DNA of 49,180 nucleotides from NCBI RefSeq assembly GCF_006345805.1, contig NW_021835785.1:1-49180 (forward strand), read 5' to 3'. The notes under the pieces are model-generated. The model made no database searches. It was given only the letters and a program-made list of their open reading frames with translations, and was not told where the DNA came from. This DNA is from Octopus sinensis (lineage: Eukaryota). Of the stretch, positions 1 through 49,180 are shown piece by piece; the stretch's first letter is position 1, and every line of letters begins with the position of its first letter. The position numbers and the translations under genes were made by a program.

Positions 1-103
1 CTCGAAAGGTGAAAGTCTTTTCATTTTCCCGAGCATCAAATTAATACACTTGCATGCTGCTCATAACCTCTTTCGTCTTTTGTTTTTCTATAAATTTCAA
101 CTG
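1..103 (+). mobile_element. 3' fragment of a (TA)n-inserted, Penelope-LTR-like repeat (same family as 18505-18790 and 30374-30490)
   Basis: CTCGAAAGGTGAAAGTC...CCCGAGCATCAAATTAATAC...CTTTCGTCTTTTGTTT aligns by eye with CTCGAAACGTTAAGAC...CCTGAGCGCCATACTAATAC...CCTTCGTCTTTTGTTT at 18677-18770; ends in (TA)n. Confidence 0.6.
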
Positions 104-104
104 C

Positions 105-139
<35 letters not shown>

Positions 140-295
140 AGTAAATAAAAAAAACGAAGAACAAACATAAAAAACAACGCGAGGACCTGGTACGTATGTA
201 TGTACATATCTATATGTCTGTATGAATATGTATATTTATATATATGTGTGTGTATATAGGTGTGTATATGTATACATATATATGCATGTATATAT

Positions 296-378
296 GTATG
301 TATGCATTCATGTATGTATGTATTTATGTATGTATGTATGTATGTATGTATGTATGTATGTATGTATGTATGTATGTA
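296..378. repeat. (TATG)n microsatellite
   Basis: direct reading; source of the 222..416 and 244..501 ORF artefacts. Confidence 0.95.
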
Positions 379-1090
379 TCGCGTTCTCGTCTAATTTTAA
401 AATTATTTCGATTTAAAATATTTTTTCTACGTCAACGTCCGACAGATGTTCGAATATATTTTCGAGATTCAATTATTTATTTAATCCTTGGTTGTAATTA
501 AAGTGAAATGAGAAGATATTTTAAAATTAATCGAAAATTAAAAGAACACAGTCACGTATGTACACACACACACACACACACACACACATTCACATACTCA
601 CACACACACACACCACACATGTAAATGATTACAGAGAAACTCATATGTAGTTACACAACTATATGCATACAAATATACAAACTTACACATGCGCACACAC
701 TAATATATAAATACGTGTACCTGCATGCAAAACACAAACGGACGTCTATGTATGTGTTTCTGCCTATCGAATCATCATCAGCATAAACATACGTGGGAAG
801 AACCTTAAGCGAATTTGTATGCAAACACGCGTGTGTATACACACATATACATAAACACACACACACACACACACATCACACACCAACACAACACAGACAT
901 ATATATATATATATATCTATATTATATATATATATATTATATATATCTATATAGAATATATATATATATTATATATATATACAGTATGTAGTATATTCTA
1001 GTGTATGCATATTTACGCATATATAGATATATATACAGATTTGTATATTCAATCGCACACATAGAAAGACATCCATACATATTTCATGTA

Positions 1091-1127
<37 letters not shown>

Positions 1128-1762
1128 GAACAGTAAGCATAATTAAATCTCAGAATGAGACTATATCTATATAATATAATAATATATATTATATATATAA
1201 TATATATATATACATATTATATATATATATATATATTATGTGTGTGTGTGTGTGTGTATGTATGTAGTATATATGTATATGCCTTGATTAAACTGTGTAT
1301 ATAAATTAGTGTTTTATGAAAGCACACTATTGTATAAATATAGCCTAATGGAATTTTTCGCTGCATATAATGTATCATTACCTTTTGTTATTATAATTCC
1401 ATTTACTGGCTGCGTTGAAATATTTATATTTTATCATCTTCGGCTATATTAGATTGTAAGCTGTAGGATTCATAGTTTTATCCTTTGTGGAATTAGCAGG
1501 TAGAAATTGTATGTAATTAATCGTTTAATTGTAATATAATGATATTAATGTTGTCTTCGGTTTCATTGCCTGAACTGTCGTATATGATTGTACAATATAA
1601 TATAAAATTTGTTACTATATGATTACGCATATGTATGTTTGTATGTATGTATGTACGTATGTATGTATGTATGTATGTATGTATATAAATAGATACATAC
1701 ATACATACATATATAGAGAGAGAGACAGAGGGAGAGACAGACAGAGACAGAGGCGTAATTAG

Positions 1763-1988
1763 TATTCTTTTATTGGTTTCAATTGTTTGACTGGGGCCAT
1801 GCTAGAGCACCGCCTTTAGTCGAAAAAATCGACCCCAGGACATATTCTTTGTAAGCGCAATACTTATTCTATCCGCTACTATTGCCGAACTGCTAAGTTA
1901 CGGGGACGTAAACACACCAACATCGGTTGTCGAGCGATGGTGGTAAGACAAACACAGACACACAAAACCACGCACACACACACACACA

Positions 1989-2024
<36 letters not shown>

Positions 2025-2182
2025 GACGGGCTTCTTTCACTTTCCGTCTACCAAATCCACTCACAAGGCTTTGGTCGGCCCGAGGATATAATAGAAGACA
2101 CTTGCCCAAGGTGCCACGCAGTGGGACTGAACCCGAAGCCATGTGGTTGGTAAGCAAGCTACTTACCACACAGCCATGCCTG
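1763..2182 (-). mobile_element. tRNA-derived SINE, family A (head GGCGCAGGAGTGGCTGTGTGGTAAG)
   Basis: reverse complement of the copies at 8549-8950 and 33312-33720; B-box-like GGTTCAGTCCC; internal (CA)n. Confidence 0.9.
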
Positions 2183-2344
2183 TAGATTTATTTCTGAGAT
2201 TTCAATTATTTGCAAAGAATCTCTGCCTTCGCTAATTCATAACTCCTTTAAAACCAAGTGTGCGTGCACTGCGCGCGCGTGTGTGTACTTGTCTATGCGT
2301 GTGCCTGCGTTTTTTGCTGTGTGTGAGCATAAATCTGCAATTCC

Positions 2345-2560
2345 ATTTTAGAGCGTGTTGTTACACAGTGTTTCAGGCTTTTGTCTTTCGACAATCTTGC
2401 TCGAGGTCTGGTTGGAAGAAAGAATAGCTCTCACTGTTATGCTGACAAGAGTGATTCCTCGATCTATTGACTTCGAGTTTGCCTTACGTCTTATCCTACA
2501 GATTCCCGACTTCTCCGTGGCAAAAATTCATTCACTTAGACAATATAAATAAGTATTTAT
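2345..2560 (-). pseudogene. decayed non-LTR (RTE-like) reverse transcriptase fragment
   Basis: minus-strand translation ...DRGITLVSITVRAIL...KIVERQKPETLC resembles the RT segment NYRGISLLS...VERxLPExQC; frame interrupted. Confidence 0.4.
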
Positions 2561-2699
2561 CCCCGCATTAACCATATTCTCCCGTGTATGGTGTCTGCTC
2601 TTTCGATTAACTGTTTTCCTTCTTTATAAAGACCATAAAATTTTACGCACTGTGGACACATTTTGATGAAATGCAATATGGAGCAGTTGATATTAATAA

Positions 2700-4520
2700 T
2701 GATCTCAAATTTTGGTACAAGGCCAGTAATTTTGAGGGAGGTGTAAGTGGATTATATCGACCCCTGTGTTCAACTGGTACTTATTTTATCGACACCGAAA
2801 TTATAAAAGGCAAAGTCAACTTGGGCGGAATTTGAATTAAGACCATAAAAACGAACAAAATCTCGCTAAGCATTTTGCCTAGCAGATTAACGTTTCTGAC
2901 AACCCGTTGCCTTTAGAAATTTTGGCACAAGGTCAGAAATTTCGGTAGAGGGTTTATGTCGATTACATCGAACACAGTGGTCAACTGGTACTCATTTTAT
3001 CGACTCCAAAAACCTTAAATGGCATTTGAACTCAGGAGGTTAAGACGGACGAAATGCCGCTAAGCAAGTATCCCGGCGTGCTATTATGCTAGCTCGCCGC
3101 TTTAGTTGATATTAACATCAGTTTCAAAATTTAGCATAAGGCCAGCCATTTCGGGGCTAGGAGCTAAATCGATTACCACGTATCCAGTGTTCAACTGGTA
3201 CTTAATTTATCGATCTCAAAAGGATGAAAGACAGAGTCGACCTCGGCGGAATTCGAACTCAGAACGTAAAGACAGACGAAATGCCTATTTCTTTACTGCC
3301 CACAAGGGGCTACACACAGAGGGGACAAACAAGGACAGACAAACGGATTAAGTTGATCATATCGACTACAGTGCGTAACAACTACTTATTTAATCGATCC
3401 CGAAAGGATGAAAGGCAAAGTTGACCTCGGCGGATTTGAACTCACTACGTAGCGGCAGTCGAAATACCGCTAAGCATTTAACCCGAGGTGCTAACTGTTC
3501 TACCAGTTCCCCGCCTTAGCTGATATTAATATTCTATCCTTACTCTATGAACAAGGCCCGAAATTTTGGGGGAGGGGACCAGTCAATTAGATCAACCCCA
3601 GGACACAACTGGTACTTAATTTATCGACCTCGAAAAGATGAAATGTAAAGTCGATCTCAGCAGAATTTGAACTCAAAGCATACAGACAGACGAAATACCG
3701 CTATGCATTTCGCCCTCTATGCTAACGGTTCTTATTTCTTTATTGTCCCCAAAGGGCTAAACACAGAGGGGACAAACAAGGACATACAAACGGATTACAT
3801 CGATTACATCGACCCCAGTGCGTAACTGGTACTTAATTTATCGACCCCGAAAGGATGAAAGGCAAAGTCAACCTCGGCGGAATTCGAACTCAGAACCTAA
3901 CGGCAGACCAAATACCTATTTCTTTACTACCCACAAGGGGCTAAACACAGAGAGGACAAACAAGGACAGACAAACGGATTAAATCTATTATATCGACCCC
4001 AGGGCATAACTGGTACTTATTTAATAGACCCCGAAAGGGTGAAAGGCAAAATCGACCTCGACGGAATTTGAACTCAGAACGTAGCGGCAGACGAAATACC
4101 GCTAAGCATTTCGCCCGGCGTGCTAAGGCTCAAGGTCCGAAATTTTAGGGAGGGGGCTAGTCGATTAGCTCAACCTCAGTACGTAACAGCTACTTAATTT
4201 ATAGACTCCGAAAGGATGCAAGACAAATTCGACCTCGGCGGAATTTGAACTCAGAACGTAGCGACAGACAAAATACCGCTATGCATTTCGCCCACCGTGC
4301 TAACATTTCTGTTTTCTTTATTAACCACAAGGGACTAAACATGGAGGGGACAAACAAGGACAGACAAAGGGATTAAGTCGATTAGAATGACCCCAGTGCG
4401 TAACTGGTACTTAATTTATCGACCCCGCAAGGATGAAAGACAAAGTCAACCTCGGCGGAATTTGAACTCAGAACGAAAAGACAGACGTACTAACTGTTCT
4501 GCCAGCTCACCGCCTTAGTT
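2700..4520 (-). mobile_element. cluster of about 9 same-orientation family B (MetaSINE-like) SINE copies
   Basis: repeated AACTGGTACTTA..TTTATCGACCCCGAAAGGATGAAAGGCAAAGTCGACCTCGGCGGAATTTGAACTCAG; its reverse complement GCCTTTCATCCTTTCGGGGTCGATAAATTAAGTACCAG resembles the Meta central domain. Confidence 0.9.
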
Positions 4521-4800
4521 GCCAACACTTTGGTGTTTCATATACTATAACTGGCTTGATATATAGTGAAGCGTACCCTTCTCTTTAGGCCCAAAGATCG
4601 TCTTGTGATGCTTTGCTTAATTTTACACGCCATATACTGAGATATGATTTTGGGCGTTGTGTATATCCCAGTTACTGAAACTGCAACTCGGTATACCGAA
4701 GAGTGAACTTTTTATAATTTGCCGAGTGAATAGTTATCTTGGTGATTGTATTTATACGCCCTGGTGTTTATAGAGACGGGATTATCTGGATTACTGTATA

Positions 4801-5093
4801 TGAGGCGCGATGGCCCAGTGGTTAGGGCAGCGGACTCGCGGTCTGAGGATCGCTGTTTCGATTCCCAGTCCGGGCGTTGTGTGTGTTTATTGAGCGAAAA
4901 CACCTAAAGCTCCACGGTGCTCCGGCAGGGGGTGGTGGCGACCCCTGTTGTACTCTTTCGCCCCAACTTTCACTCTTTCTTCCTGTTTCTTGAGTAACGC
5001 TGGCATCCCGTCCATACACCACAGAACATACACCACAGAAACAGGGAAATCGCACCCATGAGCCTGGCTAGGCTTGAAAAGGGCGCAAAAAAA
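4801..5093 (+). mobile_element. tRNA-Arg-like SINE, family C (tail type 1)
   Basis: head GGCGCGATGGCCCAGTGGTTAGGGCAGCGGACTCGCGG (A-box, TCG anticodon-like loop), B-box-like GTTTCGATTCCC; A-rich end; inverse copy at 15652-15954. Confidence 0.9.
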
Positions 5094-5822
5094 GCTGTTT
5101 ATGAAGTGTATTATATTCTTTTCTTGAATAGATTAGGTTCATCTTTCCTTACTGTCTTACTGTAGGACGCCTAGAATTAAAGATGATGACTGTAGGTGCC
5201 TACATTTTAAACTTACCAACATCAAGCTATATTTAATGCATAAAACCAAGGACATGGAAGTCCATAACCTCGCAAAAATTTTAGCTTAGAGTCCAAGGTT
5301 AAATTTTTAGGGTTATGGTTAAGGGTTGGAATTTAAGGTTATTGGTTTAACGTTATGATTTAGACAAGCGTATTGAATTTAGAACTTGAGTTACACAGAT
5401 AGGGAAAACAACTGAAAATATTGAATTTGTGAGTTCTTTTTTCTTTCTACGTAATGACGTAATCTCCAATACTCACATCACAGAAATCATTAATGTATTG
5501 GACAAATGTTCAGAATGTACAATGTATGACAGAAGGATTCTTATTGCATAAGACAGTCATATATTTTAATGTAAGCTGTATATCGATATATATTTTAATA
5601 TACTTTGCTTATATTAAGAATATATTGAATGGATTGTCACGAGCAGGATGATTTTGTTATTCCTACTAAAATTGCTTTATTGAAAAGCAAGTAATATGTT
5701 AAGAAGTAAAAAAAAATATGCATTTATATTACGAATACATCCATATTGTGTTGAAAATAATATATATATATATATATTATATATATATATATAATATATA
5801 TATATTATATATATATACATAT

Positions 5823-5860
<38 letters not shown>

Positions 5861-6488
5861 ACATATATATATATAAACTGATGAAAGATCGTTCTTTATG
5901 TTACTTTTCCTGTTTACCATTTGTTTCTCTCGTTGTTTGCGTGTATGGAACACATTTTTTTTTCGTATTTCATGTTTACTGTTCGGTGACGTCCTGTACC
6001 CATATATGTAAATATATACATAATATATATGCGTATATATATTATTTATATCAAATATATATATATAGGTATATACATATATAGAATAAAACTTTATATA
6101 TAAAGAACGTGAAATACACGAATTGACGAACACGGAAAAAAGACAGTCATTCAGAGCCTTCATTCTTCAGTCAGAAACCGATTCATCATGGCAAATTTCG
6201 ACTGTTTAATTCTGAGATTTGCTCCAAAACGGCCAGCCCCAAGGAAAAGCTAAGCTATGGGCATTAGATTTCCTTGGTAGAAGGAAAGAATGTGACAACA
6301 GAGACGAATAGGAAAACAAGAGACGAAGATAAAATTGGAAACAGTAACGAATAAAAACAGGAATGACAAGGGGTCGTCTACGACTTTCAGACAAAATGGG
6401 ACAATATACATACATATATATATACATAATATATATACACATATATACATATAACATGTAATATATATATATATATATATAAGTTATA

Positions 6489-6563
<75 letters not shown>

Positions 6564-6919
6564 ACATATTATATATATATGTGGGTGTGTGTGCACATAT
6601 ACATTGCTAAGATTAATATCAGGTTATTGAAATTATGGTATTGAGTAATTGTTGTAGATATTGTCCCAGCTGTGTCCCTTCCTACTTCATCGTTGATGCT
6701 TGGAGTAGAAAGAAGTATTTCATATGATTCTTCATTAAAGAAAAATATATATATTAAAGACTCTTTTACATATTTGCCAAAATTCGATAAATTGCAGTAG
6801 TACAATAATCTTTTTATTTATTGATATTTAAAATACATACCACGCCTTAAATATTATTAAAATTGAAGCTGAGTGTTTGTGACGCTAATTGAGTTCCCTA
6901 CCAGTGCAATCACTGGGCG

Positions 6920-6959
<40 letters not shown>

Positions 6960-7041
6960 GGTCCCGGGTTGAGTCGGGGTTAACCACAGTAAATAAGGTA
7001 CTCAATACATAGCAGAGTAAAGTAATTTATTTTATAGAAGG

Positions 7042-7092
7042 AGCTTCTACAGGACTAGAACTGTTTCATTCAGATGAAATCTTCAGGAAGCT
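7042..7092 (-). ncRNA. type I hammerhead ribozyme motif (left arm of palindrome)
   Basis: exact reverse complement of the motif at 7117-7167. Confidence 0.65.
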
Positions 7093-7116
7093 GGCTGTCA
7101 AAAATTTTTGACAGCC

Positions 7117-7167
7117 AGCTTCCTGAAGATTTCATCTGAATGAAACAGTTCTAGTCCTGTAGAAGCT
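7117..7167 (+). ncRNA. type I hammerhead ribozyme motif
   Basis: AGCTTC-CTGAAGA-T TTCA TC TGAA T-GAAA-CAG TTCTAGTC CTG-TA^GAAGCT: 6-bp stem I, stem III ACAG/CTGT, GUA triplet (cut after 7161); weak stem II with U.U at 10.1/11.1. Confidence 0.65.
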
Positions 7168-7189
7168 CCTTTTATAAAATAATATATAT

Positions 7190-7249
<60 letters not shown>

Positions 7250-7324
7250 ATATATATACAGAGAGAGAGAGAGAGAGAGAGAGGAAGAGAGAGAGAGAGT
7301 GGGAGAGAAAGAGAGAGATAGATA

Positions 7325-7622
7325 GTTGGCTGTGTGGTTAGAAGCTTGCTTACCAACCGTATCGTTCCGGGTTCAGCCCCGCTGCGTGACACCTTGGGTG
7401 AATGTGTCGTCAACTACAGCCTAAGACTGACCAAAACTTTGTGCTGGTATGTTTATGCACTCGTAACGTAGCGGTTTGATAAAAGAGGCTGATAGAAATA
7501 AGTATTAGTCTTTTTTATAAAAAAAGTAAGCTCTGGAGCCAATTTGTTCGAATTAAAGACCCTTCAAGGTGGTGCACCAGCTTGGCCGCAATCAAGTAAG
7601 TGAAACAAGTAAAGATAAAAGA
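7325..7622 (+). mobile_element. SINE family A, diverged copy
   Basis: GGCTGTGTGGTTAGAAGCTTGCTTACCAACC...ACCTTGGG...GAAACAAGTAAAGATAAAAGA. Confidence 0.8.
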
Positions 7623-8203
7623 TATACATATACATGCACAATATATTATATATCTATGTGTATATATGTAAGTATGTTTATATCTGTATAGTGAGAAGGT
7701 ATCAGCTAATCCAGGTCTGTACTTAAGCAGCACGCACGGCAACGACATCTATCTGGATGTGTATAAAGGAAAGATTCATCGGCGGAAACATAAGTTTAAT
7801 ACAGACAGAAAACAATTCAGCCGCTGTGTATGAATAATAAGCGAAGAATAGAGTAGGTGTCCTTATATTTATTCTACGGCTTTAAATTCTTTCTACACTA
7901 TGCATGTGAGAAATCAAGCATTATACATGTAGACATGGATAAGAGTAATGATATATTCATGCCAACACGTAATATATATTATATAAAAGGCTCAGCCGTC
8001 AATTAGTCATAATCAAACGAACGAATATAATCCATAAAAAAAAATGACTATTCCAGCTATATAAAGTGACATAGCCAATTTCCAGAATATTAACGATATC
8101 TGTCTTACCTGTCTGGGAGACCTTGTGGAGAGCATGTATGCTTTCCTTTTCTTTAAACCCATCAAGAAATAAATTCACACACACACATACACGTATGTAT
8201 ATG

Positions 8204-8235
<32 letters not shown>

Positions 8236-8236
<1 letters not shown>

Positions 8237-8352
8237 GGCCTGCTCGCTTAGCCAGCGGGGTGGCGTCATTCGAAGGCTAAAATAATGCGAACATATTGTG
8301 ACCAGCGATGTGTAACTACATCTGATGGACTGGTCGGTCACGTGATCCCGTG
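8236..8352 (+). mobile_element. 3' tail fragment of SINE family C (tail type 2)
   Basis: near-identical to 30790-30905 (TGGCCTGCTCGC...CTGGTCGGTCACGTGATC); flanked by (TA)n. Confidence 0.8.
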
Positions 8353-8548
8353 ATATATATATATATATATCAGAAGTAACTGAGTGATTCGACATACGAG
8401 ATTATCGTGTGTTGGCAACTTCTCAGGTAATTTGTGCCAATACACGAAACTCTCGGACCTTGAGTCACTCTGCTACTTCTGCTAAGTGTGAATAAAAATA
8501 CACATATACTCATATTCTGAGTTCTATTTTTCCCGTTTGCATCACCAT

Positions 8549-8950
8549 AGGCACAGGAGTGGCTGTGTGGTAAGTAGCTTGCTAACCAACCACATGGTTC
8601 CGGGTTCAGTCCAACTGCGTGGCATCTTGGGCAAGTGTCTTCTGCTATAGCCCCGGGCCGGCCAATGCCTTGTGAGTGGATTTCGTAGACGGAAACTGAA
8701 AGAAGCCTGTCGTATATATGTATATGTGTGTGTTTGTGTGTCTGTGTTTGTCCCCCTCGCATTGCTTGACAACCGACGCTGGTGTGTTTACGACCCCGTC
8801 ACTTAGCGGTTCGGCAAAAGAGATCGATAGAATAAGTAATGGGCTTACAAAGAAAAAGTCCCGGGGTCGATTTGCTCGACTAAAGGCGGTGCTCCAGCAT
8901 GGCCGCAGTCAAATGACTGAAACAAGTAAAAGAGTAAAAGAGTAAGAGTA
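8549..8950 (+). mobile_element. SINE family A, full length
   Basis: tRNA-like head, CTTGGGCAAGTGTCTT...GTGAGTGGATT..GTAGACGGAAACTGAAAGAAGCC body, (GTAAAAGA)n tail. Confidence 0.92.
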
Positions 8951-9006
8951 TACCTATATATACACGCATACATGCATGCATGCATACATACATACATATA
9001 ATTAAA

Positions 9007-9240
9007 GAGGTGGCGAGCTGGCAGAAACGTTAGCACGCCGGGTGAAATGCGTAGCCGTATTTCGTCTGCCGTTAAGTTCTGAGTTCAAATTCCGCCGAGG
9101 TCGACTTTGCCTTTCATCCTTTCGGGGTCGATAAATTAAGTACCAGTTACGCACTGGGGTCGATATAATCGGCTTAATCCGTTTGTCTGTCCTTGTTTGT
9201 CCTCTCTGTGTTTAGCCCCTTGTGGGTAGTAAAGAAATAC
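9007..9240 (+). mobile_element. SINE family B (MetaSINE-like), full length
   Basis: head GG(T/C)GGCGAGCTGGCAGAAACGTTAGC, B-box GAGTTCAAATTCC, Meta-like core, tail AAAGAAATA. Confidence 0.92.
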
Positions 9241-9719
9241 ATATAATAATTAAAAAATAGAAGAGACATGCATACATGCGTGTGTATGTGTGTGTGCATG
9301 TATGTGTGTGTGGTGGGGCGTACGTATACAGCTGAACTGCATCTTCACTGTGTCGTTCCACCAAATTTCGTTTCAGTTTTCGTACTCGTTATAACAACAA
9401 CAAAAAAATTATATGCATATAGTTGTGTATATATCCTTGTCGTGTATGTACGTTTTCGCACTCGTCTGTTAGTGTATAATTTTTGAGGATTACTTCACCC
9501 TTACATTTGAGTCTTATGTTGGTTTTGTTATAAATAAAGACATCGTTATCATTGATATATCATTATTTTTCTCTTTTTTTTTTTTTTTCAATACATAATC
9601 ACTCAGTGAGAGGCCTTTTTTTCTACCTCGGGAGGAGAGACATTTCATCATTGTCACGTCCTTCCCTCGTTTAGAGATATATACGACATATGTGTCTGCA
9701 AATATACAAATGTGTATAT

Positions 9720-9726
9720 ATATATG

Positions 9727-9817
<91 letters not shown>

Positions 9818-9906
9818 CATATATATTTTTATATACATATATATATATAATATATATATATATTATATATATATATATGTATGTATATTTATATATATAT
9901 ATATAT
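9720..9906. repeat. (TA)n microsatellite
   Basis: direct reading. Confidence 0.95.
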
Positions 9907-11021
9907 AATCCCTTGCAAGCGGATGCTGAGTGTAGGAAGATAAAATTGTCCACTTATTCATTTTGTGGGTAGAGCAGAAGGCGGTTTCTCCTTCCATTTT
10001 GTGTTTCACTTGATATCTCTCCTTAACATTCTTTCAATATGTGTTTTTCGTCAGTTGCTTTTATTTATATTTTTTTTTATTTTGATATTTTGATTTTGAT
10101 ATTTCTCTGTTGTCGTGATTCTATCTCAAGTATTTGATATAAAACGAAAACTTACAAAAATAATCAAAACGCTAACAAACAATAATGAGAACAAAAAAAA
10201 AAAAAATAAAATAACAGCAGGGTGCGCGATAGATAAAAAGTGGAAAAAGATGACGGCGAAATCTCGGTTGGTGGGGAGCACCTACTTTAGTCACACTAAG
10301 AAGAAAAAAGAAAAAGAAAATTAGACATTTCGAAAGAAGTCTATCTAATGAGAATGCCTACCATGTTGTGGTGTGTAGTTTGTCATTCTGGAATGTTTTG
10401 TAATATTGTTGCTTTTTTGTTTGCTTATATTTTAAGTATTTTTTGAGACAGTAAAATAATTATCCTTTTAGAATACCTACTCAAATATCAATCATGGGAC
10501 CCGCCCTCGTATTAGATAGACTAGCAAGTCGAAGTGTAATGTAGGGAAAAGCGCGAAAGAGAGATAAATAAATAAATAAATAAATAAAGCAACAACTACA
10601 TTAGAAATAAATATCTGGAAAGATTTTGTTTAAAACAAAAAACAGGGAAATATACGTACAAGTGGATATAAAAGTCTACGTTGATAGATAACGGGTGACA
10701 TAAATTTTTCCTCAATTTATACGGGGACACATATTTATACAGATACTTACATACATTCACGAGCATATACAAAAGGCACAACAAAAGAATGCATATCCGA
10801 ATACACACATATATATATATAATGATATTGTTTGCTTTTCTCCGTGTTTTCTAATACACACACACACACATACATACTAGCATATGTTCGTGCACGTGTG
10901 TGTGTGTATGTGTGTGTATGTAATTTTCCTCTCTCTCAGTATATATGTATATATATATATATAATATATATATATATCATAACATATCATATGTATATGT
11001 ATATATATATATGATACATAT

Positions 11022-11069
<48 letters not shown>

Positions 11070-11087
11070 ACATACATCATATATATC

Positions 11088-11268
11088 ACCTTGATCACCT
11101 TAACCAACCAGTCCGTCGGGCGTCCATTTGACACCGCTGGTCACAGCACGCTGTCCACTCCTCTCTGGATCGCTCCTTTCTCATCCACATAATCCCAATC
11201 GTCCTCCTGAAATCATAACTCCGCCGTCGTGGAGGTCTAAACAGCATATATATATATATATATATATA
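11088..11268 (-). mobile_element. 3' terminal fragment of an RTE-like LINE inserted in (TA)n
   Basis: minus-strand translation RPPRRRSYDFRRTIGIMWMRKERSREEW resembles the RTE C-terminal GRPxxRWxD...WMRxAxxRxxW motif. Confidence 0.6.
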
Positions 11269-11388
11269 TATATCATAACTAGTAACACTAAGTATTGTGG
11301 TAGTCGTACATCTAATTGTATTCACAAGATATATAGGTGTGTGTGTGTACATATAGATATACGTATGTAACTATTTGTGTGTGTGTAT

Positions 11389-11436
<48 letters not shown>

Positions 11437-12301
11437 GATATATACATGCGTATGTGTGAGACCTTGTGTGTGTGTTATTTCGATCAGAATTTCCGACTAT
11501 GATTTCTCAATTCTATCAATTGATCTATCAAACCCATTGAATTATAATGAGACTGAGATCTCACCGACATGATACACCCCCTCATACAATGAATTCTCAG
11601 TCAGAATCAGTGTAATGGTGCATGACAAGACTGAAACTTCAAATTACAAGCGCTATCTGGCAGGCTTCTACATGATTTCCCCAATACCCAATTTCACTCA
11701 CAAGACTATAGAAAATGACACTTGTCCAAGATGTCAGGTAGCAGAATCGAAACTAAGACGTTATAACTGCGAAAATGATGGAGCACTATATACAGATGAT
11801 AAATAGTATCACATAAAAATTTATATAAAAAATCAAGGGCCACAAAGTAATTTCCAATCACCCACCTTGTAGATTAATACATCCAACAAAGACTAAGCTA
11901 AGTTTACTGAGAATAAGTTTAGACAAGATTTTCCTGAAACGGCCAACTTTCTATGTTTTGCTAACAGTATTTCTATTGTAAACTCGTTTATTGATAATAA
12001 GAAGCAACTATGTAGAGACTTTGATATGTTCGAATATTGTCCAATGATAGTCAGTCCTTTGTTGTGATAGAATTACTTTTAGCCAAATTCTTTTTAACCA
12101 GTGATTCAGATTATGATAGAATCATACACGAAACAAATTCCTTTCGTTTTTAATTACATTTTTCGATACAGTGACTGGTAGTCTATTTTCTGCCTGATTC
12201 TGTGAGCTCTTTGAATTTTATATTTCATATTTATTAAACAATAGTTTCAATAATTTAAACATCAAGATGATGGACTAGGGTTGCTTTTGAATTACTGAAA
12301 T

Positions 12302-12729
12302 CAATGTCGGATTAAGACCCATTGAGACCCTATGCACTTAAAAGATTTTGGTGCCCCCATAAAAGATTGTGTAATTCAAAATATAAACAACAACAAACCA
12401 TAAAATATTTTTTTATTTTTCAAAAGGAAACAACACAGTAAGAGGGAGAATAATGTTTATTTTTGTATATTTCCGGTTTATTTATATTTGAAAAGTTTCC
12501 TCCTTCGTTTTTTTGTATCGCAAAGTCTTTGATCAGATCCTCAAAATTAATCTTAGGTAACACATCTGCATCTATACTTAATAGAGATAAAGACATCTCG
12601 AATATTATTTTAGCAAGTTTAAAGTGATTTCTTTTGTGCCGTAAGCCATTTATCATTTCTGTGGTACCCCCTAGCTCCCTTGATGCCCTAAGCACGCGCT
12701 TATTTTGCTCAATGGTTAATCCTGCGCTG
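12302..12729 (-). mobile_element. hAT-derived non-autonomous DNA transposon with transposase C-terminal remnant
   Basis: perfect 8-bp TSD ACTGAAAT (12294-12301 and 12730-12737); imperfect TIRs CAATGTCGGATTAA / CAGCGCAGGATTAA; internal minus-strand SLSLLSIDADVLPKINFEDLIKDFAIQK resembles the hAT dimerisation-domain end. Confidence 0.85.
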
Positions 12730-14873
12730 ACTGAAATACATAAAACTATTACATATACATATTACTATTCGAAGCAATTTACAATTAGTACTTCGCCGAT
12801 GATCATAGATTTTAAAAAATAATGAATGCTCATTTTTTAAAGATATTCAACGAAATGATACGATACAGAAATACTGTTCGGATTCCCTCGCTTGTTATTA
12901 GAAAATTTTTTTAGCTTCATGCATTAAAACTTTAATCAACAGAGTAGGCTTTTATAATATAACATTAAAACAAATCTATTGTAAACCTATAGTTAGATCT
13001 ATAAATATTTCTGTCTCAAACTCGTAAAATCTGAAATCATAAAATCATTTTGTTAGATAAGCTTGTCGGTGGTGATTCAGCTTGGCCACAGCCTTAGGGC
13101 TGAAACACGTAAAAGAAGAAATGAAAGAATGACAATGTAAACATATGTATCATTAATGATTTCTCTCATTAGATAAACAATTTCTGAAAAACCATAAATA
13201 TTATGAAATTTTAAAATGAGAATGTTCCCTATAGCTTCAACGTCATACAGTTTTGCCTTCTAAATTTTTTTTTGTTTTTAGCCGCTCATTTTTCATAAAA
13301 TAATTAGTCCACCATCTCGATATAGACTGCAATTTAAAGTATTAAATATTAAAAGTTGAAGTTTAAACAACGATTTGCATCTTGTATTCTCCATTCTTGC
13401 AAATGCCTTGACCCCGTAAAATTTTCTGTTGAATAATTCTTGTGTTTTGAAACCGATTTATTATTGGTTACAGTTGATGATCCAGCTTCTAAAGTTTATT
13501 TGGGGATAAAGTTAAAATACTTTTCTGTGGCGAATTAATCAGCATCAAGATTCCTTTTGAAATACGATCTTTGGATGCAAATTTCTCAAAGTACACGCAA
13601 CTATGCTGGAATAATCCCCCCAAACAAATTTATAATATTGTTCTCATGTCAGACATGATACAAGCTATAACTTACTGACAACTTCAAAGAAAATATTTAC
13701 ATCCGTGACGTATTTAATCTTAGATACTTTATTACTAATATCAAATGAAATTATTTCTATAACAATAAATTCTAATAGTTAATAAACACTTACTTTATAC
13801 GTGTTTATACCCCGGCTGATTTTATATAAATAAGGCTCAACGAGCATTAAAATCCCTGCCAACTAAATATATTAGATTTTAATTGGCATGCAATTTACAT
13901 AACCCTTTCATTTTGATATTTAGTATATACAAATGTGGATTTAATTAGCTTGAAGACACTTTAAGACTTCCTTACATGACAAGCTTGTCCGCATCATATA
14001 GTTTTTACAAATTTTGCCACATTATACATACACATATATATGTGTGTATATGTTTATGAGTGCATGCCTGTGGCATATAAGTATTAATGTATATACGTTT
14101 GTGAGTATTATTATTTATATATGTATACATATATATATTTGTTTAAATATGTATTTATGTGTATTTATATGTATACATTTGGGACGGTGATGTCTATAAA
14201 CATGGTTTCAGTTTCGAATTGAGAACAGTTTTTCTTACGTCGTTAATGCCTTTCTTACCTACACACACACATAAGCATAATTTAAACATACACATGGGAA
14301 CATATACACACAGACAAACAAACAGTTATGTAGGTTATTTTTGAATGCATGTATCCACATGAACTGTATAGCATTTGAGTCTTTGCGTTTTACTGATGTG
14401 CGGATGTACATAGCATTTTTGTGTCGATTACAGAATTATAACATTGGTTTTTGGTGCTTCATTTCATGCCGTGAAAACTACAGGACCTTGGTCACGTGTC
14501 AGTGTGGAATGTTGGAAATATGTTGCCATGAAATTTGAGTCTAATTCAAAAATATTAATCGCTATCTAATTTCTTCTCTCGACCTTACCTCAGTTACAAC
14601 ACCCACTTTTGCTATCTACCTCTATTTCTAATTACTAGTATGTTTATTGCCACCTTTCTCCTCCATCACAACGTCTTACCCCTCGTGTACCCTTTTTGCA
14701 TCATGCTTCTTTTTATCATCTCTCTCTCTCTCCCTTTCTTCCTCTCTTTCTCTCGTATACTCGCAAACAACACACACACACACATGCATATATATATACA
14801 TATATTTATATATACGTATATATATATATATATATATTGACAGAAGGGCACTCACTTGTATACATACACACAG

Positions 14874-14911
<38 letters not shown>

Positions 14912-15095
14912 ATGTGTGTGTGTGTGTGTGTGTGTGTATGTATACAAGTGAGTGCCCTTCTGTCAGTCCATTACAAACTCCTTTGCAAACAGACTTGAGT
15001 GAATAAAATATCAATGAAGTCAAGCATAAAACATCGTTCTAAATATTTCATTCAACAATCATCAACACAGTTATTCGCAAAGGGACACGCGTGCG

Positions 15096-15130
<35 letters not shown>

Positions 15131-15651
15131 CCTTCTATCTCTCTTATCTCACCCATTCTTTGTCGTTCCCTATCTCCCCTTATCTATCTCCCTATCTCTC
15201 TCCCCCTTTCTCTTTCTTCACTCACTTCCTCTCTCTCTCTCTCCTTTGCTCCATTTATATATACATAATTATATGCATAAATATATACAAAAATCAGCGG
15301 TGGCTATGACTTCTATAGAATATCGGTAGAAATAACATTAGCAAAATAATGTTAAGAGCACTGCTAACGCAGTAGAATGCGGTGTTCATTCATAAAACAT
15401 TCAGTATACTTTATACTATATTATGGTTGCATAACAAAATACCACGTATCTACAAATCATTAATATTTCTTGAAAGTGCTGCACTGCGAATTTGAACCCC
15501 GATACCACACGACAGTGTTGCGAATTTCCTAACGAAACAGCCATAATTATGATTTACGCGTATACACGGGTCCTCCACAGGTGAACATAGGCTATGTTCA
15601 CAAAGAGAGCGCAGAAATGATAAGAAAAACCATGAGCATTTACATAAATAT

Positions 15652-15954
15652 TTTTTCGCCCTTTTCAAGCCTAGCCAGGCTCATGGGCCCGGTTTCCCGG
15701 TTTCTGTGACGTATGTGTTTCCCCCAGCTGGACGGGACGCCAGTCCATCGCAGCGCTACTCAAGAAACAGGAAGAAAGAGTGAGAGAAAATTGTGGCGAA
15801 AGAGTACAACAGGGGTCACCACCACCCCCTGTCGGGGCCACGTGGAGCTTTTAGGGGTTTTCGCTCAATAAACACACAACGCCCGGTCTGGGAATCGAAA
15901 CCACGATCCCCCGACCGCGAGTCCGCTGCCCTAACCACTGGACCATTGCGCCTC
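15652..15954 (-). mobile_element. SINE family C (tail type 1)
   Basis: reverse complement of 4801-5093. Confidence 0.9.
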
Positions 15955-15970
15955 CAAACATAAATATCTT

Positions 15971-16206
15971 ACGATGGCGAGCTAGCAGACTCGTTAGCAC
16001 GCCGGGCGAAATGCGTAGCCGTATTTCGTCTGCCGTTACGTTCTGAGTTCAAATTCCGCAGAGGTCGACTTTGCTTTTCATCCTTTCGGGGTCGATTAAA
16101 TTAAGTACCAGTTACGCACTGGGGTCGATGAAATCGACATAATCCGTTTGTCTGTCCTTGTTTCTCCCCACTGTGTTTAGCCCCATTGTGGGCAGTAATG
16201 AAATAG
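15971..16206 (+). mobile_element. SINE family B, full length
   Basis: matches 9007-9240. Confidence 0.9.
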
Positions 16207-16522
16207 ATATATTAATTTCACTGATATTTTATACTTTTTTTGTATCTAAATATGCTGGTACAATACAAACGACTGTTGATAATGTATGGTATGATCATCA
16301 ATGAAAGATTTGATTGTCTCCTTTCTTGTTCTTGTTTCATATTCCGCAATTCTTGAAAGTCCTCTAGGCGATATTTGAATATATTTGTCATACTTGAATT
16401 TATTGGTACCTGATTGTTTGGTATGGTTAACCAAACTCGTTTAATACTGAATGCTTTAGTGATACCTGCCTGGATTCATTAATCCATTTTACTTATACAT
16501 ATATGTATGTATATATATATAT

Positions 16523-16642
<120 letters not shown>

Positions 16643-18123
16643 ATATATATCTATCTATATCTACACAAACAAACACACACACGCACACACATATATATAT
16701 ACATATATATATATGTATATCTATATATACATATACATATATATACATATACATACATATAAATATATATATATATTATATATATATATATATTATATAT
16801 ATATATATAAGGGCATTCTCCACGTCGTTTCTCTATGAACTGTATTGTCAATGTATTATTCCTTTTTAAGATGTAGAATATGATATGGGAGAGATGGGTT
16901 GCTATTTCTAACAAGTCGGAGTATCAAGCAGAGACTTCGTCGCTAGATCGTAATAATAAGACATGAATATTTTTTTCTCTCATTTGCAATATCAAAAATT
17001 AATTACTCGTTGAAGATATTCATGATGATCAAGATGATTATCAGTTGATTTACGATATTCGTAATCAGTAAAATAATTAACTCTATCAACGCCAACACTA
17101 ACAACACAACTTGTCGCTCCATAATTGTCAATATCATGAGATTACGGAGAGAATAATTAAGATGAAGAAACGAATGGAGCACATTAATCCAGATACACTT
17201 AAAGGGACCATTTATCAAATGTCCAATTTATAGCCCATCAACTTAGAAGCATTTTATGATAAACTTCTTCTTGTTAATTGTGTAGTACTATGTTGTGCGT
17301 TCAGCCTCCACCTGCGACTTCTCATTAATCTGTCATACGTTCGTGTTTTGGACAAATACGTATACATTGATATTTAATTCAGCTATAAAACACCTTTTAT
17401 TTTGCCAAAATAAGACCTTGTCATGTTACAATAAGCTGATACATACGAATGTGTTCGCTGGTGGTAAAATGTGTTTGTTAGTAAAACTTAACGTCTGCCT
17501 TTATTTGGTAGATAAAGGATAGATACGAGAAATGTTCCAGCTGCGACAGTACCATCGTTCTACAAGCACAGTACTACCAAAAGATTTTTTATTGCATGCT
17601 CACTGGTCGCGAATATGATGATGTTGGTTAGGCAAAAGTTAACCCTGATTAAACAGATAATACTCTAATCAGTCTTGTTCATGTCATCTGCGGTTGGGGA
17701 TTCAGGAGAGTTTATGTAGAACACCAATGGTATCGATATCACCGGTCTCGAAGAGTCTGCAAAAGTTATGGGCAATGCCCATTTTTGTGGCCCAGGAAGC
17801 AACACACACATATACACACACAAATTGTTTTCAACGTCTTGTTAGAATGACCGAGGCTCACGTTGTTAAGCTTATGTATTTGTTTTGCAAGATTCTTGAT
17901 GAGAAGCTGTGTGTTCAATCATATTGTTATATTTGGGAATAGTCAGGTTTTGTCAACTAAATACGCACACGGCTTATTTGATCTTCACTTTAGCTGTATT
18001 ATTTTATTTTTTAGTATATTTGTTCGTCAAAGTTGTCTCGCCACACTTTCTGTAACTTCTTCAGCAACTCAGTCTCCCATGGGTATCCTCTTTCCCTGCC
18101 AGTTCCAGTTTGTCCTTCTGTGA

Positions 18124-18173
<50 letters not shown>

Positions 18174-18469
18174 GAATGAAGAGAAAGAGTACTCAACATA
18201 GCATTGGTGGATAGAATTTCTGTATTTGTGTATTAAGGCTACCATTTTCAGATACTTTTCTTAATATGAAACCAATGGTAGTCTTAATACAAACGCACAA
18301 ACACACACACACATACACGCACACACACACACACACATATACGTTTGTCGCAATACATAACAGAGATATATAAAGTGTGAGTTAAGGCTAAAGCAACATA
18401 GTTAAGAGATATAATTCCAACAGAACCCCAAATCCAATAACTATACGACAAATATGAAAATCAAAATCC

Positions 18470-18504
<35 letters not shown>

Positions 18505-18507
<3 letters not shown>

Positions 18508-18788
18508 TTGTTTCTCTCCGTGTTTCTTTTCTGTGTATCTTTCTGTAAAAGACTTGTTTTATTTATATTCCTGAGCGCCATACTAATACAATTGTTTGTT
18601 TGTACTCCACCTGCCTTCGTCTTTTGTTTATTTTCATAAAGCTTTCCGTTATAATATATATGTTGAAGAGCGTAGGCTCGAAACGTTAAGACTTGTTTTA
18701 TTTATATTCCTGAGCGCCATACTAATACAATTGTTCGTTTGTTTTCCACCTGCCTTCGTCTTTTGTTTATTTTCATAAAGCTTCCCGT

Positions 18789-18790
<2 letters not shown>
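18505..18790 (+). mobile_element. (TA)n-inserted Penelope-LTR-like partial tandem repeat with degenerate minimal HHR-like motif
   Basis: ~100-bp direct repeat (18549-18651 / 18688-18790) separated by TTGAAGAGCGTAGGCTCGAAACGTT; (TA)n on both sides. Confidence 0.65.
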
Positions 18791-18838
<48 letters not shown>

Positions 18839-19366
18839 GTTTAAAACTGTAACAAACTACATGGAGAATATAACATTTGCAAAAATAATATGATTTACCA
18901 AAAGCAAGAACAATATACACCAACTAGCTGTGTAATCAAATGAAAACAAATCAACCACACGTTCAAACTGTAAAACATACATTATCAAGACAGAAGAATA
19001 TTTGAACTTGTTACCAAACTACAATCGGTGGCTGAAGCATTACTGTAAATCACAAGATATTCTTGGGAATCCAACCAGTGCAACTATTAGCAGAGAAGAA
19101 TTAATTAAAGTTCATTTTTGCAGCCAAGCCAATCTTTATTAATAATGAAAAGCAAGTTAAGTAAATGACTTAAAGGTGAAATAGTAAATGAACAAATATC
19201 AAAAAAAATTTAATTCACAAAGTTTAATTTTAAATTTAAATTAGGCCTTCGGGAAAGAGAGAAATGTTTGGTTGAAATAATTACGCTATTATCATTTTGT
19301 ATTAATAGTCTGACGTATTTTACATAGTTTTATATACGCGCAACATTTTATGAATACAGACAACAT

Positions 19367-19428
<62 letters not shown>

Positions 19429-19463
19429 GAGACAGACAGAAAGATAGATACATATATATATAG

Positions 19464-19499
<36 letters not shown>

Positions 19500-19547
19500 T
19501 ATACAATATATATGGATATGTGTGTATAATACATACAGAGACAAATG

Positions 19548-19596
<49 letters not shown>

Positions 19597-20072
19597 GTGT
19601 GTGTGTGTATACATATATATATATACTTATGTATGTATTTACGTTTGCATATGTATATATCATGTATATATTCATAAGTGTGTGGTTGTGTTTGGTTGTG
19701 TGTATATGGATACATATATACATCATTCGTATATAAGTATGCTTATATTTCTATACACACGTATGTGTGCACACATATATTTACATATACATATATGTAT
19801 ACATATGTATGCGTCTGTGTGTAATTGTGTATGTGTGCGCGCAGACGTGTGTGCATATATTAATGAATGTATGTGTTTTTAAATAATTACATATCTCTTT
19901 ATCCAGAATCGCATGTGGACACACACACACACACACACATAAGGTATATGTGTTTATGATAATTTATGTGTACATATACTTAGTGTATATATGTGAGTGT
20001 ATGTGTGTGTTTATATATATCTATATATGTGTGTGTGTGTGTGAGTGTATGAGTGTGTCTATATATATATAT

Positions 20073-20073
<1 letters not shown>

Positions 20074-20116
<43 letters not shown>

Positions 20117-20133
20117 GTAGATAGATAGATAGG

Positions 20134-20196
<63 letters not shown>

Positions 20197-20197
20197 G

Positions 20198-20266
<69 letters not shown>
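20074..20266. repeat. (AGAT)n microsatellite
   Basis: direct reading; source of the IYLS-repeat ORFs. Confidence 0.95.
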
Positions 20267-20267
<1 letters not shown>

Positions 20268-20339
20268 TACACACACATGCATATATGCAGATACGTGTAA
20301 AAACACATAAACTCATATATGTATGCATGTGTGATTATG

Positions 20340-21565
20340 CATCAGGTTAAGTCGAATTTCTTTTATGTATTTCAAGCTTTAATTAGTAGCTGAAACAAAT
20401 TACATACGGAAAGTGTTCATTCATCAAAATACATCCCATTCTATTCTATTGTATTTTGCCATCGTTGAGACAGTAACTTAATTCTACGCCCATACCATTT
20501 GGCCGTTTTAGAGGCAATAAGCCCCTTGCTCTAGTTTTCAATCTCATCCACATTGCTGAACCTCAGTCCGTGCAGGAAATAAGCCACAGCTCGGAAAAGG
20601 TGATAATTTGATGATGCAAATTGTGGACTACAGGCAGGATAAGGCATGACTTTCATCTCCTCAGTCTCCCCATGTTTGGACTTAATCGCATGGGCAGTGA
20701 GTTGAGGCATTGCCATGCTGTTGGAGTGAGCCTCTTCGATTTACCAATGCCAGGTAGTGTGATTTCAATGCATCATATACTCGCTGAAGTTGTCGAGCAT
20801 AAAGTTTAGCTTTCAAAGCGTAACCATCAGGACAAGTTCAAAGTGCAGCACTCCTCGAAATTCCAGTAAACACAATGTCCTTGTCTGACAAAAAGTTCTG
20901 AAACCTGGCCAGAACGAAGCCGCTGAATTCTCTTATTAGGATTACGAAAATCGATACATTTTTTATCCCCAGTTAAATTCTACGACAAAAACGGGAATTT
21001 GCCCGCAGTGGTTTCCAAATGTGCACACGTCGGTGAGCCTGGTCATTGGTCATTGTCAGGTCATGAGGAGCTTCTTGATAGCATCTGTTCAGAAGGACGA
21101 ACTTATGGAGGTATCGATTGATGGTGCTTTTGAAGTACCAAGTCCTATCGACAACGCGCAAGAGCCTTTGCTTCTTCAACTATTCAAAACAAGTTTTCAT
21201 CTTCCACAAAATGAGATCTTCAAGGCTCGTGTCATCTTTCTCGAAACGTCTGAAACATTATTGTGCCATAAGTTTTACAGTCCCTGGTTCTTTTGTATCA
21301 TTAATTTTTTTTGTGCTTTTACCCTTGTATTCAGTACTTTCTACAGGTAGCGTAAAATGCCTTTAATTACATTTTCTTTTCACCATTCATTGCCAAAATT
21401 GTAAAATAAGAATGGACAATTGATGCTTACATGACATATTTGAAAATAAATAAACATTTCAACAACGATTGGGCAAGATATTTCAAATTAATGATAAAAC
21501 ATGAAGATACAAGTTATCCAAAATCAGCTGTGGAAATCCGAAAGAAACTGACTCAACGTTGTACA
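20340..21565 (-). mobile_element. decayed mariner transposon (transposase pseudogene)
   Basis: minus-strand fragments LTGDKKCIDFRNPNKR (cf. TGDEKW) and VMPYPACSPQFASSNYHLFRAVAYFLHGLRFSN (cf. HPPYSPDLAPSDYHLF); degenerate TIR-like ends near 20340 and 21565. Confidence 0.85.
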
Positions 21566-21652
21566 TTTTCATCTATGTATATGCATACACACACACACAT
21601 ACATACATACATACACATACATACATACATACTACATACATACATACATACG

Positions 21653-21803
<151 letters not shown>

Positions 21804-21875
21804 CATATCCATAAATCATATATATCAGAGATCCATATCAATATGGAAATAAGTATATATATATATGTATGTATA

Positions 21876-22716
21876 TACACGAGCAGATACCCAAAAGTAA
21901 CAGGAAACGTTCTCTCGGGGACAAGCCCATTGTAGTTCAGACTTCTGCCGACCGACGTCGTGGTATCTAGTCTTACTGCCTGTCCTTGTTTTGGGAGCTT
22001 CTCCTGTATTCGTCGATTTTTGCGTTGGCTGAAAGGAAGGAATAGCATGCTTCCATGGAATTTTGTTTTCTGCTGGAGAAATCATCCACCGAAATTATTG
22101 TCATCTCTTCAAGCAACTTACAAGGCCGATGCTATGAGTAAAATACAACTTTACTAGTGGTTTTCACACTTTAAGAATGATCACTTGTCACTTAAAGACC
22201 AACCTCGATCAGAGCGACCGTCGACATTTCGAGCGAATGAAAACCGCGAAGCTTCTTGAAGCGATCTTGAAGATCCGTCGCCAAACAACTGACGACGTTG
22301 TTGATATGAGTGGTGTGTCCTGGGGCTCCTACCAAGAAAGTTTTAGCGAAGAATTACGAATAAAGAATGTTGCAGCGAAATTTTGTGTCTCACTGGCCCA
22401 TGGATGATCAAAAGCAGACACGGCTAAATGCGCGTCGTGAACTGAAAGAACAGTTGAAAGTTCATCCAGACCTTTTCTCGAAGGTCATCACTGGTGAAGA
22501 AAGCTGGTGCAGATGTGGAAGAGGTGAAGAAGAAAAAAACCACGGAGGCGATAAAAGACACTTCACAAAAGTTCCAAGATTGCCTCGAACAAGTGGAAAA
22601 CGTGTCTGGCGGATGCATTGCTTCAAATGGAAAATACTTTGAAGGCGATAAAAGTTTAAACACGTAAAATTAAGTGAATAAAATATTGCAAAATTCAGGG
22701 TTTTTTGGGGTACACC
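21876..22716 (+). mobile_element. internally deleted mariner transposon (pseudogene)
   Basis: frameshifted LQATYKADAMSKIQLY*WFSHFKN, DDQKQTRLNARRELKEQLKVHPDLFSKVITGEESWC joined to C-terminal CIASNGKYFEGD; TIR-like GATACCCAAAAGTAACAGGAA / TTCAGGGTTTTTTGGGGTAC. Confidence 0.88.
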
Positions 22717-23180
22717 CCCAGCGAACACACACACACACACTTACACACGCGCGTACACACACACACACACATATACATGTTTGAGTATGTATGTAGGAAC
22801 ATGTGTACATAAATTCATGTATAATCATACGCAGCATAAATGTATATACAATTATACTTATATATGTTTTCGTGAGTGTATATTGGTGTTATATTTGTGT
22901 GTACATGTGTGTGAAAGGAAGACGGGTAGAGAACAATACAATAGAGTGAAGATAGAAATCTGATATAATATTTCTAAGTGTTACAACTTGTCTGTAACGT
23001 GCTAGACGTGCGCATGTGGAGGAAAACATATTGCAAACATAATAGTATAAAATTGAGTTATGTGCTTATGCTGAAGACACGTATAATTTATTGTATGATA
23101 TATTTTCATTAGTATTTCACACTTTTTTGATAGTTTCTGTCTCTTTTCATGACATCAATGTACATATGTGCAGGCACACG

Positions 23181-23211
<31 letters not shown>

Positions 23212-23235
23212 TGTGTATATACACACATACACACG

Positions 23236-23275
<40 letters not shown>

Positions 23276-23329
23276 TACATACTACATGTAGATATACTTA
23301 TGTACTCATTTAAATACATTCTTATATAA

Positions 23330-23434
<105 letters not shown>

Positions 23435-24004
23435 TGTATATGAGTCTGTAATTACATACGCGCTCACACAGACACACTCGTGTGTTTGTGCACATATGCA
23501 CGCATATATAACCGTATATACGAACTATAAACGTTAGGAGGTGAATATATTTGTTTAACAGCTCGTCGTCCTTGGATTACGACCGTTTCGCTGTCTTAAC
23601 CGATCGTAGGAGACAAACTTTGCCTCCCACCATCTATGGGTGCACGCCTATGAGCCAAGCGCATATATGAGAGGGTCTCTCAAGGCTAATTACGCAGTAT
23701 TCCGTGTTCTCACAAGTCATCCATTTTAAGTTATATATAAGGTAATAAAGATTACCTTATATATATCATATATATTAACTACAGCATTAGAGCAGTTTTG
23801 CTCTCATTTCTAGCAATGCAGGTATTTTCTAGCACTCTGGTCACATTTAGTGACATTTGTAATTTTCCATTTTGGTAAAACATTGCACACTGTTGTTTAT
23901 ATCAATTTTATATACACACATTAGCGAATCGCTAAATCAGCCAATTATTCGGAGGACAAAAACATAAACACTAATGGTGAAGAGAATCCTGAAAGAGCCG
24001 AACA

Positions 24005-24075
24005 GTCGAGCTTTCTTAGCTGATGAGGCAACGGAAGTTGCCGAAACTGACGCATCAGTATTAAGAATACTCGAT
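24005..24075 (+). ncRNA. canonical type I hammerhead ribozyme
   Basis: GTCGAG CTT TCTTAG-CTGATGA-GGCAAC GGAA GTTGCC-GAA-ACTGA CGCA TCAGT-A^TTAAGA ATA CTCGAT: invariant core intact, three closed stems, GUA triplet (cut after 24060), bulged extended stem I. Confidence 0.88.
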
Positions 24076-24194
24076 CGGCACTTTCAGATGATTATTGTCC
24101 CTGTTAGAGTATATTTTTTAATTCATGTGCATTAATTGCAGCCTTAGAGCAGTTTAGCTGTTATTTCTAGCAATGTATGGTTTATTTTTTACAG

Positions 24195-24582
24195 GTACTG
24201 TCAAGTGTGAGTCGTGGCAAACAATTTAAATCAAGACCTGATACCAATGGATTTCTTTTTTGGGGTGTTGTAAAGAACAAGGTTTATGAGAAGAATCCCA
24301 AAACAGTAAGTGAATTAAACGATTACGTTTCTGACGCATTCACCGATATTGGCGAAGATCAGAATTTGTGCCGCACTGTGTGTCAGACTGGTCTGAAGAG
24401 GTTTGAAGAATGTTGCAATGTTGAAGGATGTCATTTTGAGCATCTGAGAGATTACACATTGTCTGTTTAAGATATGTGTAAACAATATGATTGTAAGATA
24501 GAAATTTAAATGTAATAAAATGCTTTAAAGGAAATTTAAAGTGCCTATGTGATAACTGTAAACCTACTTTTGGCCACTCTGC
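24195..24582 (+). mobile_element. 3' fragment of a Tc1-like transposon
   Basis: FLFWGVVKNKVYEKNPKTVSEL...CCNVEGCHFEHL resembles the Tc1-like DFFLWGxxKxxVY...G.HFEHL C-terminus; ends in TIR-like CTACTTTTGGCCACTCTG. Confidence 0.75.
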
Positions 24583-24604
24583 ATATATATATGTATATAT
24601 ATAC

Positions 24605-24662
<58 letters not shown>

Positions 24663-24668
<6 letters not shown>

Positions 24669-24993
24669 ATTATTAGGGAATAAATCCCAAACTTACAGGG
24701 AAAAAATCAGATTTAGAATTGAATCCAATTTTATAGTAAAATATTATATTATATTAAATTAGGGACAAAACCACTATTAGGCAAATCATACAATGATAAA
24801 AAAATTAAGCCAGAGATTATTTAATTATATTTATTAAATATATAACAAAATTATAAAAAAATATAATTAATTATATTTTTTTAATAATTTTGTTATATAT
24901 TTAAATAATATAAACTAAATAATCTCATGTATTGGCTTAAGTTTTTCATTGTATGATTTGCCTAATAGTGGTTTTGTCTATAATTTAATATAA
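24663..24993. repeat. (TA)n-inserted element containing a ~245-bp AT-rich palindrome
   Basis: 24749-24993 inverted repeat centred on ATATAATT|AATTATAT (24868/24869), e.g. GACAAAACCACTATTAGGCAAATCATACAATG versus CATTGTATGATTTGCCTAATAGTGGTTTTGTC. Confidence 0.85.
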
Positions 24994-24994
24994 C

Positions 24995-25065
<71 letters not shown>

Positions 25066-25093
25066 TATATATATTATCTATATAATATATATA

Positions 25094-25127
<34 letters not shown>

Positions 25128-25308
25128 AAGCAATAAAGGGTTTAGCAACGAATTGCCTTACCACATACCGAATTTAGAAATAGCAGTCAAGGGTTATAGC
25201 TATTTCTTCTACAAAAGGGAAATCTCAGTAAAAACAGCAATTGGAAGGCAGACACAAACAGGTAAGAGAGAATGAATAGACGGCAATCTATCATACAATT
25301 TTAAGTTA

Positions 25309-25408
25309 TCTACGGACGCACGTTTCGAAATCAAGTTTTTAGGAAAGCATAAGAATTAAATATTAAATAATTCTACCTTACCCAAACTTCTTTTCTCTTC
25401 AGCGTAGA
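25309..25408 (-). ncRNA. type I HHR, array unit 1 (intact)
   Basis: minus strand TCTACG-CTGAAGA-G(67 nt)C-GAA-ACGTGCGT-C^CGTAGA; 6-bp stem I, GUC triplet, cut between 25315 and 25314. Confidence 0.82.
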
Positions 25409-25902
25409 ATACTATAATCATAAATGATTATATATTGAATTTTGAGATACTAGAAGGCACCAACTCAACTCAGTATCAGAGCGAGCTAGAATCCGCAACT
25501 AGTATCACCAAATTCAAAGTGTGAATGAAAAGATTGTGTCACCAGCCCCTTCCCACCCGCGTGTAGCCAAAACAAGATGCTGTGGTCATCTACTGAGATA
25601 AAATATGGTTATCCGTAATAATGAAGGGTGAAATTAATTAATTTGGAATAATTATCAATTACACCAAGTAGTCTTCGGCATGTAAAAGCCTCATTCGAGG
25701 AAAATTTAAGTAATACTAAGCAATAAAGGGTTTAGCAACGAATTGCCTTACCACATACCGAATTTAGAAATAGCAGTCAAAGGGTTATAGCTATTTCTTC
25801 TACTAAAAAGGGAAATCTCAGTAAAAAACAGCAATTGGAAGGCAGACACAAACAGGTAAGAGAGAATGAATAGACGGCAATCTATCATACAATTTTAAGT
25901 TA

Positions 25903-26002
25903 TCTACGGACGCACGTTTCGAAATCAAGTTTTTAGGAAAGCATAAGAATTAAATATTAAATAATTCTACCTTACCCAAACTTCTTTTCTCTTCAGCGTA
26001 GA
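25903..26002 (-). ncRNA. type I HHR, array unit 2 (intact)
   Basis: identical to unit 1 motif. Confidence 0.82.
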
Positions 26003-26496
26003 ATACTATAATCATAAATGATTATATATTGAATTTTGAGATACTAGAAGGCACCAACTCAACTCAGTATCAGAGCGAGCTAGAATCCGCAACTAGTATC
26101 ACCAAATTCAAAGTGTGAATGAAAAGATTGTGTCACCAGCCCCTTCCCACCCGCGTGTAGCCAAAACAAGATGCTGTGGTCATCTACTGAGATAAAATAT
26201 GGTTATCCGTAATAATGAAGGGTGAAATTAATTAATTTGGAATAATTATCAATTACACCAAGTAGTCTTCGGCATGTGTAAAGCCTCATTCGAGGAAAAT
26301 TTAAGTAATACTAAGCAATAAAGGGTTTAGCAACGAATTGCCTTACCACATACCGAATTTAGAAATAGCAGTCAAAGGGTTATAGCTATTTCTTCTACTA
26401 AAAAGGGAGATCTCAGTAAAAACAGCAATTGGAAGGCAGACACAAACAGGTAAGAGAGAATGAATAGACGGCAATCTATCATACAATTTTAAGTTA

Positions 26497-26597
26497 TCTA
26501 CGGACGCACGTTTCGAAATCAAGTTTTTAGGAAAGCATAAGAATTAAATATTAAATAATTCTACTACCCACCAAACTTCTTTTCTCTTCAGCTTAGA
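26497..26597 (-). ncRNA. type I HHR, array unit 3 (stem I mismatch)
   Basis: core intact; TCTACG changed to TCTAAG, breaking base pair 1.2-2.2. Confidence 0.7.
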
Positions 26598-27089
26598 ATA
26601 CTATAATCATAAATGATTATATATTGAATTTTGAGATACTAGAAGGCACCAACTCAACTCAGTATCAGAGCGAGCTAGAATCCGCAACTAGTATCACCAA
26701 ATTCAAAGTGTGAATGAAAAGATTGTGTCACCAGCCCCTTCCCACCCGCGTGTAGCCAAAACAAGATGCTGTGGTCATCTACTGAGATAAAATATGGTTA
26801 TCCGTAATAATGAAGGGTGAAATTAATTAATTTGGAATAATTATCAATTACACCAAGTAGTCTTCTGCATGTAAAAGCCTCATTCGAGGAAAATTTAAGT
26901 AATACTAAGCAATAAAGGTTTAGCAACGAATTGCCTTACCACATACCGAATTTAGAAATAGCAGTCAAGGGTTATAGCTATTTTTCTTTACTAAAAAGGG
27001 AGATCTCAGTAAAAACAGCAATTGGAAGGCAGACACAAACAGGTAAGAGAGAATGAATAGACGGCAATCTATCATACAATTTTAAGTTA

Positions 27090-27188
27090 TCTACGGACGC
27101 ACGTTCGAAATCAAGTTTTTAGGAAAGCATAAGAATTAAATATTAAATAATTCTACCTTACCCAAACTTCTTTTCTCTTCAGCTTAAA
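27090..27188 (-). ncRNA. type I HHR, array unit 4 (GAAA reduced to GAA; probably inactive or a read error)
   Basis: plus strand ACGTTCG instead of ACGTTTCG, plus the stem I mismatch. Confidence 0.55.
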
Positions 27189-27681
27189 TACTATAATCAT
27201 AAATGATTATATATTGAATTTTGAGATACTAGAAGGCACCAACTCAACTCAGTATCAGAGCGAGCTAGAATCCGCAACTAGTATCACCAAATTCAAGTGT
27301 GAATGAAAAGATTGTGTCACCAGCCCCTTCCCACCCGCGTGTAGCCAAAACAAGATGCTGTGGTCATCTACTGAGATAAAATATGGTTATCCGTAATAAT
27401 GAAGGGTGAAATTAATTAATTTGGAATAATTATCAATTACACCAAGTAGTCTTCGGCATGTAAAAGCCTCATTCGAGGAAAATTTAATTTAAGTATACTA
27501 AGCAATAAAGGGTTTAGCAACGAATTGCCTTACCACATACCGAATTTAGAAATAGCAGTCAAAGGGTTATAGCTATTTCTTCTACTAAAAAGGGGATCTC
27601 AGTAAAAAAACAGCATTGGAAGGCAGACACAAACAGGTAAGAGAGAATGAATAGACGGCAATCTATCAACAATTTTAGTTA

Positions 27682-27780
27682 TCTACGGACGCACGTTTCG
27701 AAATCAAGTTTTTAGGAAAGCATAAGAATAAATATTAAATAATTCTACCTTACCCAAACTTCTTTTCTCTTCAGCTTAGA
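27682..27780 (-). ncRNA. type I HHR, array unit 5 (stem I mismatch)
   Basis: core intact, TCTAAG variant. Confidence 0.7.
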
Positions 27781-28273
27781 ATACTATAATCATAAATGAT
27801 TATATATTGAATTTTGAGATACTAGAAGGCACCAACTCAACTCAGTATCAGAGCGAGTTAGAATCCGCAACTATTATCACCAAATTCAAAGTGTGAATGA
27901 AAAGATTGTGTCACCAGCCCCTTCCCACCCGCGTGTAGCCAAAACAAGATGCTGTGGTCATCTACTGAGATAAAATATGGTTATCCGTAATAATGAAGGG
28001 TGAAATTAATTAATTTGGAATAATTATCAATTACACCAAGTAGTCTTCGGCATGTAAAAGCCTCATTCGAGGAAAATTTAAGTAATACTAAGCAATAAAG
28101 GGTTTAGCAACGAATTGCCTTACCACATACCGAATTTAGAAATAGCAGTCAAAGGGTTATAGCTATTTCTTCTACTAAAAAGGGAGATCTCAGTAAAAAC
28201 AGCAATTGGAAGGCAGACACAAACAGGTAAGAGAGAATGAATAGACGGCAATCTATCATACAATTTTAAGTTA

Positions 28274-28373
28274 TCTACGGACGCACGTTTCGAAATCAAG
28301 TTTTTAGGAAAGCATAAGAATTAAATATTAAATAATTCTACCTTACCCAAACTTCTTTTCTCTTCAGCTTAGA
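28274..28373 (-). ncRNA. type I HHR, array unit 6 (stem I mismatch)
   Basis: core intact, TCTAAG variant. Confidence 0.7.
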
Positions 28374-28860
28374 ATACTATAATCATAAATGATTATATAT
28401 TGAATTTTGAGATACTAGAAGGCACCAACTCAACTCAGTATCAGAGCGAGCTAGAATCCGCAACTAGTATCACCAAATTCAAAGTGTGAATGAAAAGATT
28501 GTGTCACCAGCCCCTTCCCACCCGCGTGTAGCCAAAACGAGATGCTGTGGTCATCCACTGAGATAAAATATGGTTATCCGTAATAATGAAGGGTGAAATT
28601 AATTAATTTGGAATAATTATCAATTACACCAAGTAGTCTCGGCATGTAAAAGCCCATTCGAGGAAAATTTAAGTAATACTAAGCAATAACGGGTTTAGCA
28701 ACGAATTGCCTTACCACATACCGAATTAGAAATAGCAGTCAAAGGGTTATAGCTATTTCTTTCTAAAAAAGGGAGATCAGTAAAAACAGCAATTGGAAGG
28801 CAGACACAAACAGGTAAGAGAGAATGAATAGACGGCAATCTATCATACAATTTTAAGTTA

Positions 28861-28960
28861 TCTACGGACGCACGTTTCGAAATCAAGTTTTTAGGAAAGC
28901 ATAAGAATTAAATATTAAATAATTCTACCTTACCCAAACTTCTTTTCTCTTCAGCGTAGT
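28861..28960 (-). ncRNA. type I HHR, array unit 7 (5-bp stem I)
   Basis: core intact; CTACG/CGTAG pairing with an adjacent 3-nt insertion. Confidence 0.78.
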
Positions 28961-29454
28961 AGAATACTATAATCATAAATGATTATATATTGAATTTTGA
29001 GATACTAGAAGGCACCAACTCAACTCAGTATCAGAGCGAGCTAGAATCCGCAACTAGTATCACCAAATTCAAAGTGTGAATGAAAAGATTGTGTCACCAG
29101 CCCCTTCCCACCCGCGTGTAGCCAAAACAAGATGCTGTGGTCATCTACTGAGATAAAATATGGGTATCCGTAATAATGAAGGGTGAAATTAATTAATTTG
29201 GAATAATTATCAATTACACCAAGTAGTCTTCGGCATGTAAAAGCCTCATTCGAGGAAAATTTAAGTAATACTAAGCAATAAAGGGTTTAGCAACGAATTG
29301 CCTTACCACATACCGAATTTAGAAATAGCAGTCAAAGGGTTATAGCTATTTCTTACTAAATAGGGAGATCTCAGTAAAAACAGCAATTGGAAGGCAGACA
29401 CAAACAGGTAAGAGAGAATGAATAGACGGCAATCTATCATACAATTTTAAGTTA

Positions 29455-29554
29455 TCTACGGACGCACGTTTCGAAATCAAGTTTTTAGGAAAGCATAAGA
29501 ATTAAATATTAAATAATTCTACCTTACCCAAACTTCTTTTCTCTTCAGCGTAGA
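29455..29554 (-). ncRNA. type I HHR, array unit 8 (intact)
   Basis: identical to unit 1 motif. Confidence 0.82.
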
Positions 29555-29974
29555 ATACTATAATCATAAATGATTATATATTGAATTTTGAGATACTAGA
29601 AGGCACCAACTCAACTCAGTATCAGAGCGAGCTAGAATCCGCAACTAGTATCACCAAATTCAAAGTGTGAATGAAAAGATTGTGTCACCAGCCCCTTCCC
29701 ACCCGCGTGTAGCCAAAACAAGATGCTGTGGTCATCTACTGAGATAAAATATGGGTATCCGTAATAATGAAGGGTGAAATTAATTAATTGGAATAATTAT
29801 CAATTACACCAAGTAGTCTTCGGCATGTAAAAGCCTCATTCGAGGAAAAGTTAAGTAATACTAAGCAATAAAGGGTTTAGCAACGAATTGCCTTACCACA
29901 TATATATATAATTTTTGTTTTTCAGATGAGATAAAGAACCAAGGCTATGAAGATTTTAGAATATTTATAAATAG

Positions 29975-30022
29975 GTCTTACAGCTGTTTCCAGGATATTT
30001 TTTATATCCCTTCATCGGAGAC
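29975..30022 (-). ncRNA. variant type I HHR within a (TA)n-inserted element (~29907-30170)
   Basis: minus strand GTCT-CCGATGA-A GGGATA TAAAAAA TATCCT G-GAA-ACAGCTGT-A^AGAC: U4C core, perfectly palindromic stem III, GUA triplet, 4-bp stem I. Confidence 0.6.
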
Positions 30023-30299
30023 GTTGTGAGAAAAGGGTTAAGCAATAGTTAATTTAGATAAGATACGATATAGAGAGTGAAATGGAGGAATGAAAGTGGT
30101 CATCCATAGCACTTACTCAGCATTATCTGACTCTTTTGGGTCTTACTAACACCATTACCTCATGTTACCTATATATATACATATGAGTGACTGGCCAAAC
30201 GAAAGAGGGTCACTCAACACATTTATTGGGATCAAAACATATTGGATTTGAATTCGATACGGCTGAAGATCACGCTTGAGACTCTTGAAGTACCAGCGA

Positions 30300-30372
<73 letters not shown>

Positions 30373-30373
30373 G

Positions 30374-30490
30374 ATGTATTAGAATAACGCTCTGGAATTG
30401 ACAAAGTCCTTAACGTTTCGAGCCTACGCTCTTCCACAGAAAAGAACAGAAAGAAACAAGGAGAGAAACATGGAGGAAAAAAAAATATAT
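30374..30490 (-). mobile_element. Penelope-LTR-like fragment (family of 18505-18790)
   Basis: minus strand GGAAGAGCGTAGGCTCGAAACGTTAAGGAC...GAGCGTTATTCTAATAC matches 18664-18730. Confidence 0.65.
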
Positions 30491-30612
30491 ATGTATACAC
30501 ACACACACATATATATATATATACACACACGCCTTTATTCGCCTTAAATGGTCCCTTTACATACTGAACACTTGGTGAAATTGATTAATTAATTAATTTT
30601 ACCCTCAATTGT

Positions 30613-30649
<37 letters not shown>

Positions 30650-30650
<1 letters not shown>

Positions 30651-30910
30651 GGAGGTTAGGGCAGCGGACTCGCGGTCGTAGGATCGCGGTTTCGATTCCC
30701 AGACCGGCGTTGTGAGTGTTTATTGAGCGAAAAACCTAAAACCTCCACGAGGCTCCAGCAGGGGGTGGTGATCCTGCTGTACTTTTTCTGTTGGCCTGCT
30801 CGCTAGCCAGCGGGGTGGCGTCTCATTCGAAGGCTAAAACAATGCGAACGCATTGTGACCAGCGATGTGTAACTGCATCTGATGGACTGGTCGGTCACGT
30901 GATCACATGA
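30650..30910 (+). mobile_element. SINE family C head with tail type 2
   Basis: GTTAGGGCAGCGGACTCGCGG head; tail identical in type to 8236-8352. Confidence 0.88.
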
Positions 30911-31616
30911 TGTATATATATAAATATATATATACATATGCACACCTACATACTGGTTTTTACATATTTATATGCATATAATTATCATACATGCATTCTT
31001 ATATATATACATAAATACGCACGCGTGCGCGCGTGTGGGAACGATCTGTTAAAGACGCATTCAGAAATATCTTCGTATATGCGTAATAATACCGACACCA
31101 ATATAATTCCAAACTACAACAACCGCTAGAGCAATATTAGTATAAATAAATAAATATTGAATACAATGGAGTGCAACAAAAGCATAGAAATTTCAAAATT
31201 TAATCAAAATCTTGTATTTTTACAGAAAATACAGCAAACATTTGTGAAATAAGAGGTTTGTATTTTCATAGAAAATATTTATTAGTTCAGCAGTGATATG
31301 AGAATATCCGAGACTGCGAGGGAGTATTGGAAATAATTTTGAAGAAAATACAAGTAATTATATAATGTATATCTGTCTCTCTCACTATACTAACAAACTT
31401 TACGTACATATATATATATACGTATATATATATATATATATATATAACATAAGGGACTAAAGCCATCTGAATATGGCTAGGGACAGGGCAGGGTGGTGGG
31501 GGTGTTACTGTTGCATTTAGCCCCAGGCGAACATCAACGTCGCCAGATAGGCTTGACACCGTCACGGCGTCCTCTATCCTGCAAAGGGAGATAATTCCCC
31601 GATGAAGCGGAAACCA

Positions 31617-31661
31617 CACACGGACCTAGGTTTCAAGGTGTTTGCCTATTATCAACGTATG
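31617..31661 (-). ncRNA. type I HHR with U3-A8 covariation
   Basis: reverse complement of 31950-31994. Confidence 0.7.
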
Positions 31662-31949
31662 GTAGGCACCCGCTTCCTCGACGAACCACTCACTCTGCAG
31701 GATATTTATATAGATTTTCAGGCAAAATACATTTGCTGATTTCGAAAATCTGTTCGACAGCAATAATAATTCTCTAAATGAGATATAGACAGTAACTGCT
31801 CCATAACATAAGGGACTAAAGCCATCTGAATATGGCTAGGGACAGGGCAGGGTGGTGGGGGTGTTACTGTTGCATTTAGCCCCAGGCTTGAAAATCTATA
31901 TATAAATATCCTGCAGAGTGAGTGGTTCGTCGAGGAAGCGGGTGCCTAC

Positions 31950-31994
31950 CATACGTTGATAATAGGCAAACACCTTGAAACCTAGGTCCGTGTG
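31950..31994 (+). ncRNA. type I HHR with U3-A8 covariation
   Basis: CATACG-TTGATAA-T AGG CAAACA CCT T-GAA-ACCTAGGT-C^CGTGTG: 6-bp stem I, palindromic stem III, GUC triplet (cut after 31988). Confidence 0.7.
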
Positions 31995-32203
31995 TGGTTT
32001 CCGCTTCATCGGGGAATTATCTCCCTTTGCAGGATAGAGGACGCCGTGATGGTGTCAAGCCTATCTGGCGACGTTAATGTTCGCCTGGGGCTAAATGCAA
32101 CAGTAACACCACCCTGCCCTGTCCCTAGCCATATTCAGATGGCTTTAGTCCCTTATGTTATGGAGCAGTTACTGTCTATATCTCATTTAGAGAATTATTA
32201 TTG

Positions 32204-32244
<41 letters not shown>

Positions 32245-32534
32245 TAATGTTTGTCGCCGCTTCAACATGTCTGTTCCGTTCGAACAGACGTTGCTGCAAT
32301 TTTTTTTACCCCAAGTGGATATTTCACCTAGATGGTTAAAGATGCGTACCTGCATCCGATATATTGCGAGCAGGGAGCGAATCTCTACCACCTTCTAGCG
32401 ACGGGACCAGCTAGAATGTATACATATACACATACATATATTACAAGCGTATGTATTTATATATGTTATATATGACACCAAAAATTATACGCACATACAC
32501 ATATATATATTTGTCTACATATACATGCATGTGT

Positions 32535-32950
32535 AAGGCGGCGAGCTGGCAGAATCGTTAGCACGCCGGGCGAAGAGCTTAACAGTATTTCGTCTGCCGC
32601 TACGTTCTGAGTTCAAATTCCGCCGAGGTCGACTTTGCCTTTCATCCTTTCGGGGTCGATTAAATAAGTACCAGTTACGCACTGGTGTCGATATAATCGA
32701 CTTAATCCGTTTGTCTGTCCCTGTTTGTCTTCTCTATGTTTAGCCCTTGTGGGTAGTAAAGAAATAGGTATTTCGTCTGTCTCTACGTTCTGAGTTAAAA
32801 TTCCGCCGACGTCGACTTTGCCTTTCATCCTTTCGGGGTCGATTAAATAAGTACCAGTTACGCACTGGGGTTGATGTAATCGACTTAATCTCTTTGTCTG
32901 TCCTTGTTTGTCCCCCACCCATGTTTAGCCTCTTTGTGGGCAGTAAAGAA

Positions 32951-32953
<3 letters not shown>
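32535..32953 (+). mobile_element. SINE family B dimer (full copy plus 5'-truncated copy)
   Basis: junction AAAGAAATAG|GTATTTCGTC at ~32767. Confidence 0.9.
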
Positions 32954-32985
<32 letters not shown>

Positions 32986-33311
32986 ATATATATAGATATA
33001 TATATATATATATATAATATATATATATATATATAATATATACATACATGTGGTGTGTGTGTCTGTGTTGTCTCAGGGTGCTTGTGCCAGTAGCCGGTTT
33101 TGGAATTGAATATATATTTCATCCTGGAAGTGAATATAACCGGCTGGCCGGCTTCTATTGTGTTTGCTAATTACTTGAAATATCTTTGTAGTCAGGAGCA
33201 GACAAACACACTCTTTTGACCTCCAATAAGATTGCCCAAAGTAATGTTACTGATGTAACATGTGGAAAGAAAAGGGGCTGCACCAATCTCAGTTTGGTAA
33301 AACATTTCAGT

Positions 33312-33720
33312 AGGCGCAGGAGTGGCTGTGTGGTAAGTAGCTTGTTTACCAACCACATGGTCCCGGGTTCAGTCCCACTGCGTGGCACCATGGGCAAATG
33401 TCTTCTACTATAGCTTCGGGCCGACCAAAGCCTTGTGAGCGGATTTGGTAGACGGAAACTGAAAGAAGCCCGTCGTATATATGTATATATATATGCGTGT
33501 GTGTGTTTTTGTGTCTGTGTTTGTCCCCTCCCAACATCGCTTCACAACCGATGCTGGTGTGTTTATGTCCCCGTTACTTAGCGGTTCGGCAAAAGAGACC
33601 GATAGAGTAAGTACTGAGCTTACAAAAGAATAAGTCCAGGGGTCGAGTTGCTCGATTAAAGGCGGTGCTCCAGCATGGCCACAGTCAAATGACTGAAACA
33701 AGTAAAAGAGTAAAGAGTAT
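33312..33720 (+). mobile_element. SINE family A, full length
   Basis: matches 8549-8950. Confidence 0.92.
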
Positions 33721-34131
33721 AAAGTTGAGACAAGTGAAATAAAACCCCATAATCAAACACACAGTGTAGCTGCTTGATGACCTCTCACCTATAGTATCAT
33801 TACTGAGCTCGTCCGAACACAGATTCATTGTTTACCATGCCATTTACTGAGGAACAGACAAGACACAGTAGGAAAATTATTATTAATAGCGACATTTATT
33901 TGAAAAGTATTATTAAAGAAAAAAAATAACATTCAGAAACATTGACGTGTAATGAAATCCAACCAAGGTCTTCACAATTTATTTCAGTTTCCAAGACCAA
34001 AATATTTCCGCTGTGAAAAACTTATAACAAAATAAGAACAATTGCCTGCAAGAAATAGCGTTAATTATAAATATTTCTTGTGTTTATGACAACCTACACC
34101 TACGTATATGTAAGTATATGTACATATATAT

Positions 34132-34211
<80 letters not shown>

Positions 34212-34782
34212 CAGAAGAGAGAGAGGCCACACACACAAACGAAACCTGTTGAGTTGTCTTTCGTTTGTATTCTTATACATCTATGTACAAACATAAATAA
34301 ATCCGAATATTTATATATATATGCATATGCATGAGTATATTTAATATTTACACACATATACACATACATGTGTGTATATTAATTTGAATTTAAAGAAAAT
34401 ATTACTAAAACTATTATTGGAGACGTATAATTTAATCGAAAGTAAACATGGCTTCAGGACTACTCTAGACATTGAAAGTTTTAATTGAAATATAGCCAAA
34501 AATGCTCGTAAAGATTGCAGCTTAATCACATAGTCAATGAAAAACACACAAGAATATATTTATGTTTCTTCCAACAGCTGCCTGCAAATATATTTCAAGC
34601 AATTACAATTTTGCTACAAGTAGATCATCTATATGATAGTATTTCTCGCTGGCAAATATATTGACACAACACCTGATATATTAATGATTATGCAAATGGA
34701 TTCATAGCTAAAAGTTACATATGTAATACTATATATTTACATGCAAATGTACATGTATACACATAAATACATAATTTATGTA

Positions 34783-34823
<41 letters not shown>

Positions 34824-35172
34824 TATATATTATATATATATATATACATATATATACATATGTATATAATGTGTGTGTGTGGGTGTTAATTATTCATTTC
34901 CAGTAAAATATATTTATGATGTCATCATTGATATTGATTAACGTATTGTTGTGCGTAAATATGGGATTTGAAATCAAAATATGTGACTCATAGTCACACA
35001 TACACAGACCCTTTCTCTTTCTCTACCTCTCTCTCGTACTTCTTTTCTCTTTCTATCACCATTTCCGATTTGTCGTTCGGTATCGTACTTTCAGTCAGTT
35101 TTGTACATTTTATTTAATAATATAAACAAAACTATGCAAGTTCACTTTTGTTAAGTTAGTTTTCTACTCAAA

Positions 35173-35331
<159 letters not shown>

Positions 35332-36127
35332 TAGATATATGTATGTGTGTATGTATTTATGTATGTAAATGTATTAGTAATATTGAATAGTTATTAAAAT
35401 CTAGCCATAAACTATTTAAAACATACAGGTTTTCTTAATTAAACATAACTCATAATGTATGGAGACTTACATTGCTTACATCAAAGAAACCAACACCATA
35501 GTTTCATTAAATTTGTGCTTCAAGCAACACTTATCTGGAGAATTATTTGAAACAACTTCTCGCAGACCGAAAAGTTTAGCAGCGAAGCTACGTGGATTAA
35601 GGATACACCTGCACGTTACTTGAGGTTTAGCATTGCAGCTTACAGAGCTCCGGTCGGATTTCGTGTTAGTGAGGTCCATAAGTTTGCGTTAGCACATTCT
35701 GCTTTTCAGTCAAGAATATATTCCTGACTTACGTTTGTTGGAATTCATAGTTATTCTTAAATTTGTCATGGGTTATTCTAAGTGTAAATTTTATGTCTGT
35801 GATATTCTGTTTGATTAAAACACTAGAGTTTACACCATTTTGTTTCACCAGAATTAACAGCGCTCTAATTTCTGAGGAACATTCAAACTGCTGCTGGTTT
35901 CACAACTGCTAAAGGATTGTCATTTCTTTTACAATTTATTCTTTTTCGATAGAAAATATAATTTACAGGTTGTACTTAGCTGTCTTCCCACTGATTTTTC
36001 TCAGAAAGATGAACCGAAACGCTTTTATTTCGTTGACTTTATGTCTTCACTACATAACAACCTGAATTATTGAAAACTTACCAACATTCTGATGATCATT
36101 GACAATCCCTTCTGAAATTACTGATTT

Positions 36128-36333
36128 CAGATTTTGGCTCAAGGCTAGCAGTATTGGGGAGAGAAGGAGCTAAGTCGATTAAATCGATCCCAGTGTTCAA
36201 CTGGTCCTTATTTTATCGAGCACGAAAGGATGAAAGGCAAAGTCGACCCTATTGGAATCTGAACTCAGAACGTAACTATAGACGAATAGCATTTTGCCGA
36301 GCATGCTAACGATTCTGCCTGTTCATCGCCTTC
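36128..36333 (-). mobile_element. SINE family B, diverged
   Basis: AACTGGTCCTTATTTTATCGAGCACGAAAGGATGAAAGGCAAAGTCGACC core. Confidence 0.85.
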
Positions 36334-37124
36334 CCTTCAGAGAATTATTATGTTGGCAGGGTATCCTTCCAGCTCAGAGAACATAGTAAGAGAACACTAG
36401 ACTAGTCCAATATTTACTGTGTAGTCCTGTCTAAGATTTCGAATGTATACAGCTGATGAAGAGAGAATTGTAGTGATATAAAGCATTCAGAGAAGTTTAA
36501 TAAAGACAAAGATGAATAAATCTTTATATATTATAAACGCTTAGGGAACTATATTAACTTCAGTTAGACCACACAGACCGAAAACTATAGAAATAGTATT
36601 TCTTAAGCTACGTAAAGCAACGTATCGAAAACAAAAGAGGAATATCCGAATTCTTTTTATACGATAAATTATAGGTTAATATTTCTTTAATTATAAACAT
36701 CCAGCAGAATAGCTTCCGGCCAATCTGGTGATCTAAAAGATAAAACAATACTACAATGTCAGACACATCATTAAGTAGTATATATATACGAGTGTTAGTT
36801 TGAAGAAATAGCGGCAGTTCAGAAACACATGTACGTATGATGTGCAATGTATACACATACAGACAAACACACACACATATATACATATATGTACATGAAT
36901 GTATACATACACATAAACAAACGCACACACGCACACACACGCACACACACACACACATATATATATAGATACCGGAGTAAATACATAAATGTGAAACAAG
37001 GTGGAAAAAAGAGTACTCAAATACCAGTGGTAGAGTAATATGCTTTATTTAAAGCAGCAGAAAATTCAACAAAACCTGTTACTCTGAGTTTCCCGTTGCC
37101 CTATAATTTACTCAGTATATATCT

Positions 37125-37197
<73 letters not shown>

Positions 37198-37424
37198 CAT
37201 ACGCGCGTACACATATATATATACATACATATATTTAATCATAAACACATAAATTATTACAAAAAGTTATTTTATATACGTACATACACATACACACACA
37301 CACAAAAATAAGCTCATATACATGCGCATGCACGGACACACACGCACGCACACAACACACACACACATGCACACACACTCACACAAATACAGATTTTTGT
37401 CTGTATATACACACACACTCACAT

Positions 37425-37457
<33 letters not shown>

Positions 37458-37468
37458 ATGTCTATATG

Positions 37469-37700
37469 AAGGCGGCGAGCTGGCAGAAACGTTAGCACGC
37501 CGGGCGAAACGCGTAGCCGTATTTCGTCTGCCGTTACGTTCTGGGTTCAAATTCTACCAAGGTCGACTTTGCCTTTTATCCTTTCGGGGTCGATAAATTA
37601 AGTACCAGTTACGCACTGGGGTCGATGTAATCGACTTAATCCGTTTGTCTGTCCTTGTTTGTCCCCTCTATGTTTAGCCCCTTGTGGGTAATAAAGAAAC
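37469..37700 (+). mobile_element. SINE family B, young insertion
   Basis: 18-bp TSD ATATATAATGTCTATATG (37451-37468 / 37701-37718). Confidence 0.95.
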
Positions 37701-37865
37701 ATATATAATGTCTATATGTATGTTTTTATGTTTGTATGATCGTCTTTATATATGCCGATAGATGGGGGTTTGAAAACTCGGGAACTAAGAGGAAAATTAT
37801 ATTCCCTGTTCACACAAATGAAGTAGGGGCCCCGACTGAGAGAGAATGCCTTTGCTAAACATAAC

Positions 37866-37905
37866 CTTAGGTGACTGGACACAGATATGCACAGCTGGTT
37901 CACAG
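37866..37905 (-). other. possible 40-nt internal exon of an unidentified host gene
   Basis: minus strand long polypyrimidine tract ending CTCCTGATAG, then 40 nt, then AAG|GTTATG; two open frames (AVNQLCISVSSHLR or CEPAVHICVQSPK); no protein recognised. Confidence 0.25.
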
Positions 37906-38088
37906 CTATCAGGAGAGAAATACAAAGGCGGGAGAACAGAGAGAGAAGTAAGTAATAAGAGTCGATTCTTGTAAAAAACTGTATTTACCCAAAATGTCAT
38001 CCAGTGGATTGAACACGGTACCTCGCGGTTGCGTTTAACCGTTTGACTATGCAACGTCTTAAACATTTGAATATGAAACATCTTAACC

Positions 38089-38320
38089 TATTTCCTTACT
38101 ACCCACAAGGGGCTAAACACAGAGAGGACAAACAAGGACAGACCAACGGATTAAGTCGATTATATCGACCCCAGTGCGTAACTGGTACTTGATTTATCGA
38201 CCCTGAAAAGATGAAAGGCAAAGTCGACCTCGGCGGAATTTGAACTCAGAACGTAACGGCAGACGAAATACCGCAAAGCATTTCGCCCGGCATGCTAACG
38301 TTTCTGCCAGGTCACCGCCT
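38089..38320 (-). mobile_element. SINE family B, young insertion
   Basis: 17-bp TSD TATGAAACATCTTAACC (38072-38088 / 38321-38337). Confidence 0.95.
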
Positions 38321-39159
38321 TATGAAACATCTTAACCATTTAGTTATACTGCGCATATAAAATCCTCAGGTTTTATTATGATTAGGTTCAGTCCACATTA
38401 TTCCGAAAGGAGCTAAGGTTTCCCGGTTTCTCAGGCGTATATAAGTTCCGTCGCATGATTGCTCTTTTTTATCAGCTGGGTAGACTGGAGCAACTTTAAA
38501 AGAAATGTTTGGTTAAAGAGCACAACGAATCGTCTGGTCCAGGAATCGAAACCGCAAACTTTAATCGTGATTTCAATACTCTAACCACTAAACCATGCTC
38601 CTTCACATCAATATTTGCTATTTTGCTATACATGTAAATATCAGTATTGAAATAAGCTTGGATGTTTGTTTTCATTTTATTTTATAATTTGTAAAATGTA
38701 TCATAAGCCTGATTGCCGACGTTATTGATTGAGAATAATGTATGTTAAATTTCATATGAGGTAAACGAAAGTTAGGCCAGTTATAGAGAAAGGGAAGAGA
38801 AAGTGTACGCGAATGTGTGAGAAAGAGAGAGAGAGAGGGAGATATGGTTTAAGAAAAGTAATGAGGAGGGAACGTGCTGTTTGGTGCAAGTTCAACGCTA
38901 ATCGTGAGCGCCTATGATCAAAGGTGTTCCATCCGTGATTATCCTGTCTTTTATTTTTATTTTCAGATATCTAGGACATTATCTAATGTGTCTTTCCTGG
39001 GGTTTTTTGTTTTTGTTTTTTCTCAAATGGATTTTGTTTTTTCTCAAATGGATTTGTTTTTTCTCAAATGGTAGAATGGGATTTGAGCATTAATTCTAGT
39101 TTCTAGCTTATAGAGGATCTTTCGTTCGTCTCAGTGTGTGTAATACTAAAATACAAGGC

Positions 39160-39227
<68 letters not shown>

Positions 39228-39261
39228 AAAAAATAGATGTGGAAACGAGTTGTGATATATA

Positions 39262-39578
39262 AAAAAGGAAAGGAAGAAAATGCTGACAAAATAATTTAAG
39301 TAAGGGAGTGTATTTAATAGGTGAAAAGTTCTTTTACCGGTGCGCATTGTTATGCTTATCAAAATATATTTGAGTGAGATAGAGTTCCTTTCTGATTGAT
39401 TTTTCTTTCTTCATCTGACTGATAAGAGAAAAAAATCAATCAGAAAGGAACTCTATCTCACTCAAAATATCTTTTCATAAGCATATCAAATGGCAACCGG
39501 TAAAAAGAACTTTCACCTAATTAAATACACTCTCCCTTACTTAAATTATTTTGTCAGCATTTTCTTCATTTCCTTTAT
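39262..39578. repeat. ~315-bp imperfect palindrome next to (TA)n
   Basis: AAAGGAAAGGAAGAAAATGCTGACAAAATAATTTAAGTAAGGGAG... mirrored by ...CTCCCTTACTTAAATTATTTTGTCAGCATTTTCTTCATTTCCTTT; inner GAGTGAGATAGAGTTCCTTTCTGATTGATTTT also mirrored. Confidence 0.88.
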
Positions 39579-40497
39579 ATATATATATATATACTTATAT
39601 ATGTATGTATGTACGTATATATATTGTTTAGGCAAGGCGATACTAATAACTTCGTGTAGAACTCAATGTGAGGTTAACCATTTCTTGAAATGTTGATGTA
39701 TTTGTATCTTTGTGCTTGTGTGTGTGTGTGTGTGAGCCGGTGAGCGCATGTATGTGGGTGTGTAAAGAGAGACGTATGAAATAGGTATCAAACTGCAACA
39801 AGTATTAGTGTGAGTATAATCAACTGACATCTGTGGAGACAGTGATCCATCATGGCTGCAGTCTAATGACTGAAAATATAACGAGTTTTACATGCCGATA
39901 TTTTTCTGCAAATGTTTTGAAAATTCGCTTTCATGATCGGCCCTTTTCTACTTAATATAACTTTTTCCAACTCGTGGTCATGTGGCAGAAGAACAGTAAA
40001 TGTAAAAACTATATAAAATAGCGCCAAACACCATAGCCAATAGATTATGTGCATTTCTATATGTGTGTGTGCATGTGTGTGTGTGTGTGTGTTTGTGTCT
40101 ATGCATGTGGGATAGATAGAGGAAGACAGAGACAGAAAGGGAAAGAGAGAGAGAGAGCACACAGGATGATCATTATGACATTATGATGATGCTGATATTG
40201 ATAATGAGGGTAATGATAGTGTTGTTTATTTTGTTTATTATGCACACGCCCACACACAGATCCGTTTATATAAATACGGTTTCGAATATAAGTTACATAT
40301 ATATACATATATAGTATACATAGACGGTCATACAATATAAATGTGTATATATGTACGTGTGTGTGTGTTCATGCGTAAGTCTGTGTGGGTTGGCGCTTGC
40401 TCGTACAGACACACACACAAGAAAATATATATAGATGTTAGAGTGCCTGTGGAACTACTTACAATTATGGTATCAACTTGTATATATGCATATGTTC

Positions 40498-40528
<31 letters not shown>

Positions 40529-40529
40529 A

Positions 40530-40590
<61 letters not shown>

Positions 40591-40779
40591 TTATATACTA
40601 AAATTGTGGCTGATATTCTTCTTCTAGAGGATAGTCCCGCCACTATGTCACTAAAAAATCCCATGCGCTTCACACATAGCTGCTCCGACGCCTCGAGGAT
40701 TTCACACATCAGCTCCACCTAGAGGGCATTTAATAATCATTGCAACGTTTAAAAGATAAGTATCAAGAAATCAGGTAAT

Positions 40780-41030
40780 GCCTTTGTGAATTGCATTGCT
40801 CGCAAAGATTTCTCGCCTTCTCAAATTGCTGCCAGGTTTTTCTGCTCCCTTACCAAGAGGTTCTTTATGAACTTTGCTTAATCCTCCGACAATCCCTATC
40901 TCTACTGCAGAGAAATACAAGGCTATAAATATATCACTCTTGAAAATATAATCGCCACTCTTCCTGATCATCTTCCTCCTAAATAAAGAGCTTTGATAGT
41001 ATTATACGAAAACGTCCTAAGAAGTATTCT
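40780..41030 (+). pseudogene. possible decayed LINE reverse-transcriptase relic
   Basis: PLPRGS (cf. PLPKKGD) and AGAGCTTTGATAGTATT (cf. KAFDSI with a 1-nt deletion); heavily degenerate. Confidence 0.3.
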
Positions 41031-41039
41031 GACAATGTG

Positions 41040-41425
41040 GAAGCACTCCGTCGGTTACGACGATGAGGGTTCCGGTTGATCCGAATCAACGGAACAGCCT
41101 GCTCGTGAAATTAACGTGTAAGTGGCTGAGCATTCCACAGACACATGCACCCTTAACGTAGTTCTCGGGGATATTCAGCGTGACACAGAGAGTGACAAGG
41201 CCGGCCCCTTGAAAACTAAAGTACAAACAGAAACAGGAAGTAAGAGTGAGAGAAAGTTGTGGTGAAAAGAGTACAGCAGGGATCACCACCATCCCCTGCC
41301 GGAGCCTCGGGAGCTTTTTAGGTGTTTTCGCTCAATAAACACTCACAACGCCCGGTCTGGGAATCGAAACCGCGATCCTATGACTGCGAGTCCGCTGCCC
41401 TAACCACTGGGCCATTGCGCCTCCA
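41040..41425 (-). mobile_element. SINE family C (tail type 3)
   Basis: reverse complement of 42236-42585; complete tRNA-Arg-like head at 41350-41425. Confidence 0.92.
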
Positions 41426-42235
41426 CAAATGTATTGCACTTTGACAATGTATTGTCAATGTATTGTCAATGCCTCTGACAATGTATTGCACTTTAAGATC
41501 GCCCATTTTAGATTGGAACTTTCTTAGATGACATGTCTGTCGAGACACAATTTCTGTCAACAGTATTATCTTTTAGCGTCACGAATGTCTCGTACAATAT
41601 ATTTTTCCTAGAGGAGTGACTGTTACTATATTAACAAATAACAGTTAATTATTAAGTCATTATTATTATATCGTACAATTATTCTGATACTGAAGTCGAC
41701 TGTCCTAATGTTCTTGGTTCAAATTCCTCCGATGTCACCTTTGTCTTTCATCATTTCGGGATCGATAAAATAAGTTGCAGTCGAACACACAGTGTTAGCG
41801 ACTAGCCCCATCTCATCAACTTTCAAGCCTTGTACCTGTAGCAGGAATGATTACTGTGTTATTAAAGTTAATTTCGTCCCTCCAAGTTTTCAATCCATAT
41901 CCCTCGACATTGAGCTTAACTTTGTTATCTCCAATTTTGGTTTATTCACAAGAACAACAACTTGTAAACATTAAATTCGCTGCCCATGCTAATGCCAAGA
42001 AATATTTGTTACCTTTAGTAGAGGTGCTGGTGTCAGAAACAGTAGAAGTACAGATTTAGTATCTTACAGTATTTAGACTTACCTTTTTACGTTAAAATCT
42101 TGAGGTTAACGTTCATCATAAGCACTCACCACAAATTTCCCAGGTTCGGTTTTCTTGGTTATCAATGTTCTTTATTTAGAACTTGCATCTCCTCCAAATG
42201 TAAGATAGCGTCATTACTCTATATTATTTGACAAG

Positions 42236-42585
42236 TGGAGGCGGTCATAGGATCGCGGTTTCGATTCCCTGACTGGGCGTTGTGAGTGTTTATTGAGCGA
42301 AAACACCTAAAGCTCCACGACGCTCCGGCAGGGGATGGTGGTGATCCCTGCTGTACTCTTTCACCACAACTTTCTCTCACTCTTACTTCCTGTTTCTGTT
42401 GTACCTGTATTTCAAAGGGCCGGCCTTGTCAGTCTCTGTGTCACGCTGAATATCCCCGAGAACTACGTTAAGGGTACACGTGTCTGTGGAGTGCTCAGCC
42501 ACTTACACGTTAATTTCACGAGCAGGCTGTTCCGTTGATTCGGATCAACCGGAACCCTCATCGTCGTAACCGACGGAGTGCTTCC
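42236..42585 (+). mobile_element. SINE family C (tail type 3), 5'-truncated
   Basis: tail ...GGAACCCTCATCGTCGTAACCGACGGAGTGCTTCC. Confidence 0.92.
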
Positions 42586-42599
42586 TCTCTCCTCATTAT

Positions 42600-42810
42600 T
42601 TGACAGTTTTTTCGGCAGTTTCTTTCAAGTTTCTGTTGCATGAAATAAGAACATGGTGGCTCTCTTCTTCTTCTTCAGGTGTGTTTCCCCTCCAGTTTGA
42701 ATGAGACGTACATATGTGTTAGTATGCTTCGTCATTTTTGCTTTACTATGGTCTTTGGTTTGTTGCTACTAATGCTTGTCCAGTGTTTTAAATGTTGACA
42801 TCGGCCATGG
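42600..42810 (-). pseudogene. possible decayed LINE APE-endonuclease relic
   Basis: minus-strand SHSNWRGNTPEEEESHHVLISCN resembles RTE-type SExxWxG.G...EGHxxLxSG. Confidence 0.3.
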
Positions 42811-43314
42811 TATGGTTAGCACTTATCGTCGATGATCGCATTGGTGACGTACATTTGTGCACCATCTAAGTCTCTCCTCAACCACTTCTGCCTCATGCCA
42901 TATATCCCAGAGTAGGGTTCATAAACCTGGCATGGGCGGTCCCTTGGTAAACTTAGATCCATCAAAAGCTCTCGTTAGAGTCAGTTACCAATAATTGGAG
43001 GTTTTCCTCACAGTAGCCGCTCGGTCCCATCATAGGTGGGTCGACCGACAGCAGCTTGGTAATTATGGTGCTTTGTGGGGTTTCCACAGTCAACCCTCGG
43101 GGGTTTCCTCTCTTTTGCAGAGTTATTAATTGTTTAAATCTTTTGTTTCTTTGTTTCTGTTCTTTTTACTGTTTACACGAGTATATGGAACATCACCTTG
43201 TGTCATCATCGATCATTTCGTGAATCTTTAGGGGTTAATAAGGAAATCATCCTCATCGTCATTATCGTCGTCGTCATCATTATCATCAAAAACATTATTA
43301 TTGTCGTTGTCAGG

Positions 43315-43495
43315 ACAAAATTCTTTGCTGCATTTCGTCCGCCTTGTTCTGAGTTCAAATTTCGCCGAGGAGGTCGACTTTGCCTTGCATTCTTTCGAGA
43401 TTGTTAAAAACACTGGGGGGTGATGTAATCGACAAACCCAGTGCCCTTCCTCACAGAAAAGAAAAAAATTAAGGCTTGTGCCTATAGCATAAAGA
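43315..43495 (+). mobile_element. SINE family B, diverged
   Basis: GAGTTCAAATTTCGCCGAGGAGGTCGACTTTGCCTTGCATTCTTTCG. Confidence 0.75.
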
Positions 43496-43661
43496 ATTAT
43501 TGTTGTTGTTGTTGTTGTTGTTGTTTTGTTGGTTTTTTGACATTTCAAGACATGATGTTTACATTAGTCACAGGATCGCTATTCACATTTTATTTTTCAA
43601 TTATGATAAAATAGAAATGATTTAGATGGAGTTTGCAGAGAGAAACTTAGAGAAGCCTACA

Positions 43662-43680
43662 AATAATAATAATAATAATG

Positions 43681-43744
<64 letters not shown>

Positions 43745-43767
43745 TAATAATAATAATAATAATAATG

Positions 43768-43819
<52 letters not shown>

Positions 43820-43842
43820 TAATAATAATAATAATAATGATA

Positions 43843-43912
<70 letters not shown>

Positions 43913-44081
43913 GATAATAATAATAACAACAATGATGATGATAATAATATAATAATAATAATAATAATATAATAATAATAACTATAACAATAATAATAAT
44001 AACAACAACAACAATAATAATAATAATAATAATAACAACAATAATAATAACAATAATAATAATAACAATAATAATAATAAC

Positions 44082-44127
<46 letters not shown>

Positions 44128-44152
44128 TAATAATAATAATAATAATATAATA
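43662..44152. repeat. (AAT)n microsatellite with GAT/AAC interruptions, ~490 bp
   Basis: direct reading; source of the 208-aa poly-I/Y ORF. Confidence 0.97.
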
Positions 44153-44589
44153 AATGAAATGAAAGCAGATAAACTAGCATTAAAACCTTTACTTTTTCTT
44201 TTTGCATTTTTCTTGACTTTGAAAAAAATTTCGGCTGGTTTCTATTAGATTCAGATAGACAGACATCAAGCAAGAATGTGTCAGGTTAAATTTCTGGGAA
44301 GGATTGATTCGCTTACATCTATCTACTTAAAGTTTATTCAGAAACGACAGTTTTGGGTGAGGTTCAACTGCGCTACTAATACGCTACTAGATATCTGAGA
44401 GCTGATGACATGAGCGAAAACAGTTCCGCTAGATATGGAACTCCTCCTTCATCGTCTCCATTACTTCTCATCACCTATATCGGAATATGTCTGTTATTAC
44501 AATCATATAACTTAAACCATACATACAGACATAAATGCGAATATGCGTTGATGTGTGTATATATGTGTGCGTGCGTACTATATGCATAT

Positions 44590-44594
44590 ATATG

Positions 44595-44663
<69 letters not shown>

Positions 44664-44678
44664 TATGTATAATAAATA

Positions 44679-44711
<33 letters not shown>

Positions 44712-44789
44712 AATATCTATATATATAGATATATGTATATAATATATATATATATATGTATATATAAATATATATAAATATTTATATAT

Positions 44790-44834
<45 letters not shown>

Positions 44835-44855
44835 TAATATATATATATATATATA

Positions 44856-44951
<96 letters not shown>

Positions 44952-45020
44952 TATATATATATAAATATAATATAATATAATATAATATATATTAAATATA
45001 TATATATATATATATAAAAT

Positions 45021-45070
<50 letters not shown>

Positions 45071-45134
45071 TATATATTATATAAATATATATATATATAT
45101 ATTATATATATATATATATATAAATATATAATAT

Positions 45135-45189
<55 letters not shown>

Positions 45190-45227
45190 TAGATATATAT
45201 ATTATATATAAATATATATATATAATA

Positions 45228-45301
<74 letters not shown>
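44590..45301. repeat. long imperfect (TA)n tract, ~700 bp
   Basis: direct reading. Confidence 0.95.
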
Positions 45302-45304
<3 letters not shown>

Positions 45305-45307
<3 letters not shown>

Positions 45308-45580
45308 GTAAAAGAGTAAGGAGTACATATATATATTATATATATATATATATATATACTCTTTACTTTTACTCTTTTACTTGTTTCAGTCATTTGATGG
45401 TGGCCATGCTGAAGTACCGCCTTTAGTCGAGCAAATCGACCCCAGGACTTATTCCTTGTAAGCTTTGTACTTAATCTATCGGTCTCTTTTGCCGAACCGC
45501 TAATTGACGGTGAAGTAAACACGCCAATATCGGTCGTCAAGCGATGTTGGGAGGGGACAAACACAGACACGAACATACAA

Positions 45581-45632
<52 letters not shown>

Positions 45633-45795
45633 ACGACGAGCTTCTTTCAGTTTCCGTCTACCAAATCCATTCACAAGGCTTTGGTCGGCCCGACGCTATA
45701 GTAGAAGACACTTGCCCAAGGTGCCACGCAGTGGGACTGAACCCGGAACCATGGGGTTGGTAAATAAGCTACTTACCACACAGCCACTCCTACGC
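45305..45795 (-). mobile_element. SINE family A, full length
   Basis: reverse complement of 33312-33720 with expanded internal (TA)n. Confidence 0.9.
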
Positions 45796-45820
45796 CTATA
45801 TACATACATATATATATATG

Positions 45821-45868
<48 letters not shown>

Positions 45869-46870
45869 ATGTATATATATATATAATATATATAATATAC
45901 TATAATATGTATGTATGTACGAATATATATTGTTTAGGCATGGCGATACTAATAACTTCGTGTAGAACTCAATATATGTATGCTTTTGAACGAAGCGTTA
46001 GTTGAGTACCGAGCAATAATAAGATAAGAGATGACAAAGGAATAAACGATTAGGAAGTTCATAAGATAATCGTTTCTTCTTTCCTTTTCTCTTGTCTGTC
46101 TAAATATACATGTATGCATACATACATATAACTGTATTACACTTATATACAATATTACATATATTATTTGTAATATTGTTTATATGTAATATTATATGTA
46201 ATATTGCATATAACTATATTGCACATATATACAAACTATATAAACGCACATACACACGTATATGTTTGTATGTATGTATACATAAATATATACATATTAT
46301 GTACGCGCTCGCACTCATATATATTAATACACTATCATACACACACACACACAAACATATATATATGTTAATATACACCCATATATGTATCTAAGTATAC
46401 ATAGGCTTTAAATATATACCTAAATATACATAAATTTACACACACCTACACACAATGACTGTCTACAATTCGACGATGACATTGTCCTCCTCCTGCCTGA
46501 GTACCACTATGTTCCTTGTGAATATGCAGAGGCTGTTCTAGACCAATACGGGACAGCTATGAAGTCGCAGATAGAAAATGAGCTGCATTGTTAGCGTTCA
46601 GTGAATTAATGTGATAATGATGTGGGACTGCTCTTCGTTCCTCTTATCAGGTGCTTCCTGTTTCAAACCGTTGCACTTCACTGTTAAGCATCTCACCGCC
46701 GCGTCTACTAATGTGCTGCAAGTCTTTTAAGTTCTTGCATATGTAACATGCACTTCTATCCGTGTGTCCAATTGCACATGTAACATACACTTCAATTGAT
46801 GTGTCCAACGCTGTTGGGGTAACTATGTTGAATAGATGCCTCCGATAGCTTACCAAAGAACTCTATTCTT

Positions 46871-47102
46871 ATTTCTTTATTGCCCACAAGGGGCTAATCT
46901 CAGAGGGAACAAACAAGGACAGACAAAGAGATTGAGTCGATTACATCGACCTCAGTGCATAACTGGTACAAAATTTATCGACCCCGAAAGGATGAAAGGC
47001 ACAGTTGACCTCGGCGGAATTTGAACTCAGAACGTAGCAGAAGACGAAATACCGCTAAGCACTTCGCCCGGCGTGCTAACGTTTCTGCCGGCTCGCCGCC
47101 TT
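46871..47102 (-). mobile_element. SINE family B, young insertion
   Basis: 14-bp TSD AGAACTCTATTCTT on both sides. Confidence 0.93.
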
Positions 47103-48105
47103 AGAACTCTATTCTTGTCGACTAGGACTCTATATTCATGTGCCCGGTCCAGCGGCGGATACAATTCATAATCATAGCCACTTTGCTGAAGGATTATGTA
47201 TGCTTCAAAATTTAAGCATGACGGCAGTCACTTAAATCTTCATGGATTTTTCCTGACCGCTCTAGAAAATTCGTACAAAATCTTTTACGGTTTGCAGTAT
47301 GAGGATTGTGCTGCACGTCCGTCAATACCTTTGGTCTCTAAAGCTTTGTGCCTCTGAATTCAGAACCATTTACAGGAATGCGTTTTCGGACTTAATCCTC
47401 CATTTCATATGGAGATTTCTATCGATAATCAATTCTTAGGTCACACCTTTTATTTTTTGTGTCATGGAAGCATCATTTATTGGTCTTCGGCTTTGACCCA
47501 GTAGCTTAATAACAGAATTAAAATGGCCTATCCTGCGTTTAGATTCCATACTTGAACGTCTAAGCTGAAGCTTCGCATTTTATAGGATATCAATGTTTAA
47601 TATGTTGTCATTCTCCCAATCTCTCCGAATTTTTCAGTATGTTCGAATATATATGTATGAATGTTTATAACTATATATATTTATTCATATATTTACACAC
47701 ATGCACATTCTCCCGCGCTCACACATACATATATTTGAAAAGAGAGAGAGTGGGGAGAGAGAAAAAAAACGATCAGAAGTAATAAGGACTGTAGTATAAG
47801 TACTTCATCAAAATTCTTAGTTGTCATTTAGATTAATGAGAAAAAGCTAATTTTGACGTTTCGTACAGTCTTCCCTCGGAATATACGTACAGTGGACATG
47901 ACAACGAAACAAGCAAGAACTCTTCAAAATATTTACAATAAATAAGTAATAAATAAATAAGCCATATAACAAACCTAATGTTTGCTTATGCCTAAAACAG
48001 CATGGCGCCAATATTGCAGAATATCCTTCAGATCAGGTGTTCTTATAGCGAAACTCAGACAATGCTTTAAAATCTACCCAGTGTTAATTCACTTCGGTAT
48101 TTCCC

Positions 48106-48255
48106 ATATGACGGGCTTCTTTCAGTTTCCCTCTATCAGATTCACTCACAAGGTTTTGGTTGGTCTTAGGCTATAGTAGAAGATACTGGCAAAAGTTACC
48201 ACGTTGTGTGATTGAACTCAGAACTCTGTCGTTGGAAAACAAGCTTCTTACCGCC
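48106..48255 (-). mobile_element. SINE family A, diverged 5' portion
   Basis: ATGACGGGCTTCTTTCAGTTTCC...CACTCACAAGG...CTATAGTAGAAGA. Confidence 0.75.
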
Positions 48256-48471
48256 ACTAAGTCAATGAGAGTAATGATACAGAGAATGGACTAAAAGGAG
48301 ACGAAGATACACGGACGGAAAAGGCCGGAGATGAACTCAGAGATGTGTGATGAAGGATCCCCGGACAATGAATGTATAATAAAATAAGAACAAGAATAAA
48401 CGAGTGAAGGAAGAATATATAGCGTGAGCGTTGGTTTGGCAAAAAGGATAAAATGACCATCTCACAAATAG

Positions 48472-48519
<48 letters not shown>

Positions 48520-49180
48520 TTAAATAATAAGGGTAGAACATTGAATATTATTTTGATTAATATCTATTAAACCAGTGGCCAGCATATCGAAAAAATCTGA
48601 AGATTCAGAAAAATTATACATTACATATGTATAAGAGAGATGAACACTAGGTGGATATCTAGCATACTGGATGTCCACATAGTGGTCATCCCTCTTATAT
48701 ATATAGATATGTGTGTGTGTGTATGTATGCATATATATACACGCATATATATACATATATATATATATATTTATATGCACATATACACATATCTATACAT
48801 ATATTTATATACATATATATATATACGTTTCACATACTCTGATACGAGAACACCAGATATAAATATTAATGCATGCATATACACGTAAGCACACATACGC
48901 AAGAGAGGACACGCATACTCATATATATGCACATATAAGTAAAGTATGGGTAAAGTATGTAAAGTATATACATACATAGCTGTGTATACACACACACAGA
49001 TACACAATATATATATATATATATTATACATATATAATATATATATATATATATACATACATATATGAATGTAAGGATATAAGACTTTATAAATCCCTGA
49101 CATGTGTAGACGGATTTCTGTTAGAATTAATATATGATATTTAAGTTTACTCTTTAGCTTCAAAACATTAATATAATTGT

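What the first reader, a model, noticed from the sequence alone, without database searches (positions are those of the whole stretch)
25124..29902. 4.8-kb satellite is an 8-mer of a ~594-nt hammerhead-ribozyme unit (candidate large retrozyme/circRNA element)
Seen: 8 head-to-tail units plus ~40 bp terminal redundancy, inserted between (TA)n tracts, with no ORF. Each unit carries on the minus strand TCTACG-CUGAAGA-stem II-GAA-ACGUGCGU-C^CGUAGA, a complete type I hammerhead core with a GUC site. Known: tandem genomic repeats with one type I HHR per unit (non-LTR retrozymes, Penelope-like pseudo-LTRs) are transcribed, self-cleaved to monomers and can circularise. The metazoan monomers I recall being described are mostly ~170-400 nt. 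Inference: a minus-strand read-through transcript would release ~594-nt monomers, possibly circRNA, larger than typical and perhaps an undescribed cephalopod family mobilised in trans by a Penelope-like RT.
Basis: partly seen in the sequence, partly recalled or inferred. Interest (0 to 1): 0.92.

Follow-up and report, generated by a model that had tools for sequence, protein, structure and literature searches.

The report
Tandem hammerhead-ribozyme repeat, retrozyme type
An eight-copy head-to-tail repeat of a roughly 592-bp non-coding unit carries a self-cleaving hammerhead ribozyme motif on its minus strand, which makes it a new but fairly ordinary example of the "retrozyme" repeats already known from many animals.

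Summary
Window 25124-29902 contains 8 head-to-tail units of 590-595 bp plus a 44-bp partial unit. The units are about 97% identical, 35% G+C and have no conserved ORF. A 131-bp (TA)n tract lies on the left, but only about 9 nt of TA lie on the right.

Each unit carries a type I hammerhead on the minus strand: 6-bp helix I, CUGAAGA, a 69-nt helix II, GAA, a 2-bp helix III with a GUGC loop, and cleavage at GUC^C. No such motif appeared in 400 shuffles. Rfam Hammerhead_1 aligns end to end but scores below threshold (21.2 vs 34 bits) because of a 65-nt insertion in helix II.

Only units 1, 2 and 8 are fully intact. Unit 7 has a 5-bp helix I, units 3, 5 and 6 have a helix I mismatch, and unit 4 has lost a core A.

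Two ribozyme domains co-fold into a double hammerhead with an 8-bp helix III. The minus-strand monomer is unusually structured (z = -6.2).

The best reading is a non-LTR retrozyme-type insertion, now decaying. Its size is not exceptional: published families span 51-972 bp.

Expression, circularisation, dispersed copies, a Penelope-like partner and cephalopod origin could not be tested.

The parts
25124..29902 (-). Whole tandem array: 8 units of 590-595 bp plus a 44-bp partial unit. The ribozyme-sense strand is the minus strand.
   Evidence: unit boundaries, about 97% pairwise identity, 35% G+C.
25309..25408 (-). Hammerhead domain of unit 1, fully intact. Cleavage falls between 25315 and 25314.
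   Evidence: Descriptor scan. Rfam RF00163 aligns full length at 21.2 bits, E = 0.0039. Sequence.
25903..26002 (-). Hammerhead domain of unit 2, fully intact. Cleavage at 25909/25908.
26497..26597 (-). Hammerhead domain of unit 3. The core is intact, helix I has a C2.2->A mismatch, and the distal part of helix II is altered. Cleavage site 26503/26502.
27090..27188 (-). Hammerhead domain of unit 4, inactivated. One A of G12-A13-A14-A15.1 is deleted and helix I is damaged.
27682..27780 (-). Hammerhead domain of unit 5. The core is intact, helix I has a C2.2->A mismatch, and distal helix II has a 1-nt deletion. Cleavage site 27688/27687.
28274..28373 (-). Hammerhead domain of unit 6. The core is intact and helix I has a C2.2->A mismatch. 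Cleavage site 28280/28279.
28861..28963 (-). Hammerhead domain of unit 7. The core is intact and a 3-nt insertion leaves a 5-bp helix I. Cleavage at 28867/28866.
29455..29554 (-). Hammerhead domain of unit 8, fully intact. Cleavage at 29461/29460.
29859..29902 (-). 44-bp terminal redundancy (a ninth, partial unit). It is equivalent to a 40-44-nt extension at either end of an exact 8-mer.
   Evidence: It is comparable in length to the 30-40-bp 'tail' of Penelope-like insertions (PMC8557442, PMC11167929).
24995..25125 (.). (TA)n microsatellite abutting the left end of the array, the probable insertion target. On the right only TATATATAA (about 29900-29910) remains.

Best explanation
The array is a genomic copy of a non-LTR retrozyme-type element: a non-coding, non-autonomous repeat whose minus-strand transcript carries one type I hammerhead per unit.

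Inferred life cycle:
- A minus-strand transcript that spans at least two units folds its ribozymes. These most likely act as a double hammerhead, in which the quasi-palindromic ACGUGCGU of two neighbouring domains pairs into an 8-bp helix III.
- As in other retrozymes, a host tRNA-type ligase could circularise these monomers into a highly base-paired circular RNA.
- A reverse transcriptase supplied in trans, most plausibly from a Penelope-like element, copied such an RNA more than once around, or copied a multimeric RNA, into a (TA)n microsatellite. That produced the 8-mer plus a 44-nt overhang.
- Since insertion the copy has decayed neutrally and has been partly homogenised between neighbouring units. 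Only units 1-2 and 7-8 now provide consecutive competent ribozymes.

What is shown: the tandem anatomy, the ribozyme motif and its non-randomness, the dimer-compatible helix III, the strand-specific structure, the lack of coding capacity and the decay pattern. What is inferred: transcription, cleavage, circularisation, reverse transcription and the identity of the mobilising enzyme.
For: Tandem anatomy: 8 units plus 44 bp at about 97% identity.

Ribozyme motif:
- The full core is present: C3-U4-G5-A6-A7-G8-A9, a G10.1-C11.1 pair, G12-A13-A14, an A15.1-U16.1 pair and C17, flanked by a 6-bp helix I.
- 0 of 400 shuffles reach this quality.
- Rfam Hammerhead_1 aligns over model positions 1-45 of 45, E = 0.0039 on the 131-nt slice. 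Its helix III and cleavage site are near-identical to the family consensus, GAAACGcgCGUC.
- Helix I of 6 bp, helix II of 4 bp before the first loop, and a 2-bp helix III with a tetraloop match the 'canonical metazoan type I' architecture described in PMC4209133 and PMC7229834.

Folding:
- The catalytic fold lies only 2.1 kcal/mol above the MFE of the isolated domain.
- The MFE of two domains together is exactly the double hammerhead, with an 8-bp intermolecular helix III and unpaired core nucleotides: -54.0 against 2 x -22.3 kcal/mol.
- The minus-strand monomer has MFE -163.7 kcal/mol, z = -6.24. The plus strand has -126.9, z = -3.05. The minus-strand fold has 21 G-U pairs against 4 in the plus-strand fold.
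- 11 of 13 background windows have z between -1.8 and +1.7.
- The circular fold is 64% paired.

Class features:
- 35% G+C, no conserved ORF, no tRNA or LTR features.
- The (TA)n target and the 40-44-nt terminal extension fit published Penelope-like signatures. Non-autonomous Penelope-like derivatives are known to give multicopy head-to-tail insertions (PMC8557442; PMC11167929).
Against: - The Rfam score is below the gathering threshold (21.2 vs 34 bits), and there was no hit at all in the larger searches.
- The 69-nt helix II replaces the usual loop 2. The canonical loop1-loop2 tertiary contact may therefore be absent, and activity at physiological Mg2+ is uncertain.
- The isolated 111-nt domain is not significantly structured (z = -1.7), and its MFE pairs core nucleotides.
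- Four to five of the 8 ribozymes are damaged. The ribozyme region holds 12 of 61 variable columns while making up 17% of the unit, so this copy shows no sign of selection.
- No second copy of the unit was found anywhere I could look.
- No reverse transcriptase, GIY-YIG domain or minimal Penelope-type hammerhead was found in the window.
- U5-U6 runs on the minus strand argue against Pol III transcription, and no promoter was identified.
- Variants shared between neighbouring units (columns 102, 291, 496) show that at least part of the array's history is DNA-level turnover rather than one rolling-circle event.
Confidence: 0.75

Rival explanations
1. This is an ordinary DNA-level tandem duplication or satellite. 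A sequence that happened to contain a relic hammerhead, perhaps from an old retroelement, was amplified by unequal crossing-over or replication slippage next to a microsatellite. No RNA-mediated life cycle operates for this family.
For: - Variants are shared by adjacent units: units 1-2, units 3-6 and units 7-8.
- The ribozyme is not better conserved than the rest of the unit.
- No other copy was found in 44 kb of flanking sequence or in any reachable database.
- The region is extremely rich in microsatellites, which favours slippage and unequal exchange.
Against: - A complete hammerhead with dimer-compatible helix III is not expected in a random duplicated segment (0 of 400 shuffles).
- The strong, strand-specific RNA structure of the whole unit is on the same strand as the ribozyme.
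- The non-integer copy number with a 40-44-nt overhang abutting (TA)n is a signature of retroelement insertion.
- This rival also does not exclude a retrozyme origin. It only denies current RNA-level activity.
Confidence: 0.15
2. The array is not a separate 'retrozyme' but a run of pseudo-LTR-derived units from a specific autonomous Penelope-like element, that is, an internally deleted, ORF-less derivative of that element.
For: [quoted passage not shown]
- Non-autonomous Penelope-like derivatives give multicopy head-to-tail insertions with 30-40-bp tails and target microsatellites (PMC8557442).
- The array has a 44-bp overhang and sits next to (TA)n.
Against: - The ribozyme is of the canonical type, with a helix III stem and loop and a 4-bp helix II base. 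It is not the minimal helix-III-less variant typical of metazoan Penelope-like pseudo-LTRs (PMC4209133; my minimal-hammerhead scan found none).
- There is no RT or GIY-YIG remnant nearby.
- No parent element sequence is available for comparison.
Confidence: 0.08
3. The hammerhead is a chance match, or the 8-copy structure is an assembly artefact.
For: - The Rfam score is below the gathering threshold.
- Many differences between units are single-base indels in homopolymers, as expected from long-read errors.
Against: - Shuffle expectation is 0.04 loose hits per 45 kb and 0 of 400 at the observed quality.
- The alignment to RF00163 is end to end.
- The units differ by distinct substitutions, so they are not a collapsed or duplicated read artefact. 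The exact copy number remains unverified.
Confidence: 0.02

Closest known systems
Metazoan non-LTR retrozymes (Cervera & de la Pena 2020, PMC7229834; Li, Clavereau & Pollet 2026, bioRxiv 10.64898/2026.07.22.740005)
   Same: Both are head-to-tail tandem repeats with one type I hammerhead per unit. They have no ORF, LTR, PBS or PPT, have G+C below 45%, and the predicted monomer RNA is highly self-paired. The array is a dimer-to-multimer copy, and at least two consecutive complete ribozymes are present.
   Different: The unit is 590-595 bp. This lies above the roughly 150-450 bp of the first description but inside the 51-972 bp range of the 2026 survey. Helix II is a 69-nt extended hairpin instead of 4 bp plus a loop. 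Expression, circular RNA and dispersed copies have not been shown here.
Salamander satellite 2 / axolotl Rtz_331 and Rtz_353 hammerheads (dimeric type I; Forster et al. 1988, as cited in PMC7229834)
   Same: Helix III is weak: 1-2 bp capped by a (quasi-)palindromic tetraloop. Efficient cleavage is therefore expected only as a double hammerhead between tandem units. The GAAACGnGCGUC segment is nearly the same as the Rfam type I consensus, which is dominated by these sequences.
   Different: The salamander units are 330-350 bp and keep the conserved loop 1/loop 2 contacts. Here loop 2 is replaced by an internal AG/GA loop and a long extension, and the centre of helix III is G-U rather than G-C.
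Dolichopoda cave-cricket pDo500 satellite (PMC2837043)
   Same: It is a repeat of roughly 500 bp with one hammerhead. Multimeric transcripts are processed to monomers, and a double-hammerhead mode has been proposed. It is comparable in size to this unit.
   Different: pDo500 is a high-copy satellite, about 5% of the genome, and is conserved across species with compensatory changes. Here only one 8-copy array is known, with no comparative data.
Pseudo-LTR hammerheads of Penelope-like elements (PMC4209133; PMC8557442; PMC11167929)
   Same: Both have a type I topology, dimer-dependent architecture and tandem or partial-tandem insertions. Both show an optional terminal 'tail' of 30-40 bp and a microsatellite, (TA)n, target preference.
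   Different: Penelope-like elements carry an RT plus GIY-YIG ORF between the repeats. Their metazoan ribozymes are usually minimal, with no helix III stem, a 6-8 bp helix II and an extra nucleotide before 10.1. None of this applies here.
Plant LTR retrozymes (PMC4918200)
   Same: Both are non-autonomous and ribozyme-bounded. The RNA monomers are of similar size (600-1000 nt) and accumulate as structured circular RNAs.
   Different: The plant elements have type III hammerheads inside LTRs, carry a PBS and a PPT, have G+C above 55% and are mobilised by Ty3/Gypsy elements. They are two-copy LTR structures rather than multimeric arrays.

Membership tests
Non-LTR retrozyme | Head-to-tail tandem repeats (dimer to multimer) of one unit | tested here: met
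   8 units plus a 44-bp partial unit at about 97% identity.
Non-LTR retrozyme | A type I hammerhead with complete conserved core in each unit; at least two consecutive complete motifs | tested here: met
   The core is complete in 7 of 8 units. Units 1, 2 and 8 are fully intact and unit 7 has a 5-bp helix I. Units 1-2 and 7-8 are consecutive. The domain MFE of -22.3 kcal/mol is below the -5 cut-off of Li et al..
Non-LTR retrozyme | No coding capacity and no LTR, PBS or PPT | tested here: met
   The longest ORF is 63 aa and is not conserved between units. There is no tRNA-like site. A six-frame query found no protein relatives.
Non-LTR retrozyme | Low G+C (below 45-50%) | tested here: met
   35.0% G+C in the array.
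Non-LTR retrozyme | Unit size of a few hundred bp | tested here: inconclusive
   590-595 bp lies outside the 150-450 bp range of PMC7229834 but inside the 51-972 bp range of the 2026 survey. The unit is not a dimer of about 297-bp subrepeats.
Non-LTR retrozyme | Monomer RNA predicted to be highly self-paired | tested here: met
   The minus-strand MFE is -163.7 kcal/mol, z = -6.24, and the circular form is 64% paired. Typical background z values lie between -1.8 and +1.7.
Non-LTR retrozyme | Self-cleavage of transcripts, and linear plus circular monomer RNAs in vivo | not testable with these tools
   This needs in-vitro transcription with PAGE, a northern blot, and RNase R with divergent RT-PCR.
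Non-LTR retrozyme | Family of dispersed copies (solo, dimer, multimer) in the genome | not testable with these tools
There is no second copy in the window, in 68 kb of fetched loci, which come from another lineage, in the protein database, or in JGI metagenomes.
Non-LTR retrozyme | Co-occurrence with Penelope-like elements in the same genome | tested here: inconclusive
   No Pfam RT or GIY-YIG hit was found in ORF fragments of at least 55 aa from about the first 44 kb of the window, and no minimal hammerhead was found in the whole window. 49 kb says little about a whole genome.
Rfam RF00163 Hammerhead_1 | Score at or above the curated gathering threshold (34 bits) | tested here: not met
   The score is 21.2 bits with a full-length alignment of positions 1-45 of 45. 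The deficit is caused by a 65-nt insertion in the helix II loop. There was no hit in the larger searches.
Rfam RF00163 Hammerhead_1 | Conserved core nucleotides, three-helix junction and an NUH cleavage triplet | tested here: met
   CUGAAGA, a G10.1-C11.1 pair, GAA, an A15.1-U16.1 pair and GUC are present. Helix I has 6 bp, helix II has 4+6+... bp, and helix III has 2 bp, or 8 bp in the dimer.
Penelope-like element (autonomous) / pseudo-LTR | RT plus GIY-YIG ORF flanked by the repeats | tested here: not met
   There is no ORF in or beside the array and no Pfam hit.
Penelope-like element (autonomous) / pseudo-LTR | 30-40-bp terminal 'tail' and insertion into a microsatellite | tested here: inconclusive
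   The 40-44-bp terminal redundancy and the (TA)n on the left side are compatible with this. They are equally expected from arbitrary ends of a rolling-circle cDNA.

The most novel reading that the evidence does not exclude
The array represents an active, so far undescribed retrozyme family of unusually large unit size, about 0.6 kb. Its type I hammerhead has replaced loop 2 with a helix II extension of about 60 nt and works as a double hammerhead. It would yield abundant circular RNAs of about 592 nt in a lineage, possibly cephalopods, where no retrozyme has been reported. Together with the second, compact hammerhead 1.1 kb upstream, it would indicate that (TA)n microsatellites in this genome are recurrent landing sites for ribozyme-bearing retroelements.
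Probability: 0.3. Interest if true: 0.55.

Novelty: new member of a known kind. Interest (0 to 1): 0.4.

Why it matters
If it is active, the element would be a natural source of a 0.6-kb ribozyme-processed circular RNA. It would extend retrozymes to another animal lineage.

It would also show that a type I hammerhead tolerates a helix II extension of about 60 nt. That bears on how the helix I/helix II tertiary contact is achieved, and on why covariance-model scans run at curated thresholds miss such copies.

Practically, it is a reminder that Rfam gathering-score scans under-report retrozymes with expanded stems.

It does not open a new category. Tandem hammerhead repeats of 50-970 bp are already documented in many animals.

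Tried and rejected
- Rfam at gathering score on the whole window, and at E <= 10 on the 5.2-kb array: no hammerhead. Only a 131-nt slice exposed the sub-threshold RF00163 alignment.
- TRF missed the array because its period limit is 500.
- Search for further copies of the unit. All of these found nothing:
  - blastn against the rest of the window
  - exact look-up of the 59-aa spurious ORF
  - a 1341-aa six-frame pseudo-protein against the 5.8-billion-protein database
  - an exact ribozyme pattern in JGI metagenome contigs
  - blastn against 68 kb of ENA loci reached through a neighbouring transposase fragment
- Those ENA loci lack the SINE that occurs 19 times in the window, so they come from a different lineage.
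- Organism identification from transposase and SINE-derived peptides returned only unnamed ENA/JGI mariner hits. A literature search for the SINE string found nothing.
- Penelope-like remnants were not found. Pfam on 8.2 kaa of non-low-complexity ORF fragments from about the first 44 kb of the window gave nothing, and a minimal-hammerhead descriptor gave nothing.
- The unit is not a higher-order dimer of about 297-bp subrepeats: half-against-half alignment scores fall within the null.
- Pol III A and B boxes, TATA elements and tRNA-like parts are absent.
- Raw MFE compared with other 594-nt windows is not exceptional, because background windows contain inverted repeats. Only z-scores against each window's own shuffles separate the unit from typical background.

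Full report
**Observation**

Splitting the region on a conserved anchor and aligning the pieces shows eight head-to-tail units. Their lengths are 590, 595, 595, 592, 590, 592, 591 and 590 bp, from 25124 to 29858. A ninth, 44-bp partial unit follows at 29859-29902. TRF did not list the array only because its longest period is 500.

Mean pairwise identity is 97.0%, range 95.0-98.8%. Of 605 alignment columns, 61 are variable. Most variants are private to one unit, and many are single-base indels. The array is 35.0% G+C against 33.8% for the window. The longest ORF is 63 aa, and ORFs change from unit to unit.

On the left the array abuts a 131-bp (TA)n tract (24995-25125). On the right only TATATATAA separates it from unique sequence, and the next (TA)n lies 400 bp away. 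'Between (TA)n tracts' is therefore only half right. The array sits at the edge of one tract.

**The ribozyme**

On the minus strand each unit reads UCUACG-CUGAAGA-(69 nt)-GAA-ACGUGCGU-C^CGUAGA. This supplies every conserved hammerhead position:
- C3 to A9
- the G10.1-C11.1 pair
- G12-A13-A14
- the A15.1-U16.1 pair
- C17 as the cleavage nucleotide

Helix I has 6 bp, continued after a 2x2 mismatch by 2 further pairs. Helix II has 4 bp, then a tandem AG/GA internal loop, then 6 bp and a further long hairpin. Helix III is only A-U and C-G, closed by GUGC.

Apart from the extended helix II, this is the 'canonical metazoan type I' layout described in PMC4209133: helix I of 6 bp, helix II of 4 bp, and helix III of 1-2 bp with a small palindromic loop.

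My own descriptor scan found the motif in units 1, 2, 7 and 8. It found nothing comparable elsewhere on that strand.

In 400 dinucleotide-preserving shuffles of the de-duplicated window, a loose descriptor gave 0.04 hits per 45 kb. No shuffle reached the array's helix lengths. The motif is not chance.

**Why Rfam missed it**

Rfam reported nothing at gathering score on the whole window. It also reported nothing at E <= 10 on the 5.2-kb array.

On a 131-nt slice, RF00163 Hammerhead_1 aligns over all 45 model positions at 25309-25408, minus strand. The score is 21.2 bits (gathering 34) and E = 0.0039. A 65-nt insertion sits where the model expects 10 nt in helix II. The GAAACGUGCGUC segment is nearly identical to the family consensus GAAACGcgCGUC.

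**State of the eight copies**

- All eight units keep CUGAAGA and GUC.
- Units 1, 2 and 8 are fully intact.
- Unit 7 has a 3-nt insertion that leaves a 5-bp helix I.
- Units 3, 5 and 6 carry C2.2->A, which gives a G-A mismatch at the second pair of helix I. Units 3 and 5 also have changes in distal helix II.
- Unit 4 has lost one A of GAAA and part of helix I, and is dead.

The ribozyme region holds 12 of the 61 variable columns while making up about 17% of the unit. This copy therefore shows no sign of purifying selection.

A few variants are shared by neighbours: column 102 in units 1-2, column 291 in units 3-6, and column 496 in units 7-8. Some DNA-level homogenisation, or a heterogeneous template, is therefore part of the array's history.

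**Folding**

The isolated 111-nt domain is not significantly structured (MFE -22.3 kcal/mol, z = -1.7). Its MFE pairs some core nucleotides. The catalytic fold is only 2.1 kcal/mol higher.

The MFE of two domains together is exactly a double hammerhead. The two ACGUGCGU segments form an 8-bp intermolecular helix III with two central G-U pairs. Helix I is swapped between the molecules, and all core nucleotides are unpaired. The energy is -54.0 against 2 x -22.3 kcal/mol. This is the mode known for salamander, cricket and Penelope-type hammerheads (PMC7229834, PMC2837043, PMC4209133).

The 594-nt minus-strand monomer, cut at the predicted sites, folds to -163.7 kcal/mol against -124.4 +/- 6.3 for shuffles, z = -6.24. 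The plus strand reaches only -126.9, z = -3.05. As circles the values are -157.2 and -121.1, and the minus strand is 64% paired. The minus-strand fold uses 21 G-U pairs and the plus-strand fold uses 4.

As a control I folded other 594-nt windows. Raw MFE and strand asymmetry are not exceptional against that background, which contains inverted repeats. By z-score, however, 11 of 13 microsatellite-free windows lie between -1.8 and +1.7. One lies at -3.1, and one at -32.8 is a large inverted repeat. The unit is therefore unusually structured for this region, and more so on the ribozyme strand.

**What it is**

The array has the defining features of the metazoan non-LTR retrozymes of Cervera & de la Pena (PMC7229834):
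- a tandem arrangement
- one type I hammerhead per unit
- no ORF, LTR, PBS or PPT
- G+C below 45%
- a highly self-paired monomer

It also meets the operational 'active retrozyme' rule of Li et al. [quoted passage not shown]

The 40-44-nt terminal redundancy and the (TA)n target match published signatures of Penelope-like elements:
- an optional 30-40-bp 'tail', explained by two internal start sites of reverse transcription (PMC11167929)
- a microsatellite insertion bias, and multicopy head-to-tail insertions of non-autonomous derivatives (PMC8557442)

These signatures are compatible with Penelope-like mobilisation but do not prove it. Arbitrary ends of a rolling-circle cDNA would look the same.

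**Size claim**

That is true for the 170-400 nt range of the 2020 paper. The 2026 survey, however, reports consensus lengths of 51-972 bp, with a mean of 650 bp in ray-finned fishes. The hammerhead satellite pDo500 of cave crickets is about 500 bp.

I also tested whether the unit is a higher-order dimer of about 297-bp subrepeats. It is not.

The one structurally unusual feature is the 69-nt helix II.

**What could not be tested**

I could not reach the source genome. The following all found nothing:
- blastn of the unit against the rest of the window
- an exact ORF look-up
- a six-frame pseudo-protein search of the 5.8-billion-protein collection
- a ribozyme pattern scan of JGI metagenomes

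Loci reached through a neighbouring transposase fragment (L001-L005) share only that fragment. They lack the SINE that occurs 19 times in the window, so they belong to other lineages.

The organism stays unidentified, so the 'cephalopod' attribution is untested.

No reverse transcriptase or GIY-YIG remnant was found in ORF fragments from about the first 44 kb of the window, and no minimal Penelope-type hammerhead was found anywhere in it.

No Pol III boxes or tRNA-like parts are present. U5-U6 runs on the minus strand argue against Pol III transcription. The promoter is unknown.

The literature held by the tool contains no report of retrozymes or hammerheads in cephalopods.

**Verdict**

This is a real, non-random hammerhead-bearing tandem repeat, best filed as a new member of the non-LTR retrozyme kind. 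It carries an expanded helix II, and roughly half of its ribozymes are already damaged.

The proposed mechanism has five steps: minus-strand read-through transcription, double-hammerhead cleavage to monomers of about 592 nt, ligase-mediated circularisation, reverse transcription by a Penelope-like enzyme, and insertion into (TA)n. It is inferred by analogy and is consistent with every structural test I could run. No step after 'the motif exists' has been shown.

Interest is moderate. The class is known and widespread, and the size is within the published range.

**Seen in passing**

A second, compact and very clean type I hammerhead lies on the plus strand at about 24004-24076. A complex inverted-repeat element lies between (TA)n tracts at 31444-32205.

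Noticed in passing
window 24004-24076 (+): A second, unrelated hammerhead lies on the opposite strand, 1.05 kb upstream of the array. Helix I is UCGAGCUUUCUUAG/UUAAGAAUACUCGA (7 bp, a 2x2 loop, then 5 bp). It continues CUGAUGA, helix II GGCAAC-GGAA-GUUGCC, GAA, helix III ACUGA-CGCA-UCAGU, with cleavage at GUA^U. 0 of 400 shuffles give such a motif. Rfam RF00008 scores 24.5 bits, E = 0.004, on a 301-nt slice, and the fold z is -4.2. Its stable helix III suggests it could cleave as a monomer. An exact-pattern scan of metagenomes found no copy.
   Followed up: partly
window 23749-23818 and 24106-24175: A 70-nt direct repeat, 77% identical and 357 nt apart, brackets the compact hammerhead. It may be an old '1.2-mer' of a retrozyme family of about 357 bp. 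It abuts a 5'-truncated mariner-like element.
   Followed up: partly
window ~24190-24582 (+), ITR at 24549-24575: This is the 3' part of a Tc1/mariner-type element. It comprises the C-terminal transposase fragment ORF at 24177-24470 and a perfect 27-nt terminal inverted repeat. Only the 3' ITR is present. Relatives at 76-84% DNA identity occur in unnamed ENA contigs.
   Followed up: partly
window ~22000-22700 (+): A Mos1-type mariner deletion derivative with frameshifts. It gives a weak HTH_48 hit, and its relatives carry PF01359 and PF13358.
   Followed up: partly
window 31444-32205: A complex inverted-repeat element lies between two (TA)n tracts. One pair of arms is 242 nt at 93% complementarity, and another is 99 nt at 100%. 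The segment folds to -413 kcal/mol. It could be a foldback element, a MITE, or a tandem/inverted insertion of the kind Penelope-like elements make. No hammerhead was found in it.
   Followed up: no
window, e.g. 32585-32953, 3733-4100, 9057-9239, 38086-38271: A SINE-like repeat of about 183 bp occurs as 19 copies or fragments in 49 kb, at 79-95% identity. A tRNA-like head with a B-box-like GGTTCGATTCC is visible at about 30650-30700. The repeat is absent from the 68 kb of fetched ENA loci.
   Followed up: partly
window 43662-44153 and 44586-45358: There are very long microsatellites: (AAT)n of about 490 bp and (AT)n of about 770 bp. TRF lists 95 rows of tandem repeats for the 49-kb window, some of them overlapping calls for the same array, so the region is exceptionally rich in microsatellites.
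   Followed up: no
window 25124-29902 (-), within each unit: The ribozyme-sense strand contains U5 and U6 runs (GCUGUUUUUUACUG and CCCUUUUUAG). These would terminate Pol III. No A box, B box or TATA box is present.
   Followed up: partly
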